From: Escherichia coli
Lineage (GTDB): Bacteria > Pseudomonadota > Gammaproteobacteria > Enterobacterales > Enterobacteriaceae
Strand: one strand, 5' to 3'
DNA length: 64,000 nucleotides
NCBI RefSeq assembly: GCF_030384885.1
Contig: NZ_CP128613.1
Translations under genes and position numbers: made by a program
Shown here: piece after piece, positions 1-64,000 of the stretch
Numbering within the stretch: the first letter of the stretch is position 1
How the letters are laid out: each line of letters starts with the position of its first letter
The notes under the pieces: model-generated
What the model saw: only the letters and a program-made list of their open reading frames with translations
Database searches by the model: none
Told to the model about the DNA's origin: nothing

Positions 1-256
1 AACCAATCAAAATGCGTTTACGACCATAACGGTCCGCCAGCATTCCGCCAACCAGCGCGCCGGGTAGCAAACCGAGTATTCCGGCACTGAATATCCAGCC
101 CATTTGCATTTTATCGAGTGCAAAAGCCTGGGCGATGCCACCCGCCGCAATGCCAGCCGCCTGAAGATCCAGTCCTTCCATCAGAGCGACTAAAAAACAA
201 AGCCCGATGGTCAGCATCAGGCGGGATGAAGATGATGAAGGGGTACGAGTCGACAT
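1..256 (-). CDS. mhpT: 3-hydroxyphenylpropionate MFS transporter, 5' portion (gene continues past window start)
   Basis: Reverse-strand translation from ATG (256-254) reads MSTRTPSSSSSRLMLTIGLCFLVALMEGLDLQAAG..., a hydrophobic MFS N-terminus; lies downstream of mhpE as in the E. coli mhp locus. Confidence 0.85.
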   Translation of the reverse strand, partial: MSTRTPSSSSSRLMLTIGLCFLVALMEGLDLQAAGIAAGGIAQAFALDKMQMGWIFSAGILGLLPGALVGGMLADRYGRKRILIG

Positions 257-344
257 AAGATGAACCTCGTTGCGAATGCAGGTGAATCGCGGCTGATACA
301 TTGCCAGCCGCGTAATCAAAACCATTTAATGACTGCCTACGGAC

Positions 345-535
345 GAAAGTAGGCCGGATAAGGCGTTTATGCCGCATCCGGCAGTCGTGCACAGATGCCT
401 GATGCGACGCTGACGCGTCTTATCATGCCTACAAATTCCCGCGCCATCCGTAGGCCGGATAAGGCGTTTATGCCGCATCCGGCAGTCGTGCGCCATTGCC
501 TGATGCGACGCTGACGCGTCTTATCAGGCCTGGGA
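345..535. repeat. REP/BIME cluster: four REP palindromes of two alternating types
   Basis: Two copies each of taggccggataaggcgtttatgccgcatccggcag and gcctgatgcgacgctgacgcgtcttatca(g/t)gcct in the mhpE-mhpT intergenic region. Confidence 0.85.
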
Positions 536-564
536 TGGGTATACAAAATGCACGTTGCCAGCAG

Positions 565-1580
565 TCAACATGATTTGTTGTTGCACAGATCCAGCGCCAC
601 GTCGACGATCATATCCTCCTGGCCGCCGACCATCCGGCGTTTACCCAGCTCAACGAGAATATCCACCGCGCTTAAACCATAACGCGCCGCCGCCGTTTCA
701 CAGTGACGCAAAAAGCTTGAGTAAACACCAGCGTATCCCAGCGCCAGCGTTTCGCGGTCGACACGTACCGGACGATCCTGCAACGGACGCACCAGGTCGT
801 CAGCGGCATCCATTAACGCATAGAGATCGGTCCCATGCTGCCAGCCCAGTTTATCCGCGGCGGCAATAAACACTTCCAGCGGTGCGTTACCTGCACCCGC
901 GCCCATCCCCGCGAGGCTGGCGTCAATGCGGTCACAGCCCTCTTCCACCGCCGCGATAGAGTTCGCCACGCCAAGACTCAAGTTATGGTGAGCATGCATG
1001 CCGGTTTGCGTTTCCGGTTTCAGCACCGCTTTCAGGGCGCGGAAACGGTCACGGATATCGCTCATGTTCATCGCACCGCCAGAATCCACCACATAAATAC
1101 AGGTCGCACCGTAGCCTTCCATCAGCTTTGCCTGTTTTGCGAGATTCTCTGGCGTGGTCATGTGGCTCATCATCAGAAAGCCAACGGTATCCATTCCGAG
1201 TTCGCGGGCATACTGAATATGCTGAGCGGAAACATCAGCTTCGGTGCAGTGCGTAGCCACACGAACCACCCGCGCGCCAGCCTGCCAGGCATTTTTCAGA
1301 TCGTGAATAGTGCCAATTCCTGGCAGCAATAACGTCGCGATTTTGGCGTGCTTCACCACATCCGCCGCTGCTTCAATCCATTCAAGGTCGCTATGCGCAC
1401 CGAAACCATAGTTAAAGCTGGAACCCTGCAAACCATCGCCGTGGGCCACTTCAATCGAATCCACGCGGGCATCATCCAGTGCTTTGGCAATCTGGCGAAC
1501 ATTTTCAAGTGAATACTGATGACGAATGGCGTGCATACCGTCACGCAACGTGACGTCTGAAATATAAAGTTTTTTACCGT

Positions 1581-1584
<4 letters not shown>
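565..1584 (-). CDS. mhpE: 4-hydroxy-2-oxovalerate aldolase
   Basis: 339-aa [28 protein letters not shown]..., HMGL-like aldolase; start overlaps mhpF stop. Confidence 0.95.
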
Positions 1585-3346
<1,762 letters not shown>

Positions 3347-4213
3347 TTAAGGACGTGCGAGGAAATTCAGCACCAGTTGATTGAAAGCGTCGGCATGTTC
3401 CCACTGAGCCCAGTGACCACAGTCGCGGAAGATATGCAGCTCAGAACCGGCGATGCCAGAAAGCAGACGCAGCCCTGCATCCATCGGCACAAAACGGTCG
3501 TTACGCCCCCAGACAATCAGAGTTTGCGCTTTGATTTCCGTCAGACGTGGGCCAAAATCCGGGAACTGTTTCGGATTGGCTTCCAGGCTCTTAACGAAGT
3601 TTTCCAGGTGATCGCGGCGCGACAGCATATTATTCAGGCGCGCTTCAAACAGGGCGTCGGTCAAATCGCTGGTATCGAAAACGAAGATATCCATCATCAG
3701 CTTCAGATTTTCGATAGTCGGCTGGCGATAAAGCTGATTCAGTCGCTTAATGCCTTCAGTTGGCATCGGCGTAAACAAACTCATGCCACCTGTACCGCCG
3801 CCCATCAGCACCAGTTTGCCGACGCGCTCCGGCCAGTTAAGGGTGAACGCCACAGAACTGTGGCCGCCCATCGAGTTGCCCAGCAGGTGGATTTTGGCGA
3901 TATCCAGTTGATCCACCACGCTTTTCAGGATGCGCGCATTGAGATCCGATCGCGAACCACTGTTAACGATCGAATCGCTCTTACCCCAACCAGGACAATC
4001 CAGCAGGATCACCCGATAACCAGCTTCTACCAGCGGATCGATATTGCGGCTGAAGTTCGCCCAGCCCGTAGCCCCCGGGCCGGAGCCGTGCAGCAGGACA
4101 ACGGTTTCGTCGCCTTGACCGCAGTCATTAAAATGGATGCGCAGCGTTTTACCCGCTTCTTCTACATTCAGAAAACGGCTGGTGGCGGCTTCGGTTTGTG
4201 GCTGATAACTCAT
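3347..4213 (-). CDS. mhpC: 2-hydroxy-6-ketonona-2,4-dienedioate hydrolase (alpha/beta hydrolase)
   Basis: ORF is open to 4276 (309 aa); the 288-aa form starting [22 protein letters not shown] at the ATG ending at 4213 avoids overlap with mhpB; GNSMGG nucleophile elbow present. Confidence 0.9.
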
Positions 4214-4230
4214 CATCTTCTCCTGCATAT

Positions 4231-5175
4231 TCAGTTCTCTGTTCTGGCGCTTAACGAGCCAAATCCGGCAATCCACTCCGGGATCGGGCGGTAATAACGC
4301 CCTTCGCTACGCCAGTTGCCAAACGCAGAAATAGCGGCAAAAGCAGCGACCCAGGTTTTGATTTCATGTGTCGACTTTCCTGCAATGGCGGAAAGCTCTT
4401 CGTTACTGACGGCATCCAGTTCCTGTATGCGTCCCTGCTCCAGCAAAGACATGAACTGGTTATCCCAAATCGGGTTGAGCGGATGCAGAGTTCTCTGATC
4501 CTCAACAAACCTCTCAGCGGCGCTAATCACCCGTTGCTGGCGCATTTCGCGCTCATTGGCGGGCAAATCTTTCCCGCTACCCAACAGACGATCGCGCATA
4601 TGGGCATCCGCTTTCGCCAGTTCTGGCACCGGCGGCTGATGGGAAAGCCCACCGGAACCCAGGAACAGCACGCGCTTATTCAGCGTGCTGGTGAAACGTC
4701 CAATGGCTTCACCCAACATGCGGGTACGCTGAAAACCAGGTAGCGGCGTGGCGACACCGTTGATGAATACAGGCAGGACCGGCACCTTATCCAGCCCACC
4801 GAGCAAGAACTCCAGCGGCTGGGCGAACCCATGATCCACCTGCATACAGTAAGAAACGGCAAGATCAATCCCGCTCTTCATGACGGCATGCGCACAAGCC
4901 TCCGCCAACTCCACAGGCACAGGAAGCTCTCCTGCCGCACTGCCGAAATCGCCAATTGCCGTCGCCCCAACGCCTAAACAGAAGGGTGGCATCACGTCAT
5001 AGAAAAAACCGTTGTAATGATCTGGCGCAAACAGCACCACCAGTTCAGGGGAGAAGGCCGCAATACGCTCGCGGGCACTGGCAATCACGCCATTGACCTC
5101 ATCGAGTATCTCTTGCGCCGGGTCGACATACCCTACCAGCGGCGAGTGGGAAAGACAGTGAAGATAAGCGTGCAT
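4231..5175 (-). CDS. mhpB: 3-(2,3-dihydroxyphenyl)propionate extradiol dioxygenase
   Basis: 314-aa [25 protein letters not shown]... Confidence 0.95.
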
Positions 5176-5176
5176 A

Positions 5177-6841
5177 TCAGGCTACCTTTTCGACAGAAAC
5201 GTCGACATCAGGGCGGTTGAGTGTCATCACGGACGCCAGTTTATTCAGCGTATTACCCAGAGTTTGCGGAATGGCGATGGCGGCAACAAAGCGATCCGGG
5301 CGCATCACCACCAGCGAAGCATTATGTTGTGCGAACCAGCTACGCAGGCGACCTTGCGTATCGCCCACGCGCAGCACGCCGGCGTGGTTATCCTGCGCGG
5401 TATGAATTTGCACATCCGGCACCACCTGAATGAAGCGAGTACCCAGCGCGCGCCATTGCTGGATTTGCTCATCGCTCATCCCCCACAGTGGATTGCATCC
5501 CCAGCCAATTACCGCGAAGTTCGCGCCGATCGCGTTATCGAGCAACGTCACGTCGCCGTTTTCCAGCGTAACTTTCGGCTGAATAAACATCTTGCCGACC
5601 GGAGAGTGTTTCGCTTCGCCTTCACGCACCAGCGCACCGGCGTAATATTGCGGCATCGGCTTGAAGCGCATTTCGAGAAAGTAGCGTTTTACTGGCGGCA
5701 GATAATTCAGCAGCCAGGAAACACCGTCACGTAACGTACCCTGCCAGCGTTTCGGCGGAGCCAGTACGTTGCCCGCCGTCACCGACAGATCAATCATCGC
5801 TTTGGCGTGATCGCGACGTTCTTGTTGATAGGTATCGAGCAGCGCATCGCGAGCTTTCCCCTGGATAACCAACGCCAGTTTCCAGGCGAGGTTAAAGGCG
5901 TCGCGCATACCACTGTTATAGCCCTGCCCCTGCCACACCGGCATGATATGTGCGGCATCGCCCGCCAGCAGTACGCGGTCAATACGAAAACGTTGTGCCA
6001 GTCGCGCGTTGTGGGTGTAGACACGCTGGCGAATCAACTCGACGTTGTCCGGATTAGGCAGCACTTTGCTTAACAGCTTGCGCATATTTTGCGGCTCGCG
6101 GAGCTGTTCTTCGGTTTCGCCCGGCATCACCATAAATTCAAAGCGACGTACCGCATGAGGCAGAGCCGCAGAAACATACGGGCGCACCGGATCGCAACAC
6201 AAATAGATATGCGGCGTACTTAACGGATCGTTGGCGATATCCACCACAATCCACTGATTTGGTGCGGTTTTACCTTCAAACGGCACATTCAGGGTGCGCC
6301 GGACAAAACTTGATCCACCGTCACAGGCTACCAGCCACTGGGCTTTGACCGTTTCCCGCTGCCCTTCTGCCGTTTTCAGATACAAGGTCACTTCGTCATC
6401 TTGCTGGCTGAAGGCCTCCAGCTCGCGGGAAAACAGGCAGCGCACATTCGGAAACCGCGACAACCCTTCCAGCATCACCGCATCGACCTGCGGCTGAATA
6501 AAGGCGTTACGACGCGGCCAGCCAAATTCATCGGTCATTGGCTGAATATCAGCAAAACAGCGGCCTTTTGGGGTAAGAAAACGCATCGCATGCCACGGCG
6601 TAGTGTGCGGCAGAACATTATCGACAAGGTCAACCGACTGCATGGTGCGCAGCGCCTCGTCATCAATTCCAATCGCGCGTGGATAGTCGATCAACTTATC
6701 GAGTTTCTCCACCACCAGCACGTCAATGCCCATCTGGCCGAGATAGTTCGCCATCATCAGCCCGACCGGACCGGCACCAGCGATCGCCACCTGAACGCAA
6801 TGGTTAACAGCAGGCTGGATGTCAGGGTGTTGTATTGCCAT
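5177..6841 (-). CDS. mhpA: 3-(3-hydroxyphenyl)propionate hydroxylase (FAD monooxygenase)
   Basis: 554-aa [38 protein letters not shown]... with GxGxxG FAD motif. Confidence 0.95.
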
Positions 6842-7031
6842 TTCAGTACCTCACGACTCGGACAAAATGCCGTTGCGCGCACAGTTCAACGCAACTTATT
6901 TTGTTAAAAACATGTAAATGATTTTTTATTGTGCGCTCAGTATAGGAAGGGTGTTTTCGGCTACAATCAAAACATGCCTGAGTGTGCACCAAGTGCACAA
7001 CGTTGTTTTAACTATAGAAATGTCAATTAAT
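6842..7031. promoter_or_regulatory. divergent mhpR / mhpABCDFE control region
   Basis: AT-rich intergenic region between divergently oriented mhpA (-) and mhpR (+); individual sites not resolved. Confidence 0.5.
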
Positions 7032-7865
7032 ATGCAGAAAGATGTGCAGACGGAATACAAAACCGTGCGCGGCTTAACCCGCGGTCTAATGTTATTAAAT
7101 ATGTTAAATAAACTCGATGGCGGTGCCAGCGTCGGGCTGCTGGCGGAGCTCAGCGGCCTGCATCGCACCACTGTGCGGCGACTGCTGGAAACGCTGCAGG
7201 AAGAGGGATATGTCCGGCGCAGTACCTCCGATGACAGTTTTCGTCTGACCATCAAAGTGCGGCAATTAAGCGAAGGATTTCGTGACGAACAATGGATTTC
7301 TGCACTGGCAGCCCCGCTACTGGGCGATCTGTTGCGCGAAGTGGTATGGCCGACAGATGTGTCCACGCTGGATGTTGATGCAATGGTGGTACGCGAAACC
7401 ACCCACCGTTTCAGCCGTTTATCTTTTCACCGGGCAATGGTCGGACGGCGTTTACCGCTCCTGAAAACCGCCTCGGGACTGACCTGGCTGGCCTTTTGCC
7501 CGGAACAAGAACGCAAGGAGTTAATCGAAATGTTAGCCGCCCGCCCCGGTGATGACTATCAACTGGCACGGGAACCGTTAAAGCTGGAAGCCATTCTGGC
7601 GCGCGCACGCAAAGAGGGTTACGGACAGAACTACCGTGGCTGGGATCAGGAAGAGAAGATCGCCTCCATTGCCGTGCCCCTACGCAGTGAACAACGGGTG
7701 ATTGGCTGTCTGAATCTGGTGTATATGGCAAGCGCAATGACCATCGAACAGGCAGCGGAAAAGCATCTTCCGGCGCTACAACGGGTAGCAAAACAGATCG
7801 AAGAAGGGGTTGAATCGCAGGCTATTCTGGTGGCCGGACGGCGAAGCGGCGTGCATTTACGCTAG
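7032..7865 (+). CDS. mhpR: IclR-family transcriptional activator of the mhp operon
   Basis: 277-aa protein from ATG 7032, MQKDVQTEYKTVRGLTRGLMLLNML...; the listed ORF from 6918 is an upstream extension. Confidence 0.9.
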   Translation: MQKDVQTEYKTVRGLTRGLMLLNMLNKLDGGASVGLLAELSGLHRTTVRRLLETLQEEGYVRRSTSDDSFRLTIKVRQLSEGFRDEQWISALAAPLLGDLLREVVWPTDVSTLDVDAMVVRETTHRFSRLSFHRAMVGRRLPLLKTASGLTWLAFCPEQERKELIEMLAARPGDDYQLAREPLKLEAILARARKEGYGQNYRGWDQEEKIASIAVPLRSEQRVIGCLNLVYMASAMTIEQAAEKHLPALQRVAKQIEEGVESQAILVAGRRSGVHLR

Positions 7866-7979
7866 TTGCGCCAATGTGTAATTTGGCCCATTTTCATCGT
7901 TATTCGCCCATTTGCCCACATGCACAGTACGGGCTGCACGCTACGCTAATGCCATCAATACTGTGATGTGGAGCAAATC

Positions 7980-8756
7980 ATGAAAATTACTCAAATTCGT
8001 AATGCCACCCAAATTATCCAATACGCTGGCAAAACATTTCTTATTGACCCGTTACTCGCGCCTAAAGGAAGTTATCCGGGTTTTGCCGGAACGGCACGCG
8101 CAGAAATCCGCAATCCAACGGTAGAATTACCGTGTGATTTAACAACGTTACTCAACGTTGACGCCCTAATAGTGACCCATTTGCATGAAGATCACTGGGA
8201 CGAAACAGCCTCCCGCGTCGTCCCCAAAGATAAACAGATTTATGTGCAAAATGAGCAAGATGCTGAATCACTGCATAAACAAGGATTTACGCATCTTACC
8301 GTACTTGCCGACGAGACTAAATTTGGCGATATTACTCTGCATAAAACGACAGGGCAGCACGGCTCCGATCGCACCTATGCAGACCCGGCTATGGCGAAGC
8401 GTTTAGGCGCAGCCTGCGGCGTTGTTTTCCAGCACCCGACAGAGAAAACGCTCTATCTGGCTGGCGATACCCTCTGGCGTGATGACGTCGAGGCTACAAT
8501 GCTAACTTTCCAACCAGAAGTGGTGGTGTTGAATGCCGGATTTGCGCATGTTCTGGGGCATGGCGCGATAATTATGGGAGCTGAAGATATTCTCAAAACA
8601 CATTTTACCCTGCCAGAAGCGCAAATTGTCGCGACACATATGGAGGCCGTAAACCACTGTTTGCTGACGCGTGATGCGCTCAAGGAATACGCCAGAGATA
8701 ATCAAATTATCGAATTTGTGAACGTACCAGAAGATGGTGAAACGTTGACATTCTAA
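7980..8756 (+). CDS. MBL-fold metallo-hydrolase (possible lactonase / glyoxalase-II-like), function unknown
   Basis: 258 aa from ATG 7980 (GGAG 7 nt upstream); metal-binding motif THLHEDHWD (HxHxDH); no signal peptide. Confidence 0.75.
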   Translation: MKITQIRNATQIIQYAGKTFLIDPLLAPKGSYPGFAGTARAEIRNPTVELPCDLTTLLNVDALIVTHLHEDHWDETASRVVPKDKQIYVQNEQDAESLHKQGFTHLTVLADETKFGDITLHKTTGQHGSDRTYADPAMAKRLGAACGVVFQHPTEKTLYLAGDTLWRDDVEATMLTFQPEVVVLNAGFAHVLGHGAIIMGAEDILKTHFTLPEAQIVATHMEAVNHCLLTRDALKEYARDNQIIEFVNVPEDGETLTF

Positions 8757-8775
8757 TTCGGAGATAAAGAGTGTT

Positions 8776-9729
8776 ATGCGCCCGCTAACTGTTGCCATTA
8801 TCGCCGTTGCCGGTTTTAGTCCTTTTCACCTTTCCGTACCGTTTATCGTGTTTAGCGAAAAAATGGCGGAGAAAAAACGCTTTCATGTAATTATCTGCGC
8901 TGAAAAGCCGGGAAATGTGGACTCTGCCGATGGGTTTTCCGTAACCGCCACCCATGACTATACGGCAGTCATCCAGGCGGATATTGTGATAATTCCTTAC
9001 TGGGGAACAATTACACAAAAACCGCCACAAAAACTGCTGGAAGCCTTAACGACCGCACGAGATAACGGGGCACAGATTGTCGGGCTTTGCCTGGGCACGT
9101 TTGTGCTCGGCTATGCAGGTTTACTGAACAATAAGCGTGCTGCCACGCACTGGGAGTTCGAGCGTGAATTTCAGGCACGTTTTCCACAAACACATCTGGA
9201 TATTAACGCGTTGTATGTAGACGATGATGGCATTATTACCTCTGCCGGTACTGCCGCGGCGCTGGATTGCTGTTTGTATATTGTTCGGCAACATTTTGGC
9301 AGCGACTATGCTAACCATATTGCCCGACGGATGGTCGTACCGCCATATCGCACCGGCGGTCAGGCGCAGTTTATAGAGCAACCGGTGCCGAAAAATACCC
9401 ATGATGAACGCATTAACCTCCTGCTGGATTACCTGCGGCAAAACATTGCGCAACAGCATGATCTCGACTCGCTGGCTCAGCGAGTAATGATGAGTCGCCG
9501 CACACTAACCCGTCATTTTATGAAAGCGACCGGTTCGAGTATCGCCGAATGGCTCATCACTGAACGCTTACGCCGTAGCCAGGAACTGTTGGGATCCAGT
9601 CAGTTGCCCGTTGAGCGGATAGCGGCTGAGGTGGGTTTTCTCTCACCTGTGACCTGGCGTCAGCATTTTAAATCTCACTTCGGCGTCAGCCCCGCAGAAT
9701 GGCGCAAAACCTTTCGTGGTATGGCATGA
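8776..9729 (+). CDS. GlxA-family transcriptional regulator (N-terminal DJ-1/PfpI-like domain, C-terminal AraC-type HTH)
   Basis: 317 aa; N-terminal part has the nucleophile-elbow-like IVGLCLGTF; C-terminal RRTLTRHFMKATGSSIAEWLITERLRRSQELL... is a typical AraC HTH pair. Confidence 0.75.
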   Translation: MRPLTVAIIAVAGFSPFHLSVPFIVFSEKMAEKKRFHVIICAEKPGNVDSADGFSVTATHDYTAVIQADIVIIPYWGTITQKPPQKLLEALTTARDNGAQIVGLCLGTFVLGYAGLLNNKRAATHWEFEREFQARFPQTHLDINALYVDDDGIITSAGTAAALDCCLYIVRQHFGSDYANHIARRMVVPPYRTGGQAQFIEQPVPKNTHDERINLLLDYLRQNIAQQHDLDSLAQRVMMSRRTLTRHFMKATGSSIAEWLITERLRRSQELLGSSQLPVERIAAEVGFLSPVTWRQHFKSHFGVSPAEWRKTFRGMA

Positions 9730-9730
9730 T
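9703..9730 (+). promoter_or_regulatory. lacI promoter (-35 GCGCAA, -10 CATGAT)
   Basis: Sequence ggcgcaaaacctttcgtggtatggcatgat matches the classical lacI promoter with one substitution; it lies inside the 3' end of the upstream regulator gene. Confidence 0.7.
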
Positions 9731-9765
9731 AGCGCCCGGAAGAAAGTCAATTCAGGGTGGTGAAT

Positions 9766-10848
9766 GTGAAACCAGTAACGCTATACGATGTCGCGGAGTA
9801 TGCCGGTGTCTCTTATCAGACCGTTTCGCGCGTGGTGAATCAGGCTAGCCACGTTTCAGCGAAAACGCGGGAAAAAGTGGAAGCGGCGATGGCGGAGCTA
9901 AATTACATTCCCAACCGCGTAGCACAACAGTTAGCGGGCAAACAGTCGTTGCTGATTGGCGTTGCCACCTCCAGTCTGGCCCTGCACGCACCGTCGCAAA
10001 TTGTCGCGGCGATTAAATCTCGCGCCGATCAACTGGGTGCCAGCGTGGTGGTGTCGATGGTAGAAAGAAGTGGTGTCGAAGCCTGTAAAGCGGCAGTACA
10101 CAATCTTCTCGCGCAACGCGTAAGTGGTCTGATCATCAACTATCCGCTGGATGACCAGGATGCCATTGCTGTGGAGGCAGCCTGCGCTAATGTTCCGGCG
10201 CTATTTCTTGATGTCTCTGACCAGACTCCCATCAACAGTATTATTTTTTCCCATGAAGACGGTACGCGGCTGGGCGTAGAGCATTTGGTCGCATTGGGTC
10301 ACCAGCAAATCGCGCTGTTAGCGGGCCCATTAAGTTCTGTCTCGGCGCGTCTGCGTCTGGCGGGCTGGCATAAATATCTTAAACACAATCAAATTCAACC
10401 GATAGCGGAACGGGAAGGCGACTGGAGCGCCATGTCCGGTTTTCATCAAACCATGCAGATGCTGAATGAGGGCATCATTCCTACCGCGATGCTGGTTGCC
10501 AACGACCAGATGGCGCTGGGTGCAATGCGCGCCATTACCGAGTTCGGGCTGCGCGTCGGCGCGGATATCTCGGTAGTGGGATACGACGATACCGAAGACA
10601 GCTCGTGTTATATCCCGCCATTAACGACCATCAAACAGGATTTTCGCCTGCTTGGGCAAACCAGCGTGGACCGCTTGCTGCAACTCTCTCAGGGCCAGGC
10701 GGTGAAGGGCAATCAGCTGTTGCCCGTCTCACTGGTGAAACGAAAAACCACCCTGCCACCCAATACGCAAACCGCTTCTCCCCAGGCGTTGGCTGATTCC
10801 TTAATGCAACTGGCGCGACAAATTTCCCGACTGGAAAGCGAGCAGTGA
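9766..10848 (+). CDS. lacI: lactose operon repressor
   Basis: GTG start at 9766 (GTG AAA CCA GTA ACG), 360 aa, MKPVTLYDVAEYAGVSYQTVSRVVNQ... Confidence 0.97.
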   Translation: MKPVTLYDVAEYAGVSYQTVSRVVNQASHVSAKTREKVEAAMAELNYIPNRVAQQLAGKQSLLIGVATSSLALHAPSQIVAAIKSRADQLGASVVVSMVERSGVEACKAAVHNLLAQRVSGLIINYPLDDQDAIAVEAACANVPALFLDVSDQTPINSIIFSHEDGTRLGVEHLVALGHQQIALLAGPLSSVSARLRLAGWHKYLKHNQIQPIAEREGDWSAMSGFHQTMQMLNEGIIPTAMLVANDQMALGAMRAITEFGLRVGADISVVGYDDTEDSSCYIPPLTTIKQDFRLLGQTSVDRLLQLSQGQAVKGNQLLPVSLVKRKTTLPPNTQTASPQALADSLMQLARQISRLESEQ

Positions 10849-10861
10849 GCGCAACGCAATT
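10841..10861. promoter_or_regulatory. lac operator O3
   Basis: gcagtgagcgcaacgcaatta at the 3' end of lacI. Confidence 0.7.
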
Positions 10862-10884
10862 AATGTGAGTCAGCTCACTCATTA
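10861..10884. promoter_or_regulatory. CRP (CAP) binding site of lacP
   Basis: taatgtgagtcagctcactcatta; TGTGA-N6-TCACT half-sites. Confidence 0.8.
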
Positions 10885-10896
10885 GGCACCCCAGGC

Positions 10897-10926
10897 TTTA
10901 CACCTGATGTGTCCGACTCGTATGTT
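10897..10926 (+). promoter_or_regulatory. lac promoter (-35 TTTACA, 18-bp spacer, -10 TATGTT)
   Basis: Hexamers and spacing identical to canonical lacP; spacer sequence differs. Confidence 0.85.
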
Positions 10927-10932
10927 GTATGA

Positions 10933-14045
<3,113 letters not shown>

Positions 14046-14051
14046 TAATAA

Positions 14052-15350
<1,299 letters not shown>

Positions 15351-15415
15351 GTAATCAATGTCGGATACGGCGCACGCGCCTTATCCGACCAGCATATCAG
15401 GACAGAATGATCAAA

Positions 15416-16027
15416 ATGAACATGTCGATGACAGAAAGAATAAAAGCAGGAAAGCTATTTACCGATATGTGCGAAGGCTTACCTGAAAAAAGACTTCGTG
15501 GGAAAACATTAATGTATGAGTTTAATCATTCGCATCCAGCGGAAGTTGAAAAAAGAGAAAGCCTGATAAAAAAAATGTTTGCCACGGTAGGGGAAAATGC
15601 CTGGGTAGAACCACCTGTCTATTTCTCTTACGGCTCCAACATCCATATAGGCCGCAATTTTTATGCAAATTTCAATTTAACCATTGTCGATGATTACACG
15701 GTAACGATCGGTGATAACGTACTGGTTGCCCCCAACGTTACCATTTCCGTTACGGGACACCCTGTACACCATGAGTTAAGAAAAAACGGAGAGATGTACT
15801 CTTTTCCGATAACGATTGGTAATAACGTCTGGATCGGCAGCCATGTGGTCATTAATCCAGGCGTCACCATCGGGGATAATTCTGTTATTGGCGCGGGAAG
15901 TGTCGTCACAAAAGACATTCCACCAAACGTCGTAGCTGCTGGCATTCCTTGTCGGGTTATTCGCGAAATAAACGACCGGGATAAGCAATATTATTTCAAA
16001 GATTTTAAAGTTGAATCGTCAGTTTGA
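15416..16027 (+). CDS. lacA: galactoside O-acetyltransferase
   Basis: 203 aa from ATG 15416, MNMSMTERIKAGKLFTDMCEGLPEKRLRGK..., hexapeptide repeats. Confidence 0.95.
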   Translation: MNMSMTERIKAGKLFTDMCEGLPEKRLRGKTLMYEFNHSHPAEVEKRESLIKKMFATVGENAWVEPPVYFSYGSNIHIGRNFYANFNLTIVDDYTVTIGDNVLVAPNVTISVTGHPVHHELRKNGEMYSFPITIGNNVWIGSHVVINPGVTIGDNSVIGAGSVVTKDIPPNVVAAGIPCRVIREINDRDKQYYFKDFKVESSV

Positions 16028-16039
16028 ATAAGCAAAATT

Positions 16040-16125
16040 GCCTGATGCGCTCCGCTTATCAGGCCTATAAGTTCAGTGATCTACGTAGGCCGCATCCGGC
16101 GTAAACAAAGCGCAGGAACGAGCGT
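16040..16125. repeat. REP elements
   Basis: gcctgatgcgctccgcttatcaggcct and taggccgcatccggcg palindromes between lacA and cynX. Confidence 0.7.
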
Positions 16126-16129
16126 CGCA

Positions 16130-17284
16130 TCATGCCTCTTTGACCCACAGCTGCGGAAAACGTGCTGGTGCAAAACGCAGGGTTAAGATCATCAGCCCAA
16201 CGACGCACAGCGCATGAAACGCCCAGTCCATCAGGTAATTGCCACTGATACTACGCAGCACACCAGAAAACCACGGAGCAAGCCCGGCAATGATAAAACC
16301 GATCCCCTGCATAAACGCCACCAGTTTGCCAGCAATAGCGGGTTGCGCAGAGTGATCGAGCGCCAGCAGCAAACAGAGCGGAAATGCGCCACCCAGACCT
16401 AACCCACACACCATCGCCCAGAAGACCGGCAATTGCAGCGGCAGCCAGATAAAGCCGCAGAAACCCACCAGTTGTAACGCCAGTGCCAGCATTAATAGTT
16501 TGCGCCGATCCTGATGGCGAGCCATAGCAGGCATCAGCAATGCCCCTGCGGCTTGACCAAGCGTCATCAACGCCAGCAAGGAACCGCTGTACTGCGTGCT
16601 GGCACCGATCTCAATATAGAAGGCGGGTAACCAGGCAATCAGACTGGCGTAACCGCCGTTAATCAGACCGAAGTAAACACCCAGCGTCCAGGCGCGGGGA
16701 GTGAAGACTACGCGAACCGGAGTGGTTGTTGTCTTGTGGGAAGATACGACCTCGCGGGAGCTTTGCCACCACCAGGCAAAGAGCGCAATAATGGCAGGCA
16801 GCGCCCACCAGGCGAGAGTCTGGAACCAAATCTCGCTGTGTTGAACTAACCAGGGCGTCAGGGCGGCACCAAGTCCACCGCCGCCCATCAGAGCCGCAGA
16901 CCACAGCCCCATCACCAGTGGCGTGCGCTGCTGAAACCGCTGTTTAATCACCGAAGGCATCACCGCCTGAATGATGCCGATCCCCACTCCACCGAGCAGT
17001 GCGCTGCTAAGCAGCAGCACACTTTGAGGGTAAAGCTCACGCATCAATGCACCGACGGCAATCAGCAACAAACTGATGGCGACGCTGCGACGTTCGCTGA
17101 CATGCTGATGAAGCCAGCTTCCGGCCAGCGCCAGCCCGCCCATGGTGACCACCGGCAGAGCGGTCAACAGGGCAGCCACGCTAAAGCTCATTCCGCTCGC
17201 CTGGCGCAATTGCGGTAGCAGTGGCCCGACGGAGGTGAGCAGTGGTCGCATATTAAGACCAATCAGCACCAGAACCAGCAGCAT
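16130..17284 (-). CDS. cynX: cyanate transporter (MFS)
   Basis: 384 aa from the internal Met, MLLVLVLIGLNMRPLLTSVGPLLPQLRQ... Confidence 0.93.
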   Translation of the reverse strand: MLLVLVLIGLNMRPLLTSVGPLLPQLRQASGMSFSVAALLTALPVVTMGGLALAGSWLHQHVSERRSVAISLLLIAVGALMRELYPQSVLLLSSALLGGVGIGIIQAVMPSVIKQRFQQRTPLVMGLWSAALMGGGGLGAALTPWLVQHSEIWFQTLAWWALPAIIALFAWWWQSSREVVSSHKTTTTPVRVVFTPRAWTLGVYFGLINGGYASLIAWLPAFYIEIGASTQYSGSLLALMTLGQAAGALLMPAMARHQDRRKLLMLALALQLVGFCGFIWLPLQLPVFWAMVCGLGLGGAFPLCLLLALDHSAQPAIAGKLVAFMQGIGFIIAGLAPWFSGVLRSISGNYLMDWAFHALCVVGLMILTLRFAPARFPQLWVKEA

Positions 17285-17316
17285 CGTGAACGTCTTTTGA
17301 TGGTCGCGCATGGCTG

Positions 17317-17805
<489 letters not shown>

Positions 17806-17817
17806 TTAAAAATAAGG

Positions 17818-18477
17818 TTACGCTGCGGTCGGCTGGCGTAGCGGTATGGCACAAACGCAAGGATTAGCTGCCAGTGGCACAAACTGGCGGGTTGCGCCGT
17901 CAAAGGCTGCGATACTTCCGCTTTCAATGTCGTAGACCCAGCCGTGCAGAGCGATCCGCCCCTCTTCGAGCGCCAGGCGCACCGATGGATGAGTTTGCAA
18001 ATTAGCCAACTGAGCAATGACGTTTTCACGTACCATCGCCGCAGCTTTTGACGCTAAATCGGAATGCGGGCGCGCCTCATTAACGACGCGGGCTGAATCG
18101 GCATAACGCAGCCAGTGGGAAACGGCAGGCATATGGTCCATGCACTGACAGCTGGCAATGGCGGTCATCGCGCCACAGTTGGAATGACCGCAAATCACAA
18201 TGTCAGATACCCGAAGCGCAGCGACGGCATACTCCACCGAAGCAGAAACGCCACCAGGTTCCGGTCCGTAGGAAGGGACGATATTGCCCGCGTTGCGAAT
18301 CACGAACAGATCGCCAGGTTCGCGTTGCGTCACCAGCTCAGGGACCAGACGGCTGTCGGAGCAGGAGATAAAAAGTGTGCGCGGGCTTTGCTGTGTCGCC
18401 AGCTGTTTAAACAAGGCTTCCCGCTCAGGAAATGCCTCGCGCTGGAATTTAAGGAATCCATCAATAATCTCTTTCAC
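17818..18477 (-). CDS. cynT: carbonic anhydrase
   Basis: 219 aa, [43 protein letters not shown]... (beta-CA motif). Confidence 0.97.
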
Positions 18478-18586
18478 CGTTAACCTCTGTCTGTCTCTGG
18501 AATGAGAGGCAGACTACTCGCCGATTGCCATAAGGTAAAAGACTCATTTATGATGAGTTCTATTGGATTTACTTATAGGTTGGCGA
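18478..18586. promoter_or_regulatory. divergent cynR / cynTSX control region
   Basis: Intergenic region between divergent LysR regulator and its target operon. Confidence 0.5.
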
Positions 18587-19486
18587 ATGCTCTCTCGACA
18601 TATCAATTACTTTCTTGCCGTGGCTGAACATGGCAGCTTCACCCGTGCCGCCAGTGCGTTGCATATCTCCCAACCTGCGCTTTCCCAGCAGATTCGCCAG
18701 TTAGAAGAGAGTTTGGGCGTACCGCTGTTTGACCGTAGCGGGCGAACGATTCGTCTCACCGATGCGGGAGAAGTCTGGCGACAGTACGCCAGCCGTGCGT
18801 TACAGGAACTGGGGGCGGGTAAACGGGCGATTCATGATGTTGCCGATTTGACGCGAGGATCGCTGCGCATCGCCGTCACCCCCACCTTCACGAGCTACTT
18901 TATCGGCCCTTTAATGGCGGATTTCTATGCGCGTTATCCCGGCATCACGCTCCAGCTACAGGAAATGTCACAGGAGAAAATCGAAGATCTGCTTTGCCGC
19001 GACGAGCTGGATGTTGGGATTGCCTTCGCGCCGGTGCATTCGCCGGAACTGGAGGCAATACCTTTACTGACAGAAAGTTTAGCGTTAGTCGTGGCGCAAC
19101 ATCATCCACTGGCAGTCCATGAACAGGTGGCGTTGAGTTGCTTGCATGATGAAAAACTGGTACTGCTCAGCGCGGAATTTGCCACCAGAGAGCAAATTGA
19201 CCACTACTGCGAGAAAGCGGGGCTACATCCACAGGTGGTGATAGAGGCGAACTCAATTAGCGCAGTTCTGGCGCTGATTCGCCGCACTTCCCTTTCCACA
19301 TTGTTGCCAGCAGCGATTGCCACACAACATGACGGGCTTAAAGCTATATCCCTTGCCCCACCGTTACTGGAGAGAACGGCGGTTTTGTTGCGGCGGAAAA
19401 ATAGCGGGCAGACAGCAGCCGCAAAGGCATTTTTGCAAATGGCGTTGGATGAATGCGCGGTTGTTGGCGGGAATGAATCGCGGTAG
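18587..19486 (+). CDS. cynR: LysR-family activator of the cyn operon
   Basis: 299 aa from the internal Met, [41 protein letters not shown]... Confidence 0.93.
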
Positions 19487-19508
19487 CCGCTGACACAGGT
19501 CAGCGGCT
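19485..19508. terminator. GC-rich hairpin between convergent cynR and codA (possible bidirectional terminator)
   Basis: Perfect 10-bp stem agccgctgac / gtcagcggct with 4-nt loop, just after the cynR stop; no clear U-tract. Confidence 0.35.
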
Positions 19509-19514
19509 GGAATT

Positions 19515-19585
19515 GCCTGATGCGCGACGCTTATCAGGCCTACGAGTTCAGTGCAAGGCGTTCACGCCGCATCCGACATAAACTA
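19515..19585. repeat. REP elements
   Basis: gcctgatgcgcgacgcttatcaggcct and cgccgcatccgacat REP-type palindromes. Confidence 0.7.
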
Positions 19586-19606
19586 CGCTCGCTGCAACCC
19601 AGCCGA

Positions 19607-20890
19607 TTACCGTTTGTAATCGATGGCTTCCGGCTGCTCCAGATACACGGTGGTTTGTGCCGGTTGCGTGGTGGCAATCACCTTACCACCACGTACCGAA
19701 TAGCGTACCGGAACCTGACGGCGCAGCGCATCAAACCCATTTTCAGCCGGCAGGATAATCAGGTTAGCGCTGTTTCCGGCGACTATGCCGTAATCCTGCA
19801 AATTCAACGTCCTGGCGCTATGGTGGGTGATTAAATTTAGGCCGTCGTTAATCTGCCCGTAGCCCATCAACTGACAAACATGCAGCCCCATATGCAGCAC
19901 TTGCAGCATATTCGCCGTTCCCAGTGGATACCACGGATCGAAGACATCATCGTGACCAAAGCAGACGTTAATGCCGGACTCCAGCATCTCTTTAACGCGC
20001 GTAATACCGCGACGTTTTGGATACGTATCGAAACGCCCTTGTAGATGAATATTGACCAGCGGGTTGGCGACAAAGTTAATACCGGACATTTTCAGCAAAC
20101 GGAACAGCCGCGAGGTATACGCCCCGTTATAGGAGTGCATTGCCGTGGTGTGGCTGGCGGTGACTCGCGCGCCCATGCCTTCACGGTGAGCCAGGGCGGC
20201 AACGGTTTCGACAAAGCGCGACTGTTCGTCATCGATCTCATCACAGTGAACATCGATGAGACGGTCGTATTTTTGCGCCAGGGCGAAGGTTTTATGCAGC
20301 GACTCCACGCCATATTCACGGGTAAATTCAAAATGCGGAATCGCCCCCACTACGTCAGCCCCTAAGCGTAACGCCTCTTCCAGTAACGCTTCACCGTTGG
20401 GATACGACAAAATCCCTTCCTGCGGGAAGGCGACGATTTGCAGATCAATCCACGGCGCGACTTCCTGCTTCACTTCCAGCATCGCTTTTAGCGCAGTCAG
20501 GGTTGCATCCGAAACATCGACATGGGTACGCACATGCTGAATACCGTTGGCAATCTGCCATTTCAGCGTTTGCCAGGCGCGTTGTTTCACATCGCCATGG
20601 GTTAATAATGCTTTGCGCTCGGCCCAGCGTTCAATGCCTTCAAACAGCGTGCCGGACTGATTCCAGTTCGGTTGCCCGGCGGTTTGCGTGGTATCCAGGT
20701 GAATATGCGGCTCCACAAACGGCGGTAAAACTAAACCTTGCTCGGCATCCAGGCTGTTTTCTGTTACGGGCATCACGCCGGATTGCGCATCAATGGCGCT
20801 GATTTTTCCGTCCTGCAGATGAATCTGCCATAGCCCCTCTTTGCCGGGTAACCGGGCGTTAATAATTGTCTGTAAAGCGTTATTCGACAC
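19607..20890 (-). CDS. codA: cytosine deaminase
   Basis: GTG start ([16 protein letters not shown]...), 427 aa; amidohydrolase HxH metal motif (PHIHLD); overlaps codB stop. Confidence 0.95.
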
Positions 20891-22139
20891 TGTTAGCCTC
20901 CACATGCGTCATTGCAGCTGTCGTTTTGCGATTCAAAATCGGGTTAAGGATCAGATAGCTCAGCGCACCACCTAATACCGCGTTGACCGGAACAATGCCC
21001 GGTAACCAGTGGCCTGCGGCAATCCCCAGCGCGACCGCCAGAATCGCCACCCAATTGACACTCATCATACGCGTGGTCGCAAAGTGCTCATAGCGGCGAC
21101 GGTTCATCAGATAGTCGGCGATGATCACGCCACCCACCGGAGGAATAGCAGCCGAAAGGAAGGTTAGCCAGCCGACAAAATTGTTATACAGCCATAGTGC
21201 GCAGACCGTGCCGATAATACCGTTGATTACTGAAAGAGTTTTGCTCGACATACCGGTAATATTGGCGAAACCTAAACCCGACGCATAGAGCGCGTTATCG
21301 TTGGTGGTCCAGATATTCAACCCCAGCACCACAATCGCGGGCAGCAGCAAGCCCTGAGCAATCATCACATCAGAGATATCCGCCATCCCCAGTGCCGCAG
21401 CGCCTGCCGCACCGAAAATAAACATCAACGAGTTGCCGAGGAAAAAGGCCACCATCGCCACCAGCACCGCCAGTTTGGCATTGCGACCAAAGCGGACAAA
21501 GTCAGCGGTGAGCGTACCCGCACTGATAAATGACCCCACAACCAGCGCCAGCGCGACATTGAAATCTAGCGGTTGTGCGGGAACGACCGCTTTTAAGGCG
21601 TCCAAACCGCCCATGCCGTTAACGGCCAGCCATACGGAATAACCGCCAAGGCAGGCAATCGCCGGAACCGCAATCACCGAAAGTACCGTCAGCGCCGAAA
21701 TGCCAAAGAAGACGGTGACGGTCATCAGTAAACCGGAAACGGCAATCAGCAAATTAATATCCAGCCCGGTTGCCTTGCCCACCGGAATAGCAAACATCGC
21801 CACGCCAACACCAAACCAGCCGACCTGAGTGCCGCCCAGCAGCAGTGAAGGCAGCCATGAGCCTTTAACACCAAACGAGAAGCGAGCAAGAAGATGGGTG
21901 GTCAGGCCGGTTTTTGCGCCAATGTAACCAAGAAATGAAGTGTAAATACCGAGGAGAAGATTACCGATGAGGACTGCGAGGAAGAAATCATGATAGCTAA
22001 GACCGGTTCCGAGAGTGCCGCCGGTCCACATACTGGCGGAAAAGAAGGTTAATCCCAGCATGACGAACGTCAATGCCAATACCCCTTTCCGCGCCGACTG
22101 CGGGACTGGCCCCTGGCTAAAGTTGTTATCTTGCGACAC
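20880..22139 (-). CDS. codB: cytosine permease
   Basis: 419 aa, [29 protein letters not shown]... Confidence 0.97.
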
Positions 22140-22289
22140 GAAATTCCCCCTTTTTGCTGTTTGAAACCCAAAAAATCCGCCGCATTCTATTCATCTGAAG
22201 ATAAAAAGCAATCGTTTTCGTGGAGGGGGTATATTTTTTATATGGATGAATGCGGAAAAGTGGATAAAAACTTATTTGAGAAAAAATGG

Positions 22290-22650
22290 GTACACATGAT
22301 AAGACACGCCTGCGTCGCATCAGGCATCTGCGCACGGTGTCGGATGCGGCGCGTGCGCCTTATCCGACCTGCGGTTCAGGCCTGTAGGCATGATAAGACG
22401 CGTCAGCGTCACATCAGGCATCTGCGCACGGTGTCGGATGCGCCGCGTGCGCCTTATCCGACCTACGGTTCAGGCCTGTAGGCATGATAAGACGCGCCTG
22501 CGTTGCATCAGGCATCTACGCATAGCTGTCGGATGCGCCGCGTGCGCCTTATCCGACCTGCGGTTCAGGCCTGTAGGGATGATAAGACGCGTCAGCGTCG
22601 CATCAGGCATCTGCGCACGGTGTCGGACGCGCCACACGACACATCCGACA
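22290..22650. repeat. tandem BIME array, about 3.7 copies of a ~94-bp unit containing REP palindromes
   Basis: Unit catgataagacgcg(tc/cc)...catcaggcatctgcgcacggtgtcggatgcg(c/g)cgcgtgcgccttatccgacct(g/a)cggttcaggcctgtagg recurs at about 22296, 22389, 22483 and 22577. Confidence 0.85.
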
Positions 22651-22655
22651 ATACC

Positions 22656-24542
22656 TTACTCTTCCATCGCCTGGCGGATCTGATCCAACGACGCAGGATC
22701 ATCAATGGTCGTCAGATCTCCCGGATCGCGTCCTTCACAAATCGCCTGGATCGTGCGGCGCAGCATTTTTCCGGATCGCGTTTTTGGCAATTGCGAGACA
22801 AACCAGACGTGCGCCGGGCGGCCAAAGTTGCCAATCTGGCTGTCCACCAGCGCCATAATCGCCTTCTCTTGCGAGTGCGCCACCTCGCGATCTTCCAGAC
22901 TGTCGCTCTCTTTCGGAATGACAAACGCCACCGCCACCTGCCCTTTCAGCGCATCTTTCACCCCAACCACCGCCACTTCAGCAACGCCCGGATGACTGGA
23001 GATACTCTCTTCAATCTCGCGTGTGCCAAGCCGATGCCCGGCAACATTAATCACATCGTCAGTGCGCCCGAGAATAAAGTGATAACCGTCAGCGTCACGG
23101 ATGCCCCAGTCAAAAGTGGCATACACCGGACGGGAAAACAGCGACCAGTACGTCTTCACAAAGCGGTCGTCGTCGCCCCAGATGGTCTGAATACAGCCCG
23201 GCGGCAACGGCCCTTCCACCACCAGCATCCCTTTCTCATTGACGCCGCACGGTTCGCCGGTGACTTCATTGAGCAACTGCACGTTATAGCCATACATCGG
23301 CACGCCGGGGCTTCCCAGACGCGTCGGCCTGTCGTCCAGACCGCGAGCAATTGCCATAATCGGCCAGCCGGATTCGGTCTGCCAGTAGTTGTCGATGACC
23401 GGCACATCCAGCGTATTGCTCACCCAACTGGCGGTCGGCTCGTCCAGCGGTTCTCCCGCCAGATAGAGCACTTCCAGCGACGAGAGATCGTGTTTGCGAA
23501 TTTCAGCGGTAGGGAATTTTTTCAGCACGCGAATGGCGGTCGGCGCTGAGAACATCCGGCTAACCTGATATTTCTCGACGATTTTCCACCACACACCGCA
23601 GTCAGGATAAGTCGGCAATCCTTCGTAAACGATAGTCGCCATCCCCGCCAGCAGCGGCGCGTAGACGATATACGAATGCCCCACTACCCAGCCGATATCC
23701 GACGCACAGAAGAACACACCGCCCGCTTTGCCGCCAAAAATGGTGTCCATTGAGGTCGCCAGCGCCACCGCATAACCGCCGACGTCACGCTGTACGCCTT
23801 TTGGTTTGCCGGTCGTGCCGGAGGTGTAGAGAATGCAGGAGGTTTCGTTGGATTCCAGCCACGCCACCGGCACCCGCGCGCCGATGTGTTGATGGCGCAA
23901 CGACGCGAAATCGACATCCCGCCCGCTGACGCGCGCCATTTTCGCCAGCCCGCGATCCACCAGCAAAACGTGGCGCGGCTGATGCTGCGCCTGACTTATC
24001 GCATCGTCGAGCAATTTTTTATAAGGAATGATTTTGCCACCGCGCGCTCCGGCATCTGCCGAGACAATCAGCACCGGTTTAGCGTCATCAATCCGCGCAG
24101 CCACGCTGTGCGAGGCAAATCCACCAAACACTACCGAGTGAATAGCGCCAATGCGCGCGCAGGCCAGCAGGGTAATATGCGCTTCGGCAATCATCGGCAT
24201 ATACACCAGCACCCGATCGCCACGCCGTACGCCCAGTGAGCGCAGCATTGACGCCACCGCGTTCACTTCGTCATGCAACTGGCGAAAGGTAAAGGTGCGC
24301 TCTTCTTCTGTTTCCGAAGAGACGGCAATTAATGCCAGCGCCTCTGGCTGTTTCTCCAGCCAGCGGTCGATGGCGTTATGACACAAATTGGTTCGGCCTT
24401 CACAAAACCAACGGGCAAACGGCGGATTGCTGTGATCGAGCGTTTGCGTAAAGGGCGTCTGCCAGTCAATACGCCGGGCCTGCTCGGCCCAGAATTGCTC
24501 CGGTTCGTTAATCGAACGCTGATAAAATTCGCTAAAAGACAT
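22656..24542 (-). CDS. prpE: propionyl-CoA synthetase
   Basis: 628 aa, MSFSEFYQRSINEPEQFWAEQARRIDWQTPF...; AMP-binding motif YTSGTTGKPKG. Confidence 0.97.
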   Translation of the reverse strand: MSFSEFYQRSINEPEQFWAEQARRIDWQTPFTQTLDHSNPPFARWFCEGRTNLCHNAIDRWLEKQPEALALIAVSSETEEERTFTFRQLHDEVNAVASMLRSLGVRRGDRVLVYMPMIAEAHITLLACARIGAIHSVVFGGFASHSVAARIDDAKPVLIVSADAGARGGKIIPYKKLLDDAISQAQHQPRHVLLVDRGLAKMARVSGRDVDFASLRHQHIGARVPVAWLESNETSCILYTSGTTGKPKGVQRDVGGYAVALATSMDTIFGGKAGGVFFCASDIGWVVGHSYIVYAPLLAGMATIVYEGLPTYPDCGVWWKIVEKYQVSRMFSAPTAIRVLKKFPTAEIRKHDLSSLEVLYLAGEPLDEPTASWVSNTLDVPVIDNYWQTESGWPIMAIARGLDDRPTRLGSPGVPMYGYNVQLLNEVTGEPCGVNEKGMLVVEGPLPPGCIQTIWGDDDRFVKTYWSLFSRPVYATFDWGIRDADGYHFILGRTDDVINVAGHRLGTREIEESISSHPGVAEVAVVGVKDALKGQVAVAFVIPKESDSLEDREVAHSQEKAIMALVDSQIGNFGRPAHVWFVSQLPKTRSGKMLRRTIQAICEGRDPGDLTTIDDPASLDQIRQAMEE

Positions 24543-24581
24543 AATGCTCTCCTGTTGAACTTACGCCTTACCGCCGTTTAC

Positions 24582-26033
24582 TTAAATGACGTACAGGTCG
24601 AGATACTCATTGACCGGCATCTGTTCCAGGCGAGCTCTGTCGAGAGAAACGTCCAGAATGCGCTGCTGCTGTCGAGTCGGGAACTGGCGCGCGAGGTTGA
24701 TTTTGAATTTATCGACCAGTTTCGGAATACCGTCATGGCGGCGACGAGCATGACCAATTGGGTACTCCACCACCACTTCTTCAAATCGCGTACCGTCGGT
24801 AAACTCAAGGGTAATGGCATTGGCGATGGCGCGTTTTTCCGGGTCGTGGTAGTCAGCGGTAAATGCCGGATCTTCAAAGCAATTGATCTTCTCGCGCAGG
24901 GCGTCAATGCGTTTATCTTGCGCAACGTTGTCTTCGTAATCTGCCGCCGTTAAGCGCCCGAATAACAGCGGGATCGCCACCATGTACTGAATGCAGTGGT
25001 CGCGGTCAGCCGGGTTATTGAGCGGCCCTTTTTTGTCGATGATGCGAATACAGGCTTCGTGGGTGCGAATGGTCACTTTTTCGATATCTGCCGCCGTTTT
25101 GCCTGCTGCCTGCATCTGTTCATAGAGCGTCATCGCCGCTTCAACTGCCGTCTGGGAGTGGAACTCCGCCGGGAAGGAGATTTTGAACAGCACATTTTCC
25201 ATGACGTAGGAACCGTACGGGCGCTGGAAGCGGAACGATTCACCTTTAAAGGAGACGTCGTAGAAACCCCACACCGGCGCGGTCAGGGCTGACGGGTAAC
25301 CCATTTCGCCCGTTTTCGCCATCAGCGCCAGACGTACCGCGCGGGATGTAGCATCGCCCGCCGCCCAGGATTTACGCGTGCCGGTGTTCGGCGCATGGCG
25401 GTAGGTGCGCAGCGACTGTCCGTCTACCCATGCCAGCGAAACGGCGTTGAGGATTTCATCACGGGTCAGGCCAAGCATTTCGGCGACCACGGCGGTGGAA
25501 GCCACTTTCACTAACAGAACGTGGTCGAGACCGACGCGATTAAAGGAGTTTTCCAGCGCGATGCAGCCCTGAATTTCATGGGCTTTAATCATTCCGGTCA
25601 GCACCTGTTTCATGGTCAACGGCGTTTTGCCGCTGGCGACCGCGTTGCGCGAAAGCCAGTCCGCCGTTGCCAGAATGCCGCCGAGGTTGTCGGAAGGATG
25701 GCCCCACTCCGCCGCCAGCCAGGTATCGTTGAAATCGAGCCAGCGGATCATCGCGCCAATGTTAAATGCCGCCTGAACGGGGTCGAGCTGGAACTGGGTT
25801 CCAGGGACGCGTACGCCGTTAGGTACGACGGTGCCGGGGACAATTGGCCCCAGCAGTTTTTTACAGGCCGGGTATTCGAGAGCTTCCAGACCGCAGCCGA
25901 GAGTGTCAAGCAGGCAGTAATGGGCGGTGTCGTAGGCTACTTTGGAGCTAATTTCGTAGTTCATCACGTAATCGACGATATCAACGATTTCACGATCAAA
26001 TTCCGGACGGATGTTGTTAATTTGAGCTGACAT
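24582..26033 (-). CDS. prpD: 2-methylcitrate dehydratase
   Basis: 483 aa, [31 protein letters not shown]... Confidence 0.97.
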
Positions 26034-26066
26034 TGGGTACGTTTCCTTCTTGTTATTCGTAGAGGT

Positions 26067-27236
26067 TTACTGGCGCTTATCCAGCGCGACAAACTGGCGG
26101 TCTTCCGGTCCAACGTAATTGGCGGAAGGACGGATAATTTTGTTGTCCTGACGTTGTTCGATAATGTGCGCTGCCCAGCCGGTGACGCGGGCGATAACAA
26201 ACAGTGGCGTGAACATCTCGGTGGGAACGCCCATCATGTTGTAGGAAACAGCGGAGAACCAGTCGAGATTGGGGAACATCTTTTTGCTCTCCCACATCAC
26301 CGCTTCCAGACGATCGGCGATGTTGTACATCTTCAGCGAGCCGCCTTCCTGCGAGAGCTGCTTCGCCACGCGTTTGATCACCTGATGACGCGGGTCAGCG
26401 ATGGTATAAACCGGATGTCCAAAACCAATCACCACTTCTTTGTTTTCCACGCGCTTGCGGATATCGGCTTCGGCTTCGTCCGGCGTTTCGTAGCGTTGCT
26501 GGATCTCCAGCGACACTTCATTCGCCCCGCCGTGTTTCGGCCCGCGCAGTGCGCCAATCGCGCCGATAATCGCTGAATACATGTCAGAGCCGGTGCCCGC
26601 AATCACCCGGCTGGTAAAGGTGGAGGCGTTAAACTCGTGTTCGGCGTACAGCACCAGCGAAATATGCATCGCCTTTTCCCAGCTTTGCGACGGCTTTTCG
26701 CCATGCAGCAGATGCAGGAAGTGACCGCCGATGGAGTCGTCATCGGTTTCCGGCTGAATGCGTTCGCCGTTGTGGCTGTAGTGATACCAGTAGAGAAGAA
26801 TCGAGCTAAGTGATGCCAGCAGTTTGTCGGCAATATCACGCGCGCCGGAGACGGTATGCCCCTCTTTTTCTGGCAGCGTGCAGCCGAGCGCGGAAACGCC
26901 GGTGCGCATGACATCCATCGGATGCGACGCCGCTGGTAAGGCTTCCAGCACGGTACGCACGTTAGCCGGTAAACCGCGCAGGGCTTTCAGTTTCGTTTTG
27001 TAGGCGGCGAGTTCGTCACGGGTCGGCAGTTTGCCGTGGATCAGCAGATGCGCCACTTCTTCAAATTCGCAATGTTCCGCCAGATCAAGAATGTCGTAGC
27101 CGCGGTAATGCAAATCATTGCCACTTTTACCCACGGTGCAGAGCGCCGTATTGCCCGCCGGAACGCCAGAAAGTGCCACAGATTTTTTTGGTTTAATGAC
27201 ATGGGTACTGTTTTGCAGGATCGTTGTGTCGCTCAT
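26067..27236 (-). CDS. prpC: 2-methylcitrate synthase
   Basis: 389 aa, citrate-synthase family. Confidence 0.97.
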
Positions 27237-27269
27237 GTTGTCCTCGTCATTGTTATCATTTGTAGGGTC

Positions 27270-27470
27270 GAGATTGTTGTCGGATGCGACGCTATGCGTC
27301 TTATCCGACCTACAGTTCAGTTCATCCCGTAGGCCTGATAAGCCGCGTCAGCGACGCATCAGGCATCGGTTGTCGGATGCGACGTCATGCGTCTTATCCG
27401 ACCTACAGTTCAGTTCATCCCGTAGGCCTGATAAGCCGCGTCAGCGGCGCATCAGGCATCGGTTGTCGAA
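27270..27470. repeat. BIME: two tandem copies of a ~100-bp REP-containing unit
   Basis: gtcggatgcgacg(c/t)(t/c)atgcgtcttatccgacctacagttcagttcatcccgtaggcctgataagccgcgtcagcg(a/g)cgcatcaggcatcggttgtcg repeated. Confidence 0.85.
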
Positions 27471-27489
27471 TACAACCAAAGGGCGTTTT

Positions 27490-28380
27490 TTATTTCGCCT
27501 GGTTACGGGCAAACAGGTCGTCGAGCTTTTCTTCGTACTGGTAGTAGTTAATGCTTTCATACAGCTCGTTGCGGGTCTGCATGGTGTCGATGACGCTTTT
27601 CTGCGTGCCTTCCTGGCGCAGGACGTTGTAGACATGTTCAGCGGCGCGGTTCATGGCGCGGAAAGCAGAAAGGGGATACAGCGCCATTGCGACATGGGCG
27701 CTGCGTAATTCGTCGGTGGTAAACAGCGGTGTTGCGCCAAACTCGGTAATGTTGGCAAGGATTGGCACCTGCACCGCATCGGCAAACTGGCGGTACATAG
27801 CGAGTTCGGTAATTGCTTCCGGGAACAACATTTCGGCACCCGCTTCAACATAGGCCTGCGCACGCTCGAGCGCCGCATCCAGCCCTTCAACCGCCAGCGC
27901 ATCGGTGCGCGCCATGATCACAAAATCAGGATCGGTTTTCGCATCCACCGCCGCGCGGATCCGATCCACCATCTCTTCTTTCGAGACGATCGCTTTGTTC
28001 GGGCGATGACCGCAGCGTTTTGCTCCAACCTGATCTTCAATATGTAAGCCCGCCGCACCGGCTTTAATCATCGATTTCACAGTGCGGGCAACGTTAAAAG
28101 CCGAAGAGCCAAAACCGATATCCGCATCCACCAGCAGCGGCAGCGAGCAGACGTCAGTGATACGACGAATATCAGTCAGCACATCATCAAGAGTAGAAAT
28201 ACCGAGATCCGGCAACCCCAGCGAACCTGCCGCCACACCACCGCCGGAGAGATAAATCGCCTGATATCCGGCACGCTGCGCCAACAGCGCATGATTAGCG
28301 TTGATGGTGCCGACAATCTGCAATGGATTTTCTTTAGACAGTGCAGCGCGAAACGCTTTACCCGGAGAGTGTAGAGACAT
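27490..28380 (-). CDS. prpB: 2-methylisocitrate lyase
   Basis: 296 aa, [34 protein letters not shown]... Confidence 0.97.
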
Positions 28381-28424
28381 AGCCCATCCTTTGTTATCAA
28401 CTTGTTATTTACGTTGATAAACTC

Positions 28425-28445
28425 AAAGCAAGGGGTGTGCCACAA
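28425..28445 (-). promoter_or_regulatory. sigma-54 (-24/-12) promoter of prpBCDE
   Basis: Reverse strand reads TGGCAC-accc-cTTGCT, a perfect match to TGGCAC-N5-TTGC, about 45 bp upstream of the prpB ATG. Confidence 0.8.
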
Positions 28446-28514
28446 TTACATGGATGAAATTAAATGTTTTATTTCAATTTGTTAGAGAAAAAGTCATGAA
28501 GTAATCTGCAAATA

Positions 28515-28590
28515 TGCGTTTCAGTTAACGTTTCAGGCAATGTTTCACTGCGTTTCATTGCAACAATTATGAAACAAGACTAAACCCAAT
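28515..28590. promoter_or_regulatory. putative PrpR enhancer (upstream activating palindromes)
   Basis: Repeated GTTTCA motifs including the palindrome gtttcattgcaacaattatgaaac upstream of the sigma-54 promoter. Confidence 0.5.
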
Positions 28591-28618
28591 ATTCGGTTTC
28601 TTAACTTTGCGGTGCGCT

Positions 28619-38905: not shown

Positions 38906-39316
38906 CTACACAACTTCAATGAGGGCATATTCTTCAAAAATAACGTCCATTTCGGGTGAATAGCTTCCCTCTGCCTGGAAAAAACGACGGTGTTCATTGC
39001 GCCAATATTCAAGACTAAGATCACCTTCACCTTCCTTACGGGCAAGCTCCGCGGTGACATCAGAAAATCGCAGTAAATGCAGGCCAATCACTCTGATAAC
39101 ACATACAGGCTCACCACGGCTATTTTCTACAATCTTATACTCACCAATCATCGGAAATGCGTTGTCTTCAATACATCCTGCCAGCGAACCACAGGAAGCA
39201 GTTTTAACACCAGTTGCAATCAACGTTGCGAGGTAATCGGCCAACGCTGCTGAATCGCCAAAACTACAAAAGGAAGCATGGGGATATTTTTGTGAGATTT
39301 TTTCTTTTATGGTCAT
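38906..39316 (-). CDS. ASCH-domain-like small protein, function unknown
   Basis: 136 aa, MTIKEKISQKYPHASFCSFGDSAALADYLATLIATGVKT...; family assignment by pattern only. Confidence 0.55.
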   Translation of the reverse strand: MTIKEKISQKYPHASFCSFGDSAALADYLATLIATGVKTASCGSLAGCIEDNAFPMIGEYKIVENSRGEPVCVIRVIGLHLLRFSDVTAELARKEGEGDLSLEYWRNEHRRFFQAEGSYSPEMDVIFEEYALIEVV

Positions 39317-39613
39317 GAGAATATTTTCGCGATTACGGAAAAAAAATCACATCTTAATTACTGTCGATAACTATCAGCAAGAGGATCATTGGTTTTTCTA
39401 TGTTTAATCTTTTTTATCCGAAGCAGGTCACATTTATGGCTTGATAAATACCTTTGTTAAAACTCACTTTTGTGTATTTCTCTCAAATAATCCCCTGGAA
39501 ATTATGCCGGGAGATTATAAAGTTCAGGATCATTCATTAACAAACCATTCCCGCCCCACTCCCTGGGGCTTAAATCTCTTACTATTCACCGTTGCAGGCG
39601 TTTCAAATTCGTA

Positions 39614-40996
39614 TCAACCTGCCACACTCCCCCACACCAGTTGCCCTTTATGGAACGTTGCGGTTCTCGGCGAGATACGCGCCACCGCCTCGGCGGAACA
39701 GGAGGCGTCCACCAGCACAAAGCTGGCGTCATCCTGCGCTTTAGGCCAGACGCGCTCGCCTTTTTCGTTGAGCGGCAATACATCACCAGTGGCTAAAAAC
39801 AGCGAGCGGGAAAGGTTCTGTTCGTTAGGGCGAATATAGAGCTGCGCGTACAGATTGGCTTTTTCCAGCATGTCGCCCAGGCCGTAAGGCGACCAGTGGT
39901 CAATAACGCTGTCAGTGCCAGTCATTACTTTTACGCCTTTGTCGTGCAGTTGTCTAAGCGGCATATGCAGCGTGCCAATCGGTACCGTCGAGGCAATAGA
40001 AATTTGCTGCGCCGCCATCCGGTTCGCCAGTTCATCTACCTGTTGCTCGTTGAGGGTAGCCAGCGCAAAGGCGTGGCTGATGGTCAGCTTGCCTTTTAGC
40101 TGCGGCGTTTTCTCCACTGTTTCAACCATATAATTGATGGCCGCCACGCCCGCCGGAGTGGTTTCGTGCAGGTGAAGATCGACGCCTTTGTCGTAGTCCA
40201 GCGCAATCTGGAACATGGTGTCGAGGGATTTTTCCATCGCGCCATCAACACTGGTCGGGTCCAGCCCGCCAACGTAATGCGCGCCTGCCTGCATTGCTTC
40301 ACGCATCAAGGGTTCCGATTTCGACAGCAGCAAACCGTGCTGCGGGAAGGCGACAATTTCACACTCGAAGCCCGCCTGACGTCGCGCCAGCACCGCCTGC
40401 AAATTTTGCAGATTTTTCAGGCCGGAAACCGGTTCGATATTGCAGTGGCTGCGGGCAATGGTGGTGCCTTTCGACTGCAATAAATCGATCAGTTTTTCTG
40501 CCCGCTCCTGCGTGTAGGGTTGCAGTTCCGGCAGCATTTTTTGCTCGAGTTTGATCATGTCCTGGATGGTGGTGCCTGCCGGGCGATTGAGCGAGCGCCA
40601 CGGTCCGCCGTAAAAGGTTTTGTCGAGATGAATATGCATGTCGCGAGTAGTGGGCAGCATCAGCTTACCGCCAGCGTCATATTGCGGCAGCGTGGCGTCC
40701 GGATGCTGCTTGTTCTCATGTAGCGCAACAATTTTACCGTCCTGAATCTCCACGGTCTGGCGCGCCGTGCGGGTCTGCACCGCCACACCGTTTTCGTAGT
40801 CAAAACCGGTTTCCAGCAGCACGTTATCAAGATAGTAATGCGGGTCAGTGATTTTCATGGTGTTATTCGCGTCGCAGTGGGTTGTGCCAGAGACCTCCGC
40901 ATGGGCGAATGGCACAGAGGTACCAAACAGCGCGGCGGCGGTGACCATCTTACCGCTCTGGCTCAGAAATTCACGGCGGCTATTGTTTTTTTTCAT
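39614..40996 (-). CDS. yahJ: Tat-exported amidohydrolase / deaminase
   Basis: 460 aa; twin-arginine signal SRREFLSQSG...AHA; amidohydrolase HxH motif (MHIHLD). Confidence 0.9.
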   Translation of the reverse strand: MKKNNSRREFLSQSGKMVTAAALFGTSVPFAHAEVSGTTHCDANNTMKITDPHYYLDNVLLETGFDYENGVAVQTRTARQTVEIQDGKIVALHENKQHPDATLPQYDAGGKLMLPTTRDMHIHLDKTFYGGPWRSLNRPAGTTIQDMIKLEQKMLPELQPYTQERAEKLIDLLQSKGTTIARSHCNIEPVSGLKNLQNLQAVLARRQAGFECEIVAFPQHGLLLSKSEPLMREAMQAGAHYVGGLDPTSVDGAMEKSLDTMFQIALDYDKGVDLHLHETTPAGVAAINYMVETVEKTPQLKGKLTISHAFALATLNEQQVDELANRMAAQQISIASTVPIGTLHMPLRQLHDKGVKVMTGTDSVIDHWSPYGLGDMLEKANLYAQLYIRPNEQNLSRSLFLATGDVLPLNEKGERVWPKAQDDASFVLVDASCSAEAVARISPRTATFHKGQLVWGSVAG

Positions 40997-41005
40997 CTTA
41001 CGTCC

Positions 41006-41956
41006 TTACGTTTTAATAATATGGGTGCCCGTTTCGCCACGCAGCGCCGCGGGCAGGCATTCCGGCGTGGTGATAATCACTTCTTTACCGCCCTGTTCCA
41101 GGAACGTCAGGCTGGCGATGATTTTTGGCAACATGCTGCCTGGCGGGAAATGCCCTTCCTGCATATAGCGGGTCATGGTGGCAATATCCACCCGATCCAG
41201 CGCCTGCTGCTGCGGTTTGCCAAAATGAATACAGACTTTTTCCACGCCAGTGGTGATCACCAGAATGTCGGCGTGAATTTCACGGGCCAATAGCGCGGTA
41301 GAGAGATCTTTGTCGATAACCGCGTCCACGCTTTGGTAATCCCCCGCTTCACTGCACACCACCGGAATTCCACCGCCGCCCGCGCCAATTACCACAAAGT
41401 CTTGTTGGATCAGCGCCTTAATGGCAGGTGCTTCGACAATACGTTTCGGTTCCGGCGAGGCGACCACGCGGCGATAGCCGCGTCCGGCATCTTCAACAAA
41501 ACGCCAGTCAGGGTTAGTCTTTTGTAATTCGTCACGCTGGCTGTCACTAAAGAATGCGCCGATGGGCTTGGTGGGATGGGCAAACCCCGGATCGTTTTTA
41601 TCCACTTCCACCTGAGTCACCACAGTGACGGCTTTTTTCTCGCCGTGGCGCGCCAGCCGATTGTTCAGCGCCTGTTGGATCAAGTAGCCAATGCCGCCTT
41701 GCGTATCTGCCACACAGTTCGCCAGCGGCGTTAAGGGCAGCCCTTCGCGCTCGTGGGCAATCTCCGCACGGCGTAGATCCAGCCCAACCTGCGGCCCGTT
41801 GCCGTGGGTCAGCACAATGTCGTAATCGGAAGCCAGCATTTCCAGCACCGTATCGGCGACGGCCTTCACCGCCTCCGCCTGATGCTCAATCGACTGGCTG
41901 GCGTTATCTTTGATAATGCTGTTGCCACCAATGGCAACGACCACAAGCTCTTTCAT
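41006..41956 (-). CDS. yahI: carbamate kinase-like protein
   Basis: 316 aa from the internal Met, MKELVVVAIGGNSIIKDNASQ...; amino-acid kinase fold. Confidence 0.9.
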   Translation of the reverse strand: MKELVVVAIGGNSIIKDNASQSIEHQAEAVKAVADTVLEMLASDYDIVLTHGNGPQVGLDLRRAEIAHEREGLPLTPLANCVADTQGGIGYLIQQALNNRLARHGEKKAVTVVTQVEVDKNDPGFAHPTKPIGAFFSDSQRDELQKTNPDWRFVEDAGRGYRRVVASPEPKRIVEAPAIKALIQQDFVVIGAGGGGIPVVCSEAGDYQSVDAVIDKDLSTALLAREIHADILVITTGVEKVCIHFGKPQQQALDRVDIATMTRYMQEGHFPPGSMLPKIIASLTFLEQGGKEVIITTPECLPAALRGETGTHIIKT

Positions 41957-42051
41957 ATTGTTATGTCCGCTACAGAGGGTGATGAGGTTATGAAAGTGAG
42001 GTTGCCCCTCTCCCCAGAAGGGAGAAGGGATCGTAAAGTGCACTTTGCAGG

Positions 42052-43470
42052 TCAGACGCCGTAACGTTCGCACCAGCCAAGAATGGCTTTTTCGAAGCAG
42101 GCGAATGGTGGATGCACAATGCCCGCGCCAATCATGCCGACGCCCGCATCTTTATGGGCAATGGCGGTGTTGATCACTGGCAGAATGCCACTGCTACCCA
42201 CGCGGGTGATGTCGATTGCCGACGGCACGCCCATAAATCCGAGCAGCGGAATGGTGACGTTCGGGTTTTCGCCGAGGGTGATTTCACGCATCTGGCGGGA
42301 GAAATCGATAGCCTCTTCCACCGTACCGCCCACCAGCGCGACGATAGCGGGTGCGGTCGCCATAGCAAATCCACCAATGCCGTAGGTTTCGGTGATGGCG
42401 CTGTCGCCAATATCCAACCCAGAATCTTCCGGCTTATAACCTGCAAACATCGGGCCGATCACCTGCTGCGCCGGACCGGTAAACCATTGCCCCGGCAGGC
42501 CGCTGACCCGCAGGCCGAACTCGACGCCGTTACGCGCCATCGTGGTCACCACGGTGCTGTATTCGATGCCGTGCGCCGCATCCATCGCCGCTTTACACAT
42601 CGCCATCCACGTCGGGCCGGAGAAGTAGTCGCTGCTGGCGACAAACTCAAACACTTCGCGCTGTTGCTCGACGGAATAACCCGCCTGAATAATCCCCGGC
42701 GTCAGCGCCTGAATCAGCAGCGTCGTCCCGGCGTTATTGCGGTTATGGCATTCATCGCCCATATGCAGCGCCTGCGCCAGCATCAAGCGCAGATCGATCT
42801 CGCCGATAATTTTCATCGCGTCACGCAGCATTGGCCCCTGCACATCGCGCATCCAGTTGAGGCGGTCAATCACGCTCTGATCGTTGGCACCCATACGCAA
42901 AATCTTCGCCATCTGCTCGCTCATATTGGTGTAAGCGATGTTGCCGTAGGTTTTGTTTTTCACGATGTGCATAAACATCGAGGCAGAGGTAACACCCGCC
43001 ATCGAACCCACGCAGTCATGCTCGTGGCACGGCGAGAAAGTGATCTCCCCGGAAGCCGCCAGTTCGGCCGCCTCGTCGAGATCTTTCGCCAGCCCTTCGA
43101 ACACCAGGGCCCCGGTGACCGCGCCTTTCATCGCGCCGCACATTTTTTCCCAGGTCACTGGCGGCCCGGCGTGAAGAATGGTTTTCGCCGTCATGCCTGG
43201 CACCACGTTAATCGCCTGATCAAAGCCAATCAGTACCGGATGCGACTGGATAATGCGTTCCAGCGCCTGCTGGTTAGCGGCGGCGATTTTGTCTGCCAGC
43301 GGTGAATCGGCAATGTTGTCCAGCGCCTGCACCACCTGCATATTGCCCTGCCCCGGCGGCGTCCAGTCGAGTTGGGTCACTTCTACATACTGCTTTTTCA
43401 GGTCATCGCTAAACATGGCGATGCCGACGTTAATAACGTTCAACGGTTGGCTAAACAGTGACTGGCTCAT
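42052..43470 (-). CDS. yahG: DUF1116 protein (YlbE paralogue)
   Basis: 472 aa, MSQSLFSQPLNVINVGIAMFSDDLKKQ... Confidence 0.9.
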   Translation of the reverse strand: MSQSLFSQPLNVINVGIAMFSDDLKKQYVEVTQLDWTPPGQGNMQVVQALDNIADSPLADKIAAANQQALERIIQSHPVLIGFDQAINVVPGMTAKTILHAGPPVTWEKMCGAMKGAVTGALVFEGLAKDLDEAAELAASGEITFSPCHEHDCVGSMAGVTSASMFMHIVKNKTYGNIAYTNMSEQMAKILRMGANDQSVIDRLNWMRDVQGPMLRDAMKIIGEIDLRLMLAQALHMGDECHNRNNAGTTLLIQALTPGIIQAGYSVEQQREVFEFVASSDYFSGPTWMAMCKAAMDAAHGIEYSTVVTTMARNGVEFGLRVSGLPGQWFTGPAQQVIGPMFAGYKPEDSGLDIGDSAITETYGIGGFAMATAPAIVALVGGTVEEAIDFSRQMREITLGENPNVTIPLLGFMGVPSAIDITRVGSSGILPVINTAIAHKDAGVGMIGAGIVHPPFACFEKAILGWCERYGV

Positions 43471-45017
43471 CAGGCTTCCTCCCCTTTGCAGATAAATTCA
43501 CGCGCCAGCAATCCGGTATTGGTGCTACTGCTCGCCAGAATCACTCCGGCATCAAGCAGCATCTGGCTTTGTTGTTCTAATGATGGCGTATCGAGATCGG
43601 TGCCCAGTACATAGGCGAGAATGATCAACTCGCGTCCTTCGGCAGCGGCGATCGCTTTCGCTTCTTTGATCGCCTTGATGGTGGAACCGACCGGATCTTC
43701 ATGCGATCCAAATCCGAGCACAAAATCCATCACGATCACCGCCACTTCTGGATCACGCGCTTCTTCGATCAAGCGACTGATGCGGTTGGTGGGGTCAATC
43801 ATTGGATGCGGCTTGCCGTTGGTGAAGTCGTCATCGCCAAAGTCGAGGAAGGTGTGTTTGATGCTGCGGTTGATATCTTGCAGGCGGAATTCAGGATCGG
43901 GCTGGATGTTGCTGTAGACATCGCCGTGTTTTTCCATCACCGCGAACATGGTTTCGTCGCACAGTGTGCCGCCGCAGAACAGGCCACGAATGTATTTCTG
44001 CCGCGGTTGCAGACGCGCACGCACATCCGCAATCAACGGCTGGTTCAGGGTATGCAGGTCGAGATGTTCTTGTTTCACGCCACAGAGCATCACCGCTTTC
44101 AACGCCGCCTCTTTGGTGCCGCGGGCAAACTGTAGCCCGTGCTCGTCCACCGGTGTTTCGCCACGGCCGAGGAAGCAGACCACCACCGGCTTGCGGCAGG
44201 CGCGTGCGCGTTCCAGCACTTTGCGGGCCACCGCAGGCGCGGGCGGTTTGGAGATAAGTACAATGATTTCAGTTTGCGGATCGTTTTCCAGCATCCCGAT
44301 AGCGTCGAGCATCATCAGGCCGCCGATTTTCTCGCTCAGGTCGCGCCCGCCGGTACCGATCAGTTGCGAAACGCCGCCGCCAAATTCATGAATGCGGACG
44401 CTCAGCTCCTGGCTGCCGGTGCCGGATGCGCCAACAATACCGATGTTGCCGCGACGCACGGCGTTACCAAAGCAGAGCGCCGCGCCGTTGATAATCGCCG
44501 TGCCGCAGTCTGGCCCCATCATCAGCAGCCCTTTTTCGTGGGCCAACTGTTTGAGCGCCAGTTCATCTTCAACCGAGACGTTATCGGAAAACAGCATCAC
44601 GTTAAGATCGTTTTGCAGCGCCTGACGTGCTTCGCGAGCGGCAAACAGACCGTTGACCGAAATCACGGCCAGGTTACTTTCCGGGATATGCTTTTTGGCG
44701 CTGGCAATCGTGGCGTAACGCGCCTCGTGCGAGCCACTTTGCGCTTTGCTGTTGAACAGTTCTTCAATCTCCACCAGCAACTGCTCGTTGTCTGCGCCCG
44801 CTTTGCCGTTGATGACAATCATCAGGTCGCCGTTTTTCGCCTGTTCCAGCTCCGGCGTCAGCAGCCCTAAATTCTTCAGAACGCCTTTGTTCATTTCGGT
44901 CGCCATCGCCACAAATGCCTGCTCGACACCGTCGAGTTTATTTGCACGTGTGGAGATAGACATCAGCGAGACAGAATCAAAATAGGTATTCGGTTTAATG
45001 ACTATTTTAACTGACAT
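43470..45017 (-). CDS. yahF: FdrA-family protein (CoA-ligase alpha-subunit-like)
   Basis: 515 aa, MSVKIVIKPNTYFDSVSLMSISTRANKLDG... Confidence 0.9.
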   Translation of the reverse strand: MSVKIVIKPNTYFDSVSLMSISTRANKLDGVEQAFVAMATEMNKGVLKNLGLLTPELEQAKNGDLMIVINGKAGADNEQLLVEIEELFNSKAQSGSHEARYATIASAKKHIPESNLAVISVNGLFAAREARQALQNDLNVMLFSDNVSVEDELALKQLAHEKGLLMMGPDCGTAIINGAALCFGNAVRRGNIGIVGASGTGSQELSVRIHEFGGGVSQLIGTGGRDLSEKIGGLMMLDAIGMLENDPQTEIIVLISKPPAPAVARKVLERARACRKPVVVCFLGRGETPVDEHGLQFARGTKEAALKAVMLCGVKQEHLDLHTLNQPLIADVRARLQPRQKYIRGLFCGGTLCDETMFAVMEKHGDVYSNIQPDPEFRLQDINRSIKHTFLDFGDDDFTNGKPHPMIDPTNRISRLIEEARDPEVAVIVMDFVLGFGSHEDPVGSTIKAIKEAKAIAAAEGRELIILAYVLGTDLDTPSLEQQSQMLLDAGVILASSSTNTGLLAREFICKGEEA

Positions 45018-45870
45018 AATTCCCTCCGTAGGTTTGGCTCAGCGCACAAGCATCGGCCATGCCATACAGCATGTCGCAGCCGGAACTGGAGCCAATATGT
45101 TTAATTTTTTCTATTGCCTGGGTTGAATTCCCAGGGATGCCATAAATAATGTCGTGAATAAAATGGTGAATATTTTCCCGACAACGTTGCTGTAATGCGG
45201 CTTCCAGCGTTATGGCACTTAGTAACGTGGTATTATTTCTGCCGCGTTGCAGACCGAGATAAAATTTCTCTTTGTATTTTTCCGCCGGATGCCCGGAAAT
45301 AAATAAAATAAGTACCAGCCCGGTCAGATAATCATCGGCTGATGGCGTAAGGCCAATCCCTAACCCCATCATATTAGCAACCGCCAAAGCGATATTTTGT
45401 TTATCGCTTACTGCCTGAATAACTGCCCGTCGTTTAATACGTAATTCTTTATTTAACGCCTGATAAAACGGATTATCGCCGCAATAATTAAACAGGGTTT
45501 CATTTTCCCCCAGGTGCTGATGAATAATGTCGTGCCACTGTTGCCAGGCGATAAGGTGAAATTTTTCAGCAGTCATTTGCAAGGTTGGGGACAGCCAACG
45601 CTGGCAATGACTCATCTCTATATGAAGATGTTGACCAACCGTAATGCCTTGATCGTCAAACTGAACTTTATCACCATGATGGAACAGACCATTAAAGTGA
45701 GTGAGTGCCAACCGACAACTGTTTGGCGCATTGTCGTACTCTTCACAAAGCAGCGTCAGCAACTGCTGGCGGGCCGGAAGTGCGATATTTACCGCTCTGG
45801 CAAAGACCTGTTCAACCTGTCCTTGCCCCCGCTGCGCCAGAAAATCAGCATCCGCAGTTAGCGCCCACAC
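45007..45870 (-). CDS. yahE: DUF2877 protein (YlbF paralogue)
   Basis: 287 aa. Confidence 0.85.
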   Translation of the reverse strand: MWALTADADFLAQRGQGQVEQVFARAVNIALPARQQLLTLLCEEYDNAPNSCRLALTHFNGLFHHGDKVQFDDQGITVGQHLHIEMSHCQRWLSPTLQMTAEKFHLIAWQQWHDIIHQHLGENETLFNYCGDNPFYQALNKELRIKRRAVIQAVSDKQNIALAVANMMGLGIGLTPSADDYLTGLVLILFISGHPAEKYKEKFYLGLQRGRNNTTLLSAITLEAALQQRCRENIHHFIHDIIYGIPGNSTQAIEKIKHIGSSSGCDMLYGMADACALSQTYGGNYVS

Positions 45871-45909
45871 ACACCGTCTTTCTGGTGTGTTGATAGCAAG
45901 CCTCCCGGT

Positions 45910-46515
45910 TTATGCACCTGCGGCAATCAGTAACTGCGCAATCTCTTCAAAGCCTCGTTCCCGCGCCAGTTCCAGCGGCGTTTTACCATATTTATCGGTC
46001 AGATGCGGGCTGGCACCGTGCTCCAGCAATAACTGGACAATCGCCTGCTGTTTAATCCCACCATCGTTAAGCACAATCGCTTCCAGTAGCGGCGTCCAGC
46101 CAACATGGTTGGTCTGGTTAACGTTAATATCCGTATGCGCCAAAAGCTCTTTTACAATACTTAAATGGCCTTTTTCACAGGCAGGCGTCAGGCCGACACC
46201 GCCGAAACGGGTTACACAATTAAGGTCTGGTTTAGCCGGTAAAATAATTCGTAGTAGCGTTAAATCACCGTTCAGGCAGCTCATTAAAAAAGGATTTAAA
46301 CAGGTCTGGTCTTGTTTATTAATATCCGCACCGGCATCAATTAACGCCTGAACGCAAGCATATTGCTGATATAAACTTGCCAGCGTAATTGCCGTTTTCC
46401 CCTGGCGATCGCAGGTATTAATATCGACACCCAGCGCAAGGCAGGTTTTTACTTTATCGATATCACCCTGTTGTGCAGCCAATAAATAATCGGCAGGTAG
46501 ATTTTTTATACTCAT
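45910..46515 (-). CDS. yahD: ankyrin-repeat protein
   Basis: 201 aa with repeated ankyrin motifs (TPLHLA-like: KTAITLASLYQQYACVQALIDAGADIN...). Confidence 0.9.
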   Translation of the reverse strand: MSIKNLPADYLLAAQQGDIDKVKTCLALGVDINTCDRQGKTAITLASLYQQYACVQALIDAGADINKQDQTCLNPFLMSCLNGDLTLLRIILPAKPDLNCVTRFGGVGLTPACEKGHLSIVKELLAHTDINVNQTNHVGWTPLLEAIVLNDGGIKQQAIVQLLLEHGASPHLTDKYGKTPLELARERGFEEIAQLLIAAGA

Positions 46516-46772
46516 TCACATTCCCCTGGTATTTGTGGCTGTTTTCGATGAATTGAGAATAGCAACGATAATCTGATAAAAGAACCCGCTTAAATTTAAT
46601 TCGCCGTATTTCGCCTTTTTGTTGAATGATGTTCAACAATCTTTTCGCAGTGTGCGGTAGTGCAATATTTGTTTCTTTGACCCGATACCCTTTCACTCAA
46701 TCAGGTTTTATTTCTCTATAGTCTGCACATGTAAGAGTAGCTTTCGTCCATGTCTAACCAGAGGGGAACAAG

Positions 46773-47270
46773 ATGAACGGACTCACGGCAACGGGTGTCA
46801 CCGTCGGTATTTGTGCAGGGCTTTGGCAGTTAGTGTCTTCACATGTCGGGCTCTCTCAGGGATGGGAATTATTAGGAACCATTGGCTTTGTCGCCTTTTG
46901 CAGTTTTTATGCCGCAGGCGGCGGTAAATCGGGGTTTATCAAGAGCCTGGCGGTTAATTACTCCGGGATGGTGTGGGCGTTTTTCGCCGCGCTGGCTTCC
47001 GGTTGGCTAGCCTCGGTGAGTGGGATTTCCGGCTTCTGGGCGAGCGTGATTATGACTGTACCCTTCTCGGCGGTGGTGGTCTGGCAAGGACGTTTCGGTT
47101 TACTGTCTTTTATTCCCGGAGGCTTTCTCGGCATGACGCTATTTTTTGCCAGCGGGATGAACTGGACGGTGACATTACTGGGTTTTCTGGCGGGTAACTG
47201 CGTGGGAATAATTTCAGAATATGGCGGACAAAAATTAAGCGAAGCGACGACTAAACGCGACGGGTATTAA
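46773..47270 (+). CDS. yahC: small inner-membrane protein
   Basis: 165 aa, four predicted TM helices. Confidence 0.85.
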   Translation: MNGLTATGVTVGICAGLWQLVSSHVGLSQGWELLGTIGFVAFCSFYAAGGGKSGFIKSLAVNYSGMVWAFFAALASGWLASVSGISGFWASVIMTVPFSAVVVWQGRFGLLSFIPGGFLGMTLFFASGMNWTVTLLGFLAGNCVGIISEYGGQKLSEATTKRDGY

Positions 47271-47361
47271 AAGTTATTCAAAAATGATTATCTATCTTTA
47301 ACCGATACCTCTACAGTCATGACTGGAGAAATTCAAATTAGATAATGGCGGGAATGGTTTA

Positions 47362-48294
47362 ATGAACTCAATTTTCACCGAAGAAAACCTGTTGGCGTTT
47401 ACTACCGCTGCGCGTTTTAGCAGCTTCAGTAAAGCGGCAGACGAGTTGGGTTTAACCACTTCCGCCATTAGCTACACCATCAAGCGAATGGAAACGGGGC
47501 TGGATGTGGTGCTGTTCACCCGTAACACCCGCAGTATTGAGTTAACCGAGTCCGGGCGTTATTTTTTCCGCAAAGCTACCGACCTGCTGAATGATTTTCA
47601 CGCCATCAAACGCAGCATTGATACTATTTCGCAGGGCATTGAAGCACGGGTTCGCATTTGTATTAACCAGCTGCTTTATACGCCCAAACACACCGCACGC
47701 TTATTACAGGTACTGAAAAAGCAATTTCCAACCTGCCAGATTACCGTCACCACCGAAGTGTATAATGGCGTCTGGGATGCGATTATTAATAATCAGGCGA
47801 ATATCGCTATCGGCGCACCCGACACGCTGCTGGACGGCGGCGGCATTGATTACACGGAGATTGGCGCGATTCGCTGGGCTTTTGCTATCGCCCCGGATCA
47901 CCCGTTAGCCTTTGTGCCAGAGCCGATCGCTGAAAGTCAGCTACGTCTCTACCCCAATATCATGGTGGAAGACACCGCGCATACGATTAATAAAAAAGTG
48001 GGCTGGTTGCTGCATGGGCAGGAGTCGATTCTGGTGCCAGATTTCAACACCAAATGTCAGTGCCAGATTTTAGGCGAAGGAATTGGTTTTTTGCCGGATT
48101 ACATGGTCCGTGAGGCGATGGCGCAATCCCTGCTGGTTACCCGACAAATCCATAATCCGCGCCAGGATTCACGCATGTTACTGGCGACCCAGCACTCTGC
48201 CACCGGTCAGGTGACGCAGTGGATTAAAAAACAATTTTCGCCAAATGGCATATTAACGGGGATCTATCAGGATTTACTGCATCGGGAGAATTAA
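47362..48294 (+). CDS. yahB: LysR-family transcriptional regulator
   Basis: 310 aa, N-terminal HTH FSSFSKAADELGLTTSAISYTIKRME. Confidence 0.9.
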   Translation: MNSIFTEENLLAFTTAARFSSFSKAADELGLTTSAISYTIKRMETGLDVVLFTRNTRSIELTESGRYFFRKATDLLNDFHAIKRSIDTISQGIEARVRICINQLLYTPKHTARLLQVLKKQFPTCQITVTTEVYNGVWDAIINNQANIAIGAPDTLLDGGGIDYTEIGAIRWAFAIAPDHPLAFVPEPIAESQLRLYPNIMVEDTAHTINKKVGWLLHGQESILVPDFNTKCQCQILGEGIGFLPDYMVREAMAQSLLVTRQIHNPRQDSRMLLATQHSATGQVTQWIKKQFSPNGILTGIYQDLLHREN

Positions 48295-48335
48295 TCGCTG
48301 CCAACCTCCCGATGCGCTGTGAATAGCGGTTTACA

Positions 48336-49424
48336 TCAACCACCTGCTTTCATTACCCATTCAGAGATAAATTTATTACCCGGTACTGGCGGAGAGTACA
48401 AATAGCCCTGCAAAAAGTGAACGCCTTTGCCGATCATTAAATCCGCCTGCTCCTGGGTTTCTACCCCTTCCGCCACGATACTCAGACCAGGCTTACGCGC
48501 CAGTTCGACAATATTGTCCACAATATGACCGGAGATTTCGTCAACACTCGCCATTTGCACAAACGACTTGTCAATTTTAATAAAATCGACCGGAAACGCC
48601 TGCAGATAACGATAGGTCGCATAACCCGTACCAAAGTCATCCAGCGCAAAGGTAATGTTATGCTGATGAAGGCTGTCAAATATCGCTCTGGCTTCTGGCG
48701 TTACCGGAATGGGGTTGCGTTCCGTTAGCTCAAGAACCAGCTTGATTTTATCGTTACCTAATTTCTTGACCAGGTTCAGACACTCTTTTTCAAATCCTGC
48801 GGCCAAAAAACATCCTGCCGAGACGTTGATTCCAATATGGAAATTATCCGGCAGCAAATGTTTTACTGGCATCAGAATATCCGCAGTCTGTTTCATCAGC
48901 TGGCGAGTCATTATGACAATAAGACCGGATGACTCCGCCAGAGGAATAAACTGATCCGGTGGGATAATTCCCGTTTGCGGATGTTCCCAGCGGACAAGCA
49001 CTTCACAGCCCGTCAGTACCCCAGTCTGCGCGCAGAAAACCGGTTGGATCCACGGTTTGAATTCGTGATTTTCCAACGCCAGACTGATGGCTTCAGGCGT
49101 GACGATATGGTGATAGTGATTATCATTAATATATTTGTGACTATTATTACCCGTGGCGGATATGATCTCCGGATTGTACTGAAAGAAAATATCCCGCCAG
49201 AAAGTAATATCGCTCTGAATCCCCAGTTTCTCAAAGAGCTGTTTCTTTTGATGTGAAATGGTCTTTGCACTGCGATTTCTGTACTGTGATATTTCTGTTA
49301 CAGACATTCCCTGCATCAGCAGCTTGAGTAGCAGTCGTTCTTTCTCGGATACGCTACCAGGCAATGACAAATGAACCGTTGTACCGAACTCTTGCAGAAA
49401 AACACGAAAATCACATGAATTCAT
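48336..49424 (-). CDS. pdeL: c-di-GMP phosphodiesterase with LuxR-type HTH and EAL domain
   Basis: 362 aa from the internal Met, MNSCDFRVFLQEFGTTVHLSLPGSVSEKERLLLKLL...; EAL motif ELTE. Confidence 0.93.
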   Translation of the reverse strand: MNSCDFRVFLQEFGTTVHLSLPGSVSEKERLLLKLLMQGMSVTEISQYRNRSAKTISHQKKQLFEKLGIQSDITFWRDIFFQYNPEIISATGNNSHKYINDNHYHHIVTPEAISLALENHEFKPWIQPVFCAQTGVLTGCEVLVRWEHPQTGIIPPDQFIPLAESSGLIVIMTRQLMKQTADILMPVKHLLPDNFHIGINVSAGCFLAAGFEKECLNLVKKLGNDKIKLVLELTERNPIPVTPEARAIFDSLHQHNITFALDDFGTGYATYRYLQAFPVDFIKIDKSFVQMASVDEISGHIVDNIVELARKPGLSIVAEGVETQEQADLMIGKGVHFLQGYLYSPPVPGNKFISEWVMKAGG

Positions 49425-50254
49425 GAACACACCTTTTATCTTTTATCGCTGTTCAGTATGAGTGATTACCTGTGGATTCCTGAGCACACATAAGGGGTAA
49501 CCATAAACATTAGCGATGCCATACGTATAACATCCCACATCACTATCAAGAAGATTATCTTTACCTCTGATGCTCGCTCAAAAACAGTTACGCTAAATAC
49601 CTTAAAAAGGTAATCACAAGTCAAACTCAGGAGATAATCACGCAAGAATGCAATATTAAAATTCAGATACTCATTTTTGGTAATAAAGAAGTAGTTGGAC
49701 TATTTCGATATTTATAATTTCCCACTACGTATTGACGCCCATTCATGAGTAAAGGCGCATTATATGAATTTAACAATCCAGATCAACTGAAAATACCTCA
49801 ACCTCATAAACACATAGCGTCAACATTCAATGACATAATGAGTAAAGATGTTGGTTATGCATACACGTCATTACTCTATGCCAATCCCTTAACAACCTGC
49901 TTTTTAAGACTGAATCCATTCAGCAATAGATAGCCAACATTATAACAATGACAATAAAAACAATATTTAAAACAATCAATAAAATATCAGACACAAACAA
50001 TTAAACCTTAAACAACAAACAGTTACATTGATTTTAGTTGATTTGCGCTATGCGTTCCCCATGAATAAAGCGTCATTTCAAATTAGCACCAATATTTACA
50101 TTAAATAAGACTAAGCTTATTGAACATTCACAACAGTCCAAACGTAGTGTTTGGGCTTCAATAGTTCTTTTCTTTTTTATTATCTGTTGCCTGGCAATCA
50201 TCAATCGATACTAAGGGCTTAACTGTACAGATATAACGTATCAAGAGGTAAGAG

Positions 50255-50290
50255 AAACCACGCCATATGCAGACATGGCGCGGTTTTATG
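50255..50290 (-). terminator. putative betT terminator hairpin
   Basis: cgccat...atggcg stem immediately after the betT stop, U-rich flanks on both strands. Confidence 0.35.
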
Positions 50291-50299
50291 CAATAACAA

Positions 50300-52333
50300 T
50301 CACGCGTCCGGGAACATTACGCTATTACCCGGCGCTTCACGATGGAGATGGATAAAGTTTAGGTGCCGCTCGTACTGATCGAGAATATCGGTGATCACCT
50401 GCTCTTTGCTGTAGTCCATCAGGTCGTTACCCTGGCTGCCTTCTAACAGGAAGGTTTCCAGCCGGTAATAGGTCGATTTCCCGCTACGTGCGCGGTAGGT
50501 AAAGCCCGGCACCGAATATTGCTGTGGCCAAATCTGATAGACAAAGTTTTGCTCTTCACCCATATGCACCAGCAAATCCAGATGCCCTAACTGTTGTCCC
50601 TCTTCCGGCGGCAGGCTTTTTAGCTCCACGTACGCGCCGCGCAACCGCAGCTCCTGCGCCACTTCTTCCATTGCCGGGTAACAGACCGTCTCCATCATCT
50701 GTTTGGTGTAACGCGTGCCCGGATAATTCATCAGGCGCGAGAGACGTTTTTTCCAGCTCAGGCGATCCTGAAGCCCCAGCGGTCGCGGCGCGGTATCACG
50801 GTTGGCACTTTCACGGCGGTAATCTTCTACCTTCAGAGATTTATACAATCCCGCCATCACGAAGAAAATCACAAAGCTGAACGGCAGCCCCATGATTACC
50901 GTGGTGTTTTGCAGCGCGGATATCCCGTTGGTCATCAGCATGCCAAGCGTCAGCAGACCAATCGCCACCGACCAGAAGACGCGCAGCCAGCCGGGGGCGT
51001 CGCTGTTGATATCTTTAAGCTGCGAGGTGAAATTCCCCAGCACCAGCGCGCCGGAGTCCGCCGAGGTCACATAAAACAGCAGGCCAGTAATGGTGGCAAC
51101 CGAGGCGCTAAAGGTAAACGCCGGATACTGCGCCAGCAGGCTGTAGAAGCCGCGCTCCGGATGGACCATCGCTTCCTCGGCAAATGCCGCGCCGCCGTGG
51201 ATGATTTCATACAGCGCGCTATTGCCGAATACCGAGAGCCATAACAGCGTGAAGGTAAACGGAATAATCAACGTGCCCAGCACGAACTGGCGAATGGTGC
51301 GTCCACGCGAGATACGCGCCAGGAACAGGCCGACAAACGGCGACCAGGCTACCCACCATGCCCAGAAAAAGAGCGTCCAGTTATTCATCCACTCAACCGG
51401 GCGGTCAAAGGCGAAACTGTTGAGCGTCATGCCCATAAAGCGGTTAACGTAATCGCCAACGTTCAGCACCAGCGCATTAAGCAGGAACGAGGTGTCGCCC
51501 ATAAACAGCACGAACAGGATCAACCCCAGCGCCAGTGCGACATTGAGTTCAGACAATACGCGAATGCCTTTGTCGACACCGGAAGTCACCGAGATAGTCG
51601 CGATGATTACCGACAGCGCGATCAGCGCCGCTTTCGCCGCCATTGAATCCGGGATATCAAACAGTACGCTCAGGCCATAGTTAAGCTGCACCACGCCAAT
51701 GCCGAGCGTGGTGGCAATCCCGAAGATGGTGCCGATCACCGCTGCAATATCCACCGAGTGACCAATCGGCCCGTTGATCCGTTTACCGAAAATCGGATAC
51801 AGCGCCGAGCGGATCGTGAGCGGCAAATTATAACGATAGCTGAAGTATCCGAGCGCCATGCCCATCAGCGCATACATCGACCAGCCGGTTAAGCCGTAGT
51901 GAAACAGCGTCCAGACCATCGCCTGACGCGCCGCTTCCATCGTCTGCCCTGCCCCTTCCGGCGGCTGCATATACTGCGTGACCGGCTCAGCAACGGAGAA
52001 GAACATCAGATCAATACCAATCCCGGCAGCGAACAGCATCGCCGCCCAGCTCAGTAGACTGAATTCCGGTTTGGATTGTTCAGGCCCGAGCTTCACCGAA
52101 CCAAAACGCGAACAAGCGATGCAGACCACAAAGACAATATAGAGCGTTGCCGCCAGCAGATAGTACCAACCGAAGGTTTTAGAAACCCAGTCCAGCGTGC
52201 GGCCAATCCACAGGGCCGAGAAGTCGCGAAACAGGATCGTTGTCAGGGAAAACAACAAAATCAGTCCGGCGGAGGTGTAAAACACCACCGGATTGATTTT
52301 GTCCTTTTCCCTGCTGTGCGAAAGGTCTGTCAT
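50300..52333 (-). CDS. betT: choline transporter (BCCT family)
   Basis: 677 aa, MTDLSHSREKDKINPVVFYTSAGLILLFS... Confidence 0.97.
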   Translation of the reverse strand: MTDLSHSREKDKINPVVFYTSAGLILLFSLTTILFRDFSALWIGRTLDWVSKTFGWYYLLAATLYIVFVVCIACSRFGSVKLGPEQSKPEFSLLSWAAMLFAAGIGIDLMFFSVAEPVTQYMQPPEGAGQTMEAARQAMVWTLFHYGLTGWSMYALMGMALGYFSYRYNLPLTIRSALYPIFGKRINGPIGHSVDIAAVIGTIFGIATTLGIGVVQLNYGLSVLFDIPDSMAAKAALIALSVIIATISVTSGVDKGIRVLSELNVALALGLILFVLFMGDTSFLLNALVLNVGDYVNRFMGMTLNSFAFDRPVEWMNNWTLFFWAWWVAWSPFVGLFLARISRGRTIRQFVLGTLIIPFTFTLLWLSVFGNSALYEIIHGGAAFAEEAMVHPERGFYSLLAQYPAFTFSASVATITGLLFYVTSADSGALVLGNFTSQLKDINSDAPGWLRVFWSVAIGLLTLGMLMTNGISALQNTTVIMGLPFSFVIFFVMAGLYKSLKVEDYRRESANRDTAPRPLGLQDRLSWKKRLSRLMNYPGTRYTKQMMETVCYPAMEEVAQELRLRGAYVELKSLPPEEGQQLGHLDLLVHMGEEQNFVYQIWPQQYSVPGFTYRARSGKSTYYRLETFLLEGSQGNDLMDYSKEQVITDILDQYERHLNFIHLHREAPGNSVMFPDA

Positions 52334-52461
52334 CCAGTATCCCCACTGTTATTGTTACCATTTAAAATCAAATTAGTAACAATTAAGACACATTTTATAT
52401 TGAACGTCCAATCAATAACGGCTTTAATGTATAAACAACGCTGATGAATGGAGTGGCAAAA
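52334..52461. promoter_or_regulatory. divergent betT / betIBA control region
   Basis: AT-rich intergenic region between divergent operons; BetI operator expected here. Confidence 0.5.
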
Positions 52462-53049
52462 ATGCCCAAATTGGGGATGCAGTCGATCCGGCGCAGACAA
52501 CTGATCGACGCCACGCTGGAAGCAATAAATGAAGTAGGTATGCACGATGCGACGATCGCGCAGATCGCCCGCCGGGCGGGCGTTTCCACCGGGATCATTA
52601 GCCACTATTTCAAAGATAAAAATGGTCTGCTGGAAGCAACCATGCGTGATATCACCAGCCAGCTGCGTGACGCGGTCTTGAACCGCTTACACGCGCTACC
52701 GGATGGCAGCCCTGAGCAGCGATTACAGGCGATTGTTGACGGAAATTTCGATGAGACTCAGGTCAGTAATGCTGCGATGAAAGCCTGGCTGGCGTTTTGG
52801 GCCAGCAGTATGCATCAGCCGATGCTTTACCGTTTGCAGCAGGTGAGCAGCCGCCGATTGTTGTCGAATCTGGTGAGCGAATTTCACCGCGAGTTACCGC
52901 GCAAAGAGGCACAGGAGGCAGGTTATGGCCTGGCCGCGCTGATTGACGGTTTATGGCTGCGCGCGGCATTGAGCGGTAAACCGCTGAATAAATCTCTCGC
53001 ACACTCGCTCACCCGCCACTTTATCACTCAGCATTTACCCACCGATTAA
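52462..53049 (+). CDS. betI: TetR-family repressor of the bet genes
   Basis: 195 aa from the internal Met, [42 protein letters not shown]... Confidence 0.93.
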
Positions 53050-53062
53050 CCGAGGAGACGTG

Positions 53063-54535
53063 ATGTCCCGAATGGCAGAACAGCAGCTTTATATACATGG
53101 TGGTTATACCTCCGCCACCAGCGGTCGCACCTTCGAGACCATTAACCCGGCCAACGGTAACGTGCTGGCGACCGTGCAGGCCGCCGGGCGCGAAGATGTC
53201 GATCGCGCCGTGAAGAGTGCCCAACAAGGGCAAAAAATCTGGGCGGCGATGACCGCCATGGAACGCTCGCGCATTCTGCGTCGAGCCGTTGATATTCTGC
53301 GCGAATGCAATGACGAACTCGCTAAACTGGAAACCCTCGACACCGGAAAAGCGTATTCAGAAACCTCAACCGTCGATATCGTTACCGGCGCGGACGTGCT
53401 CGAGTACTACGCCGGGCTGCTCCCGTCGCTGGAAGGCAGCCAGATCCCATTGCGTGAGACGTCATTTGTTTATACCCGCCGCGAACCGCTGGGCGTAGTG
53501 GCAGGGATTGGCGCATGGAACTACCCGATCCAGATTGCCTTGTGGAAATCCGCACCGGCGCTGGCGGCAGGCAACGCGATGATTTTCAAACCGAGCGAAG
53601 TCACCCCGCTTACCGCGTTAAAGCTGGCTGAAATCTACAGCGAAGCGGGCCTGCCGGACGGCGTATTTAACGTGTTGCCGGGCGTAGGTGCGGAAACCGG
53701 GCAGTATCTGACCGAGCATCCGGGCATCGCCAAAGTGTCGTTTACCGGCGGCGTCGCCAGCGGCAAAAAGGTGATGGCTAACGCGGCGGCCTCTTCCCTG
53801 AAAGAGGTGACCATGGAGCTGGGCGGTAAATCGCCGCTGATCGTTTTCGACGATGCAGACCTCGATCTCGCCGCCGATATCGCCATGATGGCGAACTTCT
53901 TTAGCTCCGGTCAGGTGTGTACCAATGGCACCCGCGTGTTTATTCCGGCGAAATACAAAGCCGCGTTTGAGCAGAAAATACTGGCGCGCGTTGAACGCAT
54001 TCGCGCGGGCGACGTTTTCGATCCGCAAACTAACTTCGGCCCGCTGGTCAGCTTCCCGCATCGCGATAACGTGCTGCGCTATATCGCCAAAGGCAAAGAG
54101 GAAGGTGCTCGGGTGCTCTGCGGCGGCGATGTGCTGAAGGGTGATGGCTTCGATAACGGCGCATGGGTTGCTCCGACCGTATTCACCGATTGCTGCGACG
54201 AAATGACTATCGTGCGCGAAGAGATCTTCGGCCCGGTGATGTCGCTCCTCACGTATGAGTCTGAAGACGAAGTGATTCGCCGCGCCAATGATACCGACTA
54301 CGGTCTGGCGGCGGGTATCGTCACGGCGGATCTGAACCGCGCGCATCGCGTCATTCATCAGCTGGAAGCCGGCATTTGCTGGATCAACACCTGGGGAGAA
54401 TCCCCGGCGGAGATGCCCGTTGGCGGTTACAAACACTCCGGCATTGGCCGTGAGAACGGCGTGATGACGCTCCAGAGTTATACCCAGGTGAAGTCCATCC
54501 AGGTTGAGATGGCTAAATTCCAGTCCATATTCTAA
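53063..54535 (+). CDS. betB: betaine aldehyde dehydrogenase
   Basis: 490 aa, [32 protein letters not shown]... Confidence 0.97.
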
Positions 54536-54548
54536 CCAGGAGGTTTAT

Positions 54549-56237
54549 TTGCAATTTGACTACATCATTATTGGCGCCGGCTCTGCCGGCAACGTCCTCG
54601 CGACACGTCTGACTGAAGATCCGAACACTACCGTGCTGCTGCTTGAAGCGGGCGGCCCGGACTATCGCTTTGACTTCCGTACCCAAATGCCCGCTGCGCT
54701 GGCGTTCCCGCTACAGGGTAAACGCTATAACTGGGCGTATGAGACCGAGCCGGAACCGTTTATGAACAACCGTCGCATGGAGTGCGGACGCGGTAAGGGG
54801 CTTGGTGGATCATCATTGATCAACGGCATGTGTTACATCCGTGGTAACGCGCTGGATCTCGATAACTGGGCGAAAGAACCCGGTCTGGAGAACTGGAGCT
54901 ACCTCGACTGCCTGCCCTACTACCGCAAGGCCGAGACGCGCGATGTGGGCGAGAACGACTACCACGGCGCTGATGGCCCGGTAAGCGTGACCACCTCAAA
55001 ACCGGGTGTCAATCCGCTGTTTGAAGCGATGATTGAGGCGGGCGTGCAGGCGGGCTATCCGCGCACAGAAGACCTTAACGGTTATCAGCAGGAAGGTTTC
55101 GGCCCGATGGACCGCACCGTCACGCCGCAGGGCCGTCGCGCCAGCACCGCGCGGGGTTATCTCGATCAGGCTAAATCGCGCCCGAACCTGACTATTCGAA
55201 CTCACGCCATGACCGATCACATTATCTTTGACGGCAAACGCGCGGTAGGCGTCGAGTGGCTGGAAGGCGACAGCACCATCCCAACCCGCGCAACGGCCAA
55301 CAAAGAAGTGCTGTTATGTGCAGGCGCGATTGCCTCACCACAAATCCTGCAACGCTCCGGCGTCGGCAACGCTGAACTGCTGGCCGAATTTGATATTCCG
55401 CTGGTGCATGATTTGCCCGGCGTGGGCGAAAATCTTCAGGATCATCTGGAGATGTACCTGCAATACGAGTGCAAAGAACCGGTTTCCCTCTACCCTGCCC
55501 TGCAGTGGTGGAATCAGCCGAAAATCGGTGCGGAGTGGCTGTTTGGCGGCACCGGCGTGGGTGCCAGCAACCACTTTGAAGCAGGCGGATTTATTCGCAG
55601 CCGTGAGGAATTTGCGTGGCCGAATATTCAGTACCATTTCCTGCCAGTGGCGATTAACTATAACGGCTCGAACGCAGTGAAAGAGCACGGCTTCCAGTGC
55701 CATGTCGGATCGATGCGCTCGCCAAGCCGTGGGCATGTGCGGATTAAATCCCGCGACCCGCACCAGCATCCGGCGATTTTGTTTAACTACATGTCGCACG
55801 AACAGGACTGGCAGGAGTTCCGCGACGCGATTCGCATCACCCGCGAGATCATGCATCAACCGGCGCTGGATCAATACCGTGGCCGCGAAATCAGCCCCGG
55901 CGCGGAATGCCAGACAGATGAGCAGCTCGATGAGTTCGTGCGTAATCACGCCGAAACCGCCTTCCACCCATGCGGTACGTGCAAAATGGGGTACGACGAG
56001 ATGTCCGTTGTGGATGGCGAAGGCCGCGTGCACGGGCTGGAAGGATTACGCGTAGTCGATGCGTCAATTATGCCGCAGATTATCACCGGCAATCTGAACG
56101 CCACGACCATTATGATTGGCGAGAAAATGGCGGATATAATTCGCGGACGAGAAGCGTTGTCCAGAAGTCTGGCGGCGTATTTTGTGGCGAATGGGATGCC
56201 AGTAAGAGCGAAAAAACTGAATCGCGATTTGAACTAA
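54549..56237 (+). CDS. betA: choline dehydrogenase (GMC oxidoreductase)
   Basis: 562 aa; the only start upstream of the FAD motif [11 protein letters not shown] and downstream of betB is TTG at 54549, 5 nt after AGGAGG. Confidence 0.9.
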
Positions 56238-56528
56238 CGCAGGAACTTATAAGCTTGAGAGTTACCGTTCTACGATAAGGACCGAATCCTTATATAAAAA
56301 ACATAGGTAACTCTCATGCTTCATATCCAGTATTCATGATGCTGGTTTTTTGCTGATGTTTTTACCAGAATATTCCTGATACAGACTATTAATTCAAGCT
56401 TATCTGCGACAGATTTCATTTTCTGGATATATTATGAGTGACAAATCAAACAGGATATCGATCTGATTGAAATTTTATTTTATCTGAAGAAAAAGATTCG
56501 TGTTATTCTGTTTATTATAGCTGTTTGT

Positions 56529-56944
56529 ATGACAATGGTGCTATTATTTCTGTACATCAATAAAGACAATATAAAGCTGAGTTACAGCCTAAAAATAAAC
56601 CACACAACATCAGGCATACTTGTAAGCTGTGATAGCAATAATAACTTTGCCTGTCAGACCACAATGACTGAAGATGTTATTCAGCGAATTACGAGTTTTT
56701 TAGACCAGTACTAATGCTAAAAATTGCCTTGTCAAAAAAATGGTAGATGAATACAAACAAAACTCTGGGCAGTAATAAACAGCATTCTGACAGAGAGTGC
56801 CTGTATAAAGCTGAAGTGACAATGACCGGGAAGGGAGCCCGTCTTCAGGAAAGGATTCCTGTCTTTTTCACTGTAAATATCCTGGCATTATTAATGTCAG
56901 GATATTTACAGAAGAGGAGCATAACCATGACGGAACGGGGTTAA
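56529..56944 (+). pseudogene. ykgH-position remnant: two short ORFs in different frames
   Basis: ORFs 56529-56714 (61 aa; the open frame upstream encodes a hydrophobic stretch IRVILFIIAVC) and 56747-56944 (65 aa); no intact ~220-aa ORF on either strand. Confidence 0.3.
56871..56911. repeat. perfect 14-bp inverted repeat with 13-bp spacer
   Basis: ctgtaaatatcctg-gcattattaatgt-caggatatttacag. Confidence 0.8.
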
Positions 56945-57017
56945 GTCAGGTTGTCCTTAACGCTATTCACAACCTCGTATACCGCCTTCAGGTTTATGTC
57001 CAGACTTCATATCTCTC

Positions 57018-57713
57018 TCAGCAATCCTCAATAATCAGATACACCGCTTTCACCGGACCATGAACCCCGACGACTTTGATAAGCTCAATGTCCGCCGTTG
57101 AACTGGGACCACTGATGATGTTAATACATGACGGCATTCGTTCACCGGCCTGCGCTTTCTGATGCAATTTTTCTGCGAGTTGCGCTACACGCGGCAGGAT
57201 TGTGCTTTTACGCAGGATAAAAAGAGAAGATTCCGGGAGCAGGCTCAATGAACGCCCGCGCCCGGCGGCGGAAAAAAGAACCACGCCTCCCGATTCGGTT
57301 AAACCATATTCAGCATACACTACGCCAACTTTAGCCTGCTCTGCTTGTGATATGTTCTCAATACCTTTCGCCGGATCCCAAACAACGGCATTGCATTCCT
57401 GCTGCAAACGTTCGCTAATCCCCAACTCCTCCAGCCTCGTGTCACCGCTAATCACGACCGACTGCTCTCCCAGCTCTTTACACAGACATATTGCAGCTTC
57501 TGCCGCCTTCGCCTCGCTGGTCAGTTCACAGCGCGTCAACATAACATCGCTGGCAAACTGGATAAACGCGTCACAGCGCTGCTGTTGGTTAAGTTCGGTA
57601 AGCCGCTCGTTAGCATAGTTGTTAAGCGGCGCATCTTCTGCTTGCGGTTCAAGTCGCTGCGGGCGACCCAGTGCCTGAGCAACGTTATTCAAAAATTCGC
57701 TCCGATTATCCAT
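57018..57713 (-). CDS. ykgG: LutC-family protein
   Basis: 231 aa from the internal Met, MDNRSEFLNNVAQALGRPQRLEPQAEDAPL...; start overlaps ykgF stop. Confidence 0.9.
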   Translation of the reverse strand: MDNRSEFLNNVAQALGRPQRLEPQAEDAPLNNYANERLTELNQQQRCDAFIQFASDVMLTRCELTSEAKAAEAAICLCKELGEQSVVISGDTRLEELGISERLQQECNAVVWDPAKGIENISQAEQAKVGVVYAEYGLTESGGVVLFSAAGRGRSLSLLPESSLFILRKSTILPRVAQLAEKLHQKAQAGERMPSCINIISGPSSTADIELIKVVGVHGPVKAVYLIIEDC

Positions 57714-59133
57714 TCTTTTTCTCCTGCGCCTGATGTTTCTTAAACCAACTACGGAAACTCTCTCCGTCAGCTTCAGGAAGATCGCGTGCTTCCATCCAGT
57801 CGCTAATCGCGCCAAATTTGAGTGGTGTTTTGCCGCCATTGATAAACCAGCTTGCCGCATGAGCACCAGCCATCATCCCGACTTTCCACAATCCTGGATG
57901 ACTATTGGCATAAGCGAACATTTTTATCGCCCGTTGCTCTGCTTTTGCGGTGATCCCTTTTTCAGCCATCACCCGACGATGACGCAAAATCAGTTTTGAC
58001 AGAGGAATACGCACCGGACACACGCTGTCACAAGCCGTACATAAAGAGCAAGCGTAGGGTAAATCTTTAAAATCTTCATAGCCGCCAAGTAACGGGGAAA
58101 TCACCGCACCAATTGGCCCAGGATAAATAGAACCATATCCATGACCGCCAATATGGCGATATGCCGGACAGGTATTCATACAGGCTCCGCAGCGAATACA
58201 ACGCAGCACATCCCGAAATTCAGAGGCCAGCACCTCAGAACGCCCGTTATCGACAATAACCAGATGAAACTCTTCAGGACCATCAACGTGCCCCGCTTCG
58301 CGCGGTCCTGTCAGCCAGGTGTTGTATCCCGTCAAACGTGCACCAACGGCACTGCGCGCCAGCATGGTGATCAATACATCTACCTCGGCAAACGTGGGGG
58401 CAATACGCTCCATTCCCATCACGGCAATATGCGTTTTAGGCAGCGTGGTACACATTCGCGCATTACCTTCATTGGTCACCAGGCATACCGAACCGGTCTC
58501 TGCCACCGCGAAATTACAGCCGGTAATACCTATTTCAGCACTGAGGAAATCTTCGCGGATTTTTTGCCGAATGAATAAGGTCATCGCTTCAGGCGTTTCC
58601 GGCCCCTCATAACCCAGACGTTCGTGTAGCACTCGACGGATCTGATGGCGATCTTTATGAATTGCCGGGACCACAACATGAGAGGGCGGATCTTGATCCA
58701 GCTGGAGAATGTATTCACCCAGATCGGTTTCAATCACCTGAATACCAGCATCCTGCAACACATGATTGACACCAATCTCTTCGGTCACCATCGATTTAGA
58801 TTTCACCACCTTCCGGGCATTTTTGCGTTGGGCGACCTGTAAAATGTAGCGGGTGGCGTCTTCTTTAGTTTTTGCAAAATAGACGTGACCGCCGTTTTGC
58901 GTCACTTTTTCAGAGAGCTGGTACAGATAAGCGTCGAGATTACTCAGAACATGATCACGTATCTGGGCGGCCCGATCGCGCCACTCCTCCCAGTGCCCCA
59001 ATTCATCGACCATTTTTTGCCGATTTGCCCCAATACGCTGCTGCGCGTTTGCCACCGCTTTGCGCATGATCGGATCTTCAATTTGCTGACGGATGCGTGT
59101 CTTAAAATCTGTATTACTGGTTTTGATCGACAT
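57706..59133 (-). CDS. ykgF: LutB-like iron-sulfur protein
   Basis: 475 aa, two 4Fe-4S CxxCxxC clusters (CIRCGACMNTCP, CSLCTACDSVCP). Confidence 0.93.
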   Translation of the reverse strand: MSIKTSNTDFKTRIRQQIEDPIMRKAVANAQQRIGANRQKMVDELGHWEEWRDRAAQIRDHVLSNLDAYLYQLSEKVTQNGGHVYFAKTKEDATRYILQVAQRKNARKVVKSKSMVTEEIGVNHVLQDAGIQVIETDLGEYILQLDQDPPSHVVVPAIHKDRHQIRRVLHERLGYEGPETPEAMTLFIRQKIREDFLSAEIGITGCNFAVAETGSVCLVTNEGNARMCTTLPKTHIAVMGMERIAPTFAEVDVLITMLARSAVGARLTGYNTWLTGPREAGHVDGPEEFHLVIVDNGRSEVLASEFRDVLRCIRCGACMNTCPAYRHIGGHGYGSIYPGPIGAVISPLLGGYEDFKDLPYACSLCTACDSVCPVRIPLSKLILRHRRVMAEKGITAKAEQRAIKMFAYANSHPGLWKVGMMAGAHAASWFINGGKTPLKFGAISDWMEARDLPEADGESFRSWFKKHQAQEKKNG

Positions 59134-59143
59134 CTTTATATCC

Positions 59144-59863
59144 TCAGCGGCTCATCAGCACTTCAGCAATATGCATCACTTTGACTTTCTGCCCTTCCCG
59201 TTGTAATCGTCCACTGATGTTTAGCAGGCAACTCACGTCAGCACCAATTAAATACTCAGGGCGGACTTCCATCAGGTGCACAACCTTTTCTTTCACCATC
59301 TCGCCGGATATTTCGGCCATTTTGACCGAGAACGTGCCGCCAAATCCGCAGCAGGTATCCTGTTCAGCAAAGGTCAACAGCTCCAGTCCACGCACATTTT
59401 TCAGCAGCGTAAGTGGCTCGTCCTTCACCCCCAGCTTACGGGCCAGGCTACAAGATGGGTGATACACCGCTCTCCCTTGCAAACTGGCACCTACATCGAC
59501 TACCCCTAATGTATTAACAATAAAAGAGGTGAGATCCTGCATACGCGCGGCAACCTTTTCGGCACGTGATGCCCATTCAGGCTCATCCGCCAGATACGTT
59601 GGGTAACTTTTTACGGCATAGGTACAGGAGCCAGCCGGTGAAATAATGGGATCGTCGTTATCCTCCAGTGCGGCGATCAGATTTTTCATCCCTGGAATCG
59701 CTTCTTTGATATAACCACTATTGATCGCAGGCTGACCGCAGCATCCCTGTTTCTCCGGGAAATTTACGCGACAGCCGAGTTTTTCCAGTAGCAGCACGGA
59801 GTCTCGTGCCATTCTTGATTTCAGGGCGTCACCAATACAGGTGACAAAGAAATTGACATTCAC
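59144..59863 (-). CDS. ykgE: LutA-like Fe-S oxidoreductase (cysteine-rich CCG domain)
   Basis: 239 aa, MNVNFFVTCIGDALKSRMARDSVLLLEKLGCRVNFPEKQGCCGQP... Confidence 0.93.
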   Translation of the reverse strand: MNVNFFVTCIGDALKSRMARDSVLLLEKLGCRVNFPEKQGCCGQPAINSGYIKEAIPGMKNLIAALEDNDDPIISPAGSCTYAVKSYPTYLADEPEWASRAEKVAARMQDLTSFIVNTLGVVDVGASLQGRAVYHPSCSLARKLGVKDEPLTLLKNVRGLELLTFAEQDTCCGFGGTFSVKMAEISGEMVKEKVVHLMEVRPEYLIGADVSCLLNISGRLQREGQKVKVMHIAEVLMSR

Positions 59864-60380
59864 AACTAATACTCCATTACTTCATGCCCATTTATGCCCG
59901 ATGGTTCCCCCCACCAGGGGATCAATCATCAATAAATATGGCGTTCTTTTTTAATTGGCTAGCAACATACCACCCCTCATTTGTATGACAAATGATAATC
60001 TTTCATCCAAACTTCAAATGCAATAACTAATTTTATTTCTTTCGGCATCGCTCACATTTTATAGGGAAATCGACGATCATTTTTGGCATAAGAAATTCAT
60101 TTAAAAAGGCCACATCCCTTATACCTATTCAGAGCTACTTATTCAGGGGTTGTTGAGATATACAATGATGGTGTACTAACAAAATCACCGGCAATAATCA
60201 GGTATCAAGTAATAGTCGGTATTTTATTTAATTAAAGCAATTTAGTTTGCGTTTTTATTTAGATACTGGGCCAGCATTCTTCAAAAAAACATATAAAACA
60301 CTGTTGGAAATAGAAATAGTTGAAAGGCTCACAACACCCGGAATGCTGATTATCTTTGCTCCGATTCCTGGCGGTTTTAT

Positions 60381-61235
60381 TCAGGGTGCAAGCTGTCTGA
60401 CCCTTTCCCGATATTCTCCCGGGGTACAACCAAACTCGCGGACAAACGCCTTGTGAAAAGATGATTCACTGGCATAGCCTACTGACTCAGCAATCACCAC
60501 AACAGGGAACGTTTCCCGGGAAAACATCTGGGCCGCTATTTGTAGACGCAACTTTGTTAATACAGCCAGCGGCGTGGTTCCGGAAACATCACGGAAAAGC
60601 TGGGCAAAACTTGCCCGGGACATGTGGGCGATGCTGGCCAGCGATTCGACGGTCCAGGCGTGTCCTGGCATTTCCAGCATTTGCTGTATTACCGCACCAA
60701 GACGTGGATGCAGAAGCAAACTGAGAATGTTTTTCTCAGTATTAACCTGTGCAATCCACTCACGCACCGCGAGGGTAAAGAATGTAGCGCAGATCTGGCT
60801 ACACAGTGCATCCACTCCCGGCATTGCCGATTTGGACTCCTGTTGTAAAAACGGGATCGCCTCCCTCAGCCAGTTATATTCCACGCTGTGGTTAACCGGT
60901 GCTAAAAACAGCGTTTCCGGCAAAGACGTTAAAAAATAACGCGCCGAATGTTGCAGCCGAAGAGTGCCGCAGACAATACAGGTCGATTCATTATCGACAT
61001 GACTCAGGCGATGAGCTGAATTTTGTGGTAGCAGGACCACATTTCCCGGGCGTAATGTAAAAATCTCCCCCGTCGGCATTTCCAGCTTCGCCGCTCCTTG
61101 CGTTAACGCATGCCAACGAATAACCGATAATTCCCCGGCACCATGTGGAAGCTGCCAGTCACTTCCTAACACGCAATTCTTATCGATCGTTCCTTGTGGA
61201 GCGTTAAGCATCAACAAACGGCTAAGGGCATCCAT
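60381..61235 (-). CDS. rclR: AraC-family activator responsive to reactive chlorine species
   Basis: 284 aa, MDALSRLLMLNAPQGTIDKNCVLGSDWQLPHG...; C-terminal AraC HTH. Confidence 0.92.
   Translation of the reverse strand: MDALSRLLMLNAPQGTIDKNCVLGSDWQLPHGAGELSVIRWHALTQGAAKLEMPTGEIFTLRPGNVVLLPQNSAHRLSHVDNESTCIVCGTLRLQHSARYFLTSLPETLFLAPVNHSVEYNWLREAIPFLQQESKSAMPGVDALCSQICATFFTLAVREWIAQVNTEKNILSLLLHPRLGAVIQQMLEMPGHAWTVESLASIAHMSRASFAQLFRDVSGTTPLAVLTKLRLQIAAQMFSRETFPVVVIAESVGYASESSFHKAFVREFGCTPGEYRERVRQLAP

Positions 61236-64000: not shown

Follow-up and report, generated by a model that had tools for sequence, protein, structure and literature searches.

The lacI promoter sequence spans the 3′ end of a GlxA-family regulator gene in Escherichia coli strains carrying O-island 19

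How did the promoter of lacI come to coincide with the last codons of a neighboring gene that K-12 does not possess, and which of the two arrangements is the older one? This question is raised by the stretch of DNA analyzed here, a window of 64,000 nucleotides, in which the initial annotation placed an MBL-fold hydrolase gene and a GlxA-type regulator gene between mhpR and lacI. Sequence and ORF list agree with this placement (Table 1), and 19 nt separate the hydrolase gene from the regulator gene. The module is the already described O-island 19 (OI-19), so the two genes themselves are not new. In EHEC O157:H7 EDL933, OI-19 consists of z0442 (ovrA) and z0443 (PMC8565820, PMC10877973), with a published size of 1,834 bp (PMC8565820). 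The module of the window shares with it both genes, their location between mhpR and lacI, the length of ~1.83 kb and the absence from K-12, and has a nucleotide identity of 97.3–97.9% to OI-19 of O157:H7. The window strain belongs to another lineage than EDL933, with 2013C-4282 as its best match.

OI-19 has been treated as an island of the O157 type that carries a virulence regulator (PMC8565820, PMC10877973), and a paper on lac acquisition gives mhpR as lying directly upstream of lacI in O157 Sakai, overlooking the two genes (PMC4549013). In the searchable literature, we found no paper on an overlap of ovrA with the lacI promoter or on OI-19 as an ancestral segment; the searchable literature on OI-19 mentions neither the synteny in Citrobacter nor a derived state of K-12.

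Table 1. Features of the mhpR–lacI region, with positions in the window.
Feature	Position	Strand	Description	Basis
mhpR	7032..7865	+	IclR-type regulator of the mhp cluster; stop TAG 7863–7865	ORF list; RefSeq, same layout in O157:H7 and other strains
Segment missing from K-12-type genomes	7862..9696	.	1,835 bp; 11 bp there instead	Junction sequences
Weak hairpin followed by a T-rich run	7870..7887	+	Just 3′ of mhpR	Consensus scan only
Motif upstream of the hydrolase gene	7883..7921	+	TTGGCCCATTTTCATCGTTATTCGCCCATTTGCCCACAT; three GCCCA units	Conservation
MBL-fold hydrolase gene, z0443 orthologue	7980..8756	+		ORF list; Pfam Lactamase_B_2
GlxA-family regulator gene, OvrA/z0442 orthologue	8776..9729	+	317 aa; stop TGA 9727–9729	
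Regulator part kept upstream of lacI in CFT073-type (B2) genomes	9631..9729	+	487 genomes	PGAP pseudogene “missing N-terminus”
Last 10 codons and stop of the regulator, kept in K-12 as lacI promoter	9697..9729	+		Alignment
lacI −35, GCGCAA	9702..9707	+	Within codons W309-R310-K311	Same in K-12
lacI −10, CATGAT	9725..9730	+	Contains the regulator stop TGA	
Expected lacI transcription start	9738 (about)	+	9 nt past the regulator stop	Homology to the K-12 site
lacI	9766..10848	+	GTG start	ORF list; RefSeq annotations of homologous loci

Alignment with K-12 MG1655 agrees with the proposal that the lacI promoter makes up the last 10 codons of the regulator gene, with the small correction that GAATGG begins at 9697. 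These codons (9697–9726) read GAA TGG CGC AAA ACC TTT CGT GGT ATG GCA, encode EWRKTFRGMA and are followed by TGA. The homology does not stop short of the coding sequence: 9697–9729 is collinear with the DNA upstream of lacI in MG1655, the single difference (CGT vs. CGC) lying in the spacer outside the hexamers, and over the 90 nt from GAATGG into lacI there is no difference from the module-less strain KE55. GCGCAA, recognized as the −35 hexamer by what is established about the lacI promoter and about lacIq, is followed by a 17-nt spacer and by CATGAT, and all three are as far from the lacI GTG as in K-12, with the same leader. The −10 hexamer encloses the regulator stop, as had been noted at the outset, and the string TGGCAT(G/C)ATA is unvarying across 13 aligned lacI upstream regions. 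A generic consensus scan does not return this promoter (7/12 matches), as expected for a weak one. The match to K-12 is not due to chance, given the identity over at least 33 nt to a characterized promoter.

The K-12 lacI promoter is a weak constitutive sigma-70 promoter, and lacIq is an up-mutation in its −35 (GCGCAA to GTGCAA). Unlike in K-12, these elements are also protein-coding in the window: the final codons of a functional gene cover the −35, the spacer and most of the −10. In the regulator protein, the lacIq change would amount to R310C. Promoter and protein therefore limit each other's changes, and lacIq-type promoter-up changes would alter a conserved arginine of OvrA. Conversely, deletion of the whole ovrA ORF also removes the −35 of lacI and the greater part of its −10, and ovrA mutants may therefore have altered LacI levels.

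The coding sequence appears to be the older of the two superimposed features. Conservation of the WRK motif extends to 80 orthologues of the regulator, and the C-terminal pattern SP.EWR[KR]TF.G is kept in Aeromonas, Geomonas, Marinobacter and Massilia orthologues without a neighboring lacI, which argues that the protein motif preceded the promoter. We also looked outside the Enterobacteriaceae for orthologues without the EWRKTF C-terminus, and those examined have it.

According to the initial annotation, lacI transcription starts inside a coding region in this lineage. This holds for the position of the −35, spacer and −10, which are inside the ORF; the start itself does not fall there. In K-12, lacI transcription reportedly begins 28 nt before the GTG (Calos, in 1978), and the expected start in the window accordingly lies beyond the regulator stop (Table 1). 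From the sequences, synteny, conservation and distribution observed here, and by inference from K-12 for promoter activity, start site and read-through, RNA polymerase would bind the last codons of the regulator gene and start ~9 nt after its stop. A consensus promoter/terminator scan found no terminator-like site between the module genes and lacI, so that transcripts of the module probably continue into lacI as well.

This second route could be the main one: in module-bearing strains, lacI might be expressed mainly by read-through from the hydrolase–regulator operon (or from mhpR), with the embedded promoter occluded or minor. Besides the lack of a terminator, merely 36 nt lie between the regulator TGA and the lacI GTG, and z0443 is strongly expressed in EDL933 in an RpoS-dependent, 10-fold manner (PMC2907692). 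Against this, hexamers, spacer and leader are the same as in strains without the module and are kept from genus to genus, also where the upstream gene has disappeared; a promoter conserved after the loss of its surrounding gene suggests that selection acts to preserve the promoter itself. We regard a dominant role of read-through as possible but rather doubtful; the issue is the relative share of two routes, and either outcome is compatible with the origin of the promoter proposed below.

Upstream of the module, the hairpin just 3′ of mhpR is a possible weak terminator, and it is gone from K-12-type genomes. The motif with the three GCCCA units is kept in E. coli and at every Citrobacter locus, even those with other upstream neighbors, and is a candidate promoter or operator of the module, a function suggested by its conservation.

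In MG1655, mhpR (367587–368420) and lacI (366428–367510) are separated by 76 bp with no gene between them, in line with the initial annotation, in which the K-12 lacI promoter lies within about 75 bp of the mhpR stop. Alignment of the region with MG1655 and other E. coli genomes maps the junction to 7862–9696, with 11 bp in exchange, for which three alleles were seen (TTGACACCATC, CTGACACCATC and TTAATGCCGCC). When candidate sources were compared with shuffled controls, these 11 bp could be assigned to neither flank: regulator codons 304–307 give 5–7/11 matches, no better than the controls, and the hydrolase 5′ UTR (7946–7956) gives 7–8/11 (9/11 to the C. braakii version), again not above them. 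CFT073-type genomes (487) have a different junction, in which yaiL is joined to 99 bp of the regulator gene, still in frame, ahead of lacI. This fragment is longer than the K-12 remnant and is thus not derivable from the K-12 state. That K-12 is a deletion derivative, as first suggested from the window itself, is backed by this fragment, by the conserved residues encoded in the promoter and by the synteny in Citrobacter.

Citrobacter sedlakii has the order mhpR-MBL-GlxA-lacI as in the window, with the stop inside the −10; its GlxA ends in ...ggtatggcaTGAtagcgcg, and lacI follows 37 nt further on. Citrobacter rodentium has MBL-GlxA-lacI. Decayed forms are found elsewhere: ~1,250 lac plasmids of Klebsiella and others carry a frameshifted ~85-bp regulator fragment with intact hexamers (those of Klebsiella keep the regulator from about 9644), Citrobacter koseri and Salmonella bongori have 40–50-bp regulator relics upstream of lacI, and Pseudenterobacter has a regulator relic too.

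We consider it highly probable that mhpR-z0443-ovrA-lacI is the ancestral enterobacterial order, that lacI took its promoter from the 3′ terminus of the regulator gene, and that K-12 and most other E. coli lost both genes later. The window segment would then represent the ancestral state. The −35 of the weak constitutive promoter would derive from the codons for the conserved W-R-K of the AraC-type HTH domain, and the −10 would have formed over the last Ala codon and the stop. In most E. coli lineages, including K-12, a 1.8-kb deletion would have removed both genes and left exactly the last 33 nt, which we propose is because these are needed for lacI expression. CFT073-type B2 strains would separately have lost mhp and most of the module, with 99 bp of the regulator left, and Klebsiella and other mobile lac plasmids, C. 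koseri and S. bongori would have reached similar outcomes on their own. With less assurance, we lean toward the broader reading that the canonical lacI promoter of K-12, cloning vectors, Citrobacter, S. bongori and Klebsiella lac plasmids is what remains, as a fossil, of the final codons of a gene of the OvrA/GlxA type, that lacI-lacZYA once lay directly downstream of a sax-like hydrolase–regulator module, and that OI-19 is a retained ancestral module and not a gained virulence island.

The order of events in Citrobacter is ambiguous, since most loci (12/14) carry a gene for a 202-aa methyltransferase-like protein between regulator and lacI, in one case (L019) as an internally deleted remnant. 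On one side this gene adjoins the real 3′ end of the regulator; on the other, just upstream of lacI, lies a second copy of that end in decayed form, clearest in Citrobacter sp. MGH106 (23/27 nt plus the −10, z = 9.2 against shuffles). The ancestor might therefore have had this convergent gene in place, as in the Citrobacter freundii complex, and Escherichia, C. sedlakii and C. rodentium might have brought the regulator end and the lacI promoter together through a deletion between the two similar short sequences. This would call for no fewer than two separate losses, one in Escherichia and one in the C. sedlakii/rodentium group, compared with a single insertion, and it does not account for the copy of the regulator tail already present upstream of lacI. 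It also sits poorly with the direct continuity of regulator and lacI in the relics of the Klebsiella plasmids, C. koseri and S. bongori, and we judge it unlikely. The homology of the promoter to the regulator 3′ end is unchanged under either order of the methyltransferase events.

Within E. coli, the interior of the module was found in 435 of 5,426 complete genomes (~8%), mostly O157:H7, O55:H7 and O145:H28. All 435 copies are complete, with no partial or intermediate forms in E. coli, and the module was never seen on plasmids. A single scan of genome contigs found it in none of the representatives of other Escherichia species. A search for an Escherichia outgroup by way of diverged LacI yielded two contigs (L103 and L105), both with the uninformative K-12-type junction. 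Individual E. coli lineages may have re-imported the module by recombination from another E. coli lineage. Its GC content (0.48–0.52) is near the genome average, its divergence is not above that of the flanks, and it has neither mobility genes nor flanking repeats. Between Citrobacter and E. coli, the module proteins are 77–80% identical and LacI 82–84%, so the module is not more alike than its flank.

That OI-19 was instead acquired horizontally and inserted between mhpR and lacI of a K-12-like ancestor, with the promoter overlap a by-product of the insertion point, would fit the name “O island” in the literature, the absence from K-12, the low frequency in E. coli and the module-less Escherichia representatives, but it is not favored by the identities just given, is largely refuted and is extremely improbable because the 33 nt in common with K-12 encode the conserved HTH end, residues that pre-existing DNA would have had to specify exactly, and because the same site is occupied in Citrobacter, 99 bp of the gene are left in CFT073-type genomes, and the composition, contents and divergence of the module are not those of an acquired island.

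If the ancestral order is as proposed, it gives an evolutionary origin to a promoter that is among the most widely used in molecular biology, and OI-19 of O157:H7 would no longer count as an acquired island but as an ancestral segment that was lost elsewhere. A promoter in the 3′ end of an upstream gene that survives the deletion of this gene is a known general case in bacteria. Here, it would concern a textbook promoter, with several separate truncations across genera sparing the same few dozen bases, suggesting that a promoter lying within a gene can persist after the gene itself is lost.

The regulator has the GlxA-family architecture, with an N-terminal DJ-1_PfpI domain (PF01965) at residues 6–171 and, at the C-terminus, the double HTH of AraC type (HTH_18, PF12833) at residues 233–311. 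It is identical in 316/317 residues to OvrA of O157:H7, the PGAP name of that orthologue being ovrA. Assignment to FtrA was rejected: the score against the equivalog model (NCBIfam NF006902) is 324.4 bits, below the curated cut-off of 425 bits, and the protein is related to FtrA only. Between the window and O157, OvrA shows 1 amino acid difference per 24 nucleotide differences, and the hydrolase shows 4 amino acid differences in 258 residues, with 16 nucleotide differences, from Z0443; judging from its sequences, the module is under purifying selection. As summarized in PMC8565820, OvrA binds the LEE1 promoter and activates ler in O157:H7 (Liu et al., 2020), making it a reported activator of the enterocyte-effacement virulence island (LEE). 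The published 17-bp OvrA motif has one match in the window, with three mismatches (11348–11364 in lacZ), which is at chance level.

The hydrolase, labeled a gene of unknown function in reviews, aligns over its full length with SaxA (PDB: 6BRM; 54% identity, E = 2.8e-87, residues 1–258 vs. 1–259) and has the metal motif HxHxDH as HLHEDH at residues 67–72. In Pseudomonas syringae and Pectobacterium, the sax genes include saxA for an isothiocyanate hydrolase and the regulator saxC (PMC12903958). The likeness, read here from sequence, extends to the pairing with a transcription regulator, and z0443 putatively encodes a SaxA-family isothiocyanate hydrolase; such an activity, if true, would be relevant to a gut pathogen that meets dietary crucifer compounds. 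Across Proteobacteria, hydrolase and regulator are paired in 67 of 80 loci.

Direct reading of positions 6800-11000, together with the ORF list, placed two genes between mhpR and lacI, as the initial annotation had proposed, with all genes from mhpR to lacI on the + strand. The regulator is related to FtrA (NCBIfam) but scores below the model cut-off (324 vs 425 bits), and the GC content of the module is ordinary.

Features of the mhpR-lacI interval in the window and of related loci in other genomes
Feature	Position	Strand	Remarks
mhpR stop TAG	7863-7865	+	sequence, ORF list
Gap, mhpR to hydrolase ORF			114 nt
Hydrolase ORF, 258 aa	7980-8756	+	ORF list; Pfam metallo-beta-lactamase superfamily (Lactamase_B_2)
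Gap, hydrolase to regulator			19 nt, with Shine-Dalgarno-like GGAGA
Regulator ORF, 317 aa	8776-9729	+	Pfam DJ-1/PfpI (residues 6-171) and AraC-type HTH_18 (residues 233-311)
Last ten regulator codons and TGA, carrying the lacI promoter	9697-9729	+
lacI -35 GCGCAA	9702-9707	+
lacI promoter spacer			17 nt
lacI -10 CATGAT	9725-9730	+	encloses the regulator's stop codon
Gap, regulator to lacI			36 nt
lacI GTG start	9766	+	ORF list
Regulator relics on plasmids (Klebsiella)	L089 2990-3120; L090 2490-2606
Methyltransferase-like gene (Citrobacter braakii)	L022 4948-5556		equivalents in Citrobacter loci L009-L020

The module is not new: it is OI-19, described in two reviews as an island of 1,834 bp that carries z0442 (ovrA) and z0443. 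In their account, OvrA is an activator of the AraC type and binds the LEE1 promoter, LEE1 being the first operon of the LEE (locus of enterocyte effacement) virulence island; z0443 has no known function and its reported virulence phenotype is nil (PMC8565820, PMC10877973). In some O157:H7 genomes PGAP labels the gene ovrA, “OI-19-encoded virulence regulator”. For O157 Sakai, a paper on the flanks of the lac region has mhpR adjoining lacI (PMC4549013). None of the literature searched noted that the lacI promoter overlaps the regulator gene, that Citrobacter shares the synteny, or that K-12 is the derived state; what is new is where the lacI promoter came from and that the “island” is ancestral.

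The hexamer positions agree with the proposal that the last ten regulator codons form the lacI promoter, with the stop codon inside the -10. The -35 reads tGG CGC AAa, the W-R-K codons of the regulator. The further claim that lacI transcription starts inside a coding region stood for the promoter but not for the start, which is expected at ~9738, 9 nt past the stop: Calos reportedly placed the K-12 start 28 nt before the GTG in 1978, and by this distance we take window position 9738 to be its equivalent. The residues encoded in the promoter region, E-W-R-K-T-F-R-G, are the conserved C-terminal HTH end in 80/80 orthologues retrieved, including those of Aeromonas, Geomonas, Marinobacter, Massilia, and Pseudomonas, none with lacI in the vicinity. 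This makes the coding sequence the older of the two, with the promoter recruited from regulator codons. The lacIq up-mutation converts GCGCAA to GTGCAA and would change the regulator by R310C; promoter and protein thus constrain one another in module-bearing strains.

Expression of lacI from the classical promoter is established in module-less strains. Since the window shares its promoter, leader, and start codon with these strains, RNA polymerase should occupy the last codons of the regulator and, sitting there, would initiate lacI at ~9738. A scan for terminator-like sites between mhpR, the module genes, and lacI found none beyond a weak hairpin (7870-7887), which makes read-through of upstream transcripts into lacI likely. 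z0443 is reportedly 10-fold RpoS-dependent in EDL933 (PMC2907692), from which we infer that strains carrying the module could have a LacI supply linked to growth phase.

K-12 is without the two genes, in agreement with the initial annotation: in MG1655, mhpR (367587-368420) and lacI (366428-367510) are separated by 76 bp only. The window aligns collinearly with MG1655 from GAATGG onward, with one difference in the spacer and zero in the hexamers, and shares 90 identical nt with the module-less strain KE55. A survey of 5,426 complete E. coli genomes revealed three arrangements. Exactly 435 have the module interior, in every case whole, as a single copy, and on the chromosome; these are mostly O157:H7, O55:H7, and O145:H28 with some others, and 18 of them match the window at 99% identity or more. 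Another 487 genomes, CFT073 among them, lack all of mhp and the hydrolase gene together with 855 nt of the regulator. In these, yaiL abuts a regulator fragment of 99 bp, still in frame and called a pseudogene “missing N-terminus” by PGAP, immediately upstream of lacI. The remaining matching genomes have the K-12-type junction, where the 11 bp between mhpR and GAATGG occur as three equal-length alleles with transitions as the sole differences; assignment of this filler to either flank was no better than chance. The CFT073-type has the longer regulator remnant, which rules out its descent from the K-12 state, so both must come from a module-bearing ancestor.

A scan with the regulator protein against one genome per species found it in no other Escherichia species and in 14 Citrobacter species (76-80% amino acid identity). 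The hydrolase gene lies directly 5' of the regulator and lacZ downstream in 14/14, with lacI between regulator and lacZ in 13 (Citrobacter sp. R56 has lacZ and no lacI); mhpR is upstream in 6/14, four of which also have mhpA. The layout of Citrobacter sedlakii is exactly that of the window, with lacI 37 nt after a regulator ending in ...GGT ATG GCA TGA TAGCGCG. C. rodentium has hydrolase-regulator-lacI-lacZ-lacY in another upstream context, and its regulator stop TAG lies three bases further downstream, so the whole -10 is coding.

Relics of the regulator are also found upstream of lacI. About 1,250 of 72,556 plasmids, mostly from Klebsiella, carry a lac operon with a frameshifted ~85-bp regulator 3' fragment 5' of lacI, in which -35, 17-nt spacing, and -10 are all intact; some copies are cut further by an IS5-family element. 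C. koseri, where the regulator gene is absent, retains gacgtcagaccggcagaatggcgaaaaaccttcagggtgtggcatcataacgcg upstream of lacI, Salmonella bongori retains aatggcgaaaaacctttcacggtgtggcatcatagcga, and Pseudenterobacter both hexamer regions, with just the TGGCATGAT core left in an arizonae-like Salmonella, in Tatumella, and on the chromosome of K. oxytoca. All 13 sequences of an alignment share TGGCAT(G/C)ATA, and AATGGCG(C/A)AAAACCTTTC is almost invariant across Escherichia, Citrobacter, S. bongori, and the plasmids. With the CFT073-type fragment, the Citrobacter layout, and these relics reaching well beyond E. coli, the reading of K-12 as a deletion derivative is well supported by comparative sequence.

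Between E. coli and Citrobacter the module has 77-80% amino acid identity, in line with LacI and LacZ (80-84%). Within E. coli it is less diverged than its flanks (97.3-97.9% nucleotide identity vs 95.9% for mhpR and 94.5% for lacI); OvrA has 1 amino acid change per 24 nucleotide changes and the hydrolase 4 per 16, and the module is, judging by its substitutions, under purifying selection. Divergence no greater than that of the flanks, purifying selection, and ordinary GC content mark the module as a long-standing resident rather than an acquired island.

Most freundii-complex Citrobacter have a convergent 202-aa SAM-methyltransferase-like gene between regulator and lacI, flanked by the true regulator 3' end and a second, decayed copy adjoining lacI (clearest in Citrobacter sp. 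MGH106; z = 9.2 vs shuffles). We read this gene as an insertion with target duplication; the opposite order, with the gene present first and later lost, seems improbable, and either way the promoter would be homologous to the regulator's tail. In the Citrobacter locus L019 the gene is internally deleted.

The hydrolase, the orthologue of z0443, resembles the isothiocyanate hydrolase SaxA in full-length sequence (54% identity over the whole length to the solved structure, PDB 6BRM; E 2.8e-87) and in its HxHxDH motif, and adjoins a GlxA-type regulator in 67/80 loci across Proteobacteria. Upstream of its gene, a motif with three GCCCA units (window 7883-7921; TTGGCCCATTTTCATCGTTATTCGCCCATTTGCCCACAT) is conserved in E. 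coli and all Citrobacter loci, whatever stands further upstream, and is a candidate operator or promoter of the module. The SaxA likeness, the regulator pairing, and this motif suggest that the module may be a sax-type detoxification unit equipped with a dedicated regulator.

Compared with its Citrobacter counterpart, E. coli MhpR is 7 codons longer at the C terminus (RSGVHLR; window 7842-7865), with CGA in E. coli at the place of a TGA in Citrobacter. An imperfect 18-nt direct repeat (7858-7875, TACGCTAGTTGCGCCAAT; 7942-7959, TACGCTAATGCCATCAAT) has its copies over the mhpR stop and in the hydrolase 5' UTR; its similarity to the K-12 junction filler is not beyond chance. Compared with O157:H7, the lac region of the window (9766-11300) shows unusual divergence (94.5% identity in lacI, 91.5% in the first 330 nt of lacZ), exceeding that of the module (about 97.7% identity), and its lacZ promoter spacer has several substitutions, with CAP site core, -35, -10, and O1 kept. 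At the metagenome-assembled locus L103 (Logan ERR3985422; 3440-3500) the junction is of the K-12 type, the -35 region is a variant one (GAATGGAGCAAAACC), and LacI is just 87% identical to that of the window.

Follow-up and report, generated by a model that had tools for sequence, protein, structure and literature searches.

A two-gene cassette between mhpR and lacI

Within the window (the whole 64-kb stretch of E. coli DNA that was analysed), two co-oriented genes (7980-8756 and 8776-9729) are located between mhpR and lacI, as verified by a check of the sequence and its open reading frames. The mhpR/mhpABC genes are found on one side of the pair and lacI/lacZ on the other, so that its placement between two catabolic regulons, as claimed in an earlier note on this DNA, is correct. 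The features of the locus are as follows:

7883..7922, + strand: conserved 40-bp putative operator, TTGGCCCnATnnCATCG-n5-TTGnCC-n5-GnCCAC, described by a PWM and containing two TTGnCC direct repeats 21 bp apart
7942..7947, + strand: TACGCT, putative -10 hexamer in the promoter of the hydrolase, from the conservation of TAnnnT across loci
7980..8756, + strand: SaxA-family MBL-fold hydrolase, predicted isothiocyanate hydrolase, orthologue of z0443 of EHEC O-island 19 (matches to PDB 6BRM and 3RPC, Pfam Lactamase_B_2)
8757..8775, + strand: 19-nt intergenic spacer with GGAG at 8760-8763 and without predicted terminator (from the sequence)
8776..9729, + strand: OvrA (z0442 orthologue), an activator with a GATase1/DJ-1-like sensor and an AraC HTH, GlxA/GATR family (316/317 amino acids vs O157:H7, RefSeq name, Pfam)
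9702..9730, + strand: classical lacI promoter with -35 GCGCAA (9702-9707) and -10 CATGAT (9725-9730), from alignment with K-12 MG1655

The hydrolase frame runs from an ATG at 7980 to the stop codon at 8756 and encodes 258 amino acids, with a GGAG located 7 nt upstream. An earlier GTG at 7968 is also present in the open reading frame listing; the ATG was taken as the start because it agrees with residue 1 of PDB 6BRM and with the RefSeq annotation. The regulator frame encodes 317 amino acids. No terminator-like site was detected between the two genes in a promoter and terminator scan, and the gap between hydrolase and regulator on the same strand measures 18-164 nt in most orthologous loci. The two genes are probably co-transcribed.

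The gene pair is the known O-island 19 (OI-19) of EHEC O157:H7, which consists of z0443 and z0442 (ovrA) and is arranged there in the same way (mhpR-[z0443-z0442]-lacI). The regulator is identical to O157:H7 OvrA (the protein of strain F8092B) except for one residue in 317, and the hydrolase differs from the O157:H7 protein in four amino acids. In several genomes RefSeq names the regulator product 'OI-19-encoded virulence regulator OvrA', the other name in use being 'GlxA family transcriptional regulator', and labels the hydrolase only as 'MBL fold metallo-hydrolase'. The description of the pair as uncharacterised has to be abandoned, since the regulator is the published OvrA and the hydrolase belongs to the SaxA family, for which a crystal structure exists.

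The pair occurs in 435 of 5426 complete E. coli genomes (about 8%), including O157:H7 and O145 and excluding K-12. In 74 of 80 other species sampled, a full-length OvrA orthologue comes right after the hydrolase on the same strand; these regulators are 51-80% identical to OvrA and stem from more than 25 genera, in which the flanking genes differ. The two counts together indicate that the pair represents real conserved genes and not chance open reading frames. Hydrolase homologues of lower identity (42-46%) have no GATR beside them; the genes next to them encode a MatE pump or an isochorismatase or are of no relevance here. The pairing is thus restricted to the gammaproteobacterial clade sampled.

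The hydrolase and its predicted substrate

Isothiocyanates (ITCs) are the 'mustard oils' released from the glucosinolates of crucifers (the cabbage family) and are established as thiol-reactive electrophiles. SaxA is an MBL-fold isothiocyanate hydrolase that performs the reaction R-NCS + H2O -> R-NH2 + COS (PMC7036374, PMC7303113). The window hydrolase matches PDB 6BRM ('isothiocyanate hydrolase SaxA') with 54% identity and an E value of 2.8e-87, its residues 1-258 being aligned on 1-259 of that structure, and also matches the uncharacterised PDB 3RPC (1.8e-72) and Pfam Lactamase_B_2 (2.7e-11). The intact metal motif that had been noticed earlier, THLHEDHWD, was located at residues 66-74 (nt 8175-8201), and H67, H69, D71, H72, H127, D163, and H220 are invariant when the window protein is compared with 6BRM and six orthologues. 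Furthermore, E222, N225, H226, and C227 are unchanged between the window hydrolase and 6BRM. The protein starts without an N-terminal extension, unlike homologues from Sphingobacterium (L081, L083), in which a hydrophobic leader is added, and it is collinear from residue 1 with the cytoplasmic-type SaxA; the proposed cytoplasmic location without signal peptide is in line with this alignment.

With the MBL fold, the metal ligands (HxHxDH, His, Asp, His), and the homology over its full length, the protein falls within the SaxA subfamily known from Pseudomonas syringae, Pectobacterium, and insect-gut Enterobacterales. It differs from the previously described members in that it stems from a gut commensal or pathogen and not from a plant pathogen, and in that its annotation does not go beyond 'MBL fold metallo-hydrolase' or 'hypothetical' and it is known here from its sequence. 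Two SaxA classes, CL2 and CL5, share 44.9% identity and both confer ITC resistance in planta; at 54% identity to 6BRM, the window hydrolase lies inside the divergence of validated SaxAs. Judged from these likenesses, it is likely to be an ITC hydrolase. The lactonase or thioesterase type of enzyme with unknown substrate that the earlier note had in mind was rejected, because the strong matches are of the SaxA type (6BRM, 3RPC), a family with a known reaction, and UlaG-like and NAPE-PLD-like MBLs are reached only at E ~0.01.

It is also conceivable, but in our estimation unlikely, that the same cassette serves another chemistry, the hydrolase and its regulator being dedicated to a different small molecule (a heterocumulene, lactone, or thioester) and ITC hydrolysis being confined to other branches of the family. 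The NCBIfam profile search returned no SaxA-specific model and no equivalog that names the enzyme, its only match being PRK00685 'metal-dependent hydrolase' at 53.8 bits vs a cut-off of 144, and RefSeq is just as unspecific; moreover, 54% identity to the crystallized SaxA is not at the level of orthologues, and the SaxA family comprises five clusters (CL1-5). Such distances are nevertheless spanned by function, given that the still more divergent CL2 and CL5 enzymes both detoxify ITCs, and the metal ligands together with the four additional residues listed above are retained with respect to 6BRM. The closest relatives of 6BRM itself (L080, L089; 86-88% identity) sit in the same two-gene cassette, and this cassette of the 6BRM-like enzymes carries the same operator.

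In EDL933, z0443 is expressed in an RpoS-dependent manner. The saxA gene of Pseudomonas is induced by ITC, and SaxC from the same genus has been described only as 'a transcriptional regulator'. The literature searched contained neither a report of an ITC phenotype nor an enzyme assay performed on the E. coli protein. The prediction of an ITC hydrolase thus gives the 'hypothetical' z0443 a concrete function that can be tested.

OvrA, its putative operator, and the proposed detoxification operon

The regulator consists of a DJ-1_PfpI domain (residues 6-171, 7.1e-12) and an HTH_18 domain (residues 233-311, 3.4e-19) according to Pfam, and its PDB matches are InhA (7e-13) and the DNA-binding domain of AdpA (3.8e-23). 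The GLCLG motif spans residues 103-107 (nt 9082-9096), and Cys105, with its codon at 9088-9090, is aligned with the cysteine of the isonitrile hydratase InhA that corresponds to its catalytic nucleophile Cys101. Both parts of the proposed DJ-1/PfpI-AraC regulator, including the cysteine at the nucleophile elbow, are thus present. The profile and structure searches of the two proteins turned out differently for each of them: the regulator does have its DJ-1 domain, and the hydrolase belongs to a characterized family, which runs against the earlier view of it. In the 74 regulator orthologues, G103-L-C105-L-G107, T124-H125-W126, E129, and C165-C166 are invariant.

Having a DJ-1/PfpI domain, a double AraC HTH, and the elbow cysteine, OvrA belongs to the GATR/GlxA family. 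It scores 324.4 bits with the FtrA equivalog NF006902 (cut-off 425), which makes it a member of a related subfamily, and remains below the cut-off of the GbdR equivalog model in NCBIfam; since both scores are below their cut-offs, it was filed under neither name. A stand-alone DJ-1 family enzyme (glyoxalase III or isonitrile hydratase) was rejected because the glyoxalase III model TIGR01383 reached 29.9 bits vs a cut-off of 131 and the domain here is one part of a DNA-binding protein. GATRs act as activators of adjoining genes whose hydrolases or catabolic enzymes handle small nitrogenous compounds. OvrA shares with GbdR, CdhR, SouR, ArgR, and CahR the two-domain build, the elbow cysteine, and a neighbouring hydrolase or catabolic gene, which in the case of those regulators is the gene activated (for example, CahR with creatinase). 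Their known ligands are nutrient amines and quaternary amines, whereas OvrA is predicted to respond to a toxic electrophile, or to the amine formed from it, with detoxification as the output.

Upstream of the hydrolase, the 40-bp motif at 7883-7922 scores 46.4 with its PWM and is unique within the window. Scores of 18-55 were obtained in 75 of 81 loci, and shuffled sequences reached at most 1.3; three loci without the regulator are also without the motif. This sequence conservation makes the motif a probable binding site of the regulator. A TAnnnT hexamer follows at motif positions 60-62 in 70 of the 75 loci, any other offset being found 0-2 times, and corresponds in the window to the putative -10 hexamer at 7942-7947. 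A good -35 hexamer is absent, so that the -35 position would share about 4 bp with the operator. A scan for consensus sigma-70 promoters gave no standalone promoter on the + strand upstream of the hydrolase, which fits an activator-dependent promoter and proves nothing. The geometry resembles that of AraC at araI (I1-I2), where direct-repeat half-sites 21 bp apart are combined with a weak -35 region on which the proximal half-site lies; the sensor of OvrA, however, is DJ-1-like and not a cupin, and its operator is putative. Taken together, OvrA is rather likely to control the hydrolase promoter through this operator.

The reading that we favour, to which we assign a probability of roughly 0.6, is that the locus constitutes a self-activating sense-and-detoxify operon for ITCs, with substrate, inducer, and binding site deduced by comparison. 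The hydrolase would act in the cytoplasm as a metal-dependent enzyme that converts R-N=C=S to a harmless amine and carbonyl sulfide. OvrA would be its cognate activator and bind the direct-repeat operator that overlaps the -35 of the hydrolase promoter. Its DJ-1-like domain may be loaded either by the ITC, possibly via Cys105 or Cys165-Cys166, or by the amine product, and loaded OvrA would switch on the operon and hence its own synthesis. Against this reading speak the z0443 deletion that left virulence unaffected, the dissimilar OvrA footprint at LEE1 (both taken up below), and the unpaired distant homologues of the hydrolase. Positive autoregulation is implied by the gene order, with the enzyme first and the regulator second in one operon. 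That the inducer is an ITC or the corresponding amine is a guess with slightly less than even odds. The notion of a self-contained sense-and-detoxify pair held up well, considering that 74 of 80 species have the pairing and that a conserved operator lies upstream. OvrA thereby gains a candidate for its native target, namely its own operon with a defined operator, and a candidate class of ligands; a link of OvrA to an ITC hydrolase and the operator were both absent from the literature searched.

A special case of this reading is that of a covalent electrophile sensor, in which Cys105 (or Cys165/166) would attack the ITC carbon and the thiocarbamoylated domain would activate transcription. The thiol reactivity of ITCs gives the idea of an electrophile sensor more point, and Cys105 at the elbow, His125, and the vicinal pair Cys165-Cys166 are 100% conserved among the 74 orthologues. 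An elbow cysteine is, however, often present in GATRs that respond to non-electrophilic ligands (betaine, carnitine, sarcosine, creatine) and whose domain is regarded as catalytically inactive, so that it constitutes weak evidence for covalent sensing, and we regard this special case as improbable.

Origin of O-island 19 and the link to virulence

According to the EHEC literature, OvrA is a LEE1 activator that directly activates ler, OI-19 is an island specific to O157, and the deletion of z0443 had no virulence phenotype and left adherence unchanged. One could thus picture OvrA as a horizontally acquired, dedicated virulence regulator and z0443 as functionally unrelated cargo, in agreement also with the GC content of the cassette (0.48-0.49), which is slightly below that of the flanks (0.53); this is very improbable in view of the species that carry the pair, most of which are not known attaching-and-effacing pathogens, and of the history of the locus set out in the following.

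In Citrobacter, the pair is also found directly upstream of lacI, and the hydrolase and regulator (76-80% identity) have diverged much like LacI itself (81-84%). Strains without the cassette retain remnants of it, namely the last 33 nt of ovrA in K-12 and the last 99 nt in B2, with different left breakpoints, and insertion scars such as target-site duplications were not found at 7866 and 9730. From the remnants with their differing breakpoints it follows that the 'island' is ancestral and K-12 a deletion derivative. In Enterobacterales the cassette has a long history, and its presence at the mhpR-lacI junction is the ancestral state; K-12 and B2 strains lost it there by deletion. The assumption that O157 gained OI-19 by insertion is thereby corrected, as the difference is due to a deletion in K-12.

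Over 24 kb, the window shares 100% identity with strain 2013C-4282, which belongs to cryptic clade I, and eaeA was present in none of the clade-I strains examined. As this lineage is reported to be without eae, which further argues against a dedicated virulence regulator, the published LEE1 target of OvrA is probably absent here. The OvrA of EDL933 has the same locus between mhpR and lacI, but its published site at LEE1, the AT-rich 17-bp footprint GACATTTAATGATAATG, looks unrelated to the operator of the window's own operon: its best partial PWM score was reached by 6% of shuffles, and a resemblance between the two sites was rejected as not significant. No copy of the LEE1 17-mer was found in the vicinity of the hydrolase; its sole match with three mismatches lies inside lacZ, at chance level. 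In attaching-and-effacing E. coli, OvrA has, as published, been recruited to activate ler, and in a lineage lacking eae it would keep its native role only.

More speculatively, and with considerable doubt, OvrA might be an isothiocyanate sensor through which dietary mustard oils or the amines made by SaxA signal to the LEE in EHEC/EPEC and Citrobacter rodentium, possibly by covalent sensing at Cys105 or Cys165-Cys166; OI-19 would then be an ancestral detoxification cassette co-opted for virulence. ITCs are abundant in the diets of humans and cattle and are promoted as anti-EHEC agents. A strain-variable hydrolase could account for differences in ITC tolerance and, via OvrA, could tie diet to LEE expression.

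The right-hand junction of the cassette is shared with lacI, as the lacI promoter is embedded in the last codons and the stop codon of ovrA (its last 30 nt). The promoter hexamers and the lacIq position are assigned according to the Calos 1978 sequence.

The hydrolase–regulator pair and O-island 19

The cassette between mhpR and lacI is best read, from sequence comparison, as a predicted SaxA-type isothiocyanate (ITC) hydrolase with its cognate activator of the GATase1-domain AraC regulator (GATR) type, a pair already known as O-island 19 (OI-19) and OvrA. The window is Escherichia chromosomal DNA in which mhpCBA (minus strand), mhpR, hydrolase, regulator, lacI, and lacZ follow one another. 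The features of the pair and its upstream region are:

7883-7922: putative operator, the sole PWM match in the whole 64-kb window
7942-7947: -10-like hexamer TACGCT, a TAnnnT at fixed offset from the operator motif
7980-8756: MBL-fold hydrolase, 258 aa (Pfam domain call)
8776-9729: DJ-1/PfpI-AraC regulator, 317 aa (Pfam domain call)

Both domain assignments of the earlier note are upheld by Pfam, and the motifs it quoted are found at residues 66-74 of the hydrolase (THLHEDHWD) and 103-107 of the regulator (GLCLG). The hydrolase likely starts at ATG 7980 and not at the upstream GTG 7968, because the former has a GGAG 7 nt upstream, is the start given by RefSeq, and corresponds to the first residue of the closest crystal structure. 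The spacer between the two genes is only 19 nt long and contains a GGAG, and a terminator scan found no terminator-like site within it; the genes are therefore probably transcribed as a single transcript.

In a megablast search against 5426 complete E. coli genomes, the entire segment was present in 435, where the hydrolase is annotated as 'MBL fold metallo-hydrolase' and the regulator as 'GlxA family transcriptional regulator' or 'ovrA: OI-19-encoded virulence regulator OvrA'. In EHEC EDL933, O-island 19 spans 1834 bp and holds z0442 (ovrA) and z0443. OvrA reportedly binds GACATTTAATGATAATG in the promoter of LEE1 and activates ler; z0443 is listed as hypothetical, and deleting it left virulence unaffected (PMC10877973, PMC8565820). 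Compared with the O157:H7 proteins, one residue differs in the window regulator (N118K) and four in the hydrolase.

The SaxA family and the predicted substrate

Among all PDB sequences, the hydrolase aligns end to end at 54% identity (E 2.8e-87) with 6BRM, the 'metal-dependent isothiocyanate hydrolase SaxA', and likewise with 3RPC (E 1.8e-72); the remaining MBL enzymes match only at E ~0.01. Enzymes of the SaxA type have the MBL fold and hydrolyse isothiocyanates (R-N=C=S + H2O -> R-NH2 + COS). They form a separate subfamily of five clusters, widespread in Enterobacterales, and members with only 44.9% mutual identity both protect Pectobacterium from crucifer defences (PMC7036374, PMC7303113). 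The canonical metal ligands H67, H69, D71, H72, H127, D163, and H220, and likewise E222, N225, H226, and C227, are invariant among the window protein, 6BRM, and six orthologues. The family is of modest size: a search of 1.84 billion representatives gave 185 clusters at E <= 1e-30.

The protein had previously been taken for an uncharacterised lactonase or thioesterase-type enzyme of unknown substrate. Neither description holds, as the pair already bears a name and the full-length match places the hydrolase in a well-characterised family with a known reaction; isothiocyanate hydrolysis is accordingly its predicted activity. A literature search found no published link of z0443 or OI-19 to isothiocyanates. 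The cassette offers a useful and testable connection from the detoxification of plant toxins to the regulation of virulence in EHEC.

Conservation, operator, and sensing

The earlier proposal of a sense-and-detoxify pair is borne out in its architecture. When one genome per species was scanned, hydrolase relatives (52-80% identity) turned up at 80 loci, in Citrobacter, Enterobacter, Klebsiella, Pantoea, Erwinia, Pectobacterium, Serratia, Photorhabdus, Providencia, Vibrio, Marinomonas, Aeromonas, and others. At 74 of these loci the hydrolase gene is followed in the same orientation, usually after 18-164 nt, by a full-length orthologue of OvrA (51-80% identity), with flanking genes that vary by genus. 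The closest relatives of crystallised SaxA (86-88% identity) share this arrangement. No OvrA-type regulator was found beside more distant hydrolase relatives (42-46% identity), and the coupling thus belongs to the sampled gammaproteobacterial clade. In metagenomic loci at that distance (L092/L093 906-3018 and L095/L096 3001-4309), the hydrolase is coupled to a MatE efflux pump by overlapping genes or lies beside an isochorismatase-family gene.

A 40-bp motif, TTGGCCCnATnnCATCG-n5-TTGnCC-n5-GnCCAC, precedes the hydrolase gene in 75/81 loci, with PWM scores of 18-55 versus a maximum of 1.3 in shuffled controls. Three loci (L070, L081, and L083) have neither operator nor regulator; the other low scorers (L049, L051, and L068) have the regulator. 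The operator holds two TTGnCC repeats 21 bp apart, and a TAnnnT hexamer occurs at motif positions 60-62 in 70 of the 75 loci and almost nowhere else. A generic sigma-70 scan detected no standalone promoter upstream of the hydrolase; its putative promoter lacks a good -35, and the direct repeats extend into that position. Direct repeats reaching the -35 position of a promoter with a poor -35 are the geometry of AraC-type activators, as in araI. We infer that OvrA would be the protein that binds the conserved operator. The published AT-rich footprint at LEE1 shows no detectable similarity to this GC-rich operator. The operator may belong to another factor, or else OvrA may use a different, AT-rich mode at LEE1.

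The 24 kb of window 14000-38000 match E. coli 2013C-4282 (NZ_CP027579.1) at 100.0% identity. The literature places this stx1-positive strain in Escherichia cryptic clade I, and eaeA was detected in no examined strain of that clade (PMC10100065). OvrA's published target is therefore probably absent from this genome, which argues for a native, LEE-independent role. The z0443 gene of EDL933 is well expressed, and a published microarray shows a 10-fold drop in its expression when rpoS is mutated (PMC2907692); a stationary-phase or stress input therefore acts on the hydrolase promoter beside any control by OvrA.

The regulator is a GATR; its assignment as an FtrA or GbdR equivalog was rejected, as scores fell under the curated cut-offs. 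Characterised GATRs (GbdR, CdhR, SouR, ArgR, and CahR) respond to small amine compounds by activating catabolic genes next to their own, and often retain the elbow cysteine although their domain is considered to lack catalytic activity (bioRxiv 10.1101/2021.11.02.466972). By analogy with this family habit, non-covalent sensing of the ITC or its amine product is favoured. The earlier suggestion that the regulator's sensor domain may react with small electrophiles is a less likely alternative; the electrophilic nature of ITCs and the invariant sensor-domain cysteines speak for it, the amine ligands and presumed inactive domains of GATRs against it. In an alignment with isonitrile hydratase InhA, Cys105 falls on the active-site cysteine, and G103-L-C105-L-G107, H18, T124-H125-W126, E129, and the vicinal pair C165-C166 are invariant in 74 orthologues.

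A paralogous cassette is also found in 128 Escherichia plasmids in PLSDB. On the IncY plasmid pTET-GZEC065 (L091 4001-6192), the MBL hydrolase is 63% and the OvrA-like regulator (annotated only as 'helix-turn-helix domain-containing protein') 58% identical to the window proteins; the third gene is an 'ester cyclase', and an operator variant lies upstream.

Deletions and the lacI promoter

The cassette lies directly upstream of lacI-lacZ in Citrobacter too, C. rodentium (an attaching-and-effacing pathogen) among them, and its proteins (76-80% identity) and LacI (81-84%) have diverged similarly. K-12 MG1655 lacks about 1.83 kb (window ~7866-9696) and keeps the last 33 nt of ovrA, GAATGGCGCAAAACCTTTCGCGGTATGGCATGA. 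The mhp cluster is missing entirely from B2 strains (Nissle 1917 and UTI89, for example), where yaiL is adjacent instead. These strains retain beside lacI the last 99 nt of ovrA, a remnant labelled by PGAP as a truncated pseudogene of the GlxA family (Nissle 1917, L003 1501-1599; UTI89; about 487 other genomes). The B2 deletion, with its different left end, is independent of that in K-12, so that at least two deletions occurred. The OI-19 'island' is thus ancestral, and K-12 derives from it by deletion.

In cassette-carrying strains transcription may read through from ovrA into lacI, as a terminator is predicted nowhere between the two genes. The textbook lacI promoter (-35 GCGCAA, -10 CATGAT; site of the lacIq mutation) lies within window 9697-9730, inside the final 10 codons of ovrA and its stop codon (K-12 counterpart L002 2112-2187, minus strand). 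K-12 kept exactly this 33-nt tail, so the classical lacI promoter sequence is what remains of a lost gene.

Follow-up and report, generated by a model that had tools for sequence, protein, structure and literature searches.

The question raised by this locus is what the repeats lying between codB and prpE, and again between prpC and prpB, actually are, and whether the long open reading frames (ORFs) that cross them deserve to be called genes. Our answer is that both repeats are very probably BIMEs of the BIME-2 type, with artefactual ORFs and a polymorphic copy number. The window, meaning the whole 64,000-nucleotide stretch of Escherichia coli DNA that was analysed, carries the neighbouring genes as follows.

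20880-22139, minus strand: codB
22656-24542, minus strand: prpE, with its TAA stop codon at 22658-22656
24582-26033, minus strand: prpD
26067-27236, minus strand: prpC
27490-28380, minus strand: prpB

All lie on the minus strand, as does codA, and the names given to codB, prpE, prpC and prpB in the first-pass annotation of this DNA agree with the annotated CDS coordinates. The codB-prpE gap (22140-22655) is 516 bp long and the prpC-prpB gap 253 bp; the PGAP annotation of the window's genome places no feature in either. The two gaps contain the following.

22295-22633, no strand: tandem BIME array of the codB-prpE gap, 3.6 copies of a 94-bp unit, each unit a z2 REP and an inverse y-type REP
22140-22294, minus strand: unique, non-repeated 155 bp upstream of codB, outside the array
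27276-27468, no strand: tandem BIME array of the prpB-prpC intercistronic gap, 2.1 copies of a 93-bp unit

Both arrays are wholly extragenic, between annotated CDS, and the unique 155 bp is presumably the codBA promoter region. For 22295-22633, Tandem Repeats Finder gives period 94, 3.6 copies, 90% matches and a score of 571, in agreement with the approximately 3.7 copies of a ~94-bp unit first proposed. For 27276-27468 it gives period 93, 2.1 copies, 97% matches and a score of 365, so the two copies proposed for the prpC-prpB gap stand, but the unit is 93 bp and not ~100 bp. A repeat search spaces the repeat starts of the first array by 94, 94 and 95, and its units are identical to one another at 86-88 of 94 positions, far above chance. 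A third similar array, with period 101 and 1.8 copies (Tandem Repeats Finder), lies at 349-531, between mhpT and mhpE.

REPs were located in the arrays by a blastn-short census, and the y and z2 consensus sequences were taken from PMC11208160, z2 being GCCTGATGCGACGCTGGCGCGTCTTATCAGGCCTACG. Each unit does contain REP palindromes, as had been claimed, namely a z2 REP and a y-type REP inverted with respect to one another. Followed in the direction of the prp mRNA, the codB-prpE gap runs from the prpE TAA through 5 nt to an anchor y-like hairpin and a z2 REP, then through three repeats of a block made up of an 11-nt linker, a y-type REP, a 12-nt linker and a z2 REP, and finally through the unique 155 bp to the codB start. 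The REPs in that order are as follows.

22621-22650, minus strand: anchor y-like REP hairpin (TGTCGGATGTGTCGTGTGGCGCGTCCGACA), its first base 5 nt past the prpE stop; -21.1 kcal/mol, z -5.05
22580-22608, minus strand: z2 REP of partial unit 4, 96.6% to the published z2 consensus
22527-22561, minus strand: y-type REP of unit 3, GTCGGAT/ATCCGAC variant, foot GCAG and not GTAG; -17.6 kcal/mol
22478-22513, minus strand: z2 REP of unit 3, 91.7% to the z2 consensus
22432-22466, minus strand: y-type REP of unit 2, GTAG foot, 28/35 to the y consensus; -16.4 kcal/mol
22384-22419, minus strand: z2 REP of unit 2, 91.7% to the z2 consensus
22338-22372, minus strand: y-type REP of unit 1, GCAG foot; -18.8 kcal/mol
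22297-22325, minus strand: z2 REP of unit 1, codB-proximal, 93.1% to the z2 consensus over 29 nt, its outer foot degenerate (GTACA instead of GTAGG)

A REP homologous to the anchor closes the prpE end of the gap in 11 of 11 strains examined. In the codB-prpE array, the z2 REPs match the published consensus at 91.7-96.6%, and the y-type REPs match theirs at 28 of 35 positions, the differences falling mainly in the loop and in one compensated stem pair (GCCGGAT/ATCCGGC becoming GTCGGAT/ATCCGAC) that is compensatory in the Rfam alignment too. The GTAG tetranucleotide is found at three of the four z2 REPs of the codB-prpE array, the first having GTAC, and at one of the three y REPs; it is present at nearly all codB-prpE units of other strains.

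A REP is an imperfect 30-40-nt palindrome that can make a hairpin with a mismatch inside it. For the y-type hairpins the folding energies range from -16.4 to -21.1 kcal/mol, and these hairpins contain an internal loop. The z2 hairpins of the same array reach -12 to -15 kcal/mol with z from -0.4 to -1.8, no better than shuffles, and their stem is weakened here by a mismatch in the foot, CATGAT for CCTGAT. When the array is folded as a whole (z -4.98), pairings also form across units, and the result has little bearing on the local hairpins. A simple scan of the minus strand found no intrinsic terminator. Pairing was examined in an alignment of 24 distinct codB-prpE units from eight strains, where 95.1% of cells form the pairs of the two-hairpin structure (y 98%, z2 93%), a figure that drops to 22-47% if the partners are shifted by one to three columns, and where the variation between units concentrates in loops and linkers. 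No covariation was seen within the locus in these 24 units, and as the stems are invariant this speaks neither for nor against structural selection.

The prpB-prpC array is built in a similar way from four REPs, listed here from the prpB end.

27421-27457, minus strand: z2 REP, 32 nt past the prpB stop codon, 91.9% to the z2 consensus
27371-27406, minus strand: y/z2-chimeric REP (GTAG with GTCGGATAAGACGC...GCGTCGCATCCGAC), 28/35 to the y and 28/35 to the z2 consensus
27328-27364, minus strand: second z2 REP, 91.9% to the z2 consensus; a naRNA4 match of 65.8 bits lies at 27332-27403
27278-27313, minus strand: second y/z2-chimeric REP, approximately 40 nt upstream of the prpC start; -19.2 kcal/mol, z -5.66

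All four carry GTAG. This array may be BIME-2-like or an 'atypical BIME', the chimeric y member being what sets it apart.

The naRNA4 matches bear on whether each unit might encode a small RNA like naRNA4, a processed RNA of ~80 nt that binds the HU protein and with it condenses the nucleoid. The Rfam model RF02564 (naRNA4) describes one y+z2 pair, was taken from REP325 and has a gathering score of 59.5 bits. It matches every unit of the arrays, and the match in the prpB-prpC array and those in the third array (76.8 bits at 352-429 and 84.1 bits at 453-530) exceed the gathering score. The four units at 22290-22650, matched on the mRNA-sense (minus) strand, all fall below it, at 59.0 (22387-22463), 57.9, 53.8 and 40.0 bits, with E-values of 1e-5 to 7e-10. 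More generally, the model fits any y+z2 pair, and that the units are small-RNA genes is very unlikely.

A CRISPR locus would likewise show short palindromic repeats at regular spacing in an intergenic position. Here it is the full 94 bp that repeats, at 86-94% identity and including the 11-12-nt segments between the palindromes, and because whole units repeat with their linkers there are no unique spacers. Adjacent palindromes, moreover, belong to two types and point in opposite directions. Both arrays lie within the first 50 kb of the window, where the annotation shows no cas gene, and no CRISPR family appears among the Rfam matches. The first-pass annotation, in calling the arrays BIMEs and not CRISPR, had named unique spacers between the repeats as the observation to look for; they were looked for and none were seen. 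With no unique spacers, and no cas gene annotated in those 50 kb, CRISPR is excluded, and we give it a negligible probability.

The BIME reading also has to account for the ORFs, which are present at the coordinates originally given for the first three of those below.

22131-22481, plus strand: artefactual ORF of 116 aa opening with TTG, which extends into the array from a stretch antisense to the codB start
22390-22683, plus strand: artefactual ORF of 97 aa within the array, ending antisense in prpE
27118-27708, plus strand: artefactual ORF of 196 aa that overlaps prpC and prpB in antisense and reads each unit of the array in the same frame (93 bp being 31 codons)
27284-27544, plus strand: artefactual ORF of 86 aa, whose counterpart over a six-copy array is WP_021527964.1 of strain PKF4

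The length of these frames (97-196 aa in the window and 210-307 aa over the six-copy array) might suggest real repeat-containing proteins, and PGAP has annotated one of them: in strain PKF4, the 210-aa 'hypothetical protein' WP_021527964.1 consists of six translated units of the prpB-prpC array. PGAP leaves the gaps without annotation in the other 12 records inspected. The ORF set differs in each of ten strains and none of its members is conserved. The more copies there are, the longer the ORF: over the prpB-prpC gap there is no ORF with zero units, 134-136 aa with one unit, 196 aa with two, 245 aa with four and 307 aa with six. The peptide SGICARCRMRRVRLIRP, said to recur in all three of the ORFs first listed, does occur in 22131-22481 and 22390-22683, and in truncated form in ORF 22503-23549, but not in 27118-27708, which repeats a different 31-aa unit of its own in frame. 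Since 94 is not a multiple of 3 (94 mod 3 = 1), successive units of the first array are read in different frames, and the same peptide therefore turns up in different ORFs. The frames run antisense into codB, prpE, prpC and prpB, none matches a Pfam family, and an exact search of a 15-billion-protein collection for the products of five of them found none. The ORFs are by-products of translating GC-rich palindromes; that they encode real proteins is extremely unlikely, and the advice that they not be annotated as genes is borne out by their lack of conservation, their scaling with copy number and the absence of a Pfam match.

Copy number was compared in ten other complete genomes, with PKF4 added for the prpC-prpB gap only. 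The states of the two gaps in these complete E. coli genomes are as follows.

codB-prpE gap of 236 bp: 0.6 units
codB-prpE gap of 324-338 bp (K-12: 329): 1.6 units
codB-prpE gap of 424 bp: 2.6 units
codB-prpE gap of 516 bp (window): 3.6 units
codB-prpE gap of 892-893 bp (an O157:H7 strain, LR14): 7.6 units
codB-prpE gap of 985 bp (JNE12-007): 8.6 units
prpC-prpB gap of 44 bp: 0 units
prpC-prpB gap of 155-159 bp: 1 unit
prpC-prpB gap of 253 bp (window): 2 units
prpC-prpB gap of 439 bp (K-12, L6-21): 4 units
prpC-prpB gap of 625 bp (PKF4): 6 units

The suspicion that copy number varies between strains was thus well founded, the range being 0.6-8.6 units in the codB-prpE gap and 0-6 in the prpC-prpB gap, and the copy numbers of the two arrays do not co-vary over 11 strains. 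Frequencies come from a sample of 60 genomes taken at even steps down the similarity ranking and are estimates from match spans rather than counts. On that basis the codB-prpE gap holds 0.6 units in approximately 25% of genomes, 1.6 in 45%, 2.6 in 8% and more than 3.6 in 10%, with an IS inserted in 5%; the prpC-prpB gap holds no unit in approximately 40%, one in 23% and at least four in approximately 30%, with few genomes at two or three. The 3.6-unit state of the window is a minority form. Among the 40 best matches the same span is found in at least 15 other genomes, and only the window's own genome is at least 99% identical over the codB-prpE array.

O157:H7 genomes carry 2.6 units in some cases and 7.6 in others, a difference that could be due to fast change in the array or to assemblies in which it has collapsed. 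The K-12 prpB//prpC repeat is tabulated among those that broke contigs when a genome was assembled from 454 reads (PMC3045373); beyond that table, the papers searched contained nothing on REPs of the prp operon. The b-number b0332 is missing between prpB and prpC in K-12, and a literature search for it gave only unrelated catalogue numbers.

The assignment to BIME-2 can now be set against known systems. BIME-2 are described in the summary that Ton-Hoang et al. 2012 (PMC3333891) give of the work of Bachellier and colleagues as y and z2 REPs in inverse orientation and multiple tandem copies, the units being well conserved within a locus and variable in number between strains. The codB-prpE array resembles them in its inverse y+z2 units, which are well conserved within the locus, its short linkers of ~11-12 nt, its extragenic tandem copies and its strain-variable number, and it is on the inverse pairing of y and z2, the tandem copies and the variable number that the probable BIME-2 class rests. 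It differs in that its y REP is a locus-specific variant (GTCGGAT/ATCCGAC) only 80% identical to the consensus, in the CATGAT mismatch of the z2 foot and in the two y REPs without GTAG in the window's strain; at prpB-prpC the chimeric y member is a further departure. REP325, the source of the naRNA4 model, is a 12-hairpin BIME-2 between yjdM and yjdN in K-12. The prp arrays are likewise tandem two-hairpin y+z2 units between genes of the same strand, with matches to the covariance model, but they have fewer copies (3.6 and 2.1 against 6), and the four codB-prpE units lie just below the gathering threshold. The element is of a known kind, at a locus already known as repetitive, and it adds nothing new on BIMEs unless its copy number tunes prp.

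How such arrays grow is recorded in part by the differences between their units. The y loops read GCACGC in all three units of the window and GCTCGC in all 21 units of other strains. Such a change, peculiar to one strain and common to the units of its array, points to recent amplification or homogenisation within the window's codB-prpE array. The z2 loops alternate A-B-A-B, and identity is higher at a shift of 188 bp (141/150) than at 94 bp (136/150), a pattern that fits one event in which two units were duplicated together, 1.6 units becoming 3.6. Changes in copy number add or remove entire units, or blocks of two, probably through replication slippage or unequal recombination between units, and possibly with the aid of the REP-associated transposase TnpA-REP. 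This enzyme cleaves and recombines BIMEs, and amplification by cleavage and strand transfer has been proposed for it (PMC3333891); slippage, unequal recombination and the TnpA-REP route are indistinguishable from sequence. TnpA-REP requires GTAG (PMC3333891), and because two of the three y REPs read GCAG, not GTAG, the window's codB-prpE array looks partly decayed as a substrate.

The REPs are also targets for a mobile element. IS621 is an IS110-family bridge-RNA recombinase whose reported natural target is ATCAGGCCTAC (PMC11208160), a sequence shared with the foot of the z2 REP (Choi 2003; Durrant 2024, PMC11208160). Two exact targets lie in the prpB-prpC array, at 27422-27432 and 27329-27339, and another in the cynR-codA gap. 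By comparison, the z2 feet of the window's codB-prpE array read ATCATGCCTAC, ATCATCCCTAC and ATCATGTGTAC, one to three bases off. IS621 itself is absent from the window.

Elsewhere, in O22:H8 strain 154 and in MB06172, IS621 sits in the codB-prpE gap, where it has entered the codB-proximal z2 REP at the CT core of ATCAGGCCTAC. Its junction in this gap was found in 306 of 5,426 genomes (at least 80% of a 120-nt junction query covered). Strain 02E060 has a TGGGTAG duplication together with the first six bases of the IS and without the element, which resembles a footprint.

IS621 was seen at a single REP of this gap, the codB-proximal one, whose target sequence is exact, and the one-base variant foot ATCATGCCTAC is present in 22 of the 24 aligned codB-prpE units. 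A rather unlikely possibility is that the variant foot protects those units from insertion.

Whether the arrays do anything for the cell is a separate matter, and we rate the chance of a measurable regulatory effect at this locus as about even. The two arrays separate same-strand genes, one inside the prpBCDE operon and one past its final gene. By analogy with other REPs, hairpins in the prp mRNA would block 3'-to-5' exonucleases and would cause partial termination, in part Rho-dependent; together, barrier and partial termination would raise prpB relative to prpCDE and reduce the transcription that continues past prpE into codBA. REP325 is a partial Rho-dependent terminator and a stabiliser of upstream mRNA, its deletion alters the expression of its operon, and tandem gene pairs with a REP show upstream-biased expression genome-wide; the effects of REPs depend on context, and mRNA half-life is not uniformly changed (bioRxiv 10.64898/2026.03.23.713779). 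The malE-malF and other intercistronic REPs, cited in PMC12306157 from Newbury et al. 1987 as stabilising upstream mRNA, offer a further parallel, the prpB-prpC array also lying in a polycistronic operon just 3' of the first cistron; one difference is that this array is missing from approximately 40% of the sampled genomes. A REP at most 15 nt from a stop codon lowers translation of the upstream gene, according to PMC12306157 as it cites Liang et al. 2015. The anchor REP, 5 nt past the prpE stop, falls within that range and might act in the same way; the first REP after prpB, at 32 nt, is outside it. At the level of DNA, BIME-2 elements are preferred sites for gyrase, whose cleavage is enriched in BIME-2 (PMC6379681). 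The prp locus is not named in PMC6379681 or its supplements, nor in the supplements of the BIME paper.

The distribution of the arrays argues against a strong role. Since the prpB-prpC array is absent from approximately 40% of the 60 sampled genomes, and approximately 25% keep only the minimal 0.6 unit after prpE, the arrays are dispensable. The z2 hairpins of the window's codB-prpE array, no more stable than shuffles, and the reported dependence of REP effects on context count in the same direction. The arrays may be neutral or selfish REP doublets, spreading and multiplying through slippage or the REP-associated transposase, tolerated where harmless and without effect on prp or codBA, a reading that concerns function only and is compatible with their identity as BIMEs. 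It would account for presence and copy number that vary freely among strains (0-6 and 0.6-8.6 units), for unit variants that are strain-specific and common within an array, which point to recent local amplification, and for the decay of the window's array in its GCAG feet and weakened z2 stem; models of amplification driven by TnpA-REP have, as noted, been published. Against it stand the genome-wide link between REPs in tandem gene pairs and upstream-biased expression, the effect of deleting REP325, and the retention of the anchor REP, 5 nt past the prpE stop, in every one of the 11 strains examined. We regard the absence of any effect as a real possibility, though as somewhat the less probable side of the question.

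What these arrays offer is chiefly practical. They yield long ORFs that gene callers sometimes accept, as with the 210-aa RefSeq protein, which is nothing more than six units in translation. Short-read assemblies break or collapse at them, and their copy number is usable as a strain marker only when it is read from long-read assemblies. They also mark natural landing sites of the IS621 bridge recombinase. A more ambitious suggestion, which we consider rather unlikely, is that the copy number of both arrays acts as a heritable, fast-mutating dial on propionate catabolism. Were this so, the PrpB:PrpCDE ratio would depend on the 0-6 units that separate prpB from prpC, the insulation of codBA from prp read-through would depend on the 0.6-8.6 units behind prpE, and the differences between strains at these two gaps would be regulatory variation and not neutral noise.

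The codB-proximal z2 REP of the codB-prpE gap serves as an insertion site for IS621, a bridge-RNA recombinase element of the IS110 family. In O22:H8 strain 154 (locus L005) and in MB06172 (locus L009), the element is inserted at the CT core of ATCAGGCCTAC, at a point equivalent to about 22290-22300 in the window, and the transposase genes lie within the gap:

L005, 5829-6809: IS621 transposase CDS
L009, 5311-6291: IS621 transposase CDS

Of 5,426 complete E. coli genomes, 306 covered at least 80% of a query spanning the insertion junction. The window contains the natural IS621 target ATCAGGCCTAC without mismatch at these positions:

27329-27339, minus strand
27422-27432, minus strand
19533-19543, plus strand

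The z2 REPs of the codB-prpE array carry ATCATGCCTAC, ATCATCCCTAC or ATCATGTGTAC at the foot in place of this target, and the T variant of the foot was found in 22 of 24 aligned units from eight strains. The first z2 REP of the array is without its GTAG foot because the unique DNA adjoining it on the codB side (window 22222-22294) reads GGATGAATGCGGAAAAGTGGATAAAAACTTATTTGAGAAAAAATGGGTACA, differing from the GAATGAGTGCAAAAAGGTGGGGG...AACAGTGGGTAGG of the 10 other strains examined.

Strain 02E060 (L011) has an apparent footprint of IS621 at positions of about 150-175 in the codB-prpE gap, the element itself being absent. It consists of a duplication of TGGGTAG together with ATACTG, the first bases of the IS621 left end, fused to the REP; a span of 937 bp, as in this strain, was seen in two of 60 sampled genomes.

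Further REPs are found elsewhere in the window:

349-531: third BIME-2 (bacterial interspersed mosaic element) array, mhpT-mhpE gap, period 101, 1.8 copies
16040-16067: single z1-type REP, convergent lacA/cynX gap
19515-19575: z1+y REP pair, convergent cynR/codA gap

The y and z2 REPs that build the mhpT-mhpE array are canonical, agreeing with the consensus at 94-97%, and the array's matches to naRNA4, the Rfam model of one y+z2 pair, are the highest in the window (84.1 and 76.8 bits). The O6:K2:H1 strain C 691-04A (L007, 3536-5551) is without cynR-cynTSX, and its lacA directly adjoins codA. Two segments of the window may be accessory insertions relative to the K-12 map:

7980-9729: MBL-fold hydrolase and GlxA-family regulator, between mhpR and lacI
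34219-38652: AI-2-type sugar ABC transporter, between yahK and yahJ

Among complete O157:H7 genomes the span of the codB-prpE array varies, some having a length that corresponds to 2.6 units and others one that corresponds to 7.6 (matches H171-H173 versus L003), which reflects either repeats collapsed in some assemblies or rapid change in copy number. The prpB-prpC array of strain PKF4 (L012) has been annotated as protein-coding:

L012, 1848-2480: 'hypothetical protein' WP_021527964.1, 210 aa, RefSeq

This protein is a BIME array of 6.1 copies translated in frame, and its reading frame overlaps the 3' end of prpB in antisense.

Follow-up and report, generated by a model that had tools for sequence, protein, structure and literature searches.

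The TTG at position 54549 of the 64,000-nt stretch of Escherichia coli DNA analysed here (the window) is the annotated native start codon (UUG in the mRNA) of betA, the gene that closes the betIBA operon. Its sequence, conservation, annotation and capacity to initiate translation on ribosomes in vitro all identify it as a start codon. The best overall explanation, to which we assign a probability of roughly 85%, is that a native UUG is compensated by the Shine-Dalgarno (SD) sequence in front of it, that initiation there is independent of the upstream gene, and that the combination is a maintained setting of BetA output. From the pairing of TTG with this SD we infer that the two are compensatory and that together they set the level of BetA relative to BetB. 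The features concerned are these:

53063..54535, + strand: betB (betaine-aldehyde dehydrogenase), the upstream cistron, as annotated in the near-identical strain 2013C-4282
54504..54506, + strand: upstream in-frame TTG inside betB, which opens the mechanical ORF; not a start
54536..54548, + strand: betB-betA intercistronic spacer of 13 nt, CC-AGGAGG-TTTAT, read from the sequence
54538..54543, + strand: Shine-Dalgarno sequence AGGAGG, which with the next T gives the GGAGGT core complementary to the 16S 3' end
54549..54551, + strand: betA initiation codon TTG, the annotated start in 2013C-4282 and in K-12 (b0311)
54549..56237, + strand: betA (choline dehydrogenase), 562 aa, a TIGR01810 equivalog with Pfam GMC_oxred_N
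53047..53065, + strand: betI-betB junction, used as comparator, TAA-CC-GAGGAG-ACGTG-ATG, with a 13-nt gap, read from the sequence

The initial annotation had described a TTG start 5 nt after a perfect AGGAGG and 14 nt after betB, and each of these coordinates is borne out by the sequence. The betB stop codon, read directly as TAA at 54533-54535, is followed by CC (54536-54537), the SD and the 5-nt spacer TTTAT (54544-54548). Two nucleotides separate the stop from the SD and 13 separate it from the start, which places the TTG 14 nt past the final base of the TAA. The in-frame codons of this gap are CAG GAG GTT TAT, none of which is a start codon, and the claim that the frame offers no start other than this TTG from the betB stop to the FAD motif is true for that interval. 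The codons that follow the TTG are CAA TTT GAC TAC ATC ATT ATT GGC GCC GGC TCT GCC GGC. The identity of the two cistrons is clear from their products and their setting: the betB product scores 910 bits against NCBIfam NF009725 (cut-off 593), and both the near-identical record and the K-12 annotation show a divergent betT followed by betI-betB-betA.

The match of the BetA protein to its family profiles bears on where translation begins. Against TIGR01810 it scores 1030.3 bits (cut-off 732.1), with residues 4-537 covering profile positions 1-532; against NF002550 it scores 998.7 bits (cut-off 605), with residue 1 aligned to profile position 4; and position 1 of Pfam PF00732 (GMC_oxred_N) aligns to residue 3. 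The FAD-binding GxGxxG motif occupies residues 8-13 (within a motif stretch at residues 4-14), at the start of GMC_oxred_N. The TTG is thus in frame at the point where homologues and family profiles set the N-terminus, and no better start lies nearby. We conclude that TTG 54549 is the true betA start because PGAP and the K-12 annotation both place it there, the family profiles run from residues 1-4, ATG-type orthologues begin at that codon or a neighboring one, and a ribosome initiation peak falls on this very codon in published K-12 data. The earlier proposal that BetA starts at the TTG holds up on all of these counts.

The alternative, that BetA starts elsewhere, whether upstream at TTG 54504 or downstream, for example at the GTG of codon 29, has next to no chance of being correct. 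In its favor, the reading frame is mechanically open upstream of the betA TTG as far as TTG 54504. That codon, however, has no SD and lies inside betB, and in 10 of the 33 species that carry TTG at the position homologous to the betA start it is either missing or separated from betA by an in-frame stop. In the Klebsiella and Raoultella group, Citrobacter amalonaticus, C. sedlakii and E. coli 23CRST011, the upstream frame is either interrupted or displaced; in 23CRST011 this is due to a 1-nt deletion, which puts TTG 54504 out of frame with betA. Lacking an SD, internal to betB and unconserved across species, it can be ruled out as the betA start. Downstream, the next conventional in-frame start is the GTG at codon 29, which lies past the GxGxxG motif; starting there would remove the FAD-binding motif at which the Pfam and TIGRFAM profiles begin. 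In addition, the table of non-annotated initiation sites in the INRI-seq study discussed below (Table S3) lists none for betA (PMC9825163).

Whether the K-12 reference has ATG at this position had been left in doubt; it does not. In K-12 MG1655 (RefSeq NC_000913.3), betA (b0311, NP_414845.1) lies at 325577..327247 on the minus strand with TTG as its first codon, preceded by AGGAGGTTTAT, and PGAP puts the betA start of 2013C-4282 at the identical TTG. The TTG start is therefore already known, being present in the K-12 reference annotation and reproduced by PGAP. The protein family and the operon order (betT / betI-betB-betA) are the same, and the betB stop, the 13-nt spacer, AGGAGG, TTTAT and TTG are all identical between the two strains. 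The start site shows no difference of any kind; the differences lie in the identity of the surrounding locus and at the C-terminus. There, BetA has 562 aa in the window and 556 in K-12, with a C-terminal extension, LNRDLN, before the TAA (56200-56237) that derives from a 1-nt insertion (a C after an A-run) abolishing the K-12 TGA stop.

The comparison with other E. coli betA start regions that the initial annotation had proposed gives the same result. We searched 5426 complete E. coli genomes with a 60-mer that runs from the end of betB through the SD and TTG into the first betA codons. It matched 5183 records, distributed over 5179 genomes, and 5146 of these records are identical across 59-60 bases around the junction. 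A 59-mer with ATG or GTG in place of TTG matched no record at 100% identity in the same 5426 genomes. The one outlier record that we inspected, from E. coli 23CRST011, has lost 1 nt between the betB stop and the SD, and its annotated betA start is still the TTG. The TTG can accordingly be neither a sequencing error nor an ancestral ATG that mutated in this strain: the same codon is found in K-12 and in 5146/5183 E. coli records, the ATG and GTG variants were not found, and TTG is common to 33 other species. The junction is missing from 247 of the 5426 genomes, and 10 of the junction copies in the collection are on plasmids.

The junction lies within a 93-bp run (54482-54574) that is 100% identical to K-12, extending from 67 nt upstream of the TTG to 25 nt into betA; this is the fifth-longest run of perfect K-12 identity in the 6.4-kb bet locus, which overall is 92.7-92.8% identical to K-12 and 93-94% identical to most E. 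coli. The betI-betB junction sits inside a run of perfect K-12 identity of 158 bp. The window as a whole belongs to a divergent lineage and differs from E. coli 2013C-4282 (NZ_CP027579.1) at 11 of 64,000 positions. Its codBA genes are approximately 96% identical to those of most E. coli, against 92.8-94% for the bet locus (52049-56203). The betI-betB-betA block resembles that of Pseudocitrobacter vendiensis (96.6% identity) more than that of K-12, and the gene tree places it with the former. This pattern suggests either that the bet operon has moved between Escherichia and Pseudocitrobacter or that the allele is old and divergent.

Direct evidence that ribosomes use the betA TTG in vitro comes from the genome-wide INRI-seq data of Hör et al. 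2022 (PMC9825163), in which synthetic transcripts are translated in the PURE system and initiating ribosomes are trapped with retapamulin. In each construct the gene's own start codon is flanked by 30 nt of native upstream sequence and 150 nt of coding sequence (PMC9825163), and the betA oligonucleotide in Table S6 of that study reads ...TCTAACCAGGAGGTTTATTTGCAATTTGAC... (PMC9825163). K-12 and the window are identical from -30 to +26. At the betA TTG (K-12 327247) the peaks were 104.8, 89.4, 84.6, 69.7 and 91.3, and the site was identified, from a template abundance of 55.6 CPM; at the betB ATG (K-12 328733) the peaks were 29.3-52.0 across the 5 replicates, again identified, with the template at 97.3 CPM (PMC9825163). 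Initiation at the betA TTG was thus seen in 5/5 replicates, in vitro only, in published K-12 data. The betA signal exceeds that of betB 2.0-fold raw and 3.6-fold per unit template, although peak height is retapamulin-trapped occupancy accumulated over 30 minutes, not a rate, and the ranking of betA at or above betB may not hold in cells. In the same dataset the betI start was not detected (peak 0, not identified; template 84.7 CPM), and a minor in-frame ATG initiation site was recorded 9 nt inside K-12 betB (PMC9825163).

In vivo, the Ribo-RET signal is zero for betA and betB alike (PMC9825163), because the operon is uninduced under those conditions. The part of the TRAINSPOTTER N-terminomics supplement available to us held no BetA peptide, and the literature searched yielded no in-vivo data on BetA initiation or on the N-terminus of the protein. 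Nor did full-text literature searches return an explicit statement of the betA TTG start or of translational coupling in the bet operon.

The suggestion in the initial annotation that betA translation is tuned or coupled to betB therefore divides into two parts that fare differently. Tuning is plausible, in that it is consistent with the evolutionary constraint and the invariant strong SD described below. Coupling as a requirement is unsupported: the isolated betA region, with 30 nt of upstream sequence and no betB translation, initiates in vitro, so that betB translation is not needed there and any dependence on it is not absolute. Coupling may make a partial contribution to betA translation in vivo.

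The most direct form such a link could take is termination-reinitiation, in which ribosomes ending at the betB TAA are captured by the strong SD and reinitiate on the UUG, tying BetA to BetB. As the main route to BetA this is decidedly unlikely. The geometry is suggestive: just 2 nt separate the stop from the SD and 13 nt separate it from the start, an arrangement repeated with the same 13-nt gap at betI-betB, and one E. coli test pair retained about 60% of reinitiation at +14 nt (PMC10666635). Reinitiation at this distance is, however, gene-specific, and less than 20% was kept in another pair (Huber et al. 2023, PMC10666635). The same authors excluded gaps of 11-20 nt from their "coupled" class as unpredictable (PMC10666635), and favored independent initiation for the E. 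coli peak near +10 nt (PMC10666635). The pairs examined by Huber et al. (2019, 2023) resemble betB-betA in being same-strand operon neighbors with an SD right after the stop, but they overlap by 4 or 1 nt or lie within approximately 10 nt of each other. The betB-betA gap of 13 nt exceeds this distance and falls in the 11-20 nt class, and its downstream site initiates independently in vitro. The formation of initiation complexes on the isolated betA region in 5/5 replicates without betB translation counts against reinitiation as the main route, and reinitiation on a weak codon would also be expected to be harder, not easier.

A second form of coupling would be mediated by structure, with the betA SD locked in an mRNA hairpin until ribosomes reading through the end of betB opened it. 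We consider this very improbable. The minimum-free-energy fold of the window sequence does pair AGGA of the SD with UCCU at 54595-54598, but this fold is not significant (z = -1.78, with 11/200 shuffles as good and an ensemble frequency of 0.08). The UCCU partner is not conserved, being replaced by GTACTG or GTGCTG in other genera, and a 15-species consensus fold lacks the helix and contains 0 pairs with compensatory change. Finally, the isolated region, which includes the putative partner segment, still initiates in vitro. An SD-occluding hairpin is therefore largely ruled out as neither significant nor conserved, and no conserved mRNA structure occluding the betA SD or start was found.

Within the window, the betA junction stands out for both its start codon and its SD. 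Start codons and SDs across the window were taken from the annotation of 2013C-4282, which differs at 11/64,000 positions and has 52 intact CDS; these comprise 45 ATG, 6 GTG and 1 TTG start, the last being betA. The predicted SD:anti-SD duplex of betA (-11.5 kcal/mol) ranks second in strength among the 52 genes, and AGGAGG stands at a functional spacing, 5 nt upstream of the start. The hexamer itself is depleted in the window, with 9 copies on both strands against approximately 33 expected from base composition, and only the copy at betA precedes a long ORF. Predicted SDs tend to be stronger in the 7 non-ATG genes of the window than in its 45 ATG genes (one-sided Mann-Whitney p = 0.034, in a small sample), and codB, codA and lacI, all with GTG starts, have SD duplexes of -9.3 to -10.7 kcal/mol.

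The betI-betB junction offers a comparison within the same operon. It shares the geometry of betB-betA (TAA, CC, a six-base SD and a five-base spacer) but has an ATG start, and its predicted SD duplex, at -8.9 kcal/mol, is weaker than the -11.5 of betA. Different combinations of codon and SD at the two internal cistrons, betB and betA, are what tuning would look like at the level of sequence, with the strong SD of betA plausibly offsetting its weak codon. An in-frame GTG also occurs 3 nt upstream of the betB ATG at this junction.

To place the TTG in an evolutionary context we scanned one genome per species, which gave 80 betA loci. The homologous codon is TTG in 33 of these species representatives and ATG in the other 47. 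The TTG group takes in Pseudocitrobacter, many Enterobacter, Huaxiibacter, Lelliottia, Leclercia, the Klebsiella oxytoca group, Raoultella, Citrobacter amalonaticus and C. sedlakii. ATG stands at the same codon in Trabulsiella, Pluralibacter, Cedecea, Pantoea, Kosakonia, Tatumella, Rosenbergiella and some Pseudomonas, and one or two codons upstream in most Pseudomonas and in Moraxella. On an approximate neighbor-joining gene tree of 53 Enterobacterales betA sequences, ATG types included, parsimony counts 3 changes at the start codon, compared with a median of 13 at 158 four-fold degenerate sites, of which only 2.5% show 3 changes or fewer. On these counts the state of the start codon, whether TTG or ATG, is much more stable than neutral sites and evolutionarily constrained.

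SD strength varies with the start codon in a manner that fits compensation of the weak codon. The GGAGGT core is present in 33/33 TTG orthologues, every one of which has a predicted duplex of -11.5 kcal/mol, whereas in ATG orthologues the value ranges from -3.5 to -12.1 kcal/mol. Within Enterobacterales the medians are -11.5 for TTG and -8.4 for ATG (Mann-Whitney p = 1.4e-4, uncorrected for phylogeny), a contrast that is confounded by shared ancestry and amounts effectively to 2-3 independent events. The comparative data are thus consistent with TTG and a strong SD together being an old, selectively maintained setting of BetA output, common to Escherichia and several neighboring genera, and this forms part of the overall explanation favored at the outset.

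A detailed consideration of these features enables us to propose how the betA site may work. UUG starts account for approximately 3% of E. coli genes, and AUG, GUG and UUG span 10-100% of the AUG level (Hecht et al., bioRxiv 10.1101/063800). In the proposed mechanism, 30S subunits would bind the strong SD (AGGAGGU) and initiate with fMet-tRNA on the UUG. By itself the UUG would provide only a fraction of the initiation efficiency of AUG, but the unusually strong, optimally spaced SD would offset this, such that the site as a whole need not be weak. The betA site could then operate by independent, de novo initiation, with betB translation unneeded. Like other UUG-initiated E. coli genes, betA uses a canonical near-cognate start that is decoded by fMet-tRNA with an efficiency below that of AUG; it is set apart from them by the rarity of its SD, which matches the six-base consensus in full.

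Compensation need not be the only consequence of the weak codon. It is conceivable that the TTG and the invariant strong SD act as a selected throttle, holding BetA at a fixed or IF3-sensitive ratio below the level that ATG would give, such that toxic betaine aldehyde never outruns BetB. We regard this as a minority possibility, with the odds clearly against it; if it were true, the slow change of the start codon compared with synonymous sites would be the trace left by such selection. BetA and BetB are not known to form part of one complex.

A related proposal, which we judge improbable, makes the UUG a regulatory sensor: discrimination by IF3 would cause BetA translation to vary with IF3 availability, growth rate and stress, adding a further layer to osmotic induction. 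The constraint on the start-codon state is compatible with this, native non-ATG starts can have condition-dependent fitness effects, as for the GTG of lacI (PMC11445065), and the gatekeeping of non-AUG starts by IF3 has been summarized by Hecht et al. (bioRxiv 10.1101/063800). Against it, betA-specific data were not found and many close relatives manage with ATG.

Among starts that have been studied, the GTG of lacI comes nearest in spirit to the betA TTG. Both are conserved non-ATG starts in metabolic loci of Enterobacteriaceae, and the lacI gene of the window likewise combines GTG with a strong SD. For lacI, the start codon itself sets the protein level, and the fitness effect of GTG versus ATG has been measured in vivo (Cherrak et al. 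2024, PMC11445065). A comparable experiment on betA was not found, and betA encodes an operon-internal enzyme, whereas lacI encodes a regulator.

Returning to the favored reading of a native UUG compensated by its SD, the betA TTG is conserved but ordinary, with little importance beyond correct annotation, and it opens no new question. Its modest added value is comparative: a TTG start common to several enterobacterial genera, slow to change and always accompanied by a strong SD. As such, betA provides a tidy natural example of the pairing of a weak codon with a strong SD for work on operon-internal translation rates.

Several neighboring loci in the window also deserve mention. Downstream of betA, at 56445-56699, in the place of K-12 ykgH, the matching record has only a partial pseudogene annotated, and rclC (63143-63736) contains an internal stop. 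At 7980-9729, mhpR and lacI, which adjoin each other in K-12, are separated by genes for an MBL-fold metallo-hydrolase and a GlxA-family regulator. A cluster at 34219-39316, between yahK and yahJ, comprises an ABC sugar or AI-2-type transporter together with an ASCH-domain gene and is possibly lineage-specific content.

What the first reader, a model, noticed from the sequence alone, without database searches (positions are those of the whole stretch)
56238..57017. ykgH locus appears degraded and carries a perfect 14-bp inverted repeat
Where ykgH (about 220 aa as I recall) should lie downstream of betA, there are only two short plus-strand ORFs in different reading frames. The first is preceded in-frame by a hydrophobic segment with no canonical start codon, which suggests frameshift or truncation of a membrane-protein gene. 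Inside the second ORF is a perfect palindrome ctgtaaatatcctg-N13-caggatatttacag (56871-56911). It lacks a U-tract and so is not an obvious terminator; it could be a regulator binding site or a recombination scar.
Basis: partly seen in the sequence, partly recalled or inferred. Interest (0 to 1): 0.4.

Follow-up and report, generated by a model that had tools for sequence, protein, structure and literature searches.

The report
Dead ykgH gene beside conserved hairpin
In this E. coli strain the small membrane-protein gene ykgH is a dead remnant (a frameshift plus a roughly 324-bp deletion), which is ordinary gene decay; the palindrome is not part of that damage but a single-copy hairpin of unknown role, found in about 95% of E. 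coli genomes, that starts three bases after the published end of a small RNA made from the ykgH tail.

Summary
Between betA and ykgG the window holds a ykgH pseudogene. One base is lost in codon 3, giving a stop at 56464-56466. About 324 bp coding roughly residues 98-206 are missing. YkgH residues 4-89 and 207-222 survive in two different frames. The same allele occurs in 15 of 5,426 complete E. coli genomes, and RefSeq already marks it as a pseudogene.

The palindrome at 56871-56911 is real. It folds as a 19-bp stem with a 3-nt loop (z = -9). It is neither inside ykgH nor a scar of the decay. It lies 96 nt past the ancestral ykgH stop codon, in the convergent ykgH/ykgG spacer. It is present once per genome in 5,141 of 5,426 E. 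coli genomes, including K-12 with intact ykgH. It is not a REP element, not a terminator on either strand, and not protein-coding.

Published K-12 data place a strong Term-seq 3' end on the last U of the U-run (equivalent to window 56868), 3 nt before the palindrome. That RNA is the "ykgH 3' UTR" Hfq-associated sRNA candidate. Rho-dependent termination regions flank the spacer on both strands.

My best guess, inferred and not shown, is that the hairpin acts on read-through RNA in the convergent spacer. A neutral leftover is nearly as likely. Interest is low.

The parts
56406..56433 (+). Sigma-70-like promoter GCGACA-16-TATATT upstream of ykgH, retained in this strain.
   Evidence: The consensus scan finds it. 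The same hexamers are listed as the ykgH constitutive RpoD promoter, in an H-NS-bound spacer, in PMC3946193. The -10 element abuts the ATG, so the exact transcription start is uncertain.
56434..56775 (+). ykgH pseudogene, from the ancestral ATG (56434) to the ancestral stop codon TAA (56773-56775).
   Evidence: Alignment to K-12 and to the closest intact allele, GF43, and tblastn. RefSeq marks 56445-56699 as a pseudogene in the 100%-identical strain 2013C-4282.
56434..56466 (+). Start codon, a 1-bp deletion in codon 3 (K-12 GAA becomes GA-, after 56441), and the resulting premature TGA at 56464-56466.
   Evidence: The deletion is shared by all five deletion-allele genomes aligned.
56442..56699 (+). 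Surviving YkgH residues 4-89 (transmembrane helix 1 and the start of the periplasmic part). The 61-aa ORF 56529-56714 is the part of this frame after an internal Met.
   Evidence: tblastn: 91% identity, E = 2e-54; ORF list.
56697..56728 (+). Junction-proximal segment about 35% diverged from every intact allele. It is followed by the deletion point at 56728/56729, where about 324 bp coding residues ~98-206 are missing.
   Evidence: A local alignment of this segment to intact loci scores no better than shuffles. The 53-nt stretch that contains it (56676-56728) is 100% identical in, and exclusive to, 15 genomes.
56725..56775 (+). Surviving YkgH residues 207-222 plus the stop codon, in a third frame.
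   Evidence: tblastn: 94% identity.
56776..56868 (+). ykgH 3' UTR, equivalent to the published 'ykgH 3' UTR' Hfq-associated sRNA candidate. It is intact in this strain.
   Evidence: The RIL-seq candidate is described in PMC5145812 and PMC8175672, and the northern probes map to 56819-56857. The Term-seq 3' end at MG1655 324603(-) equals window 56868.
56846..56868 (+). Terminator-like hairpin CAGGAA-AGGA-TTCCTG followed by TCTTTTT.
   Evidence: Terminator scan and fold. The K-12 Term-seq 3' end falls on the last U. In K-12 the stem is weaker.
56871..56911 (.). The palindrome: 14-nt perfect arms plus 5 inner pairs (one G.U in this strain) around the triloop ATT.
   Evidence: One locus per genome in 5,141 of 5,426 E. 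coli genomes. Allele series.
56747..56944 (+). 65-aa mechanical ORF (with an inner 40-aa ORF from 56822). It is not a gene.
   Evidence: Synonymous to non-synonymous changes are 6:15, like the two other frames at 7:13 and 2:18. No Pfam hit. Among the loci examined it is annotated in only one genome. The K-12 RNA 3' end cuts it in the middle.

Best explanation
The interval holds three separate things.

(1) ykgH is an old, still-decaying pseudogene (shown). One base is lost in codon 3, about 324 bp of the periplasmic domain and transmembrane helix 2 are deleted, and a patch of scrambled sequence sits at the junction. ykgH is an AT-rich, H-NS-bound gene essentially restricted to Escherichia, and many lineages have lost it independently.

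(2) The 93 nt after the ancestral stop codon are intact. In K-12 they form the abundant 3' end of an RNA that stops on the last U of CUGUCUUUUU. This is the 'ykgH 3' UTR' Hfq-associated sRNA candidate (shown in the literature for K-12; inferred for this strain).

(3) The palindrome begins 3 nt after that RNA end. It belongs to the E. coli-specific AT-rich islet that fills the convergent betA-ykgH / ykgEFG spacer.

Function of the palindrome (inferred). Because it is self-complementary, any transcript that reads through from either side folds the same 19-bp stem-loop. It has no U-tract after it on either strand, so it does not terminate transcription. Read-through on both strands is ended by Rho farther on. 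The hairpin most likely acts on those read-through RNAs, either as a block to 3' exonuclease trimming or as a double-stranded target for RNase III. Either way it would mark the boundary between the two convergent transcription units.
For: Pseudogene:
- Alignments and tblastn support it.
- Both lesions are shared by all five deletion-allele genomes aligned, and the junction sequence is found in exactly 15 of 5,426 genomes.
- Some of these genomes carry extra lesions: ATG to ATA, and a second 1-bp deletion.
- RefSeq carries a pseudogene call for this allele.
- ykgH has decayed independently in O157:H7 and other strains, and by IS insertion.
- YkgH homologues are essentially restricted to Escherichia and include many truncated forms.
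- GC content is 36% against 52-57% in the neighbouring genes.

Hairpin:
- The fold z-score is -9.1 on the plus strand and -8.0 on the minus strand.
- It is a single locus in 95% of genomes.
- Shared polymorphisms are absent from the arms (0 of 28 sites) but present in the rest of the spacer (23 of 202 sites), p = 0.04. The apical triloop takes the forms ATT, ACT, AGT and GGT.

RNA context:
- Term-seq places a 3' end at 324603(-) in two conditions.
- Rho-termination regions lie at 324578(-), inside the palindrome (score 3.5), and at 324913(+), antisense to ykgH (score 6.7) (PMC7815308).
- RIL-seq reports the sRNA-like behaviour of the ykgH 3' UTR.
- Relatives with 83-86% identical YkgG lack ykgH and the palindrome. 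Three of the five such loci instead carry a GC-rich hairpin directly after the ykgG stop.
Against: - No plus-strand (ykgEFG-sense) Term-seq 3' end was reported at the hairpin in the three conditions of PMC7815308.
- The terminated ykgH 3' UTR RNA does not contain the hairpin.
- No compensatory base changes were seen. The two arm variants found are uncompensated singletons.
- Counting all variable sites, the arms are not significantly more conserved than the flanks (2 of 28 against 34 of 202, p = 0.15).
- Northern blots failed to detect the sRNA candidate (PMC8175672).
- No sequence from other Escherichia species could be obtained to test deeper conservation.
Confidence: 0.55

Rival explanations
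1. The palindrome has no function. It is a chance or historical hairpin carried in with the AT-rich ykgH islet, and it looks conserved only because E. coli is a young species.
For: Over all variable sites the arms are not significantly less variable than the flanks (p = 0.15). There is no covariation. Uncompensated arm mutations and an IS1 insertion in the left arm are tolerated. No transcript end has been mapped to it.
Against: A 41-nt near-perfect palindrome is very unlikely by chance (about 0.01 expected per 64 kb; z = -9). Shared polymorphisms avoid the arms (0 of 28 against 23 of 202, p = 0.04), while the loop is the most variable spot.
Confidence: 0.3
2. The palindrome is a DNA operator for a dimeric regulator, or a site that holds RNA polymerase.
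For: It has perfect dyad symmetry. An in vitro RpoE-holoenzyme genomic SELEX peak lies at 323832 in old K-12 coordinates, about window 56863, in this convergent spacer (PMC5493296; coordinates checked). The K-12 centre, TTGGTAATACCA, resembles GntR/PdhR-type sites (from my own knowledge).
Against: Complementarity runs unbroken through the centre, unlike typical operators. The GntR-like centre is specific to the K-12 allele; other strains have ATT, ACT or AGT centres. There is no promoter to regulate at the 3' ends of two genes. SELEX-chip resolution is about 100 bp, and the only sigma-E-like motif nearby is weak.
Confidence: 0.08
3. The palindrome is a scar or relic of recombination or of a mobile element. 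One version is the subterminal hairpin of the element that brought ykgH in.
For: It lies near the right edge of an AT-rich, E. coli-specific islet. A second long inverted repeat lies at the left edge (56251-56321). IS1 and IS3 activity occurs at this locus.
Against: It is unrelated to the ykgH deletion, because it is present with intact ykgH. It is single-copy in every genome, and across metagenomes it is found only in this context. The two inverted repeats are not similar to each other. No transposase is present, and YkgH is not transposase-like.
Confidence: 0.05
4. The palindrome lies inside a real small membrane protein, the 40-65-aa ORF ending at 56944.
For: The ORF is open in all alleles and contains a hydrophobic stretch, PVFFTVNILALLM. 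One genome annotates it.
Against: Synonymous to non-synonymous changes are 6:15, no better than the other frames. There is no family hit. The dominant RNA 3' end in K-12 falls at codon 16 of the 40-aa ORF.
Confidence: 0.02

Closest known systems
Lineage-specific pseudogenes of dispensable, H-NS-silenced accessory genes in E. coli
   Same: A frameshift plus an internal deletion, further lesions accumulating, independent inactivations in other lineages, low GC content, and an H-NS-bound promoter region.
   Different: The roughly 30 bp next to the deletion are scrambled and match nothing in intact alleles. The allele has recombined since it arose: the 15 genomes differ by up to 3% and carry two different 3' UTR haplotypes.
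3' UTR-derived Hfq-dependent sRNAs (e.g. CpxQ, SdhX, MalH); specifically the unnamed 'ykgH 3' UTR' RIL-seq candidate
   Same: The region 56776-56868 matches the published candidate. It has a U-run 3' end mapped by Term-seq, and in RIL-seq it is mostly the second partner in chimeras, as sRNAs are.
   Different: Northern blots did not confirm it. Its terminator stem is weak in K-12. No Rfam family exists. The palindrome lies outside the terminated RNA.
Intrinsic and bidirectional terminators between convergent genes (Ju et al. 2019, as cited in PMC8175672)
   Same: A strong hairpin in a convergent spacer that folds identically in both transcripts.
   Different: It is AT-rich with no U-tract after the stem on either strand; the U-run lies before it on the ykgH strand. 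Published data indicate Rho-dependent termination on both strands instead.
REP/BIME and other intergenic repeat families
   Same: An intergenic palindrome at the 3' ends of genes.
   Different: It is single-copy per genome, AT-rich, has 19-bp arms, and has no Rfam match.
3' stem-loops that stop exonucleases after Rho-dependent termination (Dar and Sorek 2018, as summarised in PMC7815308), and RNase III retroregulation hairpins such as lambda sib (from my own knowledge)
   Same: A stable stem-loop downstream of coding regions whose transcripts are Rho-terminated farther on.
   Different: No RNA end or cleavage has been mapped at this stem, so the resemblance rests on position and structure only.
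Polysaccharide co-polymerases (Wzz/Wzc/KpsE), as the nearest relatives of YkgH
   Same: The topology is transmembrane helix, periplasmic domain, transmembrane helix. Pfam gives sub-threshold Wzz (N-terminal) and GNVR (C-terminal) hits. The top Foldseek PDB hits are all Wzc or KpsE.
   Different: All scores are below threshold (18.5 against 25.5 bits; Foldseek E > 0.1) and the model is poor (pLDDT 56). The protein is far shorter than known co-polymerases.

Membership tests
ykgH orthologue (locus identity) | Synteny betA - ykgH - ykgG, and sequence similarity to K-12 YkgH. | tested here: met
   The flanking genes are as in K-12. Residues 4-89 are 91% identical and residues 207-222 are 94% identical.
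ykgH orthologue (functional gene) | An uninterrupted reading frame of about 222 aa. | tested here: not met
   There is a 1-bp deletion in codon 3, about 324 bp are missing, and the remnants lie in three frames.
REP/BIME repeat family | Many copies per genome and a GC-rich consensus stem. | tested here: not met
   One locus per genome; the two BLAST 'places' are the two strands of the same palindrome. Only the two arms match within the window. The sequence is AT-rich and has no significant Rfam match.
Intrinsic terminator (the palindrome itself) | A stem-loop followed directly by a U-tract on the transcribed strand. | tested here: not met
   The plus strand continues GAAGAGGAGC and the minus strand continues TGAAAAAGAC. 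The terminator scan does not report it.
Intrinsic terminator (56846-56868) | A stem of at least 5 pairs followed by a U-run, and an RNA 3' end at the U-run. | tested here: met
   The scan finds a 6-pair stem followed by TCTTTTT. The K-12 Term-seq 3' end is on the last U (PMC7815308). This was not measured in this strain, and the K-12 stem is weaker.
Hfq-dependent 3' UTR-derived sRNA | A discrete stable transcript, Hfq binding, and base-pairing targets. | not testable with these tools
   The literature gives RIL-seq chimeras and read accumulation, but northern blots were negative. Here only sequence integrity (56776-56868) and the U-run could be checked.
Transcription-factor operator | Conserved half-sites separated by a non-complementary spacer, located at a promoter, and bound by a protein. 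| tested here: inconclusive
   The half-sites are conserved, but the complementarity is continuous, the centre varies, and there is no promoter context. Protein binding cannot be tested here.
Small protein gene (65/40-aa ORF) | An excess of synonymous change in the reading frame, and a family match. | tested here: not met
   6 synonymous to 15 non-synonymous changes, against 7:13 and 2:18 in the other frames. No Pfam hit.
Polysaccharide co-polymerase (Wzz, PF02706) for YkgH | A Pfam score above the gathering threshold, or a significant fold match. | tested here: not met
   18.5 bits against a cut-off of 25.5. Foldseek best E = 0.16 on a model with pLDDT 56. No PDB sequence relative.

The most novel reading that the evidence does not exclude
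The palindrome is a dedicated RNA processing or insulator element of the convergent ykgH / ykgEFG (lactate-utilisation) pair. One version: RNase III cuts the long stem formed in read-through RNA. In the plus-strand RNA the U-run can also pair with the GAAGAG after the palindrome. That cut would help create or destroy the Hfq-binding 3' end of the ykgH 3' UTR sRNA, so that transcription from one side controls the RNA made from the other.
Probability: 0.07. Interest if true: 0.5.

Novelty: new member of a known kind. Interest (0 to 1): 0.17.

Why it matters
It matters little. The result corrects a mis-assignment: the palindrome is not damage to ykgH. It also links the locus to published RNA-end and RIL-seq data. 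A strain that has lost the ykgH protein but kept the 3' UTR intact is a natural test of whether the candidate sRNA is the selected product of this locus and whether it needs ykgH translation. The hairpin is a clean, single-copy, species-wide structure at the exact boundary of two Rho-terminated convergent units. It is cheap to test by mutation if anyone studies 3'-end formation or ykgEFG expression.

Tried and rejected
- **REP or other repeat family:** rejected. The palindrome is a single locus per genome with no significant Rfam match.
- **Scar of the ykgH deletion:** rejected. The palindrome is present with intact ykgH.
- **Small protein in the 65/40-aa ORF:** rejected on substitution pattern.
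- **GntR/PdhR-like operator (TTGGTAATACCA):** the motif is in the K-12 allele only.
- **Sigma-E promoter under the SELEX peak:** only a weak motif with an off-consensus spacing.
- **Microhomology at the deletion junction:** none found. The junction segment matches nothing in intact loci.
- **YkgH in 100,044 species genomes:** only two short contigs came back, filed under actinobacterial assemblies but 100% identical to E. coli K-12 YkgH, so probably contamination. No other Escherichia species could be compared.
- **Metagenome scan for the arms:** 16 contigs, all from this locus with the same three loop alleles. Two are assembly chimeras, and one of them also carries adapter sequence.
- **One distant YkgH homologue (54% identity, L017):** it lies in another context and has no palindrome.
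- **Supplementary tables on Term-seq/terminators, RNase III and dsRNA:** PMC12207403, PMC6061677 and PMC6212723 had no usable data. PMC7373196 had gene-level values only.
- **YkgH structure prediction:** low confidence (pLDDT 56), so the fold matches are not significant.

Full report
**Identity of the locus.** The window is E. coli. The interval 56238-57017 is 100% identical to strain 2013C-4282. The genes around it are betB, betA (54504-56237, plus strand), then ykgG, ykgF and ykgE on the minus strand, as in K-12. In K-12 the betA-ykgG spacer is 1,106 bp and holds ykgH (222 aa, same strand as betA). Here it is 780 bp.

**The ykgH remnant.**
- Alignment to K-12 and to the closest intact allele (GF43, 94%) shows the ancestral ATG at 56434.
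- One A is lost from codon 3 (GAA becomes GA-), so the ATG frame stops at TGA 56464-56466.
- An internal deletion removes about 324 bp.
- tblastn with K-12 YkgH recovers residues 4-89 at 56442-56699 (91% identity) and residues 207-222 at 56725-56772 (94% identity), in two further frames. The ancestral stop codon is at 56773-56775.
The hydrophobic stretch before it is the start of transmembrane helix 1.
- RefSeq annotates 56445-56699 as a pseudogene in the identical strain.

**Age and spread of the allele.**
- The single-piece 780-bp arrangement occurs in 15 of 5,426 complete genomes at 97-100% identity. All other genomes carry the roughly 1,100-bp form.
- All five deletion-allele genomes aligned share both lesions. 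Two have also lost the start codon (ATG to ATA), and one has a further 1-bp deletion.
- These genomes carry two different haplotypes of the downstream 3' UTR. So the allele is old, is still decaying, and has recombined.
- The roughly 30 bp before the deletion point (56697-56728) are about 35% diverged from every intact allele. They match nothing in intact loci better than shuffled sequence does. The 53-nt stretch that contains them (56676-56728) is identical in, and exclusive to, the 15 genomes. I cannot explain this patch.

**ykgH is dispensable.**
- Other lineages have inactivated it independently: an internal stop in O157:H7, frameshifts in CU42ET-1 and EBJ001, a shortened form in LR-62-2, and an IS3-family insertion in another genome.
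- Alleles also vary by (Asp-Ser)n repeat length and by in-frame deletions.
- Among 5.8 billion proteins, homologues are essentially confined to Escherichia and many are truncated.
- The spacer has 36% GC, against 57% for betA and 52% for ykgG.
- The literature lists its promoter region as H-NS-bound (PMC3946193).
- What YkgH does is unknown. Sub-threshold Pfam hits (Wzz at the N-terminus, GNVR at the C-terminus) and non-significant Foldseek hits on a poor model (all Wzc or KpsE) both hint at a miniature polysaccharide co-polymerase. This is a lead, not a finding.

**The palindrome itself.**
- The 14-nt perfect arms continue inward for five more pairs (G.U, C-G, A-U, U-A, U-A) around the triloop AUU, giving a 19-bp stem.
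- Folding energy is -30.3 kcal/mol on the plus strand (z = -9.1) and -22.0 on the minus strand (z = -8.0).
- It is one of the two longest of the nine short-range inverted repeats in the window.
- It is not inside ykgH. It starts 96 nt after the ancestral stop codon.
- The 65-aa ORF that contains it starts at an out-of-frame ATG inside the ykgH tail and is equally open in K-12. Its substitutions are 6 synonymous to 15 non-synonymous, no better than the other two frames. It has no family match.

**Distribution of the palindrome.**
- A 59-nt query centred on it finds one locus per genome in 5,141 of 5,426 E. coli genomes. The two 'places' per genome are its own two strands. It is therefore not a REP-type repeat and not a consequence of the ykgH deletion.
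- Rfam gives only chance-level microRNA-like hits.
- An exact-arm scan of 241 million metagenome records returned 16 contigs, all from this locus.
- In relatives whose YkgG is 83-86% identical, the sequence after the ykgG stop codon is unrelated. Three of the five such loci carry a GC-rich hairpin there. ykgH and the palindrome are absent from all five.
- The palindrome therefore belongs to the E. coli-specific AT-rich islet.

**Variation in the palindrome.**
- Twelve haplotypes from complete genomes show the triloop as ATT, ACT, AGT or GGT.
- The 3' side of the inner stem is AATGT, AATGC or AATAC. This gives a perfect 19-bp stem in N96, EBJ001 and O157:H7, a G.U pair in this strain, and a C/A mismatch in K-12.
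- The arms carry only two singleton, uncompensated changes.
- Shared polymorphisms are 0 of 28 in the arms against 23 of 202 elsewhere (p = 0.04). All variable sites are 2 of 28 against 34 of 202 (p = 0.15). Constraint on the arms is therefore suggestive at best, and there is no covariation.
- One genome tolerates an IS1 insertion in the left arm.

**RNA context from the literature (K-12).**
- RIL-seq flagged the 'ykgH 3' UTR' as a putative 3' UTR-derived Hfq sRNA with a target motif (PMC5145812).
- A follow-up paper ranked it highly but could not detect it by northern blot with two probes, although RNA-seq reads accumulate there (PMC8175672). Those probes map to window 56819-56857.
- Term-seq lists a strong 'orphan' 3' end at MG1655 324603 on the minus strand in two conditions (PMC7815308, supplementary file 1). 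I checked that this is the last T of TGTCTTTTT, followed by CACTGTAAAT, and equals window 56868, 3 nt before the palindrome.
- The terminator scan finds a hairpin plus U-run at this spot, 56846-56868.
- The same paper's bicyclomycin data list two Rho-termination regions. One is at 324578(-), which falls in the palindrome loop (score 3.5, p = 4e-7). The other is at 324913(+), antisense to ykgH (score 6.7, p = 2e-23).
- So the ykgH-strand RNA mostly ends just before the palindrome, and read-through on both strands is stopped by Rho beyond it. In this strain the 324913 region lies in the deleted part of ykgH.

**Most likely working.**
- The pseudogene part is shown.
- For the palindrome, the following are shown: it is a stable, species-wide, single-copy stem-loop, it lies outside the terminated RNA, and it lacks a U-tract on either strand.
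- The following is inferred: it acts on read-through transcripts from either side, as a stop for 3' exonucleases after Rho termination or as an RNase III substrate, and so marks the boundary of the two convergent units.
- Against this, no ykgEFG-strand 3' end was reported at the stem, and conservation is only weakly above background.
- A neutral leftover hairpin is almost as likely.
- A protein operator, a mobile-element relic and a small protein are less likely, for the reasons given under the rival explanations.

**Verdict.** The gene decay is ordinary and already annotated, and the RNA end and the sRNA candidate are published. Only the hairpin's role is open. Interest is low.

Noticed in passing
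window 56251-56321 (and 56327-56351): A second long inverted repeat (16-nt arms AAGCTTGAGAGTTACC / GGTAACTCTCATGCTT, 39 nt apart) lies directly after the betA stop codon. It is followed by a canonical terminator hairpin plus T6. The 119-nt region folds at -40.4 kcal/mol, z = -5.8, and is conserved in K-12.
   Followed up: partly
window 52244-52313: An inverted repeat with 29-nt arms (86% complementary, 12 nt apart) lies inside the 5' end of the betT coding region (betT 50300-52333, minus strand).
   Followed up: no
window ~56863 (K-12 old coordinate 323832): A published in vitro genomic SELEX peak for RpoE (sigma-E) RNA polymerase holoenzyme falls in this convergent ykgG/ykgH spacer. It is one of only 7 such 'type-C' sites (PMC5493296). 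The only sigma-E-like motif nearby (GGAACGG-N15-TCCTTA, 56932-56959, plus strand) is weak.
   Followed up: partly
window 56697-56728: The roughly 30 bp next to the ykgH deletion are scrambled. They are about 35% different from all intact alleles and match nothing in them. The 53-nt stretch containing them (56676-56728) is 100% identical across the 15 genomes that share the deletion. The origin is unexplained; filler DNA or a lost divergent allele are possibilities.
   Followed up: partly
K-12 position 324913(+), inside the part of ykgH deleted in the window: The published Rho-termination region for read-through from ykgEFG lies in the ykgH segment that this strain has deleted. Termination of ykgEFG read-through may therefore differ here.
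   Followed up: no
L025 and L031 (metagenome contigs); window 56974-56995: Two metagenome contigs join the palindrome, exactly at the U-run, to unrelated transketolase DNA. L025 ends in the Illumina adapter sequence ATCTCGTATGCCGTCTTCTGCTTG plus poly-A, and L031 runs on into high-GC foreign DNA. Both are assembly chimeras. The E. coli spacer here (CTCGTATACCGCCTTCAGG; K-12 has CTCGTATGCCTTCTTCAGG) happens to resemble that adapter.
   Followed up: partly
L011 (strain RM9088), L036 (strain AH19D088), L019: Insertion sequences are active at this locus. IS1 sits in the left arm of the palindrome in RM9088. An IS3-family element has deleted everything from tauA to window-equivalent 56947 in AH19D088. 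An IS3-family element sits inside ykgH in L019.
   Followed up: partly
YkgH alleles P0004, P0007, P0008, P0009, P0013, P0016: ykgH alleles differ by expansion of an Asp-Ser repeat (DS to DSDSDSDS) after Cys66 and by in-frame internal deletions. This suggests slippage-prone sequence in a gene under weak selection.
   Followed up: no
L037, L040, L041 (relatives with 83-84% identical YkgG): In these relatives ykgG is followed at once by a GC-rich hairpin (CCCGCTCTGG...CCAGAGCGGG) and then by a different convergent element: a GntP permease gene in L037, and an IS1 transposase gene in L040 (L041 ends too soon to tell). E. coli lacks that hairpin, which fits its reliance on Rho to end ykgEFG transcription.
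   Followed up: partly
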